Shown here piece by piece: positions 1 through 64,000 of a DNA stretch of 64,000 bases; the first letter of the stretch is position 1, and every line of letters starts with the position of its first letter. Source of the DNA: SAR324 cluster bacterium (lineage in GTDB: Bacteria; SAR324; XYD2-FULL-50-16; HCM1); contig PUHO01000005.1 of assembly GCA_002995645.1 (NCBI GenBank), forward strand, positions 77,125 through 141,124, in the 5' to 3' direction. Below the pieces are notes generated by a model, which was given only the letters and a program-made list of their open reading frames with translations, was not told the origin of the DNA and did no database searches. The position numbers and the translations under genes are program-made.

Positions 1-1
1 A

Positions 2-1432
2 TCAATCCAAGCTTTTTGGAATGCTTGGCAGTCGCTAAGTCATGAACCGGAAAGCGTTCCTTTACGTAAAGCACTTGCTCAAAAAGCCCAAGAATTGGTG
101 CAATCCTTTCATACAATTGACAATAAACTACAAACAGAAAGTGATAATATTACTATAAAACTCAACGATACGTTAAAAGAAATAAACGGCTTATCCTCTT
201 CTATTGCTAAAATAAACGGACAAATACAAAGTCTGGAACACAGGCATTTAGCGGCTAACGATTTACGTGATAAAAGAGAGCTTTTGTTGCAAAAACTATC
301 TAAACTACTCCACGTTCGTTACTACGAAAATAAAAGAGGCAACGTTAATATTGAAATGCCTAACGGTATGAATTTAGTACATGGAAATAAGAGTAATAAA
401 CTTCTCATTTCCACAGCCGGAAAAAATGAAGATGTCAAAATACTTTTACAATCACCGCCTAAAGTAGTTAACGAAGTTACAAACAGCATTAAAAGCGGCG
501 AAGTCAAGGCCTTGCTCGACCTTCGCAATATGGATATTAAAACAATACGAAAGCACCTTGACACAATGGCAATTAAAATTGCAGGACGAGTTAACTTTGC
601 CCATGCCGGTGGAACAGGTATTAATCGTTTCAAATCAACAGAAACAAGTTCTGTTAGCTTTACAAAAGAAACAACAGATCAACCTTTGCCGAATCTACTA
701 GACGGCAAATTTGGTTTAGTACTGTTTGATCCTTCAAAAAACGAAGACAAAACTATCAACGTTAATGTAGAAGCTGGCAAGGATTCATTAACTAGCATTG
801 CCAAGAAAATCAATAAAGCAGCCGGCGCATACAAACAGCCAACACAAGAACAAATAGAGCAAGCAAGAGAAAACAAAACAGAACCGCCTTTAATTTTAAA
901 AGAACATACACCACTAAAGGCTATTGTTAAAGACGGGAAGCTTTCTATTGTATCCGGTATGGGGTATCACTACATTCATGATGAAGACTCCTCAAATCTA
1001 TTTGCTAGTTTAGGAATTAATACTTTTTTTAAAGTAACCCATAATTCGGCAGATATTGACCTTAATGAAGATATTAAAAAAGACGAAATGAATATTGCCG
1101 CCGGATACGGGCTCGTTCCAAGTGATAACACCATTGCCAACAATATAGTAGAAGCTAAAGCAGAACGTTTATTCAATCAAGGCACTATGTCAGTTGACGA
1201 TTTTTATAATCAACAAATAAGCGATATTGGACTACAAATCCAAAACGCAAAAAAAGACCATAATAATCATAAAGAATTACTATCTCAATATAAAACCTTC
1301 CGCGACTCGGTTGCCGCCGTAAACTTAGATGAGGAAATGACAAATATGATGAAATACCAACGCGCTTACGAATCGTCTGCCAAATTTTTGAATACAATAG
1401 ATAGCATGACGCAAACATTAATACAAATGTAA
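2..1432 (+). CDS. flgK: Flagellar hook-associated protein 1 FlgK, 5'-truncated by the window edge
   Basis: The frame is open from nt 2 (SIQAFWNAWQSLSHEPES...), upstream of the tracked Met at 95. The C-terminus ...MTNMMKYQRAYESSAKFLNTIDSMTQTLIQM is the conserved flagellar hook/rod-family C-terminal helix. flgL follows 25 nt downstream. Confidence 0.85.
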   Translation, partial: SIQAFWNAWQSLSHEPESVPLRKALAQKAQELVQSFHTIDNKLQTESDNITIKLNDTLKEINGLSSSIAKINGQIQSLEHRHLAANDLRDKRELLLQKLSKLLHVRYYENKRGNVNIEMPNGMNLVHGNKSNKLLISTAGKNEDVKILLQSPPKVVNEVTNSIKSGEVKALLDLRNMDIKTIRKHLDTMAIKIAGRVNFAHAGGTGINRFKSTETSSVSFTKETTDQPLPNLLDGKFGLVLFDPSKNEDKTINVNVEAGKDSLTSIAKKINKAAGAYKQPTQEQIEQARENKTEPPLILKEHTPLKAIVKDGKLSIVSGMGYHYIHDEDSSNLFASLGINTFFKVTHNSADIDLNEDIKKDEMNIAAGYGLVPSDNTIANNIVEAKAERLFNQGTMSVDDFYNQQISDIGLQIQNAKKDHNNHKELLSQYKTFRDSVAAVNLDEEMTNMMKYQRAYESSAKFLNTIDSMTQTLIQM

Positions 1433-1457
1433 GCTTTAGCTATTTTTAGAGTACCTT

Positions 1458-3182
1458 ATGCGCATTACAGAACCATCAAAAGAACGTAGCGTTAAAGACA
1501 ACGTGACAAGAAACTCAGAAGAATTGCAAAATTTGCTTTCGCAAACTTCCAGCGGGAAACGTGTGTCTAAACCTTCTGACGATCCTATTGCCGCAGTTAA
1601 AATACAAGACTTTAAAACAACGATTGACCACACTAAGACCCTAGAAAAAAACATTGCTTCCGACCAAGTTTGGGTTAACAAATCAGAAGACACAGTAAAA
1701 AGTATTAGCGATTTATTACTTCGCGTTAAAACACTAGGCTTACAAGGTGCCAACGACGCTATGCCTCTTGCTTCTCGTCAAAGTATTGCAAATGAATTAA
1801 AAGGAATTACCGAAAATTTAGTAAATCTTTCCAATACAAAACTAAATAATTTATACATGTTTTCCGGTACAAAAACTTTCACTCAACCGTTACACTTTAA
1901 CAAAGCACTCACAAAAGGATCGTTTGGCTTTTCAGGTATATATTTAAAAAGTAAAGCAACGTTTCTGCCTGTAAATCGTAATAAACCACTTGGTTTAACA
2001 AAACCATCTGAATTAACAGATGATGACAAGGATAAACTTTATCAACTAACGTTTACACTTCGTAAACAAGATCCTATTACAAAGCAAGTTTTACCGCTAA
2101 CAAAAGATAATCAGCCAATTACAGTAAATATTCCTTTAACAGGAAACGAAACTATACAAGATGTGATTGATGAAATTAACAAAGCGGCAATTAAACAAGG
2201 AAATTATAAAGAAAATGAAGGAGCACCTCTTGGATTTGACGTCAATTTCTACTCAAAATTAAATAAAAACAATGAATTCGCTATTTTCACCTCACCTGAG
2301 TGGAATATATCTATTAATCAGCAAGATCCTAGTGGCTTATTAAAAAAACTACAAATATATAATCCCTCAACAGGCAAGCAAGTTTTAGACAATGTTGACG
2401 GATCGCCTGATCAAGCGGCAGAAACCGTATCTAGTGAAATTGCACACAATCAAGAAATAATTCTAAACGATAAAATAAAAGCAACGTTTCACGGATATTC
2501 AAACGAAAAATACTTACTCAATGTCCTTAAAGGCGGGCATTACGGAGAAGCTCTCTATATTATTAGCGATGACGGTGGTAAAACATGGTCTGAGCCTAAA
2601 GTATTAAATAAAAAAATAGAAGTTTCCAATCCAGATGGAAAACCAAGTCGCAAGCTTACGCTTTCTTTTGATTCAGAAGAAAAAGATCCTTACTTTATGG
2701 AAGGCTTAGAAGTCTATTTCAAAGGAAATGAATACGCTTTATATGAAGGCAATAAGCAAGATAAGTCCGTTGTTCTTGATAACAATGTTAAAGCGTCGCT
2801 TAACACAAATGCACACGACTTATTTTTTGCTGGAGATGATAAAGATCGACTTAATGTATTTGAAACCTTATATGGTCTACAAATTGCATTAAATGAAGAT
2901 GATACTGCCAATATTAACAAAAGTCTTAACGAATTAGATCAATCAATAAATCAAATTCTACGTCAAAGAGAAAATATTGCCAAAGTATCATTAGAACTTA
3001 AAAACAGTAAATTAAGAGTACAACAAGACTCGGATTCTGCTTTTAAGGGATTAGCAAAAGAAGAAGATTTAGACGTTGCTAAAGCTTCTATGGAAATTAA
3101 CAATGCAGAGAATAGGCATCAAATTGCGCTGAATACTTCGGCGAAACTTATTCAACCGACATTACTTAATTTCTTACGCTAA
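1458..3182 (+). CDS. flgL: Flagellar hook-filament junction protein FlgL (HAP3) with a large central insert
   Basis: Flagellin-type N-terminal helix (MRITEPSKERSVKDNVTRNSEELQNLLSQTSSGKRVSKPSDDPIAA) and C-terminal helix (...NRHQIALNTSAKLIQPTLLNFLR). It sits directly after flgK. At 574 aa it is far longer than the roughly 300-aa classical FlgL. Confidence 0.8.
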   Translation: MRITEPSKERSVKDNVTRNSEELQNLLSQTSSGKRVSKPSDDPIAAVKIQDFKTTIDHTKTLEKNIASDQVWVNKSEDTVKSISDLLLRVKTLGLQGANDAMPLASRQSIANELKGITENLVNLSNTKLNNLYMFSGTKTFTQPLHFNKALTKGSFGFSGIYLKSKATFLPVNRNKPLGLTKPSELTDDDKDKLYQLTFTLRKQDPITKQVLPLTKDNQPITVNIPLTGNETIQDVIDEINKAAIKQGNYKENEGAPLGFDVNFYSKLNKNNEFAIFTSPEWNISINQQDPSGLLKKLQIYNPSTGKQVLDNVDGSPDQAAETVSSEIAHNQEIILNDKIKATFHGYSNEKYLLNVLKGGHYGEALYIISDDGGKTWSEPKVLNKKIEVSNPDGKPSRKLTLSFDSEEKDPYFMEGLEVYFKGNEYALYEGNKQDKSVVLDNNVKASLNTNAHDLFFAGDDKDRLNVFETLYGLQIALNEDDTANINKSLNELDQSINQILRQRENIAKVSLELKNSKLRVQQDSDSAFKGLAKEEDLDVAKASMEINNAENRHQIALNTSAKLIQPTLLNFLR

Positions 3183-3257
3183 AAATAAATAAAACGATAT
3201 TAAAAGCTTACTAACGATAAAGAATTCTTTGAGTTAGTGCACCAAGGAAGGTTATAT

Positions 3258-3512
3258 ATGCTTATTCTTACAAGAAAAATAGGAGAAAGTATCAATATAG
3301 GTACTGAAATAAAAATTCAACTTATTGATATAAAAGGAAAACAAGTGCGAATTGGAATTGAAGCACCTGTTAACTATCCTATTCACAGAGAAGAAATTTA
3401 TCAAAAAATATTAGAGGAAAATAAATCCGCAGCGACTACTTCTTCTGATATCAATGAATTTTCTAAACAGTGGAAAGCAAGAAGTGGCAAAGAAAAGGAA
3501 TTCGATAAATAA
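3258..3512 (+). CDS. csrA: Carbon storage regulator CsrA, FliW-partnered type with a C-terminal extension
   Basis: [48 protein letters not shown] is a canonical CsrA core. A GGAAGG Shine-Dalgarno (3246-3251) lies 6 nt before ATG 3258, so I prefer this start to the tracked GTG at 3237. fliW is adjacent. Confidence 0.9.
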
Positions 3513-3539
3513 TTTAACTATTTTATTTAAAGGTTGTTT

Positions 3540-4022
3540 ATGAAATACCAAACCATTCGTTTTGGAGAAATTGACGTTACTCCAGACAAAATTATAACTT
3601 TACCGGAGGGAATATTAGGTTTTCCTAATTGCACGAAATTTACTTTATTACAAGATAAGAAAATTGCTCCTTTTCAGGTTTTTCAATCTCTTGACTTTGC
3701 AAGTCTATCTTTTATTGTTGTAAATCCTCAAATTATTCGACCAGATTATCACTTTGATATAACGCAAAGCTCGCTAGCTCGTATCAACACAGATAGCCTA
3801 GAAAACTTAATTGTACTAGTAATTTTAACTATGTCTAAGAATATTAGTAATATTACGGCTAACCTACAAGGTCCGCTTATTATTAATACTAAAGACAGGC
3901 TAGCTTTTCAATCTGTCCTTGTAGACACAGAATACACAACAAAAGAACCAATTATGTTGTCGCCTGAACAAGGAATTGAACAACAAGAAGAACAAGACAA
4001 CAACCAATCCACTGGTAGTTAA
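3540..4022 (+). CDS. fliW: Flagellar assembly factor FliW (CsrA antagonist)
   Basis: MKYQTIRFGEIDVTPDKIITLPEGILGFPNCTKFTLL matches the FliW N-terminus. I prefer ATG 3540, preceded by AAGG, over the tracked TTG at 3534. It is adjacent to csrA and the flagellar genes. Confidence 0.9.
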   Translation: MKYQTIRFGEIDVTPDKIITLPEGILGFPNCTKFTLLQDKKIAPFQVFQSLDFASLSFIVVNPQIIRPDYHFDITQSSLARINTDSLENLIVLVILTMSKNISNITANLQGPLIINTKDRLAFQSVLVDTEYTTKEPIMLSPEQGIEQQEEQDNNQSTGS

Positions 4023-4036
4023 TCTTGCGAACGTAG

Positions 4037-4058
4037 GCATACATATTATTATGTATGC
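4037..4058 (+). terminator. Putative hairpin terminator after fliW
   Basis: Perfect 9-bp inverted repeat GCATACATA / TATGTATGC with a 4-nt loop, 15 nt after the fliW stop. The downstream T-tract is weak (TTATGC). Confidence 0.4.
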
Positions 4059-4224
4059 TTATGCTATATCCTAAACTAGCCCACCTTTTCATCACTAAAA
4101 GCCTTTCTCTCATATAGAGACGTTAACTTTCTTGCAATATCTAAGAATAATCTATTCACATTGATAAGAATATTTTATTTGTAATAAGACCAAGCCTGTT
4201 TGCTAAGCAAATTAGAAACTTTAA

Positions 4225-5772
4225 TTAGTCCTTACTTTTTGTTTTTTCTGTAATATGATAAACGGTAGCATCGTCTTCTATCTTGTCATCACCAAGAGTT
4301 AAGTCGTCTTCTACTTCTATATCTAACGGCGTTGCCTTTAATGTTTCTTGTAACATATCAGACAAAGAGGTTTCAAATGTGGTTTCTTTTTGGACTCGTG
4401 ATAAAACGTCTAGGTTACTTTGTTTATTTATAATAGAATAAGCCTGCTCACCAAGTAAATCGGAAAGCTCATTATTCTCAACAAGATGAGCATCTGAAAG
4501 CTTGCCAATATTGCCAATAAAACTAGCAACCGTATAAATCTCACCACTAGGAGCAAACTTAGCGCAAAAAGAAGCCGCATCAAAAGCATTACCTATAATA
4601 CTTTGACGATTTATAGACTGAGCTAATCTTCCCATTAATAAACTAGAATTTGCTATTCCTATACTAAAATCAATACTGCTATTCTTAAATAATTTTTTTT
4701 CCTTTGCTTCATAAGCTAGCCAACTTTGCAAAGCAACTGCCGTATTCATTGCTTGTTGATTCTTATCTGATCTATCAAAATACATATGTAACGTATTGCC
4801 TAGAAAACCAATAACAGAACCTTGTTGCTCTTGTACTACTTTTTCAACTTTAGCAACCCAATCATATAAAAAATCATATGACTTTTTATGTTTATTACTA
4901 ATAACGTGTTTATGAAAATTTTGAATATACAAACAAACGTACACAGCGTCAAAATGGCGCACAGTAAGTCGACTAGGAAGTCCTATATTTTGGCTTTCTA
5001 TCGGCTTAGACGGTTCCGCCGTTTCTTTCATAGTTTGCATTTTAGAAGCTACTTGATTAAACGTATCTACAAGAAAATGATTACGCTTTTGCGGCACTCG
5101 CACACTGAAATCATCTTGTAATAAACACCGTAGCCCTTCATATACCTGAAATTGTGGCAATGAAAAAATAAAAACAAAAAACAGAATAATACAAATAGCC
5201 AACAGAAGAAACAAGAAAGTAATCCACCAAAGTTGCGTAGCCATATTATCTAAGATATAGTTATAACTTAACATAACTTCAACTACGTCTTGCAACTCCA
5301 CGCCACTAGCGCGTACGCCTCTAACATGATATAAAACTTGTATTGTACGATATTGCTTACTATCTTTTTGGTATATAATACGATATGATTGTTGCGGTTG
5401 ATCCATTAATTTAAAAATCTTATTTCGTAAACCGTTGCGAATCAACTTAGATTCTAAATTAGCATGTGTACTAATCTTAAAATAACCGTTATTAATAACG
5501 GATAAACTAACAAATTGACTCCCATTAACCGCCGCTTGTTTCTCCAAAGATTTTAACATAACGTCGGCTTCTGTAAGATCGCCTTGATGTCTTTCCACTG
5601 AATCAGCAATTAAAGCTGCTGTTTGCAAAGCGTATTGTTGTAATTTTTGAATTTCTCCTTCACTCATAGACGGAAGAAAAAACAGCCTCATAATAACGGC
5701 AACTACAATAATAAAACTACAAATACTTAACGCTACATGCCAAGAAATTTTATTTTGTTCTGCAAATCGCAT
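4225..5772 (-). CDS. Membrane sensor protein with a HAMP-like linker and a degenerate class III nucleotidyl-cyclase homology domain
   Basis: It has an N-terminal TM, a roughly 150-aa extracytoplasmic region and a second TM (LWWITFLFLLLAICIILFFVFIF). The C-terminal region follows the cyclase-homology pattern (AVYVCLYIQNFHKHV ... IGFLGNTLHMYF ... SIGIANSSLLMG). The two metal-binding Asp positions appear substituted. Confidence 0.5.
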   Translation of the reverse strand: MRFAEQNKISWHVALSICSFIIVVAVIMRLFFLPSMSEGEIQKLQQYALQTAALIADSVERHQGDLTEADVMLKSLEKQAAVNGSQFVSLSVINNGYFKISTHANLESKLIRNGLRNKIFKLMDQPQQSYRIIYQKDSKQYRTIQVLYHVRGVRASGVELQDVVEVMLSYNYILDNMATQLWWITFLFLLLAICIILFFVFIFSLPQFQVYEGLRCLLQDDFSVRVPQKRNHFLVDTFNQVASKMQTMKETAEPSKPIESQNIGLPSRLTVRHFDAVYVCLYIQNFHKHVISNKHKKSYDFLYDWVAKVEKVVQEQQGSVIGFLGNTLHMYFDRSDKNQQAMNTAVALQSWLAYEAKEKKLFKNSSIDFSIGIANSSLLMGRLAQSINRQSIIGNAFDAASFCAKFAPSGEIYTVASFIGNIGKLSDAHLVENNELSDLLGEQAYSIINKQSNLDVLSRVQKETTFETSLSDMLQETLKATPLDIEVEDDLTLGDDKIEDDATVYHITEKTKSKD

Positions 5773-5794
5773 ATAATTCCTATTAATTATTTAA

Positions 5795-7543
5795 TTAGCT
5801 TTTTTTAGATTCCATATCAGTAAACACAACGCGATACATTTCATCTATCGTCGTGAGCCCTTGTAATATTTTTTCACAACAAGCATAACGTAGTGTAATC
5901 ATATTTTCTTTTAATGCTATACTACGTAATTGCGCAGCATTATCACCGCGCATAATCCCTTGCCGTATATTGTCACTCACTTGAAGTAATTCAAAAATAC
6001 CAACACGCCCTTTGTATCCTGTATGGCGACATTCTTCACATCCATTTCCGGCATATAAAACACCTTGGTAATCTTGTAAAAGGTCTTCCGGGAAATCCAT
6101 TTGTAATAGTTCTTCTTTCATATAAGGAACAGGAGCACGACATTTATCACAAATTTTACGTACTAAACGTTGCGCTAAAATAGCCGTAACCGTACTACTA
6201 ACTAAAAAAGGTTCTATTCCCATATCAATCAGACGAACTACACTAGAAGCCGAATCATTCGTATGTAAGGTACTAAAAACTAAATGCCCTGTTAGCGCTG
6301 ATTGAATAGCAATTTGAGAAGTTTCCGCGTCTCTCATCTCCCCAACCATAATAATATCCGGATCTTGACGTAACATAGCACGTAACCCTTTCGCAAAAGT
6401 AACGCCTAGCTTTTCATTAACTTGCATCTGTCCGTATAAATCAATCTGGTATTCAACAGGATCTTCAATAGTAACAATATTTTTTTCTTCCGCATTAATT
6501 TGTTGCAAAGCCGAGTACAAAGTTGTTGTTTTTCCCGAACCTGTTGGACCGGTCACTAACACAATACCGTGCGGTTGCGAAATACTATGTAACAAAGCTT
6601 CGTATACTTTTTGCGGCATTCCCACCTCAGACAAAGCGGTAAGACCTTGTCCTTGATGTAATAAACGAAGCACCGCTTGTTCCCCATGTGCCGTTGGAAT
6701 AATAGACACACGAATATCCACTTTCTTACCGGCAAGCATAACCATAGAACGCCCGTCTTGCGGTTGATTTTTAACGGAAATATCCAACTTAGACATAACC
6801 TTTATTCTGTTGATTAAAGGCATATGCGCCGCACGCGGTACTTTTGTAACTAAATGTAAAACGCCGTCTATCCTATTTCGTACAAGCGTTTCTTTTGAAA
6901 GTGGCGTAACATGTACGTCTGACGCACCGTCTTTAAGCGTTTGAAATAAAATAGAGTTCATTAAACGTTTAATTGGCTCTTCGTCATCAACGTCAAGAAG
7001 ATCTTCCGTTTCTGCAACGCCTAGTTCACTTAATTGCAGTAAGTCTTCATCTTCTTCCAAAATCTCGGCGGCTTCTTCTGCTGATCCGGCACTTCGATCA
7101 TAGGTACGATTTAAAACGTTAATAATTTCCACACTTTTTGTTAGCGTAATGCTAAACATATCATAGCCTAATTCTAGCGCTAATTGTTCATATGGAAAAG
7201 AAGGATATATATCAGCTACGGCAATAAAAAGAGTATTAGCTTCCACTAGATAGGGATAGCATAAAAATTTCTTTAAAAATCGTAAAGCTATTTTTTCAGT
7301 ACAATGTTTACGCAACTCTGGCGACGCATCTGGCAATTTATCAAGATAAGGCAACTTGAAAATACTAGCAACAATTTTTTGAAAATCTTGTTCTTTAATC
7401 AAGTCTGATTTTAAAAGCTGTTCTTTAAAATCATGATTTCTTTGCCTACTACGTTCTACTATCGAATCTAGCTGTTCTTTAGGAGCTAATTTTTTAGTAA
7501 GAATCGCTTCAACAATCTGATCTTCAATTAAAGGATACGACAT
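5795..7543 (-). CDS. GspE/PilB-family secretion ATPase (type II secretion or type IV pilus assembly)
   Basis: Walker A VTGPTGSGKTTTLYSAL; Asp/His boxes (IMVGEMRD, GHLVFSTLHTN); tetracysteine motif CDKC...CEECRHTGYKGRVGIFELL; N-terminal T2SSE_N-like domain. Confidence 0.9.
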   Translation of the reverse strand: MSYPLIEDQIVEAILTKKLAPKEQLDSIVERSRQRNHDFKEQLLKSDLIKEQDFQKIVASIFKLPYLDKLPDASPELRKHCTEKIALRFLKKFLCYPYLVEANTLFIAVADIYPSFPYEQLALELGYDMFSITLTKSVEIINVLNRTYDRSAGSAEEAAEILEEDEDLLQLSELGVAETEDLLDVDDEEPIKRLMNSILFQTLKDGASDVHVTPLSKETLVRNRIDGVLHLVTKVPRAAHMPLINRIKVMSKLDISVKNQPQDGRSMVMLAGKKVDIRVSIIPTAHGEQAVLRLLHQGQGLTALSEVGMPQKVYEALLHSISQPHGIVLVTGPTGSGKTTTLYSALQQINAEEKNIVTIEDPVEYQIDLYGQMQVNEKLGVTFAKGLRAMLRQDPDIIMVGEMRDAETSQIAIQSALTGHLVFSTLHTNDSASSVVRLIDMGIEPFLVSSTVTAILAQRLVRKICDKCRAPVPYMKEELLQMDFPEDLLQDYQGVLYAGNGCEECRHTGYKGRVGIFELLQVSDNIRQGIMRGDNAAQLRSIALKENMITLRYACCEKILQGLTTIDEMYRVVFTDMESKKS

Positions 7544-7566
7544 AATTTAATAATAAAAATGTAATG

Positions 7567-8379
7567 TTAAAAAGCTCTTTTTTCTTTTTTACGCAAAGTA
7601 TGATTAATACCTGTATCTCGTTGAAATTGTATTAATTCATGTAAAGTTTTAATTTGTTTATCTGCAAGTTTCTTTAAAAATTGTTGCAAGTAAAAAGCGG
7701 CGGCTTCCACATCTGGCATGGCTCTATGTCTATTAATTAAAGGATATTCAAAATGCTTAGACAAGCCTTTAATGCCACAAGATCGAACGTTAGGCAACAA
7801 CTTTCTTGCCAAGCGAAACGTACATATTTCTATATAAGGATCTAAATAAGGCAAGTCTTCTTGTTTTAAAACATGATTTAAAAATAAAAAATCAAATTTA
7901 GAATTATGCGCAACAAAAACACTTCCTTTTACAAATTCACTAAACAAAAGAATAACTTCATGAATAGTCGCAGCCCCGGCAACGTCAGCATCTGTAATAT
8001 GCGTTAATTTTTGGATATTCGTAGGAATACGCTGCTCCGGATTAACTAACATACTAAACGAATCAATTAATTGCCCGTCTTTTACTTTTTGAGCTGCAAT
8101 TTCAATAACTTTATCCTTTCCCATAATAGGACCGGTCGTTTCTATATCTGTAATTACAAAACTAGTGTCCTTAATAGATTGATTTGCAACAAAATAAGAA
8201 AGATCCGTTATTTGCCATCTGTCTTCTGCCGTTTGTATATACTTACTATCAGTTTCTAGGGTTCGCTTAATGTCTTGTATTTTAATATGTCTAAAATAGC
8301 TACGTAAAAATATAGCAATACTGTTAATATGCAATTCTTTTGTGCTATGAAATAAAAGATAAAAAAGCATTTCTTGCAT
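7567..8379 (-). CDS. DEDDh 3'-5' exonuclease (DNA polymerase III epsilon-like) with an N-terminal extra domain
   Basis: Exo I FVITDIETTG, Exo II VAHNSKFDFLFL and Exo III HRAMPDVEAAA motifs. Confidence 0.8.
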   Translation of the reverse strand: MQEMLFYLLFHSTKELHINSIAIFLRSYFRHIKIQDIKRTLETDSKYIQTAEDRWQITDLSYFVANQSIKDTSFVITDIETTGPIMGKDKVIEIAAQKVKDGQLIDSFSMLVNPEQRIPTNIQKLTHITDADVAGAATIHEVILLFSEFVKGSVFVAHNSKFDFLFLNHVLKQEDLPYLDPYIEICTFRLARKLLPNVRSCGIKGLSKHFEYPLINRHRAMPDVEAAAFYLQQFLKKLADKQIKTLHELIQFQRDTGINHTLRKKEKRAF

Positions 8380-8486
8380 AAATATTCCAGTATAATGTCA
8401 ATATAGTTTTGTATTTACTTTACTAAATTTTCATATACTATAGCAAGTCATCTTTATAAAATCGTACGTTCCGTTGTCAAAACCGC

Positions 8487-9911
8487 TTATTTATTTGCTT
8501 TATGCGTTAAATATTTCAAGATTTCTCTTCTTGATTTTGGCATAACAACAGATTGTAACCAATCTTGTGTAGGGAAAATGTGGGGATCTGTTTGTACTGA
8601 AATAAACATACCGTCTTCTAATAATTTTTCAGAAGGATAAAAAACTTGATCAATCACACCGCCACTACAATGCAAGCCTACTTCTGTGTGAATAGAAAAA
8701 GCAAAATCTAAAACAGTAGCACCGTAACGAAATTCTTTAATATCGCCTTTTTCCGTAAAAACTTGTATTAATTTTTGTTTGTTACGAAGAAAAATATCGT
8801 CTATACGTAAATCTTTATATCGATTGGAAGCATCGTGTAACGTATCAAAATATATTTCAAGAAAATTTTTATATAATGCAGAGGTATACGTTTTTTCTCG
8901 CATTAAAGCTAACACCCCCATACGATTTGTATTATAAAACCTAGAAGTCATAATGTGAAAGGTCATAGGAATACCGTCTATCACCACTTGTGTAATAAGC
9001 GCACGCCAACCGTTTGCCATTGGATTAGATACATAATCACGTAAAGACAAAGGAATTGACACAAAATTAGTATGTAATAAACCAAGTACTTTGTAACAAT
9101 CTTCTACTTCTTTCGTTTTAATAATAATTTTATCAAATGATTTTTGTACGTTTTGATAGGATTTATTCAAAATCAAATCACTTACTTTCGTATATTCAGG
9201 ACGAATAGAATCAATAATTGTATCCGGCAATAACTCTACTAGGATTTTTAAAATAATCTCTAGTACTCCTTCGCTACTTGCTTGTACTTGCGCTAGTCTA
9301 GAAGCAATCCTCGCATACAGCTGAGGATATAAACAAGCATACGAACGATTACGTAATTCAGTGGCTAACTCACTCGTCCCTAAGCCTTCTGCTATTTCAC
9401 TATACACAAGCAAAGTTTCTCGTGTAATCTTTTTCTGTTTTGCACGACGTAAAGCTTTTATTTCTAGTAGATTATCTAATCTATCTATAAGCTTAATAAT
9501 AATAATACGAACGTCGTACATACCTCCTTCAATTATCTTGTACCAAGTTAAATTCTGTGATTCTTTAACTTTAGTCAAAGCTTTCACCATATGAAGTACA
9601 GTAGGTCCGAACTTTTCTTCTATTGTCTCTGGAGAAACGTTAGAATCTTCAATAACATCGTGTAAAAGGCAAACAATAATACTTTCAATATCAAGTAAAT
9701 ATTCGCTTGCTGTTAACGCCATGCGTAACGGATGGATAATATAAGGGACCCCGCTTTTACGCAATTGCCCTTCATGCGCTTTTTCAGCAAATTCAATTGC
9801 TTGTTGCACACGTTTTAACTCTAGCCCCGAATCTAAACTATGTCGTTGTATGGATATAGTTAACTTCCTTTTACATTCTTCTAAAGTAACTAAATTGCTT
9901 AGCAAAATCAT
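8487..9911 (-). CDS. Truncated long RelA/SpoT homologue: intact HD hydrolase, degenerate synthetase, TGS domain, no C-terminal ZFD/ACT region
   Basis: HD domain: FAEKAHEGQLRKSGVPYIIHPLRMA...LLHDVIEDS. The synthetase-like block CYKVLGLLHTNF...DYVSNPMANGWRALITQVV...TFHIMT aligns to CYxxLGxxH...DYIxxPKxNGYQSLHT...EVQIRT with key residues changed. TGS-like block: IQVFTEKGDIKEFRYGATVLDFAFSIHTEVG. Confidence 0.8.
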   Translation of the reverse strand: MILLSNLVTLEECKRKLTISIQRHSLDSGLELKRVQQAIEFAEKAHEGQLRKSGVPYIIHPLRMALTASEYLLDIESIIVCLLHDVIEDSNVSPETIEEKFGPTVLHMVKALTKVKESQNLTWYKIIEGGMYDVRIIIIKLIDRLDNLLEIKALRRAKQKKITRETLLVYSEIAEGLGTSELATELRNRSYACLYPQLYARIASRLAQVQASSEGVLEIILKILVELLPDTIIDSIRPEYTKVSDLILNKSYQNVQKSFDKIIIKTKEVEDCYKVLGLLHTNFVSIPLSLRDYVSNPMANGWRALITQVVIDGIPMTFHIMTSRFYNTNRMGVLALMREKTYTSALYKNFLEIYFDTLHDASNRYKDLRIDDIFLRNKQKLIQVFTEKGDIKEFRYGATVLDFAFSIHTEVGLHCSGGVIDQVFYPSEKLLEDGMFISVQTDPHIFPTQDWLQSVVMPKSRREILKYLTHKANK

Positions 9912-9959
9912 TTAAATCCTAGCTATAATTTTATTAAAATCAAAAACGTATAATATAAA

Positions 9960-10385
9960 CTAGTTCCTTGTTCTAGGCGGCGGATAGGTAGCACAATATC
10001 CTTGTTCTAAAGCGGGAACAGTTGCGGTTTGGTCTTTATAGGCTTGGTCTTTAATTCTATTATACTGTTCGCAAATATTAATTCGTAAGCGCTGCGTTTG
10101 ATAAAAGAAGCGATATACGTGTTGAATACGATATTGTATATTATATAAGGACACAATAGCATTTTTATATAAATTAGCGGCATACTCTAAGTATTCTTTT
10201 TTCTTAGATTTTTGATAACTTCTATAATAGAGGTTCCCTTGATCCACTTGGTGTTGAATTTTATAAATCTCTTGTGCAAAAGGATAACTTCTATCATATT
10301 GTGGCAAAACGGCATATAGATTGGAAGCGTACGTACTTAATATAAACAATCCGCCAATAACAAGTATCACTTTATATTTATTCAT
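9960..10385 (-). CDS. Hypothetical secreted protein (Tyr/Gln-rich)
   Basis: N-terminal signal-like segment MNKYKVILVIGGLFILSTYASNLYA. I recognise no family. Confidence 0.45.
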   Translation of the reverse strand: MNKYKVILVIGGLFILSTYASNLYAVLPQYDRSYPFAQEIYKIQHQVDQGNLYYRSYQKSKKKEYLEYAANLYKNAIVSLYNIQYRIQHVYRFFYQTQRLRINICEQYNRIKDQAYKDQTATVPALEQGYCATYPPPRTRN

Positions 10386-10476
10386 ATTTTTATTCTAACA
10401 CGGCTATTTTTCTTTTTTAATCTACTTAAATAAGTTTAGACTATTATAATTAACATATTAAATTTTATAAACCAAG

Positions 10477-10749
10477 TTAGAAAGACTTTAATGTACTCGC
10501 TTCTTCAAAAGTCAGGTAACTTATTCGTTTATACAGTAAATCAGGATGAAACAACTCTACTTTCACATTTGTTTGTTGTTTATCCATTTTTAATTCACAC
10601 CCTTTTTCTAGATCATTTAAAATAGATAACAATAACTTAGCTGATTCTATTTGTGTTAATAAACCCGTTTTTTGCGTCCATTCTTCATAGTTTTTATTTC
10701 TTGAAAGCTTGTGATCTTGTATTAAAGTAACTAAATTTTTAAGATTCAT
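10477..10749 (-). CDS. Hypothetical protein
   Basis: A 90-aa ORF co-directional with its neighbours. No recognisable motif. Confidence 0.35.
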   Translation of the reverse strand: MNLKNLVTLIQDHKLSRNKNYEEWTQKTGLLTQIESAKLLLSILNDLEKGCELKMDKQQTNVKVELFHPDLLYKRISYLTFEEASTLKSF

Positions 10750-10832
10750 TTTATCTATAATTATATAAAATATAAAACCGGTTTTCTTTGCTAAGATAAG
10801 ATATATAATTTATTCAACTACTATACCTTAAC

Positions 10833-11744
10833 TTAGCTATTTAATACAAGAAAAAAATAAATTAATGCCATTCGTACAAAAACACCGTTTTCAGCTTGCT
10901 TAAAATATAACATTCTTGGATCGTTGTCTACGTCAACCGCTATTTCGCCGCAACGTGGCAACGGATGTAAAACAAAGGCATTCTTTTTTATAAGCGGTAA
11001 ACAACTTGTATCAAATTGATACGTATTTTGCACCGATTCATACATATTCATATCAGCAAACCTTTCTCTTTGAAAACGAGTCATATAAATACAATCTGAC
11101 TCAGCAATTGCCTTTTTGAAATCTACTTCATTCCGCCATTTTATTTGATGCTTTTCTAAAATAAAAAGAACGTCTTCACTCATTTTACATTGTGGCGGCG
11201 CAACAAAAATAATATTTGGCTTATAAAACTGGGCAAGTAAACAAGAAAGACTCCGAACTGTTCTGCCATGTAAAAGATCGCCTACCATGCAAATAGTAAA
11301 ATCATTCAGGTCAACACCTTGTTCATATATAGTAAACAAATCAAGTAACGCTTGGCTTGGATGCTCGCCTGCGCCGTCTCCTGCATTTAAAATAGGAATA
11401 GATGAAACAGACGCCGCTTTTTTAGCCGTACCTATTTCAAAATGACGTAAAGCAATAATATCACTATAATACGAAAGTACTTTGACCGTATCTTCTATAG
11501 TTTCTCCTTTGGTAGCTGACGAATCAGCTCTTGCGTCTTCTGTTGTAATGACACTTCCTCCAAGACGTAACATTGCCGATTCAAAAGAAAGCCTTGTTCT
11601 TGTGGAAGGTTCAAAGAAAATAGACGCTAATATTTTACCGGTTACCTTGCACTCTTGCGGTTTTTGTTTTATTCTTTGAGTCAAACTTAGCAAATTATCT
11701 AACCATTCTTTGGATAAACTTTGCGTATCTATAAGATGCTTCAT
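10833..11744 (-). CDS. pyrB: Aspartate carbamoyltransferase catalytic subunit
   Basis: Carbamoyl-phosphate site FFEPSTRTRLSFE, plus HPSQALLD and the HPLPR motif. Confidence 0.9.
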   Translation of the reverse strand: MKHLIDTQSLSKEWLDNLLSLTQRIKQKPQECKVTGKILASIFFEPSTRTRLSFESAMLRLGGSVITTEDARADSSATKGETIEDTVKVLSYYSDIIALRHFEIGTAKKAASVSSIPILNAGDGAGEHPSQALLDLFTIYEQGVDLNDFTICMVGDLLHGRTVRSLSCLLAQFYKPNIIFVAPPQCKMSEDVLFILEKHQIKWRNEVDFKKAIAESDCIYMTRFQRERFADMNMYESVQNTYQFDTSCLPLIKKNAFVLHPLPRCGEIAVDVDNDPRMLYFKQAENGVFVRMALIYFFLVLNS

Positions 11745-11879
11745 ACGTATGAAAATATTATATTATTATATTAATTAAAAAAGCTGCCTTATTTAGTTAA
11801 CTATTATACTGCTTTTTTCTTTTTTAATAAAGTACTATTATCACCTTATTTTTTAATACTAAATAAATCATTATTTTAT

Positions 11880-12722
11880 ATGAAAAATCAACAAACTACC
11901 TATTGGGAAATTTTCTTCTCTTGTCCAAATGCACTAGCTGAATTAGCGCAATTCTATTGTTTTGAAAACGGGGCGCTTGGTGTGGAAGAAATACAAACAA
12001 ACCACAACGTAATCTTGTATAAAGCTTTCTTTAAAGAAAAAACAGACCTTTCTTTTCTTCTTACGCTGCAAGACGTAATGATAGTAGAAGAAAAGGAAAA
12101 GCAAACGGAGAATTGGCAAGAAAATTGGAAACAACACTTTACGGCGTTATATATTAAAGACCGCTATTGCATTCATCCACCATGGGAAGCTAATGAAGAA
12201 AACTATAAAAACATAGTCATTATGCCGGGAATGGGTTTTGGTACCGGTTTTCATGAGACAACAAACTTAGCATTACAAAATCTGGCTTGGGTAAGTGACG
12301 AAACAAGTTTAAAAAACGTCTTAGATATCGGCGCTGGATCGGGGATTCTTTCTATTGCCGCACTACACGAAAAAGCAGACTTAGTAACCGCATTAGAAAT
12401 AGACGAAGACGCCTTACCGGAGATACAAAGTAACTGTAAGTTGTCCGGTTTTAACGAAGACACGATTGAAATACAACTTGGTAGCACAGACAGTATTACA
12501 AAAAAATATAATACTATTATAGCTAACATTACAGGCGACGTTTTACTGCAACTTGCCGCAAGCATACAGTCTTTACTTTTACCGCAAAGCTACCTTATTT
12601 TAAGCGGTATTACCCAAACCTATTTAGAAGATCTATACCAAGCTTTTGCAACGTACAAACATTGCCTTACAACGCAAGACGGTATGTGGCACAGTATCGT
12701 ATTTTATAAAACAGGTAATTAA
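11880..12722 (+). CDS. prmA: Ribosomal protein L11 methyltransferase
   Basis: PGMGFGTGFHETTNLAL followed by the SAM-binding VLDIGAGSGILSIAA. The length is typical for PrmA. Confidence 0.85.
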   Translation: MKNQQTTYWEIFFSCPNALAELAQFYCFENGALGVEEIQTNHNVILYKAFFKEKTDLSFLLTLQDVMIVEEKEKQTENWQENWKQHFTALYIKDRYCIHPPWEANEENYKNIVIMPGMGFGTGFHETTNLALQNLAWVSDETSLKNVLDIGAGSGILSIAALHEKADLVTALEIDEDALPEIQSNCKLSGFNEDTIEIQLGSTDSITKKYNTIIANITGDVLLQLAASIQSLLLPQSYLILSGITQTYLEDLYQAFATYKHCLTTQDGMWHSIVFYKTGN

Positions 12723-12735
12723 CTTAACTATATAA

Positions 12736-14766
12736 ATGAAACTGAATACCTATACTGGCACAAGCTATCCTTTTGGTTGTACGAAACAAAACGAATTATA
12801 CAATTTTAGTCTCTATAGCGCAAAATACTGGGAAGTTACGTTAGAGATTAATCATAAAGGAGAGAACTTTCTTTTCCCTTTAGATGTAAAGGAAAATAAA
12901 ACCGGCGATATATGGCATATTGCCATAGATGGATTAAGCGAACCTTTTTCTTATCGTTATCTTCTTAGCGGGACCTATGCCGAAAAAACCTATACTGCTA
13001 TTCCCGTTGCCGACCCCTATTCTCTTTTACTAGAATCAAATCAAAAAAACAGCCATTCTCCTTTTACAACTTCGCTTTGGAGTGTTTTTGAAACAAACAA
13101 TTTTAATTGGGAAGGCGACAAGCCGTTAAACTATCCTTTATCTGAATGTATTATTTATGAAATGCACGTGTCTTGTTTTACAAAAGACGATTCAAGTCAA
13201 GTAAGGCATAAAGGCACCTTCCAAGCTATAGAAGAAAAAATTCCATATCTACAAAAGCTAGGTATTACAAGTATAGAGTTAATGCCTGTTTTCTTTTTCA
13301 ATCCAACAAAGTGGCGACCTGATTCATCTAATAAAGATATAGTTGACATATGGGGCTACAATCCCTTACATTTTCATATGCCACATACGCCCTATAGTAC
13401 GGGAAAAGGACTTCAAGTAATACAAGAATTACAATCTTTAGTAAAAGCATTACATAAAGCTAAAATAGAAATTATTCTTGACGTTGTTTTTAATCACACC
13501 GGTGAATTCTTGGAAAAAGAGTACACAGGTTTAAACGCCTTAGCACAAGAAAGCTATTTTATTCTTGATAAAAACAAAGAACATACAAGCCATACCGGTT
13601 GTGGTAACACAATACAAGCAAACGATCCGCGGACAACAGAGCTACTTATACACGCGCTTCGCTATTGGGTTACAGAAATACATATAGACGGATTTCGTTT
13701 TGACCTTGCTTCAAGTTTAACAAGAAACGAATCCGGCAAACCCATGCCATTTCCGCCTTTCATAGAAGCAGCGGCAAAAGATCCTATATTAGCAAATACA
13801 AAATTAATAGCCGAACCTTGGGACGCTGGCAACTTAAGGCAAACCGGTCTCTTTCCCGCGTTTCATCGCTGGGCAGAATGGAATGATACGTATCGCGATA
13901 CAATACGTCAATTTATCTTAGGAACACAAGGCATACTCCCTTTAGTTGCTAATTGCTTATCTGGCAACGAAGGCATGTTTGCCCATTCGGCAAGGGACTC
14001 TTCTTTTTCTATTAACTTTATCACCTCTCACGACGGTTTTACATTATACGATCTTGTTTCCTATACAAATAAGCACAATGAAGCAAACGGAGAAAATAAC
14101 CAAGACGGAACAAATAATAATTATTCATATAATCATTCTATAGAAGGCGAAACAACCGACCTAAAAGTCCAAGCAATACGAAAAAAACAAATCGTTAATA
14201 TGGCGTGTCTTCTTTTGCTTAGTCTTGGTACGCCTATGATTCTATTTGGTGATGAAATCGCAAGAACACAAAAAGGAAATAACAATACTTGGAATCAAGA
14301 TTCAAAATTAACTTGGTTTCCATGGTATCAAATGGAAGAAAATAAAGACTTACTTTTATTTTGGCAAAAAATGATAGCTTTACGTAAGCAACGTAGTTAT
14401 TGGAAAGATCCTTCTTTTTTCACAGGAAAAAAACAAGGTATATATCATATAGAAGATATTTCATGGCATGGATTAAAGCCTTATACGCCTGATTTCACAA
14501 AAGGCAAACCTATGCTAGGCGTGTTATGGACACCAAGAGGCAAACAAGCAACAAAGAACGAACCTTGCCTTTATATGGCGTGTAATTTTGATATAAAAGA
14601 GCAAACCTTTACTCTTCCCGTGCTTCCTATGCCAGGCAAGTGGTATTGTATTTTACAAACAAACAAAATAGAAGACTTTATACAAAATAAAGAAATCGCC
14701 CATTTTACTGCGACTATTACAGTAGAAGAAAAAACAATTGTCTTACTTTACTATAAACCGGAGTAA
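12736..14766 (+). CDS. glgX: Glycogen debranching enzyme (GH13 isoamylase type)
   Basis: GH13 catalytic regions DVVFNHT, IDGFRFDLAS, EPWD and FITSHDGFTLYDLVSY. Confidence 0.9.
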   Translation: MKLNTYTGTSYPFGCTKQNELYNFSLYSAKYWEVTLEINHKGENFLFPLDVKENKTGDIWHIAIDGLSEPFSYRYLLSGTYAEKTYTAIPVADPYSLLLESNQKNSHSPFTTSLWSVFETNNFNWEGDKPLNYPLSECIIYEMHVSCFTKDDSSQVRHKGTFQAIEEKIPYLQKLGITSIELMPVFFFNPTKWRPDSSNKDIVDIWGYNPLHFHMPHTPYSTGKGLQVIQELQSLVKALHKAKIEIILDVVFNHTGEFLEKEYTGLNALAQESYFILDKNKEHTSHTGCGNTIQANDPRTTELLIHALRYWVTEIHIDGFRFDLASSLTRNESGKPMPFPPFIEAAAKDPILANTKLIAEPWDAGNLRQTGLFPAFHRWAEWNDTYRDTIRQFILGTQGILPLVANCLSGNEGMFAHSARDSSFSINFITSHDGFTLYDLVSYTNKHNEANGENNQDGTNNNYSYNHSIEGETTDLKVQAIRKKQIVNMACLLLLSLGTPMILFGDEIARTQKGNNNTWNQDSKLTWFPWYQMEENKDLLLFWQKMIALRKQRSYWKDPSFFTGKKQGIYHIEDISWHGLKPYTPDFTKGKPMLGVLWTPRGKQATKNEPCLYMACNFDIKEQTFTLPVLPMPGKWYCILQTNKIEDFIQNKEIAHFTATITVEEKTIVLLYYKPE

Positions 14767-14768
14767 GA

Positions 14769-14933
14769 CTATTTTTCTGTTGTGTCTTTACGTTTATCTA
14801 CTTTAAAATATTGCACTATATGAGCTAAAACAGACAGACTAAGAAAAGGACCCCATAATAAAGGCACAGTAAACAGAGCAATTACAATAATCAGCGCAAC
14901 AAAAGGAAGGCAAGCTAAAAGAATAGTATACAT
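14769..14933 (-). CDS. Possible 54-aa small membrane protein (below the ORF-track cutoff)
   Basis: Hand translation: MYTILLACLPFVALIIVIALFTVPLLWGPFLSLSVLAHIVQYFKVDKRKDTTEK, two hydrophobic stretches and a basic tail. No clear Shine-Dalgarno, so this is speculative. Confidence 0.25.
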   Translation of the reverse strand: MYTILLACLPFVALIIVIALFTVPLLWGPFLSLSVLAHIVQYFKVDKRKDTTEK

Positions 14934-15120
14934 AGATCTAAGAAAAAAAGTGTATTCATACTATAGTTTAATTTCACTTTACTACAAACTTAATTGTAAT
15001 AGCAATATTTTATTTAGTTTTTACATACTGTTTTATTGCAAAACAATGTATTTTTAGTTATAATTTTTTTTAATATTAAAATAAACCCACCTTATTTAAC
15101 CATTACTCCTTAATCAAATA

Positions 15121-15744
15121 ATGAATATAGCCTGTTTAGACCTAGAAGGTGTTTTACTTCCTGAAATATGGCAAGAAGTAGCTAAAGTAACAAATATAGA
15201 CGAATTAAAATTAACAACAAGAGATATACAAGACTATGACGAATTAATGCAATATCGTCTTAATTTATTAAAAAAACATAACCTTAGTTTATTAGATATA
15301 CAAAAAGTTATCCAAACGCTAGAACCGCTGCAAGGTGCCGAAGCTTTTCTTTCTTGGTTAACTTCACAAACGCAAGTTATTATTTTATCCGACACATTTA
15401 TTGAGTTTGTCCAACCTTTATTACCTAAACTAAACAACCCTACTATTTTTTGTCATAATCTAGAAGTGAACAAAGCTAATCAAATTACAGGCTACAAACT
15501 TCGTTTGCCCAATCATAAACAAAAAGCAGTGGAAGCTTTTCATTCTCTTAATTTCACAACAATCGCAACAGGCGATTCGTTTAATGATACTAATATGCTA
15601 CAATCTGCCCATTTTGGTATTTTCTTTTGTCCTTCGCAAAAAACGATAAATGCTTTTCCTTCCATTCCAATAGCTCATAACTATGATGAATTAAAGCAAG
15701 CTTTTGCAACGCAACTAGCATTACAAAATACATCTTCTATATAA
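15121..15744 (+). CDS. thrH: ThrH-like HAD phosphatase (phosphoserine phosphatase / homoserine phosphotransferase)
   Basis: MNIACLDLEGVLLPEIWQEVAKVTNIDELKLTTRDIQDYDELMQYRL closely follows the Pseudomonas ThrH N-terminus as I recall it (MEIACLDLEGVLVPEIW...TTRDIPDYDVLM). Later motifs: ILSDTF and GDSFNDTNML. Confidence 0.8.
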   Translation: MNIACLDLEGVLLPEIWQEVAKVTNIDELKLTTRDIQDYDELMQYRLNLLKKHNLSLLDIQKVIQTLEPLQGAEAFLSWLTSQTQVIILSDTFIEFVQPLLPKLNNPTIFCHNLEVNKANQITGYKLRLPNHKQKAVEAFHSLNFTTIATGDSFNDTNMLQSAHFGIFFCPSQKTINAFPSIPIAHNYDELKQAFATQLALQNTSSI

Positions 15745-15770
15745 ATATTATTTTACATTTTTCATAAAAT

Positions 15771-18700
15771 ATGACTCAACCTAGTTTTTTAGACTGTATT
15801 AAATCCTCTACGTTACTACTTGACGGAGCCATGGGCACTATGATTCAAAACTTGAATCTAACGGCGCAAGCCTATGGCGGTGAAAAGTTTGAAATGCTAG
15901 CTGATTTACTAAGCTTGTCTAGAAAAAAGGAAATAGAAGCAATTCACTATGCTTATTTTGAAGCTGGCGCTAATGCCGTAGAAACTAATACGTTTGGCGC
16001 TAACAAACTCAGACTAGAAGAGTTTGACTTTACGCAACTAGACGTAAGCAACTTCCCTAAAGAACTAGATACAAATGATATTCATTCTATTGTGTCTTTG
16101 CTTAACGTTCGTTCCGTTCAAATTGCAAAGCAAGCTTTAACAAAATATAAACAAACAAAAGAATATGACGGACGTCCTTTGTTTATATTAGGAAGTGTCG
16201 GTCCGTCTAATTATATTCTTTCTAGTACGCAAGCCGACTTAAAAAAGGCAACGTTTGCCCAAATAGAAGAAAACTTTTTTGAACAGACTCTAGCGTTAAC
16301 ACAAGCCGGCGCAGATGCTATTTTACTTGAAACACAACAAGACGCACTAGAATTGAAAGCCGCTATTTTTGGCGTAAAAAAAGCTTTTGAGGCAAGTAAT
16401 ATTACATTACCGATTATTGCGCAAGTAACGGTTAACGAGTTTGCTTGTATGCAACTTTTTAACACTGAGCTACTAGCTGCCATTACGACCGTTGCGTCTT
16501 TGCCTATTGATATGTTTGGCATTAACTGTTCTATTGGACCAAAACAAATGGTATCGTTTGTTAAATTGATTTCTGAATACTGTCCTATTCCCTTTTCTGT
16601 TATCCCTAATGCCGGCATGCCTAAACTAGAAAACGGACAAACTATATTTGACGTTCCAAAAGAAGAGTTTAGCGAAATTGTGGCAAGCTTTTCCACAAAA
16701 TACGGAGCTAGCCTTGTTGGCGGTTGTTGCGGAAGCTCGCCTGAGTATATACGTTTATTAGCTTTACAATTAAAAGACACAGTCAGAGCAGAACGTCATA
16801 TTAAAGAAACAGTGTTTGTTAGCGGTCCTCAATATGCTATTCCTTTAGATAGTACGGACAGCTTAATTCAAATTGGCGAACGACTGAATATACGCGGTTC
16901 CAAAAAAGTACGACTTGCCACAGAAAACGACGATGCAATCGACCATAGTGTACTTGAAGAAGTTATTCAAGAACAAATTAATGATTTAGGAATAAAAATC
17001 ATTGATGTTTGTATGGATTCGAATCAAATTGACACAACAAAAACACTCTGCTCAGTTATAGAAAATCAAACTTACGATTTTACCGGCGCTATGTGTATTG
17101 ATTCATTTGATATAGAAGCGTTAGCACAAGCCATTTCATACTATCCCGGACGTCCTATTATTAACTCTATTTCTTTAGAAGAAGCAAGCAAAGGCGTTTC
17201 TAAAATAGATGCTATTCTCCAAGAAACGGCGCAACACCAGCCTATATATATTGCCTTAACAACAGACGGAGAAGGTCCGGCAATAACAGCAAAAAAGAAA
17301 GTAGAACTAGCAGAACAAATTATTACAAAGGCAAAAGAATATCATATTAATCCTAATCAAATTTTAATTGACGTTAATGCGTTTCCTATTGGAACGGAAA
17401 CAGATCCTAACATGAACTTTGCCGTTGAATCACTTAACGCCATTGGTCCTATTAAAGCATTGGCAAAAGGCTTAAAAACAACAATCGGCATTGGCAATTT
17501 AACAAACGGTTTAGCCAAAAAACCGTATATGAGAAAAATTCTTACTTCTGTGTTTTTACACGAAGCAACGCAAAGAGGGCTAGACGCCGCCATCATTAAT
17601 CCTAATCATTATGCACCTGTAAGTAGCTTTGAACCAAACGACGTTACTTTAGCAAATAAAGTTATCTTTGAAAAAGATATGGACGCCTTTGCTGAACTAG
17701 AATCTATCGCATTAGCAAAAAAAGGAGTCAAGCTTACTAAGAAAAATACATATGAAGAGCTTTCTATAGAAGAAAGTATCCGCCAAAAAATCAAAGACGG
17801 ATATAAACATAAACAAGAAGGCGTTGTAGAATATAATAATAAACAATACAGCTACAGCGATTCTATTATTATCTCCGTTGTTTCTCTGCTTCATAAAGAT
17901 ATTAAACCGTTAGATATTATTAACGACCATTTAATGCTCGCTATGAACGAGCTAGGCGATGATTTTGCGCTTGGTAACGTTTCTTTACCGCATCTTCTTA
18001 AATCGGCGGATATAATGAAACAAATAATGTCTTTCCTAGAAGAGATTATGAAAGAAGGAAAGGATTCAAAACAAACAAAAAAAGCAAAAATTGTATTAGG
18101 AACTATGTACCAAGACGTACATAGTATAGGAAAAGACTTAGTTAAAACTTTATTTCAAAACTACGGATATGAAGTAATAGATTTAGGAGTACAAGTAGAA
18201 CCGGAAAGATTCGTACAAACGGCAATTAAAGAATCAGCCGATGCTATTGGCATGTCCGCTTTATTAGTACAAACTTCAAATCATATGACAAAAGTAGCGC
18301 AGCTATGTCGTGAAAATAATTTAAATATTCCTTTATTAATAGGCGGGGCACCGGTTAATCATAAACACGCCGCTTTTGTTAGCCGTGAACTTTCTGAAGA
18401 CAAAACAATTAATCCTCTTGTTTTTTATAGCGCTTCTGCCATGACTGGCGTAACTATTATGAATCAATTTTGTAATGAAACGACAAGAAAAAAGTTACTA
18501 GAAGCAAATAAAATAAAATTAGAATCAACACAACAAAGGAACACAAAGCAAAAAGAAAAAACAAGTCTATTACTTGAAAACTTGCCTAAAAGAACAGTAG
18601 ACACAACGTTGCTACCTAAAATTAAAATACAACTTCCATGGGAGCAAAACTATCAATTTAAACCGACTCAATTTATAGATTTCATTAATCGTAAAAATTT

Positions 18701-19331
18701 ATTTAGCCTCAATTGGCGATACGGTTCTCAAGCAACTAGAAAAAGCAGACAAATTACCGATGCGGAACTAGAAGAAAAACTACTTTCTTTACTAACGTTA
18801 GCAGAGCAAAAAAATTATTTTTCTATACAAGGTATTTGCGGGATCTTTCCTTGTCGTAAAGAAGGAAGTAGCCTTTTTATTTATAATGAAAAGACAAAAA
18901 AAGAAGAAGAAATACCGTTCTCTTATATTATTGGCGGCACAAAACAAGATATTTTTACAGTTGCCGACTATTTTGCAAAACAAGGATATATTGGCATACA
19001 ACTAGCGACTGCCGGCGACCTGACACAGGCAATTAAAGAACTAGAAGCCGATATGGAAACAGTTTGGTTACTACAAGGTTTAGCTAATCGTATAGCAGAA
19101 GATACGGCGAATTTTCTTACTAAGCAACTAGAAAAAACCTGCAATAGTAATCATGCTTTTTTGCGCTATTCTCCGGGATATCCATCTATGCCTAATTTAG
19201 AATATAATCACCTTATAGTTTCTATTTTTCAAAATCCAATCAACGTAGAAACAACGGAAGGCGGCGAATTCAATCCAACTTGTTCGACCGGGGCTTTTGT
19301 CAGTTTCCATCCTAACGCTAGCTATTCGTAA
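15771..19331 (+). CDS. metH: Cobalamin-dependent methionine synthase
   Basis: A 1186-aa protein with the usual modules: homocysteine-binding (LLDGAMGTMIQ ... GGCCGSSPEYI), pterin-binding, B12-binding (GTMYQDVHSIGKDLV) and a C-terminal activation domain. Confidence 0.95.
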   Translation: MTQPSFLDCIKSSTLLLDGAMGTMIQNLNLTAQAYGGEKFEMLADLLSLSRKKEIEAIHYAYFEAGANAVETNTFGANKLRLEEFDFTQLDVSNFPKELDTNDIHSIVSLLNVRSVQIAKQALTKYKQTKEYDGRPLFILGSVGPSNYILSSTQADLKKATFAQIEENFFEQTLALTQAGADAILLETQQDALELKAAIFGVKKAFEASNITLPIIAQVTVNEFACMQLFNTELLAAITTVASLPIDMFGINCSIGPKQMVSFVKLISEYCPIPFSVIPNAGMPKLENGQTIFDVPKEEFSEIVASFSTKYGASLVGGCCGSSPEYIRLLALQLKDTVRAERHIKETVFVSGPQYAIPLDSTDSLIQIGERLNIRGSKKVRLATENDDAIDHSVLEEVIQEQINDLGIKIIDVCMDSNQIDTTKTLCSVIENQTYDFTGAMCIDSFDIEALAQAISYYPGRPIINSISLEEASKGVSKIDAILQETAQHQPIYIALTTDGEGPAITAKKKVELAEQIITKAKEYHINPNQILIDVNAFPIGTETDPNMNFAVESLNAIGPIKALAKGLKTTIGIGNLTNGLAKKPYMRKILTSVFLHEATQRGLDAAIINPNHYAPVSSFEPNDVTLANKVIFEKDMDAFAELESIALAKKGVKLTKKNTYEELSIEESIRQKIKDGYKHKQEGVVEYNNKQYSYSDSIIISVVSLLHKDIKPLDIINDHLMLAMNELGDDFALGNVSLPHLLKSADIMKQIMSFLEEIMKEGKDSKQTKKAKIVLGTMYQDVHSIGKDLVKTLFQNYGYEVIDLGVQVEPERFVQTAIKESADAIGMSALLVQTSNHMTKVAQLCRENNLNIPLLIGGAPVNHKHAAFVSRELSEDKTINPLVFYSASAMTGVTIMNQFCNETTRKKLLEANKIKLESTQQRNTKQKEKTSLLLENLPKRTVDTTLLPKIKIQLPWEQNYQFKPTQFIDFINRKNLFSLNWRYGSQATRKSRQITDAELEEKLLSLLTLAEQKNYFSIQGICGIFPCRKEGSSLFIYNEKTKKEEEIPFSYIIGGTKQDIFTVADYFAKQGYIGIQLATAGDLTQAIKELEADMETVWLLQGLANRIAEDTANFLTKQLEKTCNSNHAFLRYSPGYPSMPNLEYNHLIVSIFQNPINVETTEGGEFNPTCSTGAFVSFHPNASYS

Positions 19332-19337
19332 GCTTTA

Positions 19338-19934
19338 TTATAGCGGGGGATTGCCCAAATAATGATCACGAAAATAATTTATTATCTCGTGTAACTGTTC
19401 TTGTATTGCTATGAGCTCTATATTAGAATCGTTCGCTTTATTTACTTTTATCTTTTGTGCAATTATCTTGCTTAAAGTCAAAAGTTGTTCGTTCTCTTTT
19501 TTTACACCAGAATACAAAGTTTGATATTGTCTTGTTAACAAACTACTTTGCGTTAAAGCAAAAATGCGACTACGTAAATTTGACCAATCAACAATAGGTT
19601 TAGCAATATAATGCATTGCTCCTTCCAAAAAAGCTTTATTTTTATTCGCCTGCTCTTGGTTACTTGTAATAAACATAAAATAAAACGCCGGGCTTGTAGG
19701 TTTATATAAATTCAACCTTTCTAATAGCTCAAAACCGTTAATAACGTCCGTTTTCAACTCAGAGAGAATAACTAAAGGCGCATATTTTTTAAATAATTGA
19801 AAACCTTCTTTAATTGTTTTTGCACTTAGTAGCGTAAAACCCCAATCTTGGAAATGAGATTGCATTACATCATGAAAGGCTTGATTTTCATCAAATAATA
19901 GTATATATTTAATATTATCTTGTAATTGATTCAT
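19338..19934 (-). CDS. Receiver-domain protein with Glu at the phospho-acceptor position
   Basis: CheY-like pattern: ILLFDEN (acidic pocket), LVILSELKTDVINGFELL aligning to DLVLLDLMLPGMDGFELL (D to E), FITSN (Thr) and YIAKP (Lys). The C-terminal roughly 70 aa are helical with no recognisable output domain. Confidence 0.6.
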   Translation of the reverse strand: MNQLQDNIKYILLFDENQAFHDVMQSHFQDWGFTLLSAKTIKEGFQLFKKYAPLVILSELKTDVINGFELLERLNLYKPTSPAFYFMFITSNQEQANKNKAFLEGAMHYIAKPIVDWSNLRSRIFALTQSSLLTRQYQTLYSGVKKENEQLLTLSKIIAQKIKVNKANDSNIELIAIQEQLHEIINYFRDHYLGNPPL

Positions 19935-20041
19935 TGATAAACTTAAAAATAATTTTTATATTGTTTTTGCATAATAATGCATTATATCATATTGTTTTAA
20001 CAAAGAGTTAAAAATTATTATAAAAAAAAGTAATTTTTTAT

Positions 20042-20070
20042 TTGACAAACGAAAATAAACAATATATTAT
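20042..20070 (+). promoter_or_regulatory. Sigma-70-type promoter for the tRNA cluster
   Basis: TTGACA (20042-20047), a 17-nt spacer, then TATTAT (20065-20070), about 42 nt upstream of tRNA-Ile. Confidence 0.5.
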
Positions 20071-20112
20071 CTAAAAATAAAGTAAAAAAACAATAGCACT
20101 TTATATCAAGTG

Positions 20113-20189
20113 GGGCCAGTAGCTCAGCTGGTTAGAGTACATCCCTGATAAGGATGGGGTCGGTGGTTCGAGTCCACCTTGGCCCACCA
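20113..20189 (+). tRNA. tRNA-Ile (anticodon GAU), CCA encoded
   Basis: Hand-folded cloverleaf. Acceptor GGGCCAG/TTGGCCC; anticodon stem CATCC/GGATG with loop CTGATAA; T-arm GGTGG-TTCGAGT-CCACC; ends ACCA. Confidence 0.95.
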
Positions 20190-20221
20190 TAAGGGGCTTT
20201 TGTTATTTAAGTTATGTTGTT

Positions 20222-20297
20222 GGGGGATTAGCTCAGCTGGGAGAGCACCTGCTTTGCAAGCAGGGGGTCAACGGTTCGATCCCGTTATCCTCCACCA
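20222..20297 (+). tRNA. tRNA-Ala (anticodon UGC), CCA encoded
   Basis: Acceptor GGGGGAT/ATCCTCC including the G3:U70 Ala identity pair; anticodon stem CCTGC/GCAGG with loop TTTGCAA; T-arm AACGG-TTCGATC-CCGTT; ends ACCA. Confidence 0.95.
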
Positions 20298-20324
20298 TTA
20301 TCTCTAACTCTATAATTACAGTGC

Positions 20325-20397
20325 AGGTGCGTAGCTCAGCTGGGAGAGTACTACCTCGACACGGTAGTGGTCGGCGGTTCGATCCCGCCCGTACCTA
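20325..20397 (+). tRNA. tRNA-Val (anticodon GAC), no encoded CCA
   Basis: Acceptor AGGTGCG/CGTACCT; D-arm GCTC-AGCTGGGA-GAGT; anticodon stem CTACC/GGTAG with loop TCGACAC; T-arm GGCGG-TTCGATC-CCGCC. The discriminator A is followed by TAT. Confidence 0.85.
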
Positions 20398-20439
20398 TAT
20401 TATACCCTCTTTTATATTTGTTTTGAATAGGAGTAACTT

Positions 20440-20988
20440 ATAGTTATACAACGTAAAAGAATTGTACAAAAAACTAATTCACTTAATACGAGAGTAAACA
20501 ACGAAATCTCTGCTAAAGAAGTTCGTATTATTAATCAAGATGGAGAACAACTTGGCATTGTTGCTATTGCTAAGGCTCTTGAATTAGCTGAAGAAGCCGG
20601 GCTTGACCTTGTTGAGGTTAGTGAAAAATCGGTTCCTCCCGTATGTCGTATAATGGATTTTGGTAAATTTAAATACCAACATCAAAAAAAACAACAAGAG
20701 GCTAAGAAAAAGCAAACTGTTATTAAATTAAAAGAAATTAAACTTCGTCCTAGAACGGAAGATCATGATTTTAATTTTAAAATAACTCATGCTAAACAAT
20801 TTCTTGCCGACGGTAATAAAGTAAAAGTTACAGTTCAGTATAGAGGAAGGGAACTTGCTTATACATATCTTGGTATTGCTTTGCTAGAAAAATTCAAAGA
20901 ACAACTTAAAGATATTAGCGAAGTGGAAACAGAACCAAAAGCAGAAGGGAAAACAACTCAAATGATATTAGCGCCAAGTAAGGTTTAA
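20440..20988 (+). CDS. infC: Translation initiation factor IF-3 with a non-AUG (ATA) start
   Basis: The tracked ORF (20653..20988) starts mid-protein. The frame is open back to the stop at 20434-20436 and encodes ...NNEISAKEVRIINQDGEQLGIVAIAKALELAEEAGLDLVEVSEKSVPPVCRIMDFGKFKYQ, the conserved IF3 N-domain and linker. AGGAG at 20429-20433 lies 6 nt before ATA 20440. No ATG/GTG/TTG codon lies between the 20434-20436 stop and ATG 20653. Confidence 0.85.
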   Translation: MVIQRKRIVQKTNSLNTRVNNEISAKEVRIINQDGEQLGIVAIAKALELAEEAGLDLVEVSEKSVPPVCRIMDFGKFKYQHQKKQQEAKKKQTVIKLKEIKLRPRTEDHDFNFKITHAKQFLADGNKVKVTVQYRGRELAYTYLGIALLEKFKEQLKDISEVETEPKAEGKTTQMILAPSKV

Positions 20989-21022
20989 TATCTATCAGTT
21001 TTTATTTTAACAGGAATTTATC

Positions 21023-21226
21023 ATGGCGAAATATAAATTAAAAACAAAAAGCTCAGCTAAGAAACGTTTTAAATTCACAGGTACAGGAAAAATAAAGCGT
21101 AAAAAGGCATATTTACGCCATATTCTAACTAAAAAATCACCTGGTTCAAAACGTAATTTACGTCAAGCCGGTCTTATTTCAGATGTAGATAGCGCTTCTA
21201 TTAAGCGTATGATGCCTTATCGTTAA
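21023..21226 (+). CDS. rpmI: 50S ribosomal protein L35
   Basis: [38 protein letters not shown], in the canonical infC-rpmI-rplT order. Confidence 0.95.
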
Positions 21227-21251
21227 CCTAATATTTTATCTAGAGGTATTT

Positions 21252-21611
21252 ATGGCTAGAGTCAAACGAGCTGTTCATAAAAGAAAAAAAATTAATGCTT
21301 TACGAAAAGCAGCAAAAGGATATCGTGGTAAAAACAGAAATACTGTTCGTGCTACAAAAACTGCTGTTGAACGTGCTAATATCTATGCGTATCGTGATAG
21401 AAAAACAAAAAAACGTACTTTCCATAGATTATGGATTTTACGCATTAACGCAGCCGCAAGAGAAAATGGATTAAGTTATAGTCGCTTTATTCACGGTTTA
21501 TCTACAGCAGGAATTGAACTTGATAGAAAAACATTAGCTGATTTAGCAATGCATGATTCGGCTGCTTTTGCTCAGTTAGCTGAAAAAGCTAAAGAACAAA
21601 TCGCTGCTTAA
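21252..21611 (+). CDS. rplT: 50S ribosomal protein L20
   Basis: [13 protein letters not shown]...KGYRGKNRN...[26 protein letters not shown] is the L20 signature. Confidence 0.95.
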
Positions 21612-21638
21612 GCGTTCTAGATCTGTACTTTCTTTATT

Positions 21639-21668
21639 AAGCCTACTTTTTTAAGTAGGCTTTTTTAT
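21639..21668 (+). terminator. Rho-independent terminator of the infC-rpmI-rplT operon
   Basis: Perfect 10-bp stem AAGCCTACTT / AAGTAGGCTT with a TTTT loop, followed by a T-run. Confidence 0.8.
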
Positions 21669-21706
21669 TATCTTTTATTGCCTCACCAGACATAAAACTT
21701 ATTACT

Positions 21707-22070
21707 CTTACATTTATTATATGTATGGTAATAGAACTTTATATTCGTCCTATATATTTGAATAAGCCTGCCTTTGTTTCCGTAGCCCTATGTTACATTT
21801 ATTGTATGGTGGTAGATCATTAGTCTATAACTAAATCCTTTCACGAGAATGCAGTATTTGAATAAGCCTGCCTTTGCTTCCGTAGCCCTATGTTACATTT
21901 ATTGTATAGTGGTAAATCATTAGTTATAAACTTTATCTTCGTAACTAAATCCTTTAACGAAAATGCAGTATTTGAATAAGCCTGCCTTTGCTTCAGCAGG
22001 CTTTATGTTTATTGTGAAGATAAATATTATTTATAAACTTTATATTCGTCTATAGCTAATATTCCTAAAC
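21707..22070. repeat. About 3.5 tandem copies (100-114 nt unit) derived from the carB 3' end and downstream hairpin
   Basis: Units start with TATTTGAATAAGCCTGCCTTTG at 21755, 21855 and 21969. The last unit runs into the carB stop. Decayed copies of the carB C-terminal coding sequence (TATAAACTTTATATTCGTC) recur near 21731 and 21924. Confidence 0.85.
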
Positions 22071-25000
22071 GAGGATCACGCTCTAATGCGGCTATAATAT
22101 GTTTAGCAAGCTGCAAGTTAGTTAGCAACGAGACCCCGGAATCTACAGCTTGTCTTCTTAAACTATAGCCTTGTTCTTTACTTTGACTTGACGAACTAGG
22201 AATACTAATCACTAAATCAAAATTAACGTTATGTAGGACTTTGCTAATATCCTCTGTCTGTTTATTTATCTTAGAAGAAATAGGTACAACATCAATACCT
22301 TTATCTTGAAAGAAAGTATACTCTTCCTCATCTACATAAATAGTATAATTCATAGCTTGCATTTTTTGCATAGATTCAAGAAAATCATGCCTACCTGGTT
22401 TTGAAGATATAGAAACAAGCACGGTTTTAATATTGCGACAAAATCCAATAGAATACATAGCTTTAAGTAACGCTTCATGAAAGGTTTTACCTAAACAACC
22501 AACTTCTCCGGTAGACGCCATTTCCACCCCAGAAATAGGATCCACGCCAATCAATCTTGGAAAAGAAAAGAAAGGTGCTTTAACCCCAACATAAGGCAGA
22601 TCTAAAAAAGAATGGCGCGGCGTAGAGACTTCGTCTTCTAAAATAGCTCTTGTTGCTAATTCAATCAAATTGTATTTACAAATTTTAGAAACAAAAGGAA
22701 AACTCCGGCTTGCTCTTAGATTACATTCAATAACTTTAATATGATTATTTTTAGCTAAGAACTGAATATTTAACGGACCGGTAATATGCAACGCCATTGC
22801 AATCTTAGCGGCAACACGTTGAATACGTCGAATAGTTTCAATATAAACGTGTTGCGGAGGAAAGACTAAAGTTGCATCACCTGAGTGAATACCTGCATTT
22901 TCAATATGTTCTGAAATCGCACTAGCTAAAATTTTCCCATTTTTGGCAACGGCATCTAATTCAATCTCTTTTGCTTTTTGTAAAAAGTTAGATATAACAA
23001 CAGGATGATCAACAGAAACTTGCGTTGCTTTGTCTAAGAATCTTTCTAGCTCGTCATCATCTACAGCAACACCCATTGCAGCGCCACTTAAAACATAAGA
23101 AGGACGTACTAACACAGGATACCCTACTTTATGTGCAAATTCTTTTGCCGCAGTTAAATCTGTTAACTCACTCCATTCCGGTTGATCTATATGCAACTCG
23201 TCAAGCATGCTAGAAAATTTATGTCTATCTTCAGCACGATCAATTTGCATTGGCGAAGTTCCTAAAATATTAGCGCCCATATGATGTAATGGCAAAGCAA
23301 GGTTATTAGCAACCTGTCCGCCCATAGAAAGAATAATGCCGTGTACCTTTTCTTTTTCATAAATATCCATTACTGTTTCTTGACGTATTTCATCAAAATA
23401 CAATCGATCTACTTCATCATAATCAGTAGAAACCGTTTCTGGATTATAATTAATTAAAATAGCTTTATACGAGCTATCTCTTATTGTTTTAACTGCATTA
23501 ACACAACACCAATCAAATTCTACTGAGCTTCCAATACGGTACGTTCCCGATCCAAGTACAAGAATACTGTTATGCTGCGCTATAGGAACGTCGTCTTCTG
23601 TTGCATTGTAGCTTAAGTATAAATAGTTTGTTTTAGCCGGATACTCTCCGCCAAGCGTATCTATTTCTTTAACATACGGCAAAATACCATAGTTATATCG
23701 CATTTTACGTACAATATTTTCTTCTAAGTTTAATAAAACGGCAACTTGCGTATCTGAAAAACCGGCTTGTTTAGCACGCTTAAGAATATGAGAAGGACAA
23801 ATGCCACCGGCATACGATTGAAGGGTATTCTTAGTTTCTAGAATTTCTTTCAAATTATGTAAGAACCAGTAATCAATTTGCGTATATTCGTGTATTTGAT
23901 CTATACTCATACCCATTTCAATAGCTGTTGGAATAGCAAATATACGTTCATCTGTTGGGAAGCAAAGCTCTTCTTTTATTTCTTCTTCACTATAATTTGT
24001 TTTCTGTAACGTATTCATATTAGCAACTAAACCAATAGCCCCAATATCTAACATACGAAGTGCTTTTTGTAAGCTTTCTTGGAAAGTGCGCCCTATAGCC
24101 ATCACTTCGCCTACGGACTTCATACTTGTACCTATTTTAGGAGATACATTAGGGAACTTCTTCAAATCCCACCTTGGTATTTTAACAACAACATAGTCTA
24201 AAGAAGGTTCAAAACAAGCCATAGTAGATTGTGTAACTGCATTCGTTAAGTCAACAAGACTATAGCCAAGAGCTAACTTAGCGGCAACAAAAGCAAGTGG
24301 ATAACCTGTTGCTTTAGAAGCTAAAGCAGAAGATCGCGAAAGTCTTGCATTCACTTCAATTACTCTATATTCTTCTGATTTAGGATCTAATGCATATTGA
24401 ATATTACATTCGCCAATAATACCAAGATGACGTACTGTTCTAATAGCTATTTCTCTGAGCTTATGATATTCAGCATTACTTAAAGTTTGACTTGGCGCCA
24501 CAACAATAGATTCGCCGGTATGAATACCTAAAGGATCAAAATTCTCCATATTACAAACAGTAATACAATTATCATCGCTATCTCGTACTACTTCATACTC
24601 TACTTCTTTCCAACCTGTCAGGCATTCTTCTATAAGAATTTGAGGAGAATATACAAACGCTTGATCTGCTAATGCTCGTAATTTTTCTTCATTAGCACAT
24701 ACGCCAGAACCAAGACCGCCTAGCGTAAAACTTAAACGCACCATTACCGGATAGTTCAATTTTTCAGCAATAGCCACTGCTTTATCTGTTGTATAGGCTA
24801 TTTCACTTTTTGGAACGTATACGTCTATTTCCGCTAGTTTATCAGTAAAAATCTTTCTGTCTTCTGTAATTTCAATGCTGTTAACCGGCGTGCCTAGCAC
24901 TTTAACGCCATATCTAGCTAAAATCCCTTTCTTTTCTAAATCAAGTCCACAATTTAACGCCGTTTGTCCGCCAAAGGAAAGTAAAATACCGTCCGGTCTT

Positions 25001-25233
25001 TCTTTTTCTATTACCTGTTCAATAAATTCACTAGTCACAGGCAAGAGATAGACCTTGTCTGCTAAGTAATCCGAAGTTTGTATAGTGGCAATATTGGGAT
25101 TTACTAAAATAGAATAAATACCTTCTTGCTTTAAAGCTTTAATAGCTTGACTACCGGAATAATCAAACTCGCCTGCCTCTCCAATTTTTAATGCGGCACT
25201 ACCTAAAATAATAATTTTCTTTATCTCTTGCAT
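22027..25233 (-). CDS. carB: Carbamoyl-phosphate synthase large subunit
   Basis: A 1068-aa protein with duplicated ATP-grasp halves. The N-terminus IIILGSAALKIGEAGEFDYSGSQA is typical of CarB. It lies downstream of carA. Confidence 0.95.
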   Translation of the reverse strand: MQEIKKIIILGSAALKIGEAGEFDYSGSQAIKALKQEGIYSILVNPNIATIQTSDYLADKVYLLPVTSEFIEQVIEKERPDGILLSFGGQTALNCGLDLEKKGILARYGVKVLGTPVNSIEITEDRKIFTDKLAEIDVYVPKSEIAYTTDKAVAIAEKLNYPVMVRLSFTLGGLGSGVCANEEKLRALADQAFVYSPQILIEECLTGWKEVEYEVVRDSDDNCITVCNMENFDPLGIHTGESIVVAPSQTLSNAEYHKLREIAIRTVRHLGIIGECNIQYALDPKSEEYRVIEVNARLSRSSALASKATGYPLAFVAAKLALGYSLVDLTNAVTQSTMACFEPSLDYVVVKIPRWDLKKFPNVSPKIGTSMKSVGEVMAIGRTFQESLQKALRMLDIGAIGLVANMNTLQKTNYSEEEIKEELCFPTDERIFAIPTAIEMGMSIDQIHEYTQIDYWFLHNLKEILETKNTLQSYAGGICPSHILKRAKQAGFSDTQVAVLLNLEENIVRKMRYNYGILPYVKEIDTLGGEYPAKTNYLYLSYNATEDDVPIAQHNSILVLGSGTYRIGSSVEFDWCCVNAVKTIRDSSYKAILINYNPETVSTDYDEVDRLYFDEIRQETVMDIYEKEKVHGIILSMGGQVANNLALPLHHMGANILGTSPMQIDRAEDRHKFSSMLDELHIDQPEWSELTDLTAAKEFAHKVGYPVLVRPSYVLSGAAMGVAVDDDELERFLDKATQVSVDHPVVISNFLQKAKEIELDAVAKNGKILASAISEHIENAGIHSGDATLVFPPQHVYIETIRRIQRVAAKIAMALHITGPLNIQFLAKNNHIKVIECNLRASRSFPFVSKICKYNLIELATRAILEDEVSTPRHSFLDLPYVGVKAPFFSFPRLIGVDPISGVEMASTGEVGCLGKTFHEALLKAMYSIGFCRNIKTVLVSISSKPGRHDFLESMQKMQAMNYTIYVDEEEYTFFQDKGIDVVPISSKINKQTEDISKVLHNVNFDLVISIPSSSSQSKEQGYSLRRQAVDSGVSLLTNLQLAKHIIAALERDPRLGILAIDEYKVYK

Positions 25234-25244
25234 GGGATGTTTTC

Positions 25245-26294
25245 TTAAAGTTGTTTAACAAAATGATCAAATAAAAAGTTTGCATCAACAGGTCCGGGGG
25301 ATGCCTCCGGATGAAATTGTACAGATGAAAAAGGTTTGTTCGCGTGTTGTATACCTTCGTTACTACCGTCGTTAGCATTAAAGAACCACGGACGCCACAC
25401 CATAGGGATAGAAGTATCGTCTATAGCATAATTATGATTTTGCGAAGTAATATAGTTTTTTTTCGTTCCTACTTGTATACAAGGTTGATTTTGCGAATGA
25501 TGTCCAAATTTAAGTTTATACGCTTTTGCCCCGGCAGCTAAAGCCATTAACTGGTGCCCCATACAAATACCAAAAATAGGTTTGTCGTGCGTATAAGCTT
25601 CTTTTAGATATTGTATTGTTTCAGTCACTAAAACCGGATTTCCCGGTCCGTTAGATAAAAACAATCCGTCATATTTTTCTTTTGTAAAATCATAGTTCCA
25701 AGGTACGCGAACAACGCTAACGTCTCGTTTTAAAAAGGATCGTATAATATTATTTTTACATCCAAGGTCAATAAGCACAATACGTTTAGCCCCGTTTCCA
25801 TAAGCAATAACGTCTTGGCAACTTACTTTAGCAACGGCGTTTTCTTTAGCTAAATCATAAAACGGAATATCTTCATTAGAAGGTAGTAATTTACACTTTT
25901 GCGTTCCTCTAGAACTTAGTTTTTTTGTTAGCGATCTTGTGTCTTCAATTTCAATACCAACAACATCGTGCTTTTTCAACCATTTATCTAACGATTCATA
26001 GGCGTTCCAATGAGAATATCGTTCTGTAACTTTAGTAACGATAATGGCTTTCAGGTGAATTTTAGAAGATTCAAAAAAAACTTCCATTTGGTCTTGAATT
26101 TGACTAGCGGGAACACCGTAATTTCCAATTAAAGGATAGGTAAAAACTAAAACCTGCCCGTAATAAGACGGATCCGTTAAGGTTTCAGGATAGCCTACCA
26201 TTCCCGTATTAAAAATTAATTCGCCACTTGTTGCCTTATTCGCACCAAAGCTTTTTCCTTCGATTATACTCCCGTCTTCTAGAACTAACTGCAT
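25245..26294 (-). CDS. carA: Carbamoyl-phosphate synthase small (glutaminase) subunit
   Basis: N-terminus LVLEDGSIIEGKSFGA; class I glutamine amidotransferase triad context GICMGHQL ... QFHPE. Confidence 0.95.
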   Translation of the reverse strand: MQLVLEDGSIIEGKSFGANKATSGELIFNTGMVGYPETLTDPSYYGQVLVFTYPLIGNYGVPASQIQDQMEVFFESSKIHLKAIIVTKVTERYSHWNAYESLDKWLKKHDVVGIEIEDTRSLTKKLSSRGTQKCKLLPSNEDIPFYDLAKENAVAKVSCQDVIAYGNGAKRIVLIDLGCKNNIIRSFLKRDVSVVRVPWNYDFTKEKYDGLFLSNGPGNPVLVTETIQYLKEAYTHDKPIFGICMGHQLMALAAGAKAYKLKFGHHSQNQPCIQVGTKKNYITSQNHNYAIDDTSIPMVWRPWFFNANDGSNEGIQHANKPFSSVQFHPEASPGPVDANFLFDHFVKQL

Positions 26295-26331
26295 ATAATT
26301 TCCTATAATACAATATTGAATTTATTACATA

Positions 26332-27276
26332 TTAATATGTAAACTGAGGTAATTTTTTATTTTCATGAAAATAAAGTTGCGCTTGCTCTTTATCTTTTAC
26401 TATTTGCTCTTTAAGCAGTTCAAGCGATTCAAATTTTTTTTCTTTTCGTAAAAAAGCCAGAGGCATAATTTTCATTTTTTGAACCTCTGGCAATTTTGTA
26501 TAATTAAGAATATGACTTTCCCACAATATCTTTTTATATTGTATTGTTGGCTTCATTCCAAAATTACATACCGCTTGATACATATTCGATTCTATTTGTA
26601 TCAATGCAATATAAACTCCATATGATAACGGCGTACGAAACGGAATCTCTAAGTTTAACGTTGGGAAGCCTAGTTTCCTTGCTAATTGCTCTCCATTCTC
26701 TACAACTCCTTCAAAATGCCAATAACGTCCCAAGTTGTTTGCTGCTTCTTTAAATTTTCCTTCAGCTAATAAACTACGTATTGTTGAACTAGAAACTTTA
26801 TATTTTGAGAGTTTATAATTTGGAAAAACAGACACGTCAACATTATGCTTTTGTGCTATCTGTTTAAGAAAAGCTATATTACCAGATCTATCTTTTCCAA
26901 AATAGAAATCTTCACCTATCCATATTTTAGAAAAAGGAACAGCTTGGTACAGCTCAGTAAAGAACTGTTCCGGGCTAGATTGGATAAGTTGTTGATTAAA
27001 GTCTATTTTCATATAACCGTGTAATCCTGCTTTTTTAATATATTGGGGATATTCCTCAAAAGGAGTAATACGCGCTAACGGCGTTCCACCTAATATACTT
27101 CTTGGATGTGGATCAAAGAAAACAACAAGCCCTTGCTTATTATTTTCAGCACTATCTTTACGCACCACTTGTAATAATTTTTCATGTCCTTTATGAAATC
27201 CGTCAAAATTGCCTATAGTCACTATGACAGACTTACTTTTATCAAACTTCTGAAACCAAGACGTAAAAAACTTCAT
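26332..27276 (-). CDS. ribF: Bifunctional riboflavin kinase / FMN adenylyltransferase
   Basis: VTIGNFDGFHKGHEKLL nucleotidyltransferase motif, with a C-terminal riboflavin-kinase region (GFPTLNL...). Confidence 0.9.
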   Translation of the reverse strand: MKFFTSWFQKFDKSKSVIVTIGNFDGFHKGHEKLLQVVRKDSAENNKQGLVVFFDPHPRSILGGTPLARITPFEEYPQYIKKAGLHGYMKIDFNQQLIQSSPEQFFTELYQAVPFSKIWIGEDFYFGKDRSGNIAFLKQIAQKHNVDVSVFPNYKLSKYKVSSSTIRSLLAEGKFKEAANNLGRYWHFEGVVENGEQLARKLGFPTLNLEIPFRTPLSYGVYIALIQIESNMYQAVCNFGMKPTIQYKKILWESHILNYTKLPEVQKMKIMPLAFLRKEKKFESLELLKEQIVKDKEQAQLYFHENKKLPQFTY

Positions 27277-27356
27277 ATTCTTTTATTCATAAATTAACTA
27301 ATTATACCTATTTTTATGATTAAACACAAGTACAGTTTTCTTTGTTTATTCACAAA

Positions 27357-28064
27357 TTATATTTCTTTATTGGTTATCATAGAAACTATTTTCTTAGTAT
27401 ATAAACTGCTTTCGTCCCAAGAAAGCTTTGGTTCATATGGCAACATATTAACAAAAAAAGTGTTTGTTGCCTTTTCTATAACGTCCCACCATTCGTAACA
27501 AACTTGCGCTTCTTTCAACGGTTTAACATTATTCATTAATAAACTAATAGAGAAACCGTATTGTTTATATCCTTCTATTTCAGCTAAAATCATTTCTAAT
27601 GGATAGGCTTGAAAAGGAACAATATATATAAGTTTATTCGTATATTCTTTAATCCAACTAGCCGTATATTCTCCTTCTATAACAGGGGAATAGGCATAGT
27701 TCGGCATTTCAATCCAACAATGAGCATAATGTCTAGCTAAGGTTTGGATTGTCGCGTCAATTTTTTCTTTTTTAGCAATAATACCTTCATACTCTAGTGC
27801 TAACTGAGGGCAAGTTTCAGCATGCGCCGCATAGCTTGTTAATATACTGGTTTGAGGCGCACCTTCCATTATATTGCTAAACCTTTCAGCATCACTTAAG
27901 ATATCGTTTTGAAAAATGAATTTTTGATTTATATCAAACGGTTTATAGGCTCCTATACGTTGTTTTTCCCGTTTGCCATATTCTAAAAGTGATTCTATAA
28001 GAAAAGTTTTACCACTTAACGGCAAGCCGGCAATGGCACTATACGTACAATTAAGAGTCTTCAT
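27357..28064 (-). CDS. P-loop protein with dethiobiotin-synthetase (BioD)-like layout; function unknown
   Basis: AGLPLSGKTFL P-loop followed by IGAYKPF (compare BioD GTDTEVGKT ... AGYKPV). Other BioD motifs are only loosely retained. Confidence 0.4.
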   Translation of the reverse strand: MKTLNCTYSAIAGLPLSGKTFLIESLLEYGKREKQRIGAYKPFDINQKFIFQNDILSDAERFSNIMEGAPQTSILTSYAAHAETCPQLALEYEGIIAKKEKIDATIQTLARHYAHCWIEMPNYAYSPVIEGEYTASWIKEYTNKLIYIVPFQAYPLEMILAEIEGYKQYGFSISLLMNNVKPLKEAQVCYEWWDVIEKATNTFFVNMLPYEPKLSWDESSLYTKKIVSMITNKEI

Positions 28065-28506
28065 CTATTAATTTTTCACTCATTTTGATTAAAGTTTGAT
28101 CTTCACTTTCTTGCATATTTTTCCAAATATCCATAATCGTTCTGAAATTCTTACTTAAAAAAACTTTAATTCTTCGTTGTTCTTCTATTTTATCAGCTTG
28201 TATTTTTTGCAAATATTGTAATAGTTTTTGCCTATCTTTTGTTGATTCTAAGTCCCATTTAGCAAGGTCTTTTTGCGTAATGCCAGCTTCTTTAACAAGC
28301 TCCATTAAATGTACAAGATTCTTTTCTTCTGTAAACTCTTTTCTATTGTTATATATTATTTTTTCTTTCGCAAATACGTTTTTATGTGTCGTTTGTTTAT
28401 TACTTTGCGCTTGTCCGGAAGGCATGCAAATAATAAGAAAGAAAAAACTTAAGATTACAATAAATAAGCTTAGATTTATATAGGCTAGCTTCATTATACT
28501 TCTCAT
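28051..28506 (-). CDS. Hypothetical membrane-anchored or secreted protein
   Basis: N-terminal hydrophobic segment LAYINLSLFIVILSFFFLIICMPSGQA. It overlaps the downstream gene by 14 nt. Confidence 0.45.
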   Translation of the reverse strand: MRSIMKLAYINLSLFIVILSFFFLIICMPSGQAQSNKQTTHKNVFAKEKIIYNNRKEFTEEKNLVHLMELVKEAGITQKDLAKWDLESTKDRQKLLQYLQKIQADKIEEQRRIKVFLSKNFRTIMDIWKNMQESEDQTLIKMSEKLIDEDS

Positions 28507-28572
28507 AAAGTAACGGTAAAATTTAATACACTAGCGGCAAACAGCAAGCTAGACTTAAACAAGTATTTCTCT

Positions 28573-28974
28573 TTAACTAAAATACTCTTCAGCTATATGC
28601 ACGCAATATTTTCTAATAACAGGAATAAACCAACAAACACCAATCACATCAGTCAATATGCCGGGATATAATAAGCACCAAGCAGCAAGTACGTTTACTG
28701 TTTCAATCCACATTTCTTTCACTATGGCCGCTTCATTTTGGTACTCTGTTAAAACGAAAAACAACGTTTGCAAAGGATAGCGAAAAAGCAAGATTGCCCC
28801 GGCAAGGCTACTTATCCCTTGCACAACAAGGCATAGTGTTAAAAGAAAAGAACTTGTAACAGAAAGTAAAATTACAATATCAAGTAATAAAAATAAAGCA
28901 AAACAAACGTACGTAGGTATACTAAATAGCTTAAACATCTGCCTTAGGTTCCTTGTTTTTATTCGTTTTTTCAA
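28573..28974 (-). CDS. fxsA: FxsA-like inner-membrane protein
   Basis: Three hydrophobic segments, with LLYPGILTDVIGVCWFIPVIRK resembling the FxsA motif LLLPGFFTDFLGLLLLLPPVQK. The true start may be the internal MFKLF (28938). Confidence 0.55.
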   Translation of the reverse strand: MKKRIKTRNLRQMFKLFSIPTYVCFALFLLLDIVILLSVTSSFLLTLCLVVQGISSLAGAILLFRYPLQTLFFVLTEYQNEAAIVKEMWIETVNVLAAWCLLYPGILTDVIGVCWFIPVIRKYCVHIAEEYFS

Positions 28975-29254
28975 TAAAAGGAAACGGCAACATTGCTAAA
29001 GAATGAACGTACCGTTCTTTATCAAATTGTTTTCTTGTATGCAAAGTCTCCGCAAGCTCAAGGCTAACAAGTTGCCCCACTAGATTATATGCTTGTTGCT
29101 TTGTATATCCTTCTTCTTGTAATCTTTCAAGCGATTCAATCACCTCAGGCGGATCATTATCTTGTATTTGCCGTTTAATCACCGCTTCAATCGCCGTTTG
29201 CAATCTTTCCAGAATCTCTTGATTTTCTTGCGTTGGTTCGTTTGTTTTTGTCAT
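28931..29254 (-). CDS. Hypothetical cytoplasmic protein
   Basis: A 107-aa ORF in an operon-like array. No confident family assignment. Confidence 0.4.
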   Translation of the reverse strand: MTKTNEPTQENQEILERLQTAIEAVIKRQIQDNDPPEVIESLERLQEEGYTKQQAYNLVGQLVSLELAETLHTRKQFDKERYVHSLAMLPFPFIEKTNKNKEPKADV

Positions 29255-29261
29255 TATTCAC

Positions 29262-32192
29262 TTATTTAACTGTAACCGCTTTTGGAAGCGCCATTTTTAT
29301 TGGTTCATGCCAGACTTTTTGTTGTAATAATGTTTTCTTTACTACGGCTTGTTTCAAAATAGATTTTTTGACTCTATCCCCTTTAGCATAGCCATAAACT
29401 GCTAGTTGCCTTTGATTTTTTGCAGATAACATTTTTGATACTACTGTTTTCACATCTTGCAAAGAATAAGGTTTAAGTACGGCAGCTAGTTTTTTTCGCC
29501 TATTAAAATCAAATCGTTGCATTGTAATTTCTTGCCAATCTTCAGTAAAATACGATTCAAGAGAAAGATGTAAATCTTCTGTTAGTGCATGTAGCATTGT
29601 TTTTTTAACTACTGTAAAAGCTGCTTTTTGCTTAGCTAAACTTGCCTGATTCTTTTGTAAAAACAGATCGACTCGTTGTTGCAAATAAAGCGGTTTTTTC
29701 TTAGATTGAATCAAAAAACCTAGCAATATATGATCTATATAAGCTTGTTGCGTTACTTGAACAATATACCCAAGCTGTTCTTTTGTTCTTAACTGTTGAA
29801 AAAACGGTTGTCCAATCATATTATTATATAAAGCAACGCCAAGACGCTGTTTCATTGTTGGTTTTTGTATATAATAAATACGGAACAAAGCACGATTGAC
29901 GTCTTTTGTTCTTCTAACGGCAATGGTTGTTTTTCCTTGTGGCACAACTAAATAAGCGCTTGTTGTCATATTATCCCGTGCACCACTAGCGCCAAGCTTC
30001 GTTTCTAGTTGCGTATATAACTGTTTCGCAAAGGTCGGTTGTACACTGCCTTCTACAAAAACAATATAATGTTTTTTACTAAATAAAGTAGGCATAAATT
30101 GTTTTAAATCGGCAAACTTAATTTTAGATAACGCCTTTGCAAGTTCTTGATGAGAAAATTCATGTTTACGTACTAACATATTAGTTTCAAAAATCACTTG
30201 CTTATATGCCGGTTCAAAAGCTGCATTTTTAAATTCTTGCATACTTGCTTGCTTACTTAACTCAAACAAGCGTTGCATGTTTTTCATCTTTTTAACAGTA
30301 ATAAAAGAACTTAAAATATTATCAAATAAAAGAGGTTGTTTTTCAGCAAAGCCACTTAAAGAAATATAAATTCCTTTATCATTATCTAAAGAAATATTAT
30401 AGTATAAACCGGCTGCCTCGGCAGCTACCATTTTCCTTTGCAAAGAAAGGGAGACCATTTTTTTATATAAATAAGTCAAGATAGTATGTTGCGCCGTATC
30501 ATATGAATTAGGTAGTGAAATACGAACTTTAACGTAACTAGTCGGTTTACGGAACTTGTTATTATATCTATACCAAAGCTGTCCTTTACTCGCCACAGAA
30601 AGCAACGACGGTTTAGCGTCTAACTTAGGTTTATCATTTACTTGTAAACGTTCCGGAATAAATTCATTTTTTTGCGGAACTTGAAACGAAGCTAGGCTTG
30701 TTTTATATAACTTGCTCTCTGTTTGTATTTTGTGCGTTTGTTTTTGTACTTTATATTGTACTTTGTACCAACGATCTGTTTTGAAACTGGCTAGGTCTTT
30801 TTTATTTTGTTTAAACATAGCATATACGTACATATTCTTTGGCGTTATCGCCTTTAATATGTTTTGCAATTTTGCATCGTCATACTTTGCATACATAGAA
30901 GGGAAAATAATTAAATCTTCCGGATTAACATAGCGCATTGACATAGAAAGAGATATAGCATAACTGGTGCCTACCGGTTTCTCGCCGAACTCTCTATTAT
31001 TTAAAGCTAATACTTCTTGTTCATGATAATATTCTTTCCAATCAGCTTGTTTTTTCATTTTCTCTACATAAGCAAAAAATAGATCTATAATTTCTTGCTG
31101 ATGTTTTAAGCCTGTTCTCGTTAAATCAATCCCCACAGTAATAGCGCTTTGATCGCCAACTGTTGTCATTTGATCTAACCCCATTTGAGAGATCCAGCCT
31201 TTAGAACGAAGCAAATCTATAACACTGCCTTTTGATTCTGTTCCTAAGACGTATGACACTACGCTTAACAATTTATTTTTATATTCTTCTCTTTTAGATT
31301 CAATAGGAAACAAAAGAAGTAACGTACGTCTATCACCAATCGGATTAATTGTAACGTGGATTGGATCTTTTGTAAAAACCGGTTTTCCTTTCCATGAAGC
31401 CGTGGCAACTTTACCGTCTGCAATAGCCGTAAATTTGCTTCGTACTTCCTTTTCCAGTGTAGCAAGCGGTTGTTTTGAAATAATCGCTAATTGCATTGCA
31501 CTTGCTTTATAATGTTCTTTGTAAAAAGCTTTTGCCGCCTTTTGTAAGTCTTCTTTTTTATCTTTTACATTATGATACAAGGTTTCCGTGTTTCCTGTTG
31601 CAAATAAATGATACGGATGGTTTGGATTGCCTGTTGCTTGTATAACGCGAAATAAACGCGACATATCTTGTTGGCTATTTTTTTGATGTTCTGAGCTAAC
31701 GGCGTTTAATTCTTTTGCAATATAATGGGCGCTCAAGTTGGGCGAAGCAAACATATCGGCAAAACGACTTAACGCACCGGATAAAGCGTCATCTTGTACA
31801 GAGAAAAAGAAGTTTGTATTTTCATGCATTGTAAAAGCATTAGACGAACCGCCGTGATTAGAAATATACTGCATAAGCGAATCCGGTCCATAGTGCTTAC
31901 TACCTAAAAATAGCATATGCTCAATAAAATGAGCTAAACCTTGTCGGTCACTAGGATTGTATATATGTCCGGTATTAACGTTCAAAGAAACGGCCGTTTT
32001 TTTTGCATCTACATCAGATACTAATAAAACTTTTAAATTATTTTTAAGAACAAGGTATTTATACTGCCTTTTATCATATTTACTATGCTTTAAAATCACT
32101 GCTTTCGCATATGAATTAGCAGTCATAGCAAAAAAACATACTATTGTTAATAAATAAAATAAACCTGTTACAAACCGTTTTTTTCCTTGCAT
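29262..32192 (-). CDS. Secreted M16 (pitrilysin/insulinase-family) zinc peptidase
   Basis: Inverted zinc motif HFIEHMLFLGS (HxxEH) with a downstream E; about 976 aa; signal peptide MQGKKRFVTGLFYLLTIVCFFAMTANSYA. I prefer ATG 32192, with GGAG 6 nt upstream, to the tracked TTG at 32204. Confidence 0.85.
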   Translation of the reverse strand: MQGKKRFVTGLFYLLTIVCFFAMTANSYAKAVILKHSKYDKRQYKYLVLKNNLKVLLVSDVDAKKTAVSLNVNTGHIYNPSDRQGLAHFIEHMLFLGSKHYGPDSLMQYISNHGGSSNAFTMHENTNFFFSVQDDALSGALSRFADMFASPNLSAHYIAKELNAVSSEHQKNSQQDMSRLFRVIQATGNPNHPYHLFATGNTETLYHNVKDKKEDLQKAAKAFYKEHYKASAMQLAIISKQPLATLEKEVRSKFTAIADGKVATASWKGKPVFTKDPIHVTINPIGDRRTLLLLFPIESKREEYKNKLLSVVSYVLGTESKGSVIDLLRSKGWISQMGLDQMTTVGDQSAITVGIDLTRTGLKHQQEIIDLFFAYVEKMKKQADWKEYYHEQEVLALNNREFGEKPVGTSYAISLSMSMRYVNPEDLIIFPSMYAKYDDAKLQNILKAITPKNMYVYAMFKQNKKDLASFKTDRWYKVQYKVQKQTHKIQTESKLYKTSLASFQVPQKNEFIPERLQVNDKPKLDAKPSLLSVASKGQLWYRYNNKFRKPTSYVKVRISLPNSYDTAQHTILTYLYKKMVSLSLQRKMVAAEAAGLYYNISLDNDKGIYISLSGFAEKQPLLFDNILSSFITVKKMKNMQRLFELSKQASMQEFKNAAFEPAYKQVIFETNMLVRKHEFSHQELAKALSKIKFADLKQFMPTLFSKKHYIVFVEGSVQPTFAKQLYTQLETKLGASGARDNMTTSAYLVVPQGKTTIAVRRTKDVNRALFRIYYIQKPTMKQRLGVALYNNMIGQPFFQQLRTKEQLGYIVQVTQQAYIDHILLGFLIQSKKKPLYLQQRVDLFLQKNQASLAKQKAAFTVVKKTMLHALTEDLHLSLESYFTEDWQEITMQRFDFNRRKKLAAVLKPYSLQDVKTVVSKMLSAKNQRQLAVYGYAKGDRVKKSILKQAVVKKTLLQQKVWHEPIKMALPKAVTVK

Positions 32193-32614
32193 TTCAAGCT
32201 CCAATATGATTGACTAGACGCATATAGCGTTAATTAAGATTATCGTAGTCTATCATTTACGTATTGATTCATGCAAGTAAAACTTAGGAATCCCGGCTGC
32301 TCATTTTGCCGCTACTATAATCCTAGCTTTATGCTAAGAAAAGAAGCCGTACCAGCAGCTTGCACTTTAAACGCAACCCGTATTCGTTTATACCCTCATA
32401 AAAGTTGGAGATGGACAAAGTGCCTTTACCCGTCCATTAAAAACCGCACTCATTATTGCAAACATTTTAAGTTTAAAGGATTTTCCTATACTATTTTTGC
32501 TCTATTCGTTTCTTTTATATACAGACCGGCTTTGCAAGAAAAACCGGCGTTCTTATATACAATTTGGTGGAGAAAAAAAGAAAAAAAGGACGATCATAAA
32601 TAACGTAAGGCAAG

Positions 32615-34939
32615 CTAGTTTAGCTCAATCGTTCCTTTTATATTAGGATCAAACAACAGCTTCTTTGCCACAGGTTGTACGACTAATTTTTGAAAAGCTA
32701 GTTTTAGCGGTCTAGCACCAAAGGCGGGATCAAAACCTTGCTCTACAATTTTATGTCGCATAGATTCAGACAAATTAACTACAATATCTTTATTTTGCAA
32801 TTTTGCATTAAGTTCTATTAATTCTTTATTAACTAGCTTTAAAATAACTTCTTCACTTAATGTTTTATACTCTAAAATAGCATCTAAACGACCAAGTAAT
32901 TCAGGTTTCAAAAAAGAACGCGGTTCTTTCAAATTAGACGTTAGAAACAAGATAGTATTTTTAAAGTCAACTTGTTTACCTTGCGTATCTGTTAACCTTC
33001 CTTCGTCTAGGATTTGCAATAAAATATCACTAAAATCAATATGCGCTTTTTCTATTTCGTCAAACAAAATCACGCTATACGGTTTCTTACGTATAGCCTC
33101 AGTTAAAATACCGCCTTTTTCATAGCCAACATACCCCGGAGGAGCGCCGATTAACTTAGCAATAGAATGGGCTTCACTATATTCAGATAAATCTAACGTT
33201 AGTAAATGGCTGTTATCACCAAATAAAAAACTAGCAATTGCTTTTGCCGTTTCCGTTTTCCCTACACCGGACGATCCAAGTAGCAAAAAGCTGCCTAGCG
33301 CTCTCGTTGTGTCATGTAAACCGGCGTGCGCTGTAATGAGATTATCGGCTATAGTCGTTAACGCTTCGTCTTGACCAAGTATACGCTTTTTTAAATACCC
33401 TTCTAGTTGTAAAAACTTTTCTTGCCTATCTTGTAAAATACGTTCAACGTCAATTCCCGTTATCCTTGCAATCACTTCAGCAACATGAATCGACTCTACT
33501 TTCCATGAAATTTCATAGCGATCAAGTTCTTTTTGCCTTTCCGGAATGGTAGCGTGTTTCAAACGAGACGCTTTTTCAAAGTCGCCTGTTTGCTCTGCTT
33601 GTTGATATTCAAAATTAAGTTGTTCTAATTCTTTTTTTAAAGCGGCGACGATCTTTATATCTTTTGTTTTTTCTTCCCACTCTTTCCTATCTATATTAAA
33701 CTTTTCTTCTAATACAGATATTTCATTTTGTAGCTGCATATCTTTAGGTCTAGCCGCAGCTAGCACTTTCTTACTACGAATCAAGCTTTCTTGCTCTTCT
33801 AACTCAGGCGGCTTTAATTCAGCGCTAAACTTAAGCGCCGCACAAGCTTCGTCAAGCGCGTCAATTGCTTTATCCGGTAAAAAACGGGACGTAATGAATT
33901 GTTGAGAAAAATAAACGGCAGCAACAATAGCGGCGTCGGAAACCTCTACTTGATGATGTATTTCTAGTTTTTCACGTAATCCAATAAGAATTTGAATACT
34001 ATCTTCTGCAGTCGGTTCTAGTATTTGAATAGAATGAAACCGCCTTTCCAGCGCCGAATCGCTTTCAATATAGCGTTTATATTCGTCATAGGTAGTCGCG
34101 CCAATGCAATTTAATTCGCCTCTTGCTAATGCCGGTTTTAATAAATTAGCAATATCTAGCGCGCCGTCCGTTTTACCGGCACCTATAATAAGGTGTATTT
34201 CATCTATAAATAAAATAATATTTCTATTATTCTTTTTTATAAATGAAAGTAGTTCAGTAATACGTTCCTCAAACTCACCTCTATACTTTGTTCCCGCCAT
34301 GAGCGAACCCATATTCAACGAATATACAGTTTTACCTTGTATGGATTCAGGCACTTGCTTTTGTTCTATTAAACCAACAAAGCCTTCTACAATAGCGGTT
34401 TTTCCCACTCCGGGCAAACCAATTAATACGGGATTATTCTTTGTTCTGCGACTTAAGATTTCTTGCAATCTTCGTATTTCTTGAGCACGTCCAATAACAG
34501 GATCTAACTTGCCGGCTTGAAACCGTTCGTTCAAATTATCAAGAAAAGCAGGCACTTCTGCTTCTTGATCTTGTCCCTCTATGGGTTCAATTTGTAACGT
34601 AGGGAAATACTGTTTTATATGTTTGACTAAGTCAACTTCTTGGATAAGATCGCGTCCTTGCTCTATAGCATGAGACATAGCAAGAGTAATCCACTCGGAA
34701 AGCGAAGAAGACGCCTTCAACTGCGCAAGATCTTGCGGTTTATCCAGCGTTGGAAGCGATTCAAGTAGTTGTATAATAGTGTTTTCTTCTGATTGCAAAT
34801 ATTTTGAAGCAACACTCTTTGGCGTCTTTAAAAGACCGTATAATAAATGTATTGGTGATAATTCACTGTTTTTTCTTTGAATAGCTTGTGACTGAGCTAA
34901 GGTCATTGCTTTCGTCACAGTTTCATCAAATCGTTCCAT
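32615..34939 (-). CDS. clpB: ClpB-type AAA+ disaggregase
   Basis: Clp N-domain; two Walker A sites (GLPGVGKTAIVEG and LLGSSGVGKTETAKA); a coiled-coil middle region; GARPLKLAFQ sensor motif. Confidence 0.9.
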   Translation of the reverse strand: MERFDETVTKAMTLAQSQAIQRKNSELSPIHLLYGLLKTPKSVASKYLQSEENTIIQLLESLPTLDKPQDLAQLKASSSLSEWITLAMSHAIEQGRDLIQEVDLVKHIKQYFPTLQIEPIEGQDQEAEVPAFLDNLNERFQAGKLDPVIGRAQEIRRLQEILSRRTKNNPVLIGLPGVGKTAIVEGFVGLIEQKQVPESIQGKTVYSLNMGSLMAGTKYRGEFEERITELLSFIKKNNRNIILFIDEIHLIIGAGKTDGALDIANLLKPALARGELNCIGATTYDEYKRYIESDSALERRFHSIQILEPTAEDSIQILIGLREKLEIHHQVEVSDAAIVAAVYFSQQFITSRFLPDKAIDALDEACAALKFSAELKPPELEEQESLIRSKKVLAAARPKDMQLQNEISVLEEKFNIDRKEWEEKTKDIKIVAALKKELEQLNFEYQQAEQTGDFEKASRLKHATIPERQKELDRYEISWKVESIHVAEVIARITGIDVERILQDRQEKFLQLEGYLKKRILGQDEALTTIADNLITAHAGLHDTTRALGSFLLLGSSGVGKTETAKAIASFLFGDNSHLLTLDLSEYSEAHSIAKLIGAPPGYVGYEKGGILTEAIRKKPYSVILFDEIEKAHIDFSDILLQILDEGRLTDTQGKQVDFKNTILFLTSNLKEPRSFLKPELLGRLDAILEYKTLSEEVILKLVNKELIELNAKLQNKDIVVNLSESMRHKIVEQGFDPAFGARPLKLAFQKLVVQPVAKKLLFDPNIKGTIELN

Positions 34940-34972
34940 TTATTTTCTCTATGAACTGTTTACGTTACCTAA

Positions 34973-35518
34973 TTAAAAAGTCAGCAATTCTTTTTCTTTT
35001 TTGCTAGCTAGTTCGTCAATAGTAACAATAAACTTATCTGTCATTTTTTGGACTTTATCCTTACCTTGTTTTTCTTCGTCTTCACTTACTGAATCGTCTT
35101 TTTTCAATTCGTCGTTAATATCACGTCTAACGTTACGGACTGATACTCTTGCTTCTTCAGCAAGTTTCTTAACTTGCTTAACAAGATCTTTACGTCTTTC
35201 TTCACTAAGTGCCGGAATAGGCAAGCGAATAACGTTACCATCATTTTGCGGTGTAATGCCGAGATCTGCCTTAAGAATCGCCTTTTCAATTATAGAAAGC
35301 AAATTCTTTTCCCAAGGAGCTATAACTAACAGTTGCGCTTCTGGTGCGCTAACATTTCCCACTTGAGCAAGAGCCGTCGGCGTTCCATAGTAATCAATAC
35401 TAATATCGTCTAATAACGCAGGAGTAGCTCTTCCCGCTCTGATTTTTAATAAAGTTTTTTCAAAAAAATCAATTACCTTCTGCATTCTTACTTGCGCTTT
35501 TTGCTCTATACTCGACAT
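34973..35518 (-). CDS. frr: Ribosome recycling factor
   Basis: A 181-aa protein with LLDDISIDYYGTPTALAQVGNVSAPEAQLLVIAPWEK and VRNVRRD motifs. Confidence 0.95.
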   Translation of the reverse strand: MSSIEQKAQVRMQKVIDFFEKTLLKIRAGRATPALLDDISIDYYGTPTALAQVGNVSAPEAQLLVIAPWEKNLLSIIEKAILKADLGITPQNDGNVIRLPIPALSEERRKDLVKQVKKLAEEARVSVRNVRRDINDELKKDDSVSEDEEKQGKDKVQKMTDKFIVTIDELASKKEKELLTF

Positions 35519-35601
35519 ATCTACCTTTGATGATAAACGTTATTATTGTACTTTGTTTTTTATTATTTAATTAGTACTATACAAAAAAATTAATCAAAAA
35601 C

Positions 35602-37683
35602 CTAGCTTTGCTCTACAAACGTAACTTCATATTGTTTACCTTCTCTAGTAACAATAAGTTGTTCCCCTGCTAGCTTAGCCGTAACCGCTCGATCTTGATT
35701 CAATTTAGACGGAACAAGTAGCGTAACAATAGAATGTTTCTTCTTTGCTTTAAACTCTGTTCTTACATGGCTATGTACGTCTAAGTCTTCAAATTCTTTT
35801 GGATTCACTTCACCAAAACCGATTACATATTCTACTGATTCTATATTTTCTTGTTCTGTAAGAAAAGAAACGTCTAATTTACTTTTTTCGCCTTTAATAG
35901 TAAACCCTTTTTCTTTCGTGTCAGCACTAAAAGTAGTATGCATTAACCAAGTAATAGTTTGTTCGTCTGTTGTTTCCACAATATCACGTATAACAAAAAC
36001 GTCACCTTCTATAGAATGGATTTCTCGTTTACACGATTTAATACTAGGTACATGAAAACGATATGCTTCTGTTGCATCACCAACAAGAAAAGGCACGTTT
36101 TTATTTTCATCATACGACGTAATTTTACCTGCTGCATCTAAACAATTTTGATCTTTATGCGTTTTGCTAGACGTTGCGTTCTCGCCGTATTGACCTTTGC
36201 CACCAATTAAAATTAAATTTTTTGAACATGTTTGTCTACGCCATTTTAAATGCATATCCACGCCGTAACCACCGTAATAACCGGTAATAGCCGCTAACGT
36301 TTCTCCATAAGCATGTAAAGTAAACGCATTTTGATCGCCATGTGAATGGCTAATTGATCCAAAAGGACTAGATTTAAAAATCAAATGAACGTGCTCTTCT
36401 TTATTAGGCATATCTTTGTGAAATGCTGCCCAGCCCACTTCAGGGAATACTTTCAAATAAGGATCTGCTTGTGGTTTTTCTTCTTTTAGCTCTTCGCACA
36501 AATGACCAAAACGTAATGTGTCATAGTTAAAATCCCACCAGCCATAATTATAAAATTTACTTTCTGCGTCTTTATCTCTTGCTTTTAGTTGGTTAAAGTA
36601 CCACATATATACAGGATTATTACTAAGAGAAGAAAACACGCGTAAATTATACGCTAATTTTAACCCCGGCAAATCACCTATACTAGATTGATCGCAAAAG
36701 CTAGCTCGTCTTGAATGTACCGGCATACAATTTAAAATAAAAGCGCCTGTATTTCTATAAAACTCTTTTTGATATAAATCAATTCCTATATAACCTTTAA
36801 CATAATCAAACGCTTCTGTAAGAACGGCCATTGCCGTATTCCAATAGTCGGCTCCTTCCGCCCAAGCGCCGTCTCTTCCTCCCCAAGGCGGATATTGTCC
36901 GGCATAGTATTTTAAAGCGTATGCTAAATATTCTTTTGCTTTATCATATTCTCCATATAAAGCAATACAACAAGGAACAACTACACTACTAATACTACGA
37001 ACGCCATGACTATTTAACGGATTTTCAGTAAGCTGAATTTCATTATATAAATGATCGATGACTTCTTCTAAGCGAATAATAATACGATCTTTTATTTTTG
37101 CTCTTTCTTCGTCGGTTAATTTTTCATATAACCAATCGTAGCCCCAAGCTAAAGCAGCAACCACGCGAAAAGCAGCTTCATCGTTATACGCTCTTGACGT
37201 TGCGCCTTGCGGATCATATTCTGCAAGAGATAGCAACCATGCTTTTGCCGTGTTAAAAGCATCAATATTTTTTTCTATTTTAGCAATAATAGATAGATTA
37301 CGAACTACGTTTAACGATTCTTGGCAAGCAATATACATTCTTCTCCAATAAGGACGCCATAAACGAGTTTCTTTAACTGTCTCAGGTGGATATACTGACG
37401 GTGCTTCATGCGGCTCTACGCCAATCCATTTTTGTTGCGCCTTAATAAAATCTTGCCAAGAACAATAATTTACGTCTTGTTTGATCTTTTCTTTAAAAGC
37501 AGGAATCTCTTTTGCTTTCATGAATAATCTTGGATGAGCTAAAGGCAAACCTTCAAGGGCAGTCAAATCAACGTCCATTTTTTCTACTTGTATAGGCAAT
37601 CCACTTAACTTATTACCGGCAGATAAATCGTTAAGGCGCTTAATTTCTCTAATTCTTTTTTCGTTATCTGTTTGTGTACTCAT
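35602..37683 (-). CDS. Heparinase II/III-like polysaccharide lyase (cytoplasmic; alpha/alpha toroid plus beta-sandwich type)
   Basis: C-terminal GSISHSHGDQNAFTLHAYGETLA matches the heparinase II/III-like HxH..D..F pattern. The N-terminal helical domain is rich in W/Y. No signal peptide. Confidence 0.7.
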   Translation of the reverse strand: MSTQTDNEKRIREIKRLNDLSAGNKLSGLPIQVEKMDVDLTALEGLPLAHPRLFMKAKEIPAFKEKIKQDVNYCSWQDFIKAQQKWIGVEPHEAPSVYPPETVKETRLWRPYWRRMYIACQESLNVVRNLSIIAKIEKNIDAFNTAKAWLLSLAEYDPQGATSRAYNDEAAFRVVAALAWGYDWLYEKLTDEERAKIKDRIIIRLEEVIDHLYNEIQLTENPLNSHGVRSISSVVVPCCIALYGEYDKAKEYLAYALKYYAGQYPPWGGRDGAWAEGADYWNTAMAVLTEAFDYVKGYIGIDLYQKEFYRNTGAFILNCMPVHSRRASFCDQSSIGDLPGLKLAYNLRVFSSLSNNPVYMWYFNQLKARDKDAESKFYNYGWWDFNYDTLRFGHLCEELKEEKPQADPYLKVFPEVGWAAFHKDMPNKEEHVHLIFKSSPFGSISHSHGDQNAFTLHAYGETLAAITGYYGGYGVDMHLKWRRQTCSKNLILIGGKGQYGENATSSKTHKDQNCLDAAGKITSYDENKNVPFLVGDATEAYRFHVPSIKSCKREIHSIEGDVFVIRDIVETTDEQTITWLMHTTFSADTKEKGFTIKGEKSKLDVSFLTEQENIESVEYVIGFGEVNPKEFEDLDVHSHVRTEFKAKKKHSIVTLLVPSKLNQDRAVTAKLAGEQLIVTREGKQYEVTFVEQS

Positions 37684-37789
37684 AATTATTAGTGCTAAAA
37701 TTTATATTTATATTACATTGTACTCCAAATTAAACGTATACTACCTTTCAATTTGAAGCACAACTTAGTTTACTTATATAAAAACGCGA

Positions 37790-38554
37790 TTACGGCGTAA
37801 ATTCCATACCACCGTTAACGTCAAGTAAAGCACCGGTAAGATATCCACTTGCTGCATTAGAAGCAAAGAATAGAAAAGAAGGAGCTACTTCAGACGGTTC
37901 AGCCGGTCTTCCAAGAGGAATAGAAGAAGCAATTTTAGCTTTTAATTCGTCACTTTTATCATCATGAAATTTTGTATTAATAAAGCCTGGAGCAACAATA
38001 TTAAAACGAATATTACTAGAGCTTAATTCTTTAACCCAAGTTCGTTGCATGTCAGCAACAAATGCTTTAGTTGCACCATAAAGAGAAGCACCTGGACCAC
38101 CACCGGAACGTCCTGCATTAGAACCGGTAGAAACAACGCTTCCACCGTAAGAAGATTTTTTCAAATAAGGAATAGCAGCATTTGTAACAAATACAGCACT
38201 ACGACAATTCAAATCTGTTACGTGTTCGTAAAATTCATCTGTCATTTCACCCATAGCACATCGTCCACCAAGACCGCCTGCATTATTAATTACAACGTCT
38301 ATACCGCCAAAATCACTAGCAAACTTATCTACTACACTCTTACATTCTGCTGAATTTTTAAGATTAGCACTATAATATTGTACTTGTTGCGCACCTGCTG
38401 CTTTAACTTGGCTTACTGCGTCATTCGCTTCTGTTTCCAATCCGTGTAACCCAACTTTTGCACCAAATTTACCTGCTAAAATTGCTGTTGCTAGACCAAT
38501 TCCTGTAGAAGATCCGGTAATTAATATATTTTTTCCTTTTAAGTCACTGTACAT
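37790..38554 (-). CDS. Short-chain dehydrogenase/reductase
   Basis: ITGSSTGIGLATA (TGxxxGxG), NNAG and the YGATKAF (YxxxK) catalytic motif. Confidence 0.9.
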   Translation of the reverse strand: MYSDLKGKNILITGSSTGIGLATAILAGKFGAKVGLHGLETEANDAVSQVKAAGAQQVQYYSANLKNSAECKSVVDKFASDFGGIDVVINNAGGLGGRCAMGEMTDEFYEHVTDLNCRSAVFVTNAAIPYLKKSSYGGSVVSTGSNAGRSGGGPGASLYGATKAFVADMQRTWVKELSSSNIRFNIVAPGFINTKFHDDKSDELKAKIASSIPLGRPAEPSEVAPSFLFFASNAASGYLTGALLDVNGGMEFTP

Positions 38555-38956
38555 AAGTAATGTCCTTTAAAAAAATGTGTTGTTATTAAATTCATTATAA
38601 ATTATGAATTATATTTTATTCTAAACTAAAGAATAATTTTTTATATCAAATTATAATTATAAAATTATTTAATCTAAAAAGTCAAGCATATAAATTTTTT
38701 ATAGTACTTATTGCTCTATTCCCTCAATGTAACACAAAATAAAACTAAGTTTGAATTACTTTTATATAGTAAATAATAATATTATTATTGACTTTATTTT
38801 TTTTATGGTTTTATATATTAGGAAAGTGCTTTTTATAACTTGCTTATATAATTCTCTTATACATACCTATATACTTAAGATATAACACTAGTTGCACTTT
38901 GCTATATACTAAATAAACTTACTAAATAATTTATTGATTTTTAATGGAGTATACTA

Positions 38957-40693
38957 ATGTCTTTAGACTTATGGATTCTTTGCGGGTATTTTGTTTTTAT
39001 GGCCACCATTGGCTTTATATTTAGAAAATTTACAGATACCACGTCTAATTACTTTCGTGGTGGCGGGAATATCCTTTGGTGGATGATTGGATCTACTGCT
39101 TTTATGACACAATTTTCAGCTTGGACTTTTACAGGGGCAGCTTCTAAAGCCTATACTGACGGTTTAACTATTGTCGCTATTTTCTTTGGAAATGCATTTG
39201 CTTTTTTTATGAACGCACGTTGGGCAGCGCCTAAGTTTAGAAGACTTAACGTTATTACTATGATGGAAGCCGTTCGCATTCGCTATGGAAAAGGAAACGA
39301 ACAATTCTTTGTGTGGACGTCTCTTCCAATGGGAGTTTTATATGCTGGTGTTTGGCTTGCTGGCTTAGCTGCTTTTGTTTCGGCTTTAACAGGAATCAAC
39401 CTTACAATAGCTATTTTAGGTTCCGGTATAGTCGTTGTGTTTATTGCGCTTGTTGGTGGTTCTTGGGCAGTTATTGCCTCTGATTTCTTACAAATGTTAC
39501 TTTTAATGGCTGTTTCTGTTGTCACTGCCGTATATGCTTACTGCTATGGTGGCGGTATGAGTAATATTATAAAGAACTTCCCTCATAAATTCATTACCGG
39601 TGATACGTTAACTTTTACTTCTATCTTTTTCCTTTGGGTTATTGCTATGTTTGTTAAGCAATTTATGAATTTAAACCATTTAGGAGAATCCTATAGATAT
39701 CTTTCTGCTAAAGATGCGCATAATGCTAAAAAAGGTGCTTATTTAGCTTCTTTCTTAATGCTTGTTGGACCGCTTATTTGGTTTATTCCACCTTGGGTTA
39801 CTGCCGGCATGTATTCTAATCTTTCTGCTTTATATCCTACACTTGGAGCTAAAGCCAATGATGCGGCTTATCTTGCTTTCGTGCAAAATGCAATGCCCGC
39901 CGGTATGGCAGGGCTATTAATGGCAGCTCTTTTTGCCGCCACTATGTCTTCTATGGATACCGGCTTAAATAAAAACGCTGGTATATTCACAAGAAACGTA
40001 TACCTTCCTTTAGTTAGAAAATATAAAGAAAATGACAAAGAATTAGTTATTGTTGCTAAAATTTCAACTGCCGTATTTGGTCTTTTTATCATTCTAGGCG
40101 CTGAATTTATTACCGGATTAAAGAGCATTAGTCTCTTTAACGCCATGCAATATATTTCATCGCTCATTAGCTTACCTATTTTAATACCTCTTTTATTTGG
40201 TCTTGCCTTCAAGAAAGTACCTAAATGGGCACCAATCGCAACTGTAATAGTAGGTGGGATTATTTCTTATATTGTGCCACAAATTAATTATGATACTTTG
40301 TTTAACGTTACTTTGACACATAGGGAACATGCGGACATGATACAACTTATAGGCATATTCGCACATATATTCCTTACCGGTGGCTTTTTTCTTCTTACCT
40401 CTTTCTTTTATAAAGAAAATGCTGACCCAGCATATGATTCTATTATTAATAACTTTTTTGATATTGCTCATAATAAAACGTTGGCACATGAAAAAATTAA
40501 ACCTGTGCCTATCGACAACAGACAAAGACGTTTACTTGGAACACTAGCCATAGTCTTGGGAACAGGCGTTATTCTTTTAATACTTATACCAAATCCGTTT
40601 ATTGGTCGTTTAGCTTTCTTACTGACTGGCGGTATTGTTTTTGCTGCTGGCGCGGCTCTTGTTGCAGCTTCTAAAGAAAAAATTGCAGACTAG
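38957..40693 (+). CDS. Sodium:solute symporter family transporter
   Basis: A 578-aa polytopic membrane protein. Its N-terminus YFRGGGNILWWMIGSTAFMTQFSAWTFTGAASKAY follows the SSF pattern. Confidence 0.8.
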   Translation: MSLDLWILCGYFVFMATIGFIFRKFTDTTSNYFRGGGNILWWMIGSTAFMTQFSAWTFTGAASKAYTDGLTIVAIFFGNAFAFFMNARWAAPKFRRLNVITMMEAVRIRYGKGNEQFFVWTSLPMGVLYAGVWLAGLAAFVSALTGINLTIAILGSGIVVVFIALVGGSWAVIASDFLQMLLLMAVSVVTAVYAYCYGGGMSNIIKNFPHKFITGDTLTFTSIFFLWVIAMFVKQFMNLNHLGESYRYLSAKDAHNAKKGAYLASFLMLVGPLIWFIPPWVTAGMYSNLSALYPTLGAKANDAAYLAFVQNAMPAGMAGLLMAALFAATMSSMDTGLNKNAGIFTRNVYLPLVRKYKENDKELVIVAKISTAVFGLFIILGAEFITGLKSISLFNAMQYISSLISLPILIPLLFGLAFKKVPKWAPIATVIVGGIISYIVPQINYDTLFNVTLTHREHADMIQLIGIFAHIFLTGGFFLLTSFFYKENADPAYDSIINNFFDIAHNKTLAHEKIKPVPIDNRQRRLLGTLAIVLGTGVILLILIPNPFIGRLAFLLTGGIVFAAGAALVAASKEKIAD

Positions 40694-40760
40694 CAACGTT
40701 TATATTAAATATCTATTTTATAACTATAACCTTTAACTTAACTAAAAAAATAAACTACTC

Positions 40761-42917
40761 ATGACACAATCGTTATTCATTACGGACTCAGAAGCGGCTA
40801 TTCTAAAAAAAGCAGCACTAGAAGAAAAAAATACTCTATTTGCAAAATCGTTTGCAAAACTAAAAGACAAAGCGGATAAAGCTCTGCAAACACCTATTAT
40901 TGTTCCTAATAATGGGATTGCAGGGGGATACGAACATACAACGCATATGCATAATGCAAGTATGGTCCAAGATCTTGGAAACGTATATAAAATTCTTGGT
41001 GATGTAAAATATGCTGAACAAGCAACTAAAATTTTACAAAAATACGTTGAAGTATATCCTACTTTAGATCTAGCAGAAAGTTCTACTGAAAACCCTCCGG
41101 GGCGATTATTTCATCAAATTCTAAACGATCAAATGTGGTTAATTAGAGTAGTTGAAGGTTATAGTTATTTAAAAAAACATATTCCCGTTGATCTACAAAA
41201 GGAAATAGAAGAAAAAGTTTTAATTCCTACCTGTGAATTAATGATTACAGACAATCCGGATCGTTTCGATATTATTCATAATCATGGTATTTGGGCGGTC
41301 GCTAGCGTTGCCATTGCCGGTATTGTAATGGGACAAGATAAATACATTGCGCCGGCTCTTACCGGATTAAAACAAGATGGGAAAAGAGGCTTTTTAGCTC
41401 AGTTAACAAGGCTCTATTCTCCAGACGGTTACTATGAAGAAGGACCTTACTACTCTCGTTTTGCTTTGTGGCCTATGTTTCTTTTTGCTGAAGCTTTAGA
41501 TCGTCATTTACCAGAATACGATATATATAACTTTAGAGATTGTATTATTAAAAAAGCATTAACTTGCTTAATTGATTTATCTTTGCCTAACGGTCGTTTG
41601 CCAAGTCTTAACGATGCTTATAAAGCAACAGGTATTCATATTACAGAAGGACCTTGTATTGGGTTCCTTTATAGTGTTGCTTTATCTTTCAAACAACGAC
41701 CGGACAATAAAAAACTACTTTGGCTTGCTAAAAAGCAAGACGTTGTTATGATCAATATTGCAGGTTATCAACTTTCTAAAGCTCTTGCAGAAGCAACGGA
41801 TATAAACGATTTATCCGTATCTAGTAAAGAAATAGTTGCCGGTAAAAACGGCGATCAAGGTGCCATTGGCATTTTACGTAACACAACAAAAGACGGTAAA
41901 ATTTTTACTACTATTATGTCCTATGGCTCACACGGTATGAAAGAACACGGGCATTTTGACGCGCTTTCTTTAAACATATACGATCACGAAGAAGAAATTT
42001 TAACTGATTACGGTTGTGCAAGATGGGCGAATATGGAAGAAAAAAGCGGTGGTTGTTATACGGCAGAGAACTATAGTTATGCAAAACATTCTATTGCGCA
42101 CAATACGGTTGTAGTAGATAAAGCAACGCATCATTTCTCTGATGGAAAACGTGCAGAAAGACTACATTGTAAAAAACATATTTTTGACGCATCAGATCCT
42201 AATTTTCAAATTATGAGCGCTTGTGCAGACGGGTACTATCTTGATACTAACATGCAAAGAACCTGCGCCGTTCTTGTAGACGATGAATTTGAGAATCCGC
42301 TTATTATTGATATTTTTCGCCTTGATAGTCAAAACGATCATACTTATGATTTACCATTTCACTATATTGGACAACCAATACATTACGATTTTCCGGCAGC
42401 TTGCTCTAATACGGTTTGTCGTCCTTTAGGAAGCGCTTTTGGTTACCAACATCTATGGCAAGAAGGGCACGGCAATCCACGTGTTAAATTCAGCTATACT
42501 TGGCTTAATAAAGAACAATTTTATACAGTAAGTTCAGCAGTAACTAATAATACGCAAGTGTTATGGGGGAAAATTGGATCAAACGATCCGTCTGCTAATC
42601 TACGAAACGAACCTTATTTCATTATACGCCAAACCGGAAGAGATCATATTTTTGCTAATATTCTTGAAACACACGGGCATTTTAATGAAGGTGCCGAAAT
42701 TTGTACTAATTCATCACCAACTATTAAAAGAGTATCTGTGCTAGCTTATAACGAACAAGGTAAGGTAATACAATTTACAACAAAAAACAGATCTACTTTT
42801 ACTTTAATGGTCAGTAATTTACAAAATCCGGCAAACTTAGAGCATAACGTAATGTCTATAAGAAATCGCCTTTATTCTTGGACTGGATCTTACAAATTAG
42901 TTAAAAAAACATCATAA
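40761..42917 (+). CDS. Alginate-lyase-domain plus heparinase II/III-like lyase (PL17-like architecture, cytoplasmic)
   Basis: GSHGMKEHGHFDALSLNIYDHEEEILTDYG is the heparinase II/III-like core. N-terminal alpha/alpha toroid-like region. No signal peptide. Confidence 0.7.
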   Translation: MTQSLFITDSEAAILKKAALEEKNTLFAKSFAKLKDKADKALQTPIIVPNNGIAGGYEHTTHMHNASMVQDLGNVYKILGDVKYAEQATKILQKYVEVYPTLDLAESSTENPPGRLFHQILNDQMWLIRVVEGYSYLKKHIPVDLQKEIEEKVLIPTCELMITDNPDRFDIIHNHGIWAVASVAIAGIVMGQDKYIAPALTGLKQDGKRGFLAQLTRLYSPDGYYEEGPYYSRFALWPMFLFAEALDRHLPEYDIYNFRDCIIKKALTCLIDLSLPNGRLPSLNDAYKATGIHITEGPCIGFLYSVALSFKQRPDNKKLLWLAKKQDVVMINIAGYQLSKALAEATDINDLSVSSKEIVAGKNGDQGAIGILRNTTKDGKIFTTIMSYGSHGMKEHGHFDALSLNIYDHEEEILTDYGCARWANMEEKSGGCYTAENYSYAKHSIAHNTVVVDKATHHFSDGKRAERLHCKKHIFDASDPNFQIMSACADGYYLDTNMQRTCAVLVDDEFENPLIIDIFRLDSQNDHTYDLPFHYIGQPIHYDFPAACSNTVCRPLGSAFGYQHLWQEGHGNPRVKFSYTWLNKEQFYTVSSAVTNNTQVLWGKIGSNDPSANLRNEPYFIIRQTGRDHIFANILETHGHFNEGAEICTNSSPTIKRVSVLAYNEQGKVIQFTTKNRSTFTLMVSNLQNPANLEHNVMSIRNRLYSWTGSYKLVKKTS

Positions 42918-43054
42918 CAATACAATGATTTAACTTTGTAATTATTACTTTCTTCTTGACAAAAGAATTAAAATTACTTATTATTAGAATTAATTAATCA
43001 TCACTTACAATTTATATACGAATTTCTATTCTTTTTTATTTTTCCATATTATCC

Positions 43055-43094
43055 CTGTGTATACTGCATGTTTTACAGTATACACAGTATTTTA
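43055..43094 (+). terminator. Strong hairpin terminator after the lyase gene
   Basis: Perfect 12-bp inverted repeat CTGTGTATACTG / CAGTATACACAG with a 9-nt loop, followed by TATTTTA. Confidence 0.6.
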
Positions 43095-43129
43095 GAGATT
43101 AAATAAAGAATATTTTCCTAGGAGACTTT

Positions 43130-43426
43130 ATGAAAGGTTTTTTTATTGGACTTACAACGGGGCTAGCAACTAGTGTTGCCGCTCAAATTGCCGTCGCTAA
43201 TCGCCATGAAGAAATTGCTGAAACACTTCGCAATCTTGATGTTACAACTATCTGTAAACGCAAAAAGAATGCATCTTTAGATGAACTTTTAGAACAAAAG
43301 AAAAAATTAGAAGAGTTAATTGTTCAAAAACAAGCGGAACAAGAAACTGCTGACACAAGTAGTGCTTTTAGCACGCCAAGTGATTCTCATTTTAGAGCTT
43401 CTAACGATCCGTTTGAAACTACCTAA
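43130..43426 (+). CDS. Small membrane-anchored protein (YtxH-like appearance)
   Basis: N-terminal MKGFFIGLTTGLATSVAAQIA glycine-zipper helix followed by a charged coiled region. AGGAG lies upstream. Confidence 0.5.
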   Translation: MKGFFIGLTTGLATSVAAQIAVANRHEEIAETLRNLDVTTICKRKKNASLDELLEQKKKLEELIVQKQAEQETADTSSAFSTPSDSHFRASNDPFETT

Positions 43427-43501
43427 TTAGATTTCTTCTATATTTGTAACAGTAAAGCAAGAATATAATCCCTTTACTGTTACGTTTCTTCTCCCTTAAT
43501 C

Positions 43502-43685
43502 TAACCTACCAAGTTCTTTTAAGTGGGCTCAATGCTTTCTTGTATGTAGATAAGTCATAGCCGTAAAGATATACCTAACTTGCCAAGTTCTTTAATGTAT
43601 ATAAGTGGGTTTTTTCTTTAGCGGGGTAAAAACATACGTCGGCTCAATGCTTTCTTGTATGTGAATAAGCCATAGCCGTAAAGAC
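43502..43685. repeat. Local duplication of the 3' end of the 43592..44095 gene (decayed copy with internal deletions)
   Basis: 43502-43570 (TAACCTACCAAGTTCTTTTAAGTGGGCTCAATGCTTTCTTGTATGTAGATAAGTCATAGCCGTAAAGAT) aligns to 43576-43685, which spans the stop codon and last codons of the gene. The copy differs by two deletions and a few substitutions. Confidence 0.8.
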
Positions 43686-44095
43686 AGAGGGAGCGACACA
43701 TTATGCTTAGTTTCATGGAAGGTGTCGTAATATTCGCTAATATCCGTTACACGTATGCCAAAGGTTTTATTAAAAACAACTTCATATATATACAAAGAAA
43801 AAGTTTGATTTGTATGCCTTCGTACCATAATCGTTAATCGATAGGAATCCGCCGTTTCTTGTTCAGCATAAATACGAAGTCTAGCATCACGATGTGCGCA
43901 AACTAGTTTCTTACGTGGATAAAAGCACTTACCTTGTGTAAAGTTCTTATACTTTGTATAGTAAGGCAATATATCTAATATCTTCTTGCTACGTTTATAA
44001 TGTCTTACATGGTGACTTCTTACTTTAGCGTATGCTAATGACGTTACGCATAGTAAAAAGCATAGAATGCCTACTATATATATGTTACGTTTCAT
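43592..44095 (-). CDS. Hypothetical secreted protein
   Basis: Signal peptide MKRNIYIVGILCFLLCVTSLAYA. It is the last gene of the protease-OMP operon. Confidence 0.5.
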   Translation of the reverse strand: MKRNIYIVGILCFLLCVTSLAYAKVRSHHVRHYKRSKKILDILPYYTKYKNFTQGKCFYPRKKLVCAHRDARLRIYAEQETADSYRLTIMVRRHTNQTFSLYIYEVVFNKTFGIRVTDISEYYDTFHETKHNVSLPLSLRLWLIHIQESIEPTYVFTPLKKKPTYIH

Positions 44096-44104
44096 TTGCT
44101 AATA

Positions 44105-45133
44105 TTAAAAAGTATAGGCAGCGCCTACAACAATCCTAGAGCCTTTTTGAGTTATGTTAGCAACAGAATTAGATATAAGCGTATCATATAAATAAGAATA
44201 CATAGCGTATACACTCGTAGAAATACCAGCAAACTTTGCACTATATCCTAGCCCAACATCAAGATTTTGTTTAGCACCTAACGCCATGTCTTCTAAAGCG
44301 TCCATCTTTGCCATATTATAATGCACTTGTATAACGTTCTCCAAAGAAAACAAAGTGTGGCTTACCCATAAGATTTCCATACTTGCTTTTATATCTTGCT
44401 GTAAAGCGCGACCATTAGGCGCTTGTTTTTCATCACCAACAAGATAGCGCATTGGCAAGCGTATATAACTAGCTTCCAAACGGCTAACAAAAAGATCGTC
44501 TACAACTAAGCGATAACTTAAACCGGCTCCATAACGAAACAACCACATATCATGCTTATACGACTCAGGCGTTTCTAACATAGCCGAGCTAACTACACCA
44601 AAAAACAAATCAGGTGCTAATTGGTAAGTTGAACCAAAACCGAAATTTAATTGTTTCTTGCTGTGTTCTACTTCTAACAAGGTATCTTTAATTTTATTGT
44701 AATTTAAATTAACACCTATATGCAGACTATCACCGGGAAACCGTTTAGCAAGATACATATTATATTGCGTATAGTTTTCTTCTGATTCACTAAGTGAATA
44801 TTCTACTTTCTGTTTATTATTTTCAAAACTCATTTGTCCCGCCATACCGTCCCATAGTTTTTGAGCCATATAACGAAGAGCAAAATTATACATGCCGTCA
44901 GATAATTCGTATTTTGTTTTTTTCTCTTGTAACTCAACCGGTTTTTCCGAAAGCGATCGCATCACATATTTACCAGCTACAAAATTAGGAACGTATTCTT
45001 CTGTAATAGTTAAAACAGCGGGGTTTTCTATTTTCGTAAGAAGAAACAAAGGCTTACTTGCAACCTGAGCAAATAAGCTAGGTAAGCCCAAAAAATATAG
45101 AATAAAAACGGCGCGTAATAATATATATTTCAT
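44105..45133 (-). CDS. Outer-membrane beta-barrel protein
   Basis: Signal peptide ...LGLPSLFAQ; alternating amphipathic strands; C-terminal ...VVGAAYTF ending in Phe, as in OMPs. An ATGA overlap couples it to the upstream protease gene. Confidence 0.65.
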   Translation of the reverse strand: MKYILLRAVFILYFLGLPSLFAQVASKPLFLLTKIENPAVLTITEEYVPNFVAGKYVMRSLSEKPVELQEKKTKYELSDGMYNFALRYMAQKLWDGMAGQMSFENNKQKVEYSLSESEENYTQYNMYLAKRFPGDSLHIGVNLNYNKIKDTLLEVEHSKKQLNFGFGSTYQLAPDLFFGVVSSAMLETPESYKHDMWLFRYGAGLSYRLVVDDLFVSRLEASYIRLPMRYLVGDEKQAPNGRALQQDIKASMEILWVSHTLFSLENVIQVHYNMAKMDALEDMALGAKQNLDVGLGYSAKFAGISTSVYAMYSYLYDTLISNSVANITQKGSRIVVGAAYTF

Positions 45134-46884
45134 ACCAATCTACGTTTATATATGACTAAATAAAACAACCCAAACAACAAGAAAGCTAGTAACAAACTAA
45201 TAAACAAAATAGTATGTTCTAAAACAAAAACAACAGGAGCTAGTGTTGTTCTAATAACCAACCGAAGCACGGCATGTTTTCTTATATAAGTAGCAATAGG
45301 CGGAGAATAGGTATAATATAAAGAAACAAATTTACGACCGCCACTAAAAGAAAGTAAAACGTTATCTCTAAAATGGCGTAACGTTATCAAATGGCTATCT
45401 AAATAGGAATCATATGCCGCCGTAGCAATAAAGCAACCTGTTTTATTACCACCATCGCCAAAAAGATGCACCTCTGCTTTTGCAGGGCGATGCGATGCCG
45501 CTTCAAATGCATTATCTTGAATACTTTGTACATTATCAGAAACGCCAGGAATACCGCGTGGAATCGTTGAGGCATTAAAAAAAGCGTTTGGCGAAGAATA
45601 GGCGTGCGCTATTTTACAATTAGCTCCAAAATGAGAACATTCTGAATAATACGCCATGATAGTATAATAATTCTGACCCTGCAAATTCGAAAGATCAGCA
45701 GGATTATAATGTACATAACCGTAATTATAAGTAATTCTTCCCGGCGCGCTTCCACAGTTAGCACTAGTATAAGGAAAGCCAAACTCAACAAAACAATCAT
45801 GGTGCAACCCAAAATTATGTCCTAATTCATGTGCCAACGTCGTATGCACCCAGTCTCTAGCAATAACAGCAAAACCACAATCTACATTGCCTTGCGGGCA
45901 AACTTCCCCTAATCCTGCAATACCCGGTTCCATAGTGGAAACAAGCATAGCAACAAAGTCAGCACCAAGTTTATCACGTAAATCATGTATGCCTTCTAAA
46001 TAGCCGTCGTCTTTATTACGTAATCGATCTAAATCAATATCGGATTGACCTTGTTCTACGTAGTTTACTAAACGAATACCAACAAGTCGCATTTGTACCC
46101 CTGTTGGTGGCGATTCAGCTAGTGCAACATTCATCCATTCAACTGCGTTTTGTATTTCTCCAACAATATCACCACCTGATTTAGCAAGAGCTGCCGGCGT
46201 GTACAAGACTAACACGTCTACTATACTTCCGTTTGTTAAACTATCGTCGTGTGTTGTTGCTCTAGAAACAGGACTTAATACATCTTGTTGCGCCGGTGGC
46301 GTTCTATCTTGGCTAGTTGCTTTAGGATTAGGAATCAACTGAACTAGATTCGTTTTTTCTGACGGAAGCGGTGCTACTGAATCAGGTTTATCACTTGGCA
46401 ATTTAGCTAAATCAAGTCGTTTAAGTGCATAATATCCTTTAGCTACATGTAATATTTGTGTAATATCCCCGTTTATGGTTACACTGCCTGTTAAAATACC
46501 GTTATGTAAAACAAAAATAACAGAACTACCTTTATATCCTTCTACTTTCCCTTTGTAGGCAAAGGAAGTTTCACTATATTTTTTAATTTCTGTAAAATGT
46601 AAATCATATTTCTTTTTATCTAATAAAACAACGCTATACCGTGCTACTTCAGCAAGTGGCTTTGCTATTTTTTTAGTGTCAATATACACAAGTTCATATT
46701 GTGAACCGCTGACACTTTGCTTCATTACACTAAATTTTTTAAGAATGTAATCTTGATAGGTATGATCAATAAAAACAGGATCTTTATGTTCAATTACATT
46801 GGCAAGGGGATTTGCCGCAAAAGCAGTGGAAATATATAAAGGACAGCATAAACATAAAATTATATACTTTTTTAACTTACACAT
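45130..46884 (-). CDS. Secreted reprolysin-like metzincin zinc metalloprotease with a C-terminal CFIATAAY region and TM anchor
   Basis: HELGHNFGLHHD (HExxHxxGxxHD); a Met-turn candidate YYTIMAY; a signal peptide; a Pro/Ser-rich linker; the C-terminus GCFIATAAYDSYLDSHLITLRHFRDNVL...; and a terminal hydrophobic helix followed by KRRLV. Confidence 0.75.
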   Translation of the reverse strand: MCKLKKYIILCLCCPLYISTAFAANPLANVIEHKDPVFIDHTYQDYILKKFSVMKQSVSGSQYELVYIDTKKIAKPLAEVARYSVVLLDKKKYDLHFTEIKKYSETSFAYKGKVEGYKGSSVIFVLHNGILTGSVTINGDITQILHVAKGYYALKRLDLAKLPSDKPDSVAPLPSEKTNLVQLIPNPKATSQDRTPPAQQDVLSPVSRATTHDDSLTNGSIVDVLVLYTPAALAKSGGDIVGEIQNAVEWMNVALAESPPTGVQMRLVGIRLVNYVEQGQSDIDLDRLRNKDDGYLEGIHDLRDKLGADFVAMLVSTMEPGIAGLGEVCPQGNVDCGFAVIARDWVHTTLAHELGHNFGLHHDCFVEFGFPYTSANCGSAPGRITYNYGYVHYNPADLSNLQGQNYYTIMAYYSECSHFGANCKIAHAYSSPNAFFNASTIPRGIPGVSDNVQSIQDNAFEAASHRPAKAEVHLFGDGGNKTGCFIATAAYDSYLDSHLITLRHFRDNVLLSFSGGRKFVSLYYTYSPPIATYIRKHAVLRLVIRTTLAPVVFVLEHTILFISLLLAFLLFGLFYLVIYKRRLV

Positions 46885-47101
46885 AGAATATTTTTATTAT
46901 AATGATTTTAATCGTTTTTCAATTTCTTTGTTTAGTATATATTTTTATAAGCTTAAAGTATAGATAAAATTATTAAATAAATCTAAATTATAAAAGATTA
47001 TAAAATAATACGCTTTTATTATTTTATTATTATGTTATAGTTTTATAGTAGCATACTTTTAAGTCAAAGTCACAATTTTTTATCATTTTAGGAGTTTACA
47101 A

Positions 47102-48706
47102 ATGACTACTTTTTTTTACGAGCCTTTATTTCAATTACAACCGGATAAAACAAACTATACTAAAATTAGTAGCGAACACGTGAAAACAAGCGTAGTTAAC
47201 GGAAAAGAAATTTTACAAATAGAAGATCAAGGAATTAAATTATTAATAGAAAAAGCATTTCATGACGTTTCTCATTATCTTAGAAAAGAGCATCTTGAAA
47301 AATTACATTCTATTCTATCCGATCCGCAAGCTAGCGATAATGACAGATACGTATCGCAAAATTTACTTGAAAACGCCGTTATTGCCGCAGAAGGCACCTT
47401 CCCAAGTTGCCAAGATACCGGAACGGCTATTATTATGGGGAAAAAAGGCGAACAAGTTTGGACAGACAGCCAAGACGAAGCTTCTATTAGCGAAGGAGTC
47501 TTTAATGCCTATCAAAACAACAACCTTCGTTTTTCACAAACTGCCGCTTTAACCATGTTTGAAGAAGTTAACACAAAAACAAACTTGCCGGCACAAATCG
47601 ATCTGTATGCTACTAAAGGCAACGAGTATCATTTTTTATGTATTGCAAAAGGCGGTGGGTCTGCTAATAAAACCTATTTATACCAAGAAACAAAAGCTTT
47701 ACTAAACGAAGCGGCAATATATCCTTTTTTAAAAGATAAAATCTCTTCTTTAGGCACGTCTGCTTGCCCTCCGTATCACCTAGCTATTGTAATTGGCGGG
47801 ACTTCTGCTGAAGCTAATCTTAAAACAGCAAAATTAGTAAGTACAAAATACTATGACTCGCTTCCAACAAGTGGCAACGAATATGGTCGTGCTTTTAGAG
47901 ACGTAGAAATGGAAGACAAAGTACTCAAAATTACACAGGAACTCGGCATAGGGGCTCAGTTTGGTGGCAAATATTTTTGTCATGATGTAAGAATAGTACG
48001 CTTACCAAGACATGGTGCGTCCTGTCCAGTTGGGCTAGCAGTAAGCTGTAGCGCCGATCGGAACGTTCTTGCGAAGATTACAAAAGAAGGACTTTTTCTT
48101 GAAACTTTAGAGACAAATCCGTCTCAATATCTTCCAAAAAAAGTAATAAAAATCAACGAGCCAGTTGCTATTGATATTAATATGGGCATGGATAAACTAA
48201 GACAAACTTTAAGTCAATATCCAATCAAAACAAGATTCTCACTATCTGGCGATTTAATTGTGGCAAGAGACATAGCCCATGCTAAACTAAAAGCAAAACT
48301 AGATCAAGGTGAAGACTTGCCAAAATATTTTAAAGAGCATATTATTTATTATGCAGGACCGGCAAAAACACCGGACGGATATGCCTCCGGGTCCTTTGGT
48401 CCAACAACGGCGGGAAGAATGGACGCTTACGTTGCTATTTTTCAACAACACCAAGGTTCTATGGTCATGCTGGCTAAAGGAAATCGTTCTTTAGCTGTAA
48501 CGCAAGCTTGCCAAAAGAACGGCGGGTTTTATCTTGGCTCTATTGGCGGCGGCGCTGCTATTTTAGCTAAGAATTCTATTACAGACATGGAATTACTTGC
48601 CTATCCGGAATTGGGAATGGAAGCTATTTATCGTATTACTGTAAAAGATTTTCCTGCGTTTATGATCGTTGACGATAAAGGTAACGATTTTTTTGAACAA
48701 TTATAA
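47102..48706 (+). CDS. fumA: Class I (Fe-S) fumarate hydratase
   Basis: [22 protein letters not shown] and [22 protein letters not shown] are class I fumarase N-domain motifs. The C-domain has [14 protein letters not shown] ... GPTTAGRMD. Confidence 0.9.
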
Positions 48707-48720
48707 CCCTTTGTTATTAC

Positions 48721-49035
48721 ATGCAAAAGAATATACAAACAACTTACTTACTCAAATTTGTTAGTCTACTTTTTATTCTATTTATTTTTTATTCACATTT
48801 TCTCTCAGCAGAACCTGTGAATCAAAAATATTTGCATTTAAATGGAAAAACTTTTATATACCCACGTATTTGTAATAACATTGGCTATACTTGTTCTTTA
48901 AAATTAAATGGACCTATGTATTTTTGGTGTTACACAACGATTCGTGAACGCGCTTATGCAAAACGTAATAGCGCTACAGGGCGGCAAACAAGGTGTATTC
49001 GAAAAATAATTGCCGAACAAATATATAGTGAATAA
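48721..49035 (+). CDS. Hypothetical secreted Cys-containing protein
   Basis: Hydrophobic N-terminus LLKFVSLLFILFIFYSHFLSA. No known motif. Confidence 0.4.
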   Translation: MQKNIQTTYLLKFVSLLFILFIFYSHFLSAEPVNQKYLHLNGKTFIYPRICNNIGYTCSLKLNGPMYFWCYTTIRERAYAKRNSATGRQTRCIRKIIAEQIYSE

Positions 49036-49078
49036 CATTTTAATTAACTAGCAAAAAATTATACGTTAAATTTTTATT

Positions 49079-49483
49079 ATGCCTGATTCAGATAACAACT
49101 CTTCCTCTAGCGAACAAAGTAAAGAAATGAAAAGTCAAGACAAAGCGCTTGCTCCCATTTCTTCTAAGAATAGTGCCTCCACCATTCTAGAATCTTTTCC
49201 TAAAACGAACGTTAATATTGATATCCTTATGGACGTCAAATTAAAGCTCACGTGCCAAGTTGGCGAATCACAAATGTATATTCGTGATTTACTATCACTT
49301 GGGCAAGGTTCGGTTATTGAACTACGTCGTCTTATTGGAGAACATCTTGATATTTTGGTTAACGGAAAATTACTAGCTAAAGGAGAAGTTGTTATTGTTA
49401 ACGAAAAGTTCGGCATTCGTATTAACGATATTCTATCTAAAGAAGATCGTATTCGTTTTCTAGGACCGCAAGACGATGAATGA
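49079..49483 (+). CDS. fliN: Flagellar motor switch protein FliN (SpoA domain)
   Basis: ILMDVKLKLTCQVGESQMYIRDLLSLGQGSVIELRRLIGEHLDILVNGKLLAKGEVVIVNEKFGIRINDI aligns along its length with the FliN C-terminal domain. Confidence 0.85.
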   Translation: MPDSDNNSSSSEQSKEMKSQDKALAPISSKNSASTILESFPKTNVNIDILMDVKLKLTCQVGESQMYIRDLLSLGQGSVIELRRLIGEHLDILVNGKLLAKGEVVIVNEKFGIRINDILSKEDRIRFLGPQDDE

Positions 49484-50558
49484 TTCTTCTTTTATGCAAA
49501 TTGCCATTGACGAGGCAAAAAAAGCATACTATCCGCCTTTACCTAATCCGCGTGTTGGCGCTGTTTTAGTAGATAAACAAGGTACGATTCTTTCTAAAGG
49601 ATATCATGCTAAAGCAGGCGACGATCATGCTGAACGTATGGCGCTGAAAAACTGGTCTCACGTTCCTTCTGACGCAACCTTATACGTTACGTTAGAGCCG
49701 TGTAATTTTTTTGGCAAAACCCCGCCTTGCCTTGATTTGCTTCTAGAAAAAAAAGTTAAAAACGTTGTGATTGGAACGTTAGATCCTAATCCTTTAGTTG
49801 CCGGGCAATCTGTTACGGCTTTAAAAGAACAGGGGCTTAACGTGAAAGTTGGTATACTTGAACAAGAATGTAAAGATTTATCTACTTTCTATAATACGCT
49901 CATTCGCAAACAACGTTGTTTTGTATCAGTAAAGGCAGCTATTACACTTGATGGGAAAATTGCCATGCCGTCAGGTGAATCACAATGGATTACTTCGCAA
50001 AAAGCACGCGATTATGGACATACCCTACGTAGTTTACACGAAGGCATCGCCGTTGGATCTAATACCCTTCAAATGGATAACCCTAGATTAACAGATAGAA
50101 CAACGTCGACTCCGCGTAATCCTCACCGCATTCTTTTCACTAATACCGGCGATATTCCTTTGGAATCTCATTTTTATTGCAATAAAGAAACGAAGCGATT
50201 CATTTTTGTTGGCAGCCAAGCTGATAAACAAAAACTCCAATCTTTGAAAAAACAAGGATTTTTTCTTTTTCAATCGCAATACGCAAGCTTTCCTGTTGAA
50301 AAAGCTTTGGAAATACTATATAAACAACATATATATTCTGTATTAATAGAAGGCGGGCGCGGTTTAATTAGCTCTTTTTTAAAAGCTGATTATATTGATC
50401 AAATATATTTGTTTCAATCTGGTAAAATTATTGCTTCTAATAAAGCGGCAAGCTGGTGCGAAGGACTGTCTTTTAATACTTTAGATGAAACCCCGCATTT
50501 TAAATTAAAAGAGCATACCGTACTAGATAACGATATACTTACTATTTGGCAACGTTAA
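49476..50558 (+). CDS. ribD: Bifunctional riboflavin biosynthesis deaminase/reductase
   Basis: Deaminase zinc motifs HAERMAL and TLEPCNFFGKTPPC, plus a C-terminal reductase domain. It overlaps the fliN stop by 8 nt. Confidence 0.9.
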   Translation: MNDSSFMQIAIDEAKKAYYPPLPNPRVGAVLVDKQGTILSKGYHAKAGDDHAERMALKNWSHVPSDATLYVTLEPCNFFGKTPPCLDLLLEKKVKNVVIGTLDPNPLVAGQSVTALKEQGLNVKVGILEQECKDLSTFYNTLIRKQRCFVSVKAAITLDGKIAMPSGESQWITSQKARDYGHTLRSLHEGIAVGSNTLQMDNPRLTDRTTSTPRNPHRILFTNTGDIPLESHFYCNKETKRFIFVGSQADKQKLQSLKKQGFFLFQSQYASFPVEKALEILYKQHIYSVLIEGGRGLISSFLKADYIDQIYLFQSGKIIASNKAASWCEGLSFNTLDETPHFKLKEHTVLDNDILTIWQR

Positions 50559-50572
50559 ATATAACTTTCTTT

Positions 50573-51223
50573 ATGTTCACCGGTTTAATTGAAGAAGTAG
50601 GAACGTTAGTTTCATTTCAACACCAACACAACGATGCAAAGTTAGCTATTGCTTGTACGTCGTTGCAAAAGGACTTAACTATTGGCGATAGCGTCGCTTG
50701 TAACGGCGTTTGTTTAACAATCGTAGACTTTACAAATACGCAAATTAACGTTGATTTATCACTAGAAACAAAAGAGCTGTCATTATTTGCAAATATGGCA
50801 AAAGGATCTGCTATTAATTTGGAACGAGCGTTAACTTTGCAAAAACGACTTGGAGGGCATATATTACAAGGACATGTTGACGGGCTAAGTTCACTTATTG
50901 CAATAAAAGCAATTTCTACTAGTTACGTTTTAACGTTTGACCTTGCTTCGCATTTAAGACAGTACGTAGTATATAAAGGTTCTATTGCCATTGACGGCAT
51001 TAGCTTAACTATTTGCGACTTAACAGAAGATACGTTTAGCGTTAGCGTCATTCCACATACCTATGCAAATACAAATCTAAATACATTATTACAAGGTAAC
51101 AAAGTACATCTTGAAACAGATATACTTGGTAAATACGTAGAAAATATGTTAACTTTTAGAACAAAAAAAGAAAGCTCTTCTATTACTACTAGTTTTTTAC
51201 AAGAAAACGGTTTTTTACTTTAG
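50573..51223 (+). CDS. ribE: Riboflavin synthase (alpha chain)
   Basis: Canonical N-terminus MFTGLIEEVGTL, so I prefer ATG 50573 to the tracked TTG at 50546. Duplicated lumazine-binding repeats (GDSVACNGVCLT / GSIAIDGISLT). Confidence 0.9.
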   Translation: MFTGLIEEVGTLVSFQHQHNDAKLAIACTSLQKDLTIGDSVACNGVCLTIVDFTNTQINVDLSLETKELSLFANMAKGSAINLERALTLQKRLGGHILQGHVDGLSSLIAIKAISTSYVLTFDLASHLRQYVVYKGSIAIDGISLTICDLTEDTFSVSVIPHTYANTNLNTLLQGNKVHLETDILGKYVENMLTFRTKKESSSITTSFLQENGFLL

Positions 51224-51244
51224 CAAAATTTCCCTTTTTAATAT

Positions 51245-52000
51245 ATGAGTGTCGTCGTTAATATTGGTAATCAAGTTACTTCTTTTGGTATTTTTTCAAA
51301 AAACGCTTCCCATTTTTTTAGTATAAAAACTAAAGAAGCGGCTTCGTTTATTGAATATAAATTAAAGTTAGAACTCAAACAAAGGAATCTTTCTATTGTA
51401 CATAAACAAGCGATTATTATTAGTGTAGTAGAAAACTTCACTACAGTATATAAAACGCTTCTAGACAAGCTTACAAACAAGGCTAGTTACGTAGTATCGC
51501 CGATAAATTTTCCATTTATAAAAACAAAAGTAGACCCTACAAGTGTTGGAGCAGATAGGTTAATGAATGCTTTTTACGCCAATCAAACACATAAAAAAAA
51601 TACGTTAATTATTGATATAGGAACGGCAACTACATTTGACATAATAGACGAAAACGGTATTTTTATTGGTGGAGCCATTACGCCCGGTATTAAAACCATG
51701 TTACGCAGCCTATTTCAAAATACAAATAAAATCAAAGACATACCTTTAACACTCCAAACTAAAACCTTACTTGGTAAAAACACGCAAGAAGCGGTTAACT
51801 CCGGTTTATTCTATGGACATGCTTCGTTAATTGACGGTATGATTCGTAAATTGGAACAATCTTTGCAAATTCACTTAAAGAAAATAGCAACCGGTGGCTT
51901 AGCAACAAGTATTATTCCTTTTTGTGAGTTACAAAACGAAATTAGCATACAAAAAAATCTCACTTTACAAAGTGGCGCTTTATTAGCTCCTTATATATAA
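51245..52000 (+). CDS. coaX: Type III pantothenate kinase
   Basis: NIGNQ, GADRLMNAF and IIDIGTATTFD motifs of the CoaX/ASKHA fold. Confidence 0.8.
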   Translation: MSVVVNIGNQVTSFGIFSKNASHFFSIKTKEAASFIEYKLKLELKQRNLSIVHKQAIIISVVENFTTVYKTLLDKLTNKASYVVSPINFPFIKTKVDPTSVGADRLMNAFYANQTHKKNTLIIDIGTATTFDIIDENGIFIGGAITPGIKTMLRSLFQNTNKIKDIPLTLQTKTLLGKNTQEAVNSGLFYGHASLIDGMIRKLEQSLQIHLKKIATGGLATSIIPFCELQNEISIQKNLTLQSGALLAPYI

Positions 52001-52050
52001 CTAGAGTTTATAAAAAATAAAGAAATTTTCTTTATAATCAAGGTATTAAC

Positions 52051-52950
52051 ATGGCAGAAGAACAAGACAACTGGGACGGTCTTGAAGAAGAAGACAAGCT
52101 TGACGATTCGTCTCTTGATTCCTTTTTTGAAGATCTATCTTCTATAGACGAGCCTTATAGCAACGAAGAATCTCCTAATACATTAGATCAAAGTTTTCTA
52201 GAAAATAACAATACTCCGCAACCTGTTAAAGCGCAACCTCCTGCAAAAAAAAGACGCTGGATTCTTCCTTTACTCGTTCTTATTGTTGTTGGTGCCGGTG
52301 CATGGTGGTTTTTACATACCCCTACTGCTGATAAAGCAAATAAACAACTATTTCCCGCTAGCGACATTGACCTTGTTAATAAAGATCAACTGCCTAAGTT
52401 TAATATTGAACCACCGCAAGAGAAAACAAAAAGTATTGTTTTTAAACCGTCTGTTACAGCAAGCTCGCATCAATATTATGTACAAGTTGCGATTTGTTCC
52501 TTTGATTCGTGTACTAAACAATTTTCTAATAAGCTACGTCGCTTACAAGAACCGGTTTACTATAAAAACAAAAAAGACAGCTTTGATTTTATTGTCGTAA
52601 TCACACGTAAAGTCATGGATTATGAAACGGCAAACTTAGTAGTTGATAAAATAAACCGTATTAACAAATTAACGGGGCACGCTTCTATTGTAGCGCTTAC
52701 TTCAGGCTACCGTGTTACTATGGGAACTTTTACTGCTCTAGACAGAGCTAAAGAACTCAAAAACTACCTAGAAAAAATCACGGCGGCAACAGACAAAGAC
52801 ATGATTCAATTTAGCCTAGAACGTTCGCAAAAAGCCTATACAACTACTAAAGTACTTGCTGGACCTTATGTTAGTCGTGATCAAGCATTGAATGTTGTAC
52901 GTAAACTACGTAATAATAAATTTAAAGGCATTTTTATTACTAAGCTCTAG
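52051..52950 (+). CDS. Membrane-anchored SPOR-domain-like protein
   Basis: Acidic N-terminus, one TM (WILPLLVLIVVGAGAWWF), then two SPOR-like repeats (YYVQVAICSF... and KVLAGPYVSRDQALNVVRKLR). Confidence 0.5.
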   Translation: MAEEQDNWDGLEEEDKLDDSSLDSFFEDLSSIDEPYSNEESPNTLDQSFLENNNTPQPVKAQPPAKKRRWILPLLVLIVVGAGAWWFLHTPTADKANKQLFPASDIDLVNKDQLPKFNIEPPQEKTKSIVFKPSVTASSHQYYVQVAICSFDSCTKQFSNKLRRLQEPVYYKNKKDSFDFIVVITRKVMDYETANLVVDKINRINKLTGHASIVALTSGYRVTMGTFTALDRAKELKNYLEKITAATDKDMIQFSLERSQKAYTTTKVLAGPYVSRDQALNVVRKLRNNKFKGIFITKL

Positions 52951-52959
52951 CCTCTTTTA

Positions 52960-53006
52960 GCATATAGATAAGTTTTTCCTAACAGCTTATTTATATGCAT
53001 TTTTTC
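52960..53006 (+). terminator. Hairpin terminator after the SPOR-protein gene
   Basis: 13-bp stem GCATATAGATAAG / CTTATTTATATGC with one mismatch and a 13-nt loop, followed by ATTTTTTC. Confidence 0.6.
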
Positions 53007-53147
53007 AAACAACCGCCCTTCTTCTTACATTAAAAGCAAAATATATACTTATATCCTATCAAGATATTATATATCATTTTGACAATAAACTATAATCTCT
53101 TTACACTATCTTTATAATAAAGCATATTTTATATATTAGGAGATAAG

Positions 53148-54254
53148 ATGATTATATCTATATTTAACAACAAAGGTGGCGTTGGTAAAACAACGTTACT
53201 ATATCATTTTGCTCATGCATTAAGTGAATTAGGGAACAAAGTATTATTACTTGATATAGATCCACAATGTAACTTAACAATCAATGCCATTGAGGAAGAA
53301 AAAATCCATGATATTTGGGAAAAAGAAGAACCTTTTATTGACGACTACACAGAAGCAAAGAAAGAGCATAGCGATGATGAATTTAACAGTTTATTAGAAG
53401 AATCTCGCTCGATTCATTTTCTTTTAAAACCACTAGAAGAAGATACTGGTGAAACGTTAATTGCTAAGCCATATAAATTAACTGATAATCTTGACATTAT
53501 TCCCGGCAATTTAACATTACAATTCTTTGAAGCTCATATATCTAGAAGATGGGGCGAAGCTTTAATGGGGAAAAATAGCGGTCTTCGTATCATTAAATCT
53601 ATTAAAGATTTAGCACAAAAATATAAAGAAGAATATAACTATGACTATGTTTTAATTGATACCTCCCCTAGTTTAGGTGATTTAAACAAAATAGGCGTTG
53701 CCCTGTCTGATTTCTTTTTTATTCCTTGTTCTCCTGATATTTATTCTATATATGGCATTAGAAATATTGGCAAAACTTTAGAAAGGTGGCATCAAGAATT
53801 TACTGTATTACAAAACGTATTACCTCAAAATATGCAAAAGAAATTAAATTTTCAAATGGTTAAACTCATTGGGTACGTTCCTTATAATTTAAAGAAATAC
53901 TCCAGCTCTTTAAATGAACTTGAACTTGCAACAGGACACTATGAACATGTAATAAAACTTCCAAAAGAAATTATCAAGCAAATTGATTCAAAATTCTTTG
54001 CTACTTCTGGAGAAACAATGAAAGAGATTATAAGCAAAAAAATCATCTACTCTCATAATACTTTTACAGGAGTGGCACAAAAATATCATCAACCTATATG
54101 GAAAGTCCATGATAACCTAAGCAAGTGGAATGAAGAAGATAAGACTACGCTCCAAAGCAAAAAAAAACAATATCAAGAAACCCGACCTATGTATCTTGCA
54201 TTTGCAAAAGAAATGATACAGAGAATAGAAAGAGGGACTAATGGGAATAGATAA
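53148..54254 (+). CDS. ParA/MinD-like P-loop ATPase (368 aa; extended relative to partition ParA)
   Basis: Deviant Walker A NNKGGVGKTTLL, A' box LLLDIDPQCNLT and a Walker B-like YVLIDTSPSLG. AGGAG lies 5 nt before the ATG. Confidence 0.85.
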   Translation: MIISIFNNKGGVGKTTLLYHFAHALSELGNKVLLLDIDPQCNLTINAIEEEKIHDIWEKEEPFIDDYTEAKKEHSDDEFNSLLEESRSIHFLLKPLEEDTGETLIAKPYKLTDNLDIIPGNLTLQFFEAHISRRWGEALMGKNSGLRIIKSIKDLAQKYKEEYNYDYVLIDTSPSLGDLNKIGVALSDFFFIPCSPDIYSIYGIRNIGKTLERWHQEFTVLQNVLPQNMQKKLNFQMVKLIGYVPYNLKKYSSSLNELELATGHYEHVIKLPKEIIKQIDSKFFATSGETMKEIISKKIIYSHNTFTGVAQKYHQPIWKVHDNLSKWNEEDKTTLQSKKKQYQETRPMYLAFAKEMIQRIERGTNGNR

Positions 54255-54933
54255 CATAGATAACATAATGTCATGGTATAGAGAAGCTACGCAAAAAAAT
54301 ATATATGTAGACAATACCAAAACGCTTTGCGATATTATACACGATCAAATTAGATCACACTTTGACGAGCTTCCAGAAAAAAAAGATATTGTTTATGATA
54401 TTCGTGGTCGTATTAAAGAAGAAGCAAGTTTAAAAGAAAAATTAAAAAGAAAACCAAAAACTATTAAAACAAAAGAAAAATTCTTTTCCCAAATTACCGA
54501 TCTAATTGGCATACGCATTCTAGTTTTATACCCACAACACCTTAAAGATGTACATAACTTTATACTAGAAAATAAAGATAAAGGGAATTGGATATTGCCT
54601 GAAGAACCAATAGCCTATACATGGGATAGTGATGTAAAAACATTCTTACATGACAAAGTTGGCATAAGCAAAAAAAAGATTAAGCCTAAAAGCAGTTTAT
54701 ATTCTAGTATACACTACCTAGTTAAGCCGAATGAGATTAAAACTACTCCTTGTTGTGAAATACAAGTACGAACCTTATTAGAAGAAACATGGGGAGAAAT
54801 AGATCATAGCTTCAATTATCCGAAAGAACATGAAAACAAGTACATTAAAAATAACTTAAAAGCATTAGCTAAGATCATTAGTGCAGGCAATAAACTAGTA
54901 GAAGGTATTTATGACTGCACCGCAGAAAAATAA
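54241..54933 (+). CDS. Stand-alone RelA/SpoT-synthetase-domain protein (small alarmone synthetase or toxSAS-like nucleotide pyrophosphokinase)
   Basis: Motifs GRIKEEASLKEKLKRK, ITDLIGIRILVLY, LYSSIHYLVK and CEIQVRTLLEETWGEIDHSFNY. Its ATG overlaps the stop of the upstream gene (14-nt overlap). Confidence 0.85.
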   Translation: MGIDNIDNIMSWYREATQKNIYVDNTKTLCDIIHDQIRSHFDELPEKKDIVYDIRGRIKEEASLKEKLKRKPKTIKTKEKFFSQITDLIGIRILVLYPQHLKDVHNFILENKDKGNWILPEEPIAYTWDSDVKTFLHDKVGISKKKIKPKSSLYSSIHYLVKPNEIKTTPCCEIQVRTLLEETWGEIDHSFNYPKEHENKYIKNNLKALAKIISAGNKLVEGIYDCTAEK

Positions 54934-55002
54934 GAATACTTTATCTAGGAATATAAAAAAGCTAGTCTTCCCTAACCTTTTCCTATTCCTAATAAAACAA
55001 AA

Positions 55003-55884
55003 CTAGTCTTGTACCGCGCCTTTCATTTGTATATCAAAATAAAAACCGGCAAGGTTATCGTTAACAACGCGAACGTCTAAAGCATTACCGTCTTGCCTTA
55101 ACAAACTATTGATTTTCAAAATATTTAAACCAGAATACAAAAATTTATCATGTTGATCACAAATCGTGTTCACCCATGTTTTATTCCATTTCATATCTAG
55201 TTGTTCCTCTAAATCAATATGTACTTGTAATTGATTAGCGTTATTTTGATTATCTGCCAACACACGTAACGTTACTGTCTTAGATTTTTGCAAAGACAAA
55301 ACTTCAGCGCATAAACGTTGTAGCACCTTAGTATATAAATTAAAATCTACTGACACATTAGGCGGGATATTGTCTGCATAACGAACGTCAACAACAACGC
55401 CGTGTTTTTCTAAAGGCTCTATAATCGGTTGCAATAAGGCGTCTAAAGCAACTTCTTTAGTGTCTATAATTTCATTGGTACTTAAATCTTGACAAAAATC
55501 TTCTACATGCTCAAATGAAGTTAACACCTTGGAAGCTTCTTGCATACAAGCTTGTAAGCTTAATTTAACTTCTTCGTCCGCAACGTTGCCAATAATTTCT
55601 TCTAGATTTTCAATCACTGCAGAAACCGGTTTTTTCAAATTATGCATAATATCGGCAATAACTTGATAATTTTCCTGATTCCCCGCTACTTCTTTTTGAT
55701 AGCGCTCAAGCCAAACTTGTTGTTGTTCTTGTAGCGTATTAATTTCTGATTTACTCTTTGCTTGCTCTTGCTCAAGTAAATTCATTCTTTCATGTAGCTC
55801 AGACATTTCGTTACTCATATCGCTTAATAAGCGATCTGTTTCCGTTAATATCTTCGGCTTGTTTAAGCGATTTACAGTAATCAC
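55003..55884 (-). CDS. Cytoplasmic histidine-kinase-like protein with an apparently degenerate ATP-binding domain
   Basis: N-terminal coiled coil; H-box-like ADIMHNLKKPVSAV; the C-terminal region has HATPase-like spacing but no clear N/G1/G2 boxes. GTG start at 55884, preceded by GGAG. Confidence 0.45.
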   Translation of the reverse strand: MITVNRLNKPKILTETDRLLSDMSNEMSELHERMNLLEQEQAKSKSEINTLQEQQQVWLERYQKEVAGNQENYQVIADIMHNLKKPVSAVIENLEEIIGNVADEEVKLSLQACMQEASKVLTSFEHVEDFCQDLSTNEIIDTKEVALDALLQPIIEPLEKHGVVVDVRYADNIPPNVSVDFNLYTKVLQRLCAEVLSLQKSKTVTLRVLADNQNNANQLQVHIDLEEQLDMKWNKTWVNTICDQHDKFLYSGLNILKINSLLRQDGNALDVRVVNDNLAGFYFDIQMKGAVQD

Positions 55885-56199
55885 CTGGACTCCATTACAT
55901 ATAGTTATCTATACAGTTATTTTGTCTCTATTTGGACAGTTTCTGTTTCTCCTAGAACTTAAATGCAAGAATCGCGACACAATAGTTATATCTTGTAAAT
56001 TTACTTCATGTAAAAAAAATAAACTCCAATTGTTTCAGTAATTTAAAAAAATCACTTAGACGCCGTTACATATAGTTATCTATACAGTTATTTTGTCTCT
56101 GTTGGGACAGCTTCTGTTTCTCCTAAACTTAAATGCAAGAAGCGCGAGACCATAGTTGTATCTTGTAAATTGACTTCACGTAAAAAAAACATACTCCAA
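55858..56199. repeat. Tandem duplication of about 170 nt (two copies)
   Basis: The core 55880-56029 aligns with 56050-56199. By hand count there are about 15 substitutions and one 1-nt indel. Copy 2 encodes the last roughly 37 codons plus the stop of the 56088..56987 gene. Copy 1 is non-coding in that frame and carries the RBS and GTG start of the 55003..55884 gene. Confidence 0.9.
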
Positions 56200-56987
56200 A
56201 AAATATAGGTAATAGGAAGGCTAATCGCATGAAGAATATAGCGAAATAGAAGATACGTAGGCGAGGAAAGAAGTTGAATACTTTGCTCTAATACCGCTTT
56301 GTTTAACGCGGCGTTATTTTTTCCACTAGGATCAACTAGTAAACTTTGCCAAAGTTGCATAAACTTAGTATTAGAAAGAATGTAAGGTAAGGTAAAAACA
56401 GAATCAAATAAATGAGAAAATAAATAAATACCCATAAGAGCAGCTAATATTTTAGAAAATTGTTTTGAAATTAATTTATAACTCGCTTGCAAACAAGGCA
56501 CTATAGCTTTAACATCAATTTGATTCCACAAAATCGCAAAATAATAACTAAAAAAATAAAATATAAATAAAGAAAAAATGATAACACTAACAATAAAGCC
56601 AAGCATTATATTTGCTTGCGAAAGTATGCTTACTAAGCCCATAAATTGCATCAAAAAATGAGAAATAAAATATAAAATATATACAAGCAAAATAAAAGGC
56701 TTTAATATTTGTAAGGTTGCCATAGGATTAACTAACCGATAAGAATAGGCGGTTGGCAAAGTTAAAAAAGTAGCGCCTGCCAATAAAGGCATATATATAA
56801 TATCAACAATCCCGGCAATATAACCGGGAAGTAGTAATTGTAAAATAAAAAAAGGAACAGAAACTAAGAAATAGATTGTTATATAAGAAGTAAAATAACG
56901 CTTATATAACAAGATAGCTTGCTTTAATAAGCCAAGGAAATTAGGAGAGAAAACAATATCAGCCGGGGTAATGTTAGTTTGATTCAT
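56088..56987 (-). CDS. Polytopic integral membrane protein, unknown function
   Basis: A 299-aa protein with about 6-7 hydrophobic segments. No recognisable motif. Confidence 0.55.
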   Translation of the reverse strand: MNQTNITPADIVFSPNFLGLLKQAILLYKRYFTSYITIYFLVSVPFFILQLLLPGYIAGIVDIIYMPLLAGATFLTLPTAYSYRLVNPMATLQILKPFILLVYILYFISHFLMQFMGLVSILSQANIMLGFIVSVIIFSLFIFYFFSYYFAILWNQIDVKAIVPCLQASYKLISKQFSKILAALMGIYLFSHLFDSVFTLPYILSNTKFMQLWQSLLVDPSGKNNAALNKAVLEQSIQLLSSPTYLLFRYILHAISLPITYIFWSMFFLREVNLQDTTMVSRFLHLSLGETEAVPTETK

Positions 56988-57199
56988 AAATAGGTTACGT
57001 AAAAGGTCAAAGTCTAGTAAATTATTTTATAATACTTGAAATTATCAAACTACGCAAATAATTAAGCATTTTCTTTAGCAAGATTTATCTCTATCTATTT
57101 ACTTTTGCAGAGAATAAGTCTATTATAATAAAAAAACTTGTAAGAGCATCAAAGTAGCATTCGCCTTATTTCTCAATTAATTATTACATTATAAAATAC

Positions 57200-57787
57200 A
57201 TGAATATTCATTCAGCTGAATATGTGCAAAGTTTTGTTAAAGTAAGTGACGTTAAACTTGCACCTTTACCTAGTATAGCTTTTATTGGACGATCCAACGC
57301 AGGCAAATCAACTTTAATGAACCGGCTTTTACAAAGAAAAAGCTTAGTCAAAACCAGTTCCACTCCCGGAAAGACGCAACTAATCCATTATTTTCTTGTG
57401 AATAAAGAAATGTATTTTATTGATCTTCCCGGCTACGGTTTTGCAAAAACGCCTTTACGTGTGCGACAATCATGGGAAACTATGATATATGACTTTATTA
57501 CTCATGCGCCGAATTTAAAACTAGCTTGTCATCTTGTAGATATACGTCATAAACCTTCGCAAGCAGATTATGATTTTCATGAACATTTATATATAATTAA
57601 GCAACCTTATTGTATTATTGCTAATAAAACAGATAAACTTCCTAAAACAAAACGAGCCAAAGCCCTTCGCGATATACAACAAGCTTTTTCTTTTCAAAAA
57701 GCTACCATTTTCCCGCATTCTGCATTGGAGAACATAGGAACAAACGCTATATGGCAGTATATAAATCAAGCAATCTTAACTAAATAA
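57200..57787 (+). CDS. engB: Ribosome-biogenesis GTPase YihA/EngB
   Basis: G1 GRSNAGKSTLMN, G3 DLPGYGFA and G4 NKTDK. Confidence 0.9.
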   Translation: MNIHSAEYVQSFVKVSDVKLAPLPSIAFIGRSNAGKSTLMNRLLQRKSLVKTSSTPGKTQLIHYFLVNKEMYFIDLPGYGFAKTPLRVRQSWETMIYDFITHAPNLKLACHLVDIRHKPSQADYDFHEHLYIIKQPYCIIANKTDKLPKTKRAKALRDIQQAFSFQKATIFPHSALENIGTNAIWQYINQAILTK

Positions 57788-57791
57788 GTAT

Positions 57792-60374
57792 ATGCAAAAT
57801 AACCAGTCGCAATATTCACTACTTCCAGCTAAGAATTCCTCTATTCTACAGGCAGCAGAAGATATTCTTTCGTTTTATCCTGTTTTAAAAACTTGCCTTG
57901 AAGCTATAGACAATCTTCCTGATATTATAGAATACGGTTTTTTGCAAGAAAACGATATTATTGTGCAACAAGGAGAGAAAGGTTATGATATTTTTTTGAT
58001 TTGCGATCAAAAAGTAGACGTTGTTGTTCATGAACAACTTTTGTATTCTATGGAAGGTCCTGTTGTTATTGGGGAAAAAGCAATTGTAGCGCCAGATAAT
58101 ATAAGAGCGGCAACGATTTGCGTTACACCGCAACATACTTGTTTTGTTTTAAAAATACCTCTTGGTAAGTTTTTACAAAATATCCATGATAAATCTATTC
58201 AAGACACCGATTTTACATTACAAGCTCATTTATTTTCAAATTTCTTTACACGAATACAAAAACGGCTTTTAGATAATATTTCTATTCAAAAGAACTTATG
58301 GGAACAAGTGAACAACACGGCAACGCTTTTAAATATACAACTCATTAGCAAAGCTATTACGGCAAAGAAAATACAACCTTGGTCTTTTCCCCTACAAGAA
58401 TCTATAGCTGCCTATTTAAAGCAATATTTTAACATTAATTGGAAAACTGTCACGACTATTGATTCCGAAAACTTACATACAGTCTTATTACAGCTATTAA
58501 ACAAGCTTCATCCTGCTTCAAAATATAAATTAGAACCAGAACAATATAAAGCAAAAATAAAACTAATTTGGAACGACTGGATAACAAAAATAGCCACTCA
58601 TATTGTAGCGCATATGGAAAGCGATCTCTTGCCTATATCTTTGCAAGACATTCAACTTTTTAATCCTGCCAATTACCATTTAACTTTAAAAAATACACTC
58701 TCTAACATTGAAAGCACACTTATCAGTAAAAACGAGTCTAGCAAAGCAGAAGAAAACCCACTCTCTCAATTTTTAAAACCTTCTGCACAAGGTGATCTTT
58801 GGCTTGATATATTTAGTTATTTTAATTTTTTAGATACTAATTATACGTTAATAGAAAATAAGCGTTTCAAAGCGGATACAGCGCAGAAACTAACGTTAGT
58901 TGCGTCAAAATATGAAAATGAATTTAACATGTCCATTGCAAGAATGCGCGATTTTCTTAAGAAAATACAAGGACTTTCTTTTGATTTTTCTAGTATAAAT
59001 AAAAGTGAGCAAAGAAAAACAAAGTTAAATAAAGCATTATCTATTATTTATCGTTTTTGGCACAACTATAATGCATTTAACTATAATACACAAAATGCAA
59101 AAACCCATCATAATGAATTTTACTATGAAGTAGGCGTATATCCGCGATTTATTGATTTATTGAATATTTCTGCCGGACATATGAAATCAGTATTACACAC
59201 CGCTTTTGCTATTCTTAATCAAGAATATAATCTTTCTCTTAACTTTAATATAGAAGATTTACAACGCTATTTGTACGTTGTTTTTCTTAATAAGCAGCAA
59301 CAAGTACCTTTTACTGAATGTAAAAGACACCTTTGGATACCGTTATCAGAGAATATAACCTTTCATCATGTAACAGAAACTTTTCCTCATATTAGTCGGG
59401 GGCGATTATTAAGCACAGTAGGCTGGGATAATGAAATATATACTAATGATTCCCACATTAACGAGTCTAATAATGCACAGAATTATGCTTTTACAGTCCA
59501 AGACGCAGATGAAATATTACCTCTTGCGTTCTTTATCCCTTTTGAAGAACTTCCTTGGATGCGTAGCGTTAATCCTCCTTTAGACGTATTCAACGACGAA
59601 TACCTTCCTTTAATGCAATGGATTATTGGGAAATACATACAATACATAGAAGAGCTTAATTCACAGCTAGAACGATTAAACTATCATAAAAGCACTATAG
59701 AAGTTTCTACATTACAAGAAACTTGGATCAAACAATTTGAAACGCAAGCTTTAACTTTAACAAATGATACGTTTAATGCTATTAAACAAATGCTTAAAAA
59801 AATCTTTAAAGTCAACCTTCCGGCAAATACGTCTTCTTCAGTTATATCTAAACAGTTATATAATCAATTTACAGTTATAACTGAACAAACCATGACTTCT
59901 AGCTCAAACGAAGAAAAGAGTAATCACAGCTATACTCTTTGGCGACAAGCTTTAAGTGATATTATCAAACTCATTGCTAAAATAGATTCTTCTGTCTTTA
60001 ACTCAACAACAGTTACACACGAAACACCTATACTTATCAATTTAAAAAACGAGTTAACTAATTTATTTCAACAATATAATATTGATATAAAAAATATGAT
60101 CTTTACTACACACCAAGATCATACGGAAATTATTATAAATCTCAAAGGAGCTCTTGCCTTGCTGCGTGACTCTTCAAAAAACAGACTTGATTTTTTTAAT
60201 AAGCTACTTAGCGCTTTAAGTGCTAATACGCAAGAAATGTTACTTTCATTAAATCAAACGCATCAAGAAATAGAAACCTTAAAAACAGCGCAAGAAAATG
60301 AAGAAGAGCAACAGAAAATGAGAGATTTAAAAATAAAAATAGCAGTTTTACGAAACAACCTGCAAGAATTGTAA
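57792..60374 (+). CDS. Large protein with an N-terminal cyclic-nucleotide-binding-like domain; remainder unknown
   Basis: Residues about 45-125 (FLQENDIIVQQGEKGYDIFLICDQKVDVVV...VIGEKAIVAPDNIRAATICV...CFVLKI) follow the CAP-effector-domain pattern (G..GD..y.i..G.v.v ... GE.al ... R.AtV.A). The remaining roughly 730 aa are Asn/Gln/Leu-rich and helical. Confidence 0.55.
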   Translation: MQNNQSQYSLLPAKNSSILQAAEDILSFYPVLKTCLEAIDNLPDIIEYGFLQENDIIVQQGEKGYDIFLICDQKVDVVVHEQLLYSMEGPVVIGEKAIVAPDNIRAATICVTPQHTCFVLKIPLGKFLQNIHDKSIQDTDFTLQAHLFSNFFTRIQKRLLDNISIQKNLWEQVNNTATLLNIQLISKAITAKKIQPWSFPLQESIAAYLKQYFNINWKTVTTIDSENLHTVLLQLLNKLHPASKYKLEPEQYKAKIKLIWNDWITKIATHIVAHMESDLLPISLQDIQLFNPANYHLTLKNTLSNIESTLISKNESSKAEENPLSQFLKPSAQGDLWLDIFSYFNFLDTNYTLIENKRFKADTAQKLTLVASKYENEFNMSIARMRDFLKKIQGLSFDFSSINKSEQRKTKLNKALSIIYRFWHNYNAFNYNTQNAKTHHNEFYYEVGVYPRFIDLLNISAGHMKSVLHTAFAILNQEYNLSLNFNIEDLQRYLYVVFLNKQQQVPFTECKRHLWIPLSENITFHHVTETFPHISRGRLLSTVGWDNEIYTNDSHINESNNAQNYAFTVQDADEILPLAFFIPFEELPWMRSVNPPLDVFNDEYLPLMQWIIGKYIQYIEELNSQLERLNYHKSTIEVSTLQETWIKQFETQALTLTNDTFNAIKQMLKKIFKVNLPANTSSSVISKQLYNQFTVITEQTMTSSSNEEKSNHSYTLWRQALSDIIKLIAKIDSSVFNSTTVTHETPILINLKNELTNLFQQYNIDIKNMIFTTHQDHTEIIINLKGALALLRDSSKNRLDFFNKLLSALSANTQEMLLSLNQTHQEIETLKTAQENEEEQQKMRDLKIKIAVLRNNLQEL

Positions 60375-60390
60375 CTATTGCTATAAAAAA

Positions 60391-60424
60391 GCCCACAAAA
60401 AAGCAAATTGCTATTTTTGTAGGC
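60391..60424. terminator. Putative bidirectional terminator between convergent genes
   Basis: Imperfect long inverted repeat GCCCACAAAAAAGCAA / TTGCTATTTTTGTAGGC, flanked by an A-run on the left and T-rich sequence on the right. Confidence 0.5.
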
Positions 60425-60446
60425 TATTTATAGTTAAATAGTATCC

Positions 60447-61013
60447 TTACCAACTTGCATAATCTGTGATAATCTTGTCCACAAGTCCGTACTCTTTTGC
60501 TTCAGTAGAATTAAGCCAATAATCTTTATCGATATCCGTTAAAATTACATCAACAGCCTTACCTGTTTTTTCAGCATATAGTTTTGCAATTCTTTCACGT
60601 GATTTCAAAATCTGTGAAGCATGTATTTCTATATCCGTAACCGATCCTTGCGCGCCTTGTAATAAAGGTTGGTGAATCATAATTTGCGCATTATCTAGCA
60701 TAAAACACCGTGATTTATCTGCGGCTAAAGAAAGAACCGATCCCATACTTGCCGCTAATCCCGCAACTAACGTAGTTACAGGTGATTTAACGGCACGTAA
60801 TAAATCAAAAATAGCATAGCCACTTGTGATTTCACCACCTGGAGAATTAATTAATACTTTAATTTCTTTCTTAGAATCTACTGAATCAAGAAATAGTATT
60901 TCCGGAATTATTTTCCCCGCTAATTTACTATCTACGGCACCGTTAATAAAAATAATTCTATTTTCTAATAATTTTTCTTGCACTTGTTGTGCAGTTTGTT
61001 TTTTTTCTGACAT
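60447..61013 (-). CDS. clpP: ATP-dependent Clp protease proteolytic subunit
   Basis: Catalytic Ser context GLAASMGSVL, His context MIHQP, and the typical IIFINGAVDS N-terminal region. Confidence 0.95.
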   Translation of the reverse strand: MSEKKQTAQQVQEKLLENRIIFINGAVDSKLAGKIIPEILFLDSVDSKKEIKVLINSPGGEITSGYAIFDLLRAVKSPVTTLVAGLAASMGSVLSLAADKSRCFMLDNAQIMIHQPLLQGAQGSVTDIEIHASQILKSRERIAKLYAEKTGKAVDVILTDIDKDYWLNSTEAKEYGLVDKIITDYASW

Positions 61014-61105
61014 AACACCTATAAAATTGATATATGAATGAACGAATTAAGGCATATTTTTTGCTTTATTTTAATAAAATATGATTACTTTTTTAGCGGA
61101 ACTTT

Positions 61106-61615
61106 ATGCAAACCATTTCACAACATGCAAGCTCTAAACAAGCTAACACATCTGGACAAACAAATAAGTTATCTCAAAATAATGCGAACGTAGTAGATAA
61201 AAAGCCTGCTACCTTTACGAAAACAACGTCTTTAAACACGGAAGCCATGCTTTCTAAAGCACAAATGGCGTATTTAAAACAAATCTCCCGACTAGAAAAT
61301 AAAGCAACTTTAGAGCCAATACAACAAGACATGAAACCTGTTTTACGCGGATTAATTAAGCAACTACGAGGCTTAGATATAAATACGCAAAAAAAGTTGT
61401 TTGACTCTCCTAGTCTTAAAGAAAAAAAAATAACCTCTTTAGCAGATCTAGAGAAAACCCTTCAAAAAGATTTTCTTTCTAAACCGGGCAATATAAAAGA
61501 AGGCTTTGCTATTTTAAAATCAGAAGCTTTATTAACTCAACTTTTTCCGCATCTTAAGGCGCAACAAACTTATACGCCTTATATTAATGCTCAAAAATCT
61601 TCGCTAAGAAGCTAG
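61106..61615 (+). CDS. Hypothetical protein
   Basis: A 169-aa ORF with a Gln/Asn/Ser-rich N-terminus. No recognisable motif. Confidence 0.4.
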   Translation: MQTISQHASSKQANTSGQTNKLSQNNANVVDKKPATFTKTTSLNTEAMLSKAQMAYLKQISRLENKATLEPIQQDMKPVLRGLIKQLRGLDINTQKKLFDSPSLKEKKITSLADLEKTLQKDFLSKPGNIKEGFAILKSEALLTQLFPHLKAQQTYTPYINAQKSSLRS

Positions 61616-61622
61616 AACCCGG

Positions 61623-62960
61623 CTATTTCAAAAGAACAGATAAGAAACTTGTATCAATTTCTCCTTTCCTAAAAGCCAGATCATGCAAAATACGACGATG
61701 AAGTCGAATATTAACTTGCACTCCGTCTATTATGAATTCAGACAAACAAGAAAGCATTTTATCTATAGCTTTTGTACGCGATTCATCGTGTACAATAACT
61801 TTAGCAACCATTGAATCATAGTAAGGCGGAATACTCCAACCTTGGTAAGCTGCCGAATCCACACGCACACCAAAGCCACTTGGTGCATGATATTCTGTAA
61901 TCTTACCTGGACTAGGAATAAACGTATCCGGATTTTCCGCATTAATACGACATTCAATAGCATGTCCTTTGATTTTAATATCATCTTGCGTATAGTGCAA
62001 CTTGCCACCTGCCGCAACATGAATCATTTCTTTTACTATATCAACACCACTCACAAGCTCAGAAACGCAATGTTCTACTTGTAAACGTGTATTCATTTCC
62101 ATAAAGTAAAACTGATTATCTGGCGTTAATAAAAACTCAATCGTCCCTGCTGAAAAATAACCAACTTGCTTAGCCACACGCGTTGCTGCTGACCAAAGTT
62201 CGGCACGTGTTTTATCACTTAACCCAAAAGCCGGTGCCTCTTCAATTAGTTTTTGATTTCTGCGTTGTATACTACAATCTCTATCGCTAACAACAATAAC
62301 ATTACCATGTTTATCACCTAAAAGCTGTACTTCAACATGACGCGGTTTTTCGATATACTTTTCCATAAAAATAGCATCATCATTAAACGCGCCGCCAGCC
62401 TCGGCTTTAGCCGTTTCAAAAGCATTTAAGAGGCTTCCTTTTGAGTACACAATACGCATACCACGACCACCACCACCGGCCGCCGCTTTAAGGATGACAG
62501 GATATCCAATTTTTTTAGCTTCTGCAAACAGTTCGTCTGCCTTTTCAATGGCAGAACCGGTCCCCGGAGTAATAGGGCAACCTGCTTTTTTTGCCATTTT
62601 ACGGGCATAAACTTTGTCTCCCATTTTTTGGATAATTTCAGCAGAAGGACCAATAAAATTGATCCCGGAAGCCGTACATTTTTCCACAAAATTAGCATCT
62701 TCTGATAAAAAACCATATCCCGGATGAATGGCTTCTGCACCGCTTACTTCTGTTGCCGCAATAAGTGATGGAATTTTCAAATAGCTTTCTTTAGTTGGCG
62801 CCGCTCCAATACAGATAGCTTCATCAGCTAACCGAACGTGCAAGGCGTCCGCATCTGCCGTTGAATAAACAGCTACTGTTTTAATGCCTAGTTCACGACA
62901 AGCACGAATAACACGAATGGCTATTTCACCGCGATTCGCTATTAATATTTTATTATACAT
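61623..62960 (-). CDS. accC: Acetyl-CoA carboxylase biotin carboxylase subunit
   Basis: MYNKILIANRGEIAIRVIRACRELGI N-terminus; ATP-grasp GGGGRGMR; downstream of accB. Confidence 0.95.
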   Translation of the reverse strand: MYNKILIANRGEIAIRVIRACRELGIKTVAVYSTADADALHVRLADEAICIGAAPTKESYLKIPSLIAATEVSGAEAIHPGYGFLSEDANFVEKCTASGINFIGPSAEIIQKMGDKVYARKMAKKAGCPITPGTGSAIEKADELFAEAKKIGYPVILKAAAGGGGRGMRIVYSKGSLLNAFETAKAEAGGAFNDDAIFMEKYIEKPRHVEVQLLGDKHGNVIVVSDRDCSIQRRNQKLIEEAPAFGLSDKTRAELWSAATRVAKQVGYFSAGTIEFLLTPDNQFYFMEMNTRLQVEHCVSELVSGVDIVKEMIHVAAGGKLHYTQDDIKIKGHAIECRINAENPDTFIPSPGKITEYHAPSGFGVRVDSAAYQGWSIPPYYDSMVAKVIVHDESRTKAIDKMLSCLSEFIIDGVQVNIRLHRRILHDLAFRKGEIDTSFLSVLLK

Positions 62961-62997
62961 TTTAAATACTATCCTTTTATAAATCTTTTAGTTACGT

Positions 62998-63468
62998 TTA
63001 ACTAGATTGTATTTTAAATAATTTCATATTGAAATCAACGAGCTGTGCGTTACTAACGAGTATTTCCTTAATAACCCCGCTTTTTTCGGCTTGAATTTCA
63101 TTCATTACTTTCATAGCTTCTATAATACAAAGGATATCACCTTTTTTTACTTGCGTCCCCACTTCTACAAACGAAGCCGCATCTGGTGATGCTGACGCAT
63201 AATAAGTTCCTACTAAAGGAGAAGTAATATATTCTCCATCATCACTTTCTTGCGGTGCTGCCGGAGCTGCTAACGGGCTATTAGTATTGGCTACTACTTC
63301 CGCCGGTGCTAGTGCTGCTACAGGGCTAGGACTGATTACCGGTTGCGCTGCTTGTTTTGAAGAAAGTGTAATTTCACCATCTTTATTTTTAATCTTGATT
63401 TCAGTTAAACTGGACTCTTCCATTACGGCAATTAAGTTTTTCAGTTCTTTTATTGTTTGAATCTCCAT
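62998..63468 (-). CDS. accB: Biotin carboxyl carrier protein
   Basis: Biotinylation motif EAMKVMNEI and an Ala/Pro-rich linker. Confidence 0.95.
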   Translation of the reverse strand: MEIQTIKELKNLIAVMEESSLTEIKIKNKDGEITLSSKQAAQPVISPSPVAALAPAEVVANTNSPLAAPAAPQESDDGEYITSPLVGTYYASASPDAASFVEVGTQVKKGDILCIIEAMKVMNEIQAEKSGVIKEILVSNAQLVDFNMKLFKIQSS

Positions 63469-63485
63469 TATATTACCTAAGAAAA

Positions 63486-63995
63486 TTAACTATTTATGAC
63501 AAGGCTTGCATTCCAAGATTGGAGACGCTCGGCTTGTGCTTCAAGTAGTGCGCTTGTATCACCTTGAATGGTAACAGATTGTATCTTATTACCTTGTTGT
63601 ATACTATTAACTATATCTTGATCTTGTTGTGAAAGCACCTCTCCGAAAACAGTATGTTTACCGTCTAACCAAGGCGTTTCAACATGAGTAATAAAAAATT
63701 GGCTACCGTTTGTATTTGGTCCTGCATTCGCCATAGAAAGCTTGCCCGGCGCATCGTGTTTTAATGCAGCAGTACATTCATCTTCAAATTGGTACCCCGG
63801 TCCACCGTTGCCAATACCGTTTGGGCAACCTGCTTGAATCATAAAATCGTTTATAACACGATGAAAGATTAAACCGTTATAAAAACCTTTTTGTGCTAGA
63901 AAAATAAAATTTGATACTGTAACGGGAGCTTGCGTTTCAAATAAACGTAAATTAATCTCTCCCTTTTCCGTGTTGATTATTGCTTCTATAGTCAT
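63486..63995 (-). CDS. Cyclophilin-type peptidyl-prolyl cis-trans isomerase
   Basis: [35 protein letters not shown] and [12 protein letters not shown] motifs. Confidence 0.9.
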
Positions 63996-64000
63996 AGATA

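Follow-up and report, generated by a model that had tools for sequence, protein, structure and literature searches.

What is achieved by joining a ParA/MinD-like ATPase to a stand-alone small alarmone synthetase (SAS) in a single overlapping two-gene unit? The initial annotation of the window (the entire 64,000-nt stretch analyzed, from a SAR324 cluster bacterium) had proposed the pair as an undescribed system of the toxin–antitoxin (TA) or abortive-infection kind, or else as an alarmone source compensating for a long RSH encoded in the same window.

Organization of the ParA/SAS locus

The pair was located on the forward strand: gene 1 (53148..54254; 368 aa) encoded a ParA/Soj-type deviant-Walker-A ATPase, and gene 2 (54241..54933; 230 aa) encoded a single-domain SAS. 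Gene 2 began before gene 1 had ended, the two sharing 14 nt at 54241..54254 on the plus strand (common sequence: ATGGGAATAGATAA), an arrangement indicative of translational coupling; the ORF check returned both genes and their overlap exactly as initially annotated. Sequence inspection identified two plus-strand Shine–Dalgarno elements: AGGAG at 53138..53142, lying 5 nt 5′ of the gene 1 ATG, and an internal GAGGG for gene 2 at 54232..54236, within the end of gene 1. The promoter-like site TTGACA-17-TACACT assigned to the two-gene operon (53079..53107, plus strand) was a consensus match only (10/12), and such sites were no more numerous in this region than in shuffled sequence.

The upstream cassette boundary was the intrinsic terminator of a SPOR-domain gene (52960..53006, plus strand; hairpin then U-tract). 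Its 15-bp stem (52960–52998) had a dG of −15.9 kcal/mol and z = −6.8 in folding against shuffles, 0/200 of which folded equally well; the hairpin terminator claimed earlier was genuine, and it was overlooked by a consensus terminator scanner because its stem is AT-rich. The other boundary was an unrelated convergent ORF, again as first described. The window copy was surrounded by housekeeping genes (ribD, ribE, coaX, the SPOR-domain gene, and engB); it was chromosomal and outside any recognizable prophage, with no integrase, prophage, or PADLOC match adjoining it and no flanking direct or inverted repeats indicating an insertion scar at the locus.

The two genes differed in base composition from the rest of the window: (i) with the window at 0.342, GC content was 0.31 for gene 1 (rank 5 among 44 ORFs) and 0.30 for gene 2 (rank 4), and (ii) CpG observed/expected ratios of 0.60 (z = −2.95) and 0.81 (z = −1.87), respectively, were the two lowest among the 44 window ORFs. 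An AT-rich and CpG-poor appearance had been noted by eye, and computation bore it out. The window pair is of foreign composition, as of a mobile cassette.

The ParA-like ATPase encoded by gene 1

Gene 1 matched the Pfam families AAA_31 (1.4e-31) and CbiA (1.7e-15). The deviant Walker A, A′ box, and Walker B-like motifs listed in the initial annotation were all found in the translation, with the signature Lys9, Walker A Lys14, A′ box Asp36/Asp38, and Walker B Asp171, and these ATPase switch residues were all invariant across 36 homologues. Gene 1 additionally contained a family-specific insertion at about residues 50–110 and a C-terminal region (about residues 215–368) bearing an HNT...AQKYHxPxW block.

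A Foldseek search with the AF2 model of gene 1 (pLDDT 90.5) returned 3PG5 first, followed by ParA/Soj/delta/pNOB8 ParA/McdA; 3PG5, the uncharacterized protein DIP2308, matched gene 1 with E = 1.9e-23 by sequence and 1.5e-15 by fold. Equivalog cut-offs were reached neither for ParA_partition (74.3 bits; cut-off 180) nor for minD_bact (30.1 bits; cut-off 212.9), and scores against the RepA, SopA, and PrgP models were far under each cut-off. ParA/Soj-type proteins ranked ahead of MinD among the structural neighbors; gene 1 resembles the DNA-binding ParA/Soj proteins and is itself a putative DNA binder.

The alarmone synthetase encoded by gene 2

Pfam recognized only RelA_SpoT in gene 2 (5.8e-18) and no HD domain, in line with the synthetase motifs and missing hydrolase domain reported at the outset. 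The catalytic motifs R57/K59/K67/K71, D87-G90-R92, Y154-S156-H158, and E173-Q175-R177 were intact in the translation; R57, K59, D87, G90, R92, Y154, S156, H158, E173, Q175, and R177 were invariant in 40 gene 2 homologues, and a conserved insertion A125-x-x-W128-D129 was also found. The AF2 model (pLDDT 90.8) contained a synthetase fold plus a terminal helix only. Its best Foldseek matches were RelQ/RelP (E about 3e-9, TM up to 0.84), with CapRel (TM 0.35) and FaRel2 (TM 0.44) far behind, and a profile search of the PDB likewise gave E-values of about 1e-11 to 2e-11 for RelP/RelQ versus 0.43 for CapRel. The score against the NCBIfam model GTPPhKinYjbM was 48.6 bits against an equivalog cut-off of 320, below the RelQ/YjbM level.

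These searches placed gene 2 in none of the validated toxic subfamilies (FaRel, FaRel2, PhRel, PhRel2, and CapRel), while it was a synthetase-only protein with intact motifs and showed tight, conserved linkage to a specific neighbor across lineages. The initial designation toxSAS-like therefore stands by context and fails by similarity, because both sequence and fold favor housekeeping RelQ/RelP over any validated toxSAS.

The syn2 (xxR), syn3 (SxH), and syn4 (VR) motifs of gene 2 fitted the guanosine-type signature and not that of (p)ppApp synthetases (RYT/GxN/YH); these signatures were described in PMC12226406 and are correlative, motif swaps in that study having failed to switch specificity. 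Given the RelQ/RelP-like fold together with the guanosine-type signature, (p)ppGpp is the likely product, as a prediction from fold and motifs. In relatives of the SAS clade of gene 2, the synthetase was joined to TPR arrays, which are sensor-like modules.

Conservation of the pairing and distribution of the family

The pairing was surveyed in 80 loci, one per species, from genomes encoding a gene 2 relative. A ParA-like gene was found directly upstream on the same strand in every locus having upstream DNA, and the intergenic spacing was −20 to +14 nt in 65/75 related loci. No third gene was conserved around the pair, the largest flanking cluster occurring in 4/80 loci, and the flanks were unrelated from locus to locus; the earlier remark that no parB-like gene is adjacent was thereby extended from the window, which had none, to the related loci. 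Protein distances of the two partners co-varied (r = 0.84; Mantel 0/2000). Conservation of the adjacency had been set as a check on the original proposal, and the pair was kept in essentially all relatives, over about 10 phyla. Chance does not account for the ParA/SAS adjacency; the two genes make up a cassette that stands on its own and moves horizontally.

At least 187 matching stretches were detected among 185,579 species genomes, corresponding to roughly 0.1% of species in about 10 phyla; the family comprised 591 clusters at 50% identity, with hosts including E. coli, Pseudomonas, Yersinia, Proteus, Vibrio, and Aeromonas, and the pair was present in 7/5426 complete E. coli genomes. One E. 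coli copy is that of CEA224S (NZ_CP166080.1, 905900–907683; WP_089588522 and WP_201794907). In tblastn searches of plasmid and phage record collections, no record covered at least 80% of gene 2, and the matches obtained belonged to other SAS families, e.g., that of Bacillus pXO1.

Disrupted copies fell into three kinds: (i) at locus L038 the SAS carried a nonsense codon and the ParA was intact, (ii) at loci L046 and L081 the ParA was damaged and the SAS intact, and (iii) at locus L027 both genes were broken. All of them came from MAGs and may reflect sequencing errors; the pattern, mixed and confined to MAGs, did not point to either partner as the dispensable one.

Prophage hotspot and neighboring genes

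Two orthologous pairs in E. coli (L084 and L085; both proteins 42% identical to those of the window pair) were situated in P2-like prophages, flanked by gpA/DinI on one side and the portal gene on the other. The Edwardsiella ictaluri orthologue (L059) likewise lay between a portal gene and gpA; its gpA was 43% identical to that of E. coli and its pair 48% identical to the E. coli pair, the nearest relative of which was from Shewanella. In P2-like prophages, the interval bounded by the replication gene A and the portal gene Q (gpA–gpQ) is an anti-phage hotspot (Rousset et al. 2022, PMC9122126); the E. coli and Edwardsiella orthologues occupied this hotspot, and the window copy did not.

The ParA/SAS arrangement had already been catalogued in that study: it is row 110 of Table S5B, listed 29 times as an entry without comment, name, or test, and it is absent from the tested systems in Table S2 (Rousset et al. 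2022, PMC9122126). The proteins listed in Table S5B were the E. coli orthologues found here and belong to the same family. A literature search combining ParA with toxSAS, alarmone synthetase, or RelA_SpoT returned no paper describing the pair and no later phage test. No full-length system model in PADLOC-DB 2.0.0 matched the pair, for either the window or the E. coli copy; partial matches, obtained with both pairs, were to PDC-M28B (8.7e-8; 35 residues, P-loop level) and PDC-S33 (1.8e-7; domain level). The claim that the system was undescribed accordingly holds as regards a describing paper and a PADLOC model, and is qualified by the existing table entry.

Recognizable gpA and portal genes were found near only 1/80 loci, most copies lying outside recognizable prophages. 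Strong PADLOC matches were present in at least 10/142 immediate neighbors of the pair (an approximate count, based on the top 25 families), including PD-Lambda-1, a type IIG RM enzyme, a type I S subunit, LmuB, AbiEi, and mad3. One of the ten largest neighbors was a defense protein (LmuB, by PADLOC), and most neighbors in the 80 loci were ordinary genes; the single match among the ten largest confines the defense-island signal to a minority of loci.

Proposed role of the pair and alternative explanations

The spread over about ten phyla together with the P2 anti-phage hotspot makes an uncharacterized phage-defense or toxin-type module the most likely identity of the pair. With moderate confidence, we regard it as a horizontally mobile, self-contained conflict module, for which anti-phage growth arrest of the abortive-infection type is the most likely role. 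The central idea of the initial annotation, namely that the ParA and SAS genes make up a system of their own with a TA or abortive-infection character, is supported by the conserved pairing, the mobile cassette character, the P2 hotspot location in two genera, the lack of a partition partner, and a score short of the RelQ/YjbM cut-off. The conflict-module reading further draws on the invariant motifs of both enzymes, the PADLOC matches among neighbors, the TPR fusions, and the PANGU precedent described below; the housekeeping surroundings of the window copy, the mostly ordinary neighbors, the lack of full-length matches in the phage and plasmid records, and the likeness of gene 2 to RelQ/RelP weigh against it.

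We infer (p)ppGpp as the product, an ATPase that binds DNA, a role in defense, and the direction of control alike, and the proposed mechanism would run as follows. Gene 2 would be the effector, a RelQ/RelP-like pyrophosphokinase moving pyrophosphate from ATP onto a guanine nucleotide; once unleashed, it would flood the cell with (p)ppGpp and drain ATP and GTP, and transcription, translation, and phage replication would stall. Gene 1 would be the controller, switching between a monomer and an ATP-sandwich dimer and probably residing on the nucleoid by non-specific binding; its nucleotide- or DNA-bound state would report infection, for example when host DNA is lost or occupied, or alternatively a phage protein might stimulate its ATPase, and the state of gene 1 would decide the activity of gene 2. 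The full version of this proposal, in which a ParA/Soj ATPase, through a dimer switch governed by ATP and DNA, serves as an immune sensor of nucleoid state or of incoming phage DNA or protein and allosterically licenses a RelQ-like synthetase to produce a (p)ppGpp flood, is a tentative possibility.

Next in plausibility, though on the unlikely side, is a type II-like TA (addiction) module, in which a constitutively toxic SAS would be neutralized by direct binding of the ParA-like protein and the pair would mainly stabilize its mobile element rather than sense phages. The overlapping bicistron kept across lineages, as in toxSAS TA loci, the co-divergence of the two proteins, and the prophage carriage are what such a module would display, and the nonsense codon in the L038 SAS beside an intact ParA would be expected if the SAS were the costly partner. 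However, a 368-aa ATPase with all switch residues invariant exceeds the needs of a stoichiometric antitoxin; the damaged ParA with intact SAS at L046 and L081 would be lethal, if those lesions are real; the family was not found in the plasmid record collection by tblastn; and the SAS is not near any validated toxSAS. TA and defense roles are not mutually exclusive.

A physiological alarmone source, in which the ATPase would make (p)ppGpp synthesis follow the state of the chromosome, nucleoid, or cell cycle and which may replace the synthetase of the truncated long RSH, appears improbable. The protein concerned, encoded at 8487–9911, kept its HD hydrolase motifs while its synthetase motifs were destroyed (EYTK for RxKxxxS, WRALI for YxSxH, and TFHIMT for EhQhRT), so the initial reading of it as synthetase-dead was correct; a (p)ppGpp hydrolase is thus present, no other synthetase being seen within the window. 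The window covers just 64 kb of the source genome, so a further synthetase may be encoded outside it. The hydrolase lacking working synthetase motifs, the position of the window copy amid housekeeping genes, and the RelQ/RelP-like fold with a guanosine-type signature all agree with an alarmone source, but the rare and patchy occurrence (roughly 0.1% of species and 7/5426 E. coli), the unrelated contexts, the prophage defense hotspots, the foreign composition in the window, and 48.6 bits against the 320-bit RelQ/YjbM equivalog cut-off argue against it. Compensation for the long RSH, possible for the source genome, cannot explain the distribution of the family.

More doubtful still is a non-defensive prophage or host-manipulation moron that tunes host growth or lysogeny (damped induction or dormancy) to the benefit of its carrier element. 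(p)ppGpp is a global growth regulator, and the pair does sit in the variable cargo region of P2-like prophages; against this, gpA and portal genes lie near only one of the 80 loci, and the P2 hotspot is known from published work to harbor anti-phage systems. The core fold, which is like that of ParA/Soj, and the deviant Walker A would also suit a ParA system for DNA partition or cargo positioning that has an unusual partner, a reading rejected as very improbable: the score of about 74 bits missed the ParA_partition cut-off of 180, neither a ParB-like nor any other third gene was conserved in 80 loci, the copies were chromosomal with the family absent from the plasmid records searched, and gene 1 is paired with an enzyme whose catalytic motifs are intact.

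Should the anti-phage growth-arrest reading with a ParA/Soj-type sensor be true, the pair would be the first defense system built on a ParA/MinD-type switch and a second, independently evolved instance of PANGU logic, i.e., a chromosome-bound sensor activating an alarmone effector. SASs are emerging as effectors in toxin–antitoxin and anti-phage systems, and in the literature surveyed here they are partnered by small antitoxins, by hydrolases, by fused sensor domains, and, in a very recent case, by a nucleoid-associated protein; a ParA-type partner would extend this list by an energy-driven, DNA-associated molecular switch, and the ParA/MinD family, large and much studied, would gain a role beyond positioning. 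The matter bears on when (p)ppGpp is a survival signal and when it is a weapon, and tractable cultivable hosts together with a validated defense hotspot open the hypothesis to standard plaque, toxicity, and nucleotide assays.

Comparison with known systems

Gene 1 had the core fold of ParA/Soj/McdA together with their A′ and B boxes and a deviant Walker A that includes the signature lysine, but it was about 110 aa longer than Soj, an extra length in common with DIP2308 (3PG5; 361 aa); compared to ParA/MinD/McdA systems, its partner was an enzyme instead of a ParB-, MinE-, or McdB-type protein. RelQ/RelP (YjbM/YwaC) were the nearest structural and sequence relatives of gene 2 and had syn motifs including SxH in common with it, while gene 2 differed from them in (i) an identity of merely about 18–23%, (ii) about 20 extra residues between syn2 and syn3 with the invariant A..WD motif, (iii) the obligate pairing with a ParA-like gene, and (iv) a rare, mobile distribution.

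The toxSAS TA modules (FaRel, FaRel2, PhRel, PhRel2, and CapRel; Jimmy et al. 2020, PMC7229694) and the ParA/SAS pair each featured a RelA/SpoT synthetase that stands alone and belongs to a conserved bicistron, frequently an overlapping one, and both were found in disparate lineages and carried by prophages. Gene 2 was nevertheless remote from the solved toxSAS (CapRel, E = 0.43 and TM 0.35; FaRel2, TM 0.44), none of the antitoxins in the toxSAS papers surveyed corresponded to its ATPase partner, and its substrate, as predicted from motifs and model, would be a guanine nucleotide rather than tRNA or ATP.

The type I PANGU system is composed of Pag1A, a YejK-like nucleoid-associated protein (NAP), and the toxSAS Pag1B/GRel, the DNA-bound sensor activating this effector, which is reported to make pppGpp (bioRxiv 10.64898/2026.04.06.716658). 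Type I PANGU and the ParA/SAS pair were alike in being two-gene operons with the sensor (or putative sensor) gene first and an SAS as the effector (or putative effector) second, in a DNA-associated partner (putatively so for the pair) that would control the synthetase, and in their wide distribution, modularity, and link to defense. They differed in three respects: (i) the PANGU sensor is a YejK-like NAP, while the partner here was an AAA_31/CbiA ParA/Soj-type ATPase; (ii) the PANGU effector contacts its sensor through a DNA-mimic module at the C terminus, while gene 2 (230 aa), as modeled, was a single domain without it; and (iii) the PANGU partner is a DNA-associated activator, while DNA binding, activation, and defense are putative for the pair. 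By analogy with the PANGU NAP–GRel couple, we lean slightly toward an ATPase that licenses or activates the synthetase over a simple antitoxin.

Organization of the two-gene operon

Two overlapping genes on the forward strand of the window formed an operon: (i) gene 1 (53148-54254; 368 aa), encoding a ParA-like ATPase with Pfam matches AAA_31 (1.4e-31) and CbiA; and (ii) gene 2 (54241-54933; 230 aa), encoding a RelA/SpoT-type alarmone synthetase (SAS) with RelA_SpoT (5.8e-18) as its sole Pfam match and no hydrolase domain. Both ORFs, their 14-nt overlap (ATGGGAATAGATAA) and all motifs quoted in the initial annotation were recovered from the sequence and its translations. Gene 1 was preceded by a near-consensus promoter-like site (53079-53107) and AGGAG, and gene 2 by GAGGG; the terminator proposed earlier upstream of gene 1 was a genuine terminator-like hairpin (15-bp stem, 52960-52998; dG -15.9 kcal/mol, z = -6.8) with a U-tract. 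The pair had been judged AT-rich and CpG-poor by eye, and computed composition bore this out: among 44 window ORFs, genes 1 and 2 had the lowest CpG observed/expected ratios (z = -2.95 and -1.87, respectively), and both ranked in the top five for AT-richness.

Pfam and PADLOC searches of the window neighbours identified no defence or mobile-element gene alongside the pair. The convergent gene downstream (55003-55884, reverse strand) and the following gene for a multi-pass membrane-like protein (56088-56987, reverse strand) matched neither database. An 860-aa ORF 2.9 kb downstream (57792-60374, forward strand) had no Pfam match at E <= 0.001, while its N-terminal ~140 residues matched the PADLOC PycTIR and CBASS 'Effector TIR' profiles (6.5e-11 to 2.8e-8) over a region that looked cyclic-nucleotide-binding-like by eye; it could be a further signalling or defence-type protein. 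At the gathering threshold, Rfam matched nothing in the window other than three clustered tRNA genes (20113-20397, forward strand).

Conservation and mobility of the pair

A one-genome-per-species scan yielded at least 187 relatives of gene 2, and among the best 80 each locus that included upstream sequence had a ParA-like gene immediately before the SAS gene in the same orientation. The ParA-like gene was a strong gene-1 homologue in 75 loci and more divergent (25-27% identity) in L051 and L083; L008 and L014 were cut at a contig end, and L050 and L079 had no upstream DNA. Intergenic spacing fell between -20 and +14 nt in 65 of 75 loci, no third gene recurred across the 80 (biggest flanking cluster, 4/80), and pairwise distances of ParA and SAS correlated (r = 0.84; 0/2000 Mantel permutations as high). 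Hosts included Bacteroidota, alpha-, beta- and gamma-Proteobacteria, Campylobacterota, Bacillota, Myxococcota, Desulfobacterota, Poribacteria, a Gastranaerophilales MAG and others, and an exhaustive profile search gave 591 clusters at 50% identity (E <= 1e-30). The pair is therefore a self-contained, horizontally moving two-gene cassette. Four MAG loci carried apparently damaged copies, in each of which a sequencing error was possible: a SAS nonsense codon at the conserved Trp with ParA intact (L038), a ParA frameshift with SAS intact (L046), a C-terminally truncated ParA with SAS intact (L081), and both genes broken (L027). This mixed pattern favoured neither direction of control between the two genes.

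Features of the synthetase

Gene 2 scored 48.6 bits against the RelQ/YjbM equivalog (cut-off 320) and belonged to a family of stand-alone SASs of about 225 aa sharing 35-52% identity. The synthetase motifs were invariant in 40/40 homologues (R57/K59/K67/K71, D87-G90-R92, Y154-S156-H158 and E173-Q175-R177), and an insertion with invariant A125..W128-D129 lay between syn2 and syn3. The AF2 model was confident (pLDDT 90.8), and its best structural matches were RelQ and RelP (E about 3e-9, TM up to 0.84), well ahead of the exported Streptomyces alarmone synthetase 8VX3 (about 0.5), FaRel2 (0.44) and CapRel (0.35); a profile search of PDB sequences agreed. Guanosine 3'-pyrophosphokinases are reported to have xxR, SxH and IR at syn2, syn3 and syn4, as against RYT, GxN and YH in (p)ppApp synthetases, and motif swaps between these types failed to switch specificity (PMC12226406). 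Gene 2 was of the guanosine type at all three positions, and this signature together with the RelQ/RelP-like fold predicts a (p)ppGpp-type product.

Some representatives of the gene-2 clade were much longer, although errors in gene calling may account for part of this set: P0413 (619 aa) and P0448 (813 aa) had the SAS fused to long TPR arrays, others carried a methyltransferase (P0363) or CBM_3 (P0369) domain, and further ones had unannotated C-terminal extensions of 150-290 aa. The SAS-TPR fusions hint that this clade serves as an effector with interchangeable sensors.

Features of the ATPase

Gene 1 reached 74 bits with the ParA_partition equivalog (cut-off 180) and fell far under the MinD, RepA, SopA and BcsQ cut-offs; judged by such profile scores, neither gene 1 nor gene 2 is an ordinary member of its own family. 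The gene-1 family (about 365-372 aa) was conserved over its full length, with 42-53% identity at ~98% coverage, and the signature Lys9, Walker A Lys14, Asp36/Asp38, Walker B Asp171 and a C-terminal block HNT...AQKYHxPxW were invariant. The structure model (pLDDT 90.5) best matched 3PG5, the sole solved structure with the extended length of this family, followed by the DNA-binding ParA clade (Soj, pSM19035 delta, pNOB8 ParA on non-specific DNA, and McdA), all outranking MinD. 3PG5 is an uncharacterised 361-aa structural-genomics protein, DIP2308 of Corynebacterium diphtheriae. The invariant switch residues show, at motif level, a conserved ATP-dimer switch; nucleoid binding is putative, by family resemblance.

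P22-like phages (Salmonella phage ST160, at L086 3009-4562, and likewise SE1 and ST-32) encoded a long, distantly related ParA-like protein of 368 aa that shared 26% identity with gene 1 across 87% of the latter. It had no SAS partner, adjoined a small DUF3024 protein, and lay between the c2 repressor and N-like antiterminator, the position of rexAB in lambda. Phages thus seem to carry long ParA-type ATPases repeatedly as accessory cargo.

Genomic context of the pair

Orthologous pairs were found in 7/5426 complete E. coli genomes, each protein 42% identical to its window counterpart, and in the two genomes inspected the pair was carried by a P2-like prophage, with the replication endonuclease/DinI genes on one side and the portal gene on the other. 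Precisely this interval, gpA-gpQ, was defined as a hotspot of anti-phage systems by Rousset et al. (2022; PMC9122126), whose Table S5B lists 'ParA/AAA_31 | RelA_SpoT' as arrangement 110 (29 occurrences, comment field empty), outside the set of systems tested there. The Edwardsiella ictaluri copy (L059) was also located between a portal gene and a gpA, but its gpA was only 43% identical to that of E. coli. The Edwardsiella and E. coli pairs shared just 48% identity, and the nearest relative of the latter was in Shewanella (73% and 60%); this suggests that two P2-like phages captured the pair independently. Beside the pair in the E. coli CFSAN061762 hotspot (L085, 5512-6653) were a ComF-family PRTase weakly similar to ShosT and PsyrT (1.3e-8) and a 184-aa hypothetical protein, probably a second cargo system.

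Across the 80 loci, at least about 10/142 immediate neighbours had strong PADLOC matches, including PD-Lambda-1 (1e-189), a type IIG RM enzyme, a type I S subunit, LmuB, AbiEi, mad3 and PDC candidates, and resolvase, transposase and Phage_GPA genes also occurred. Most neighbours were ordinary genes (only one of the ten largest was a defence protein) and the window copy had no defence or mobile-element gene alongside; therefore, the context evidence for defence is strong for prophages of enterobacteria and moderate for the other loci.

Proposed function and relation to known systems

We lean, by a modest degree, towards a role of the pair in conflict or defence, with gene 2 as a growth-arresting (p)ppGpp synthetase that the gene 1 ATPase would control. 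The main rival, the ATPase as a classical antitoxin of the SAS, is unlikely. Less likely still is the (p)ppGpp-source reading of the initial annotation, which drew on the truncated long RSH at 8487-9911 (reverse strand; 474 aa): its HD hydrolase and TGS domains were intact, its C-terminal regulatory domains were absent, its RelA_SpoT match was under Pfam's cut-off, and its synthetase motifs were destroyed (EYTK for RxKxxxS, WRALI for YxSxH, TFHIMT for EhQhRT), which confirms that it is synthetase-dead, as proposed earlier; it belonged to a family whose members, about 460-480 aa long and 42-47% identical, came from uncultured Proteobacteria/SAR324-labelled MAGs. With this RSH synthetase-dead, the cassette could be the genome's (p)ppGpp source, but we consider this improbable because it leaves the family's rarity, mobility and prophage hotspot location unexplained.

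As for the favoured conflict or defence module, a literature search found no published description, name or test of a ParA-like/alarmone-synthetase system; the unannotated catalogue row of Rousset et al. was its only appearance. PADLOC-DB 2.0.0 held no model for the pair and gave P-loop-level or domain-level matches only. The pair is open to direct testing in E. coli. We rate it as belonging with the two-gene SAS-based conflict modules, with a new class of partner. The closest functional precedent was PANGU type I, in which degradation of the host genome by phage nucleases releases a chromosome-bound YejK-like protein that then activates the pppGpp-making toxSAS (toxic SAS) GRel (bioRxiv 10.64898/2026.04.06.716658). 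By this analogy the ATPase would be the sensor and activator of the synthetase, a specific version that we hold only tentatively; the sensor of PANGU type I is a NAP, and the ParA/SAS pair would have a ParA switch in that place.
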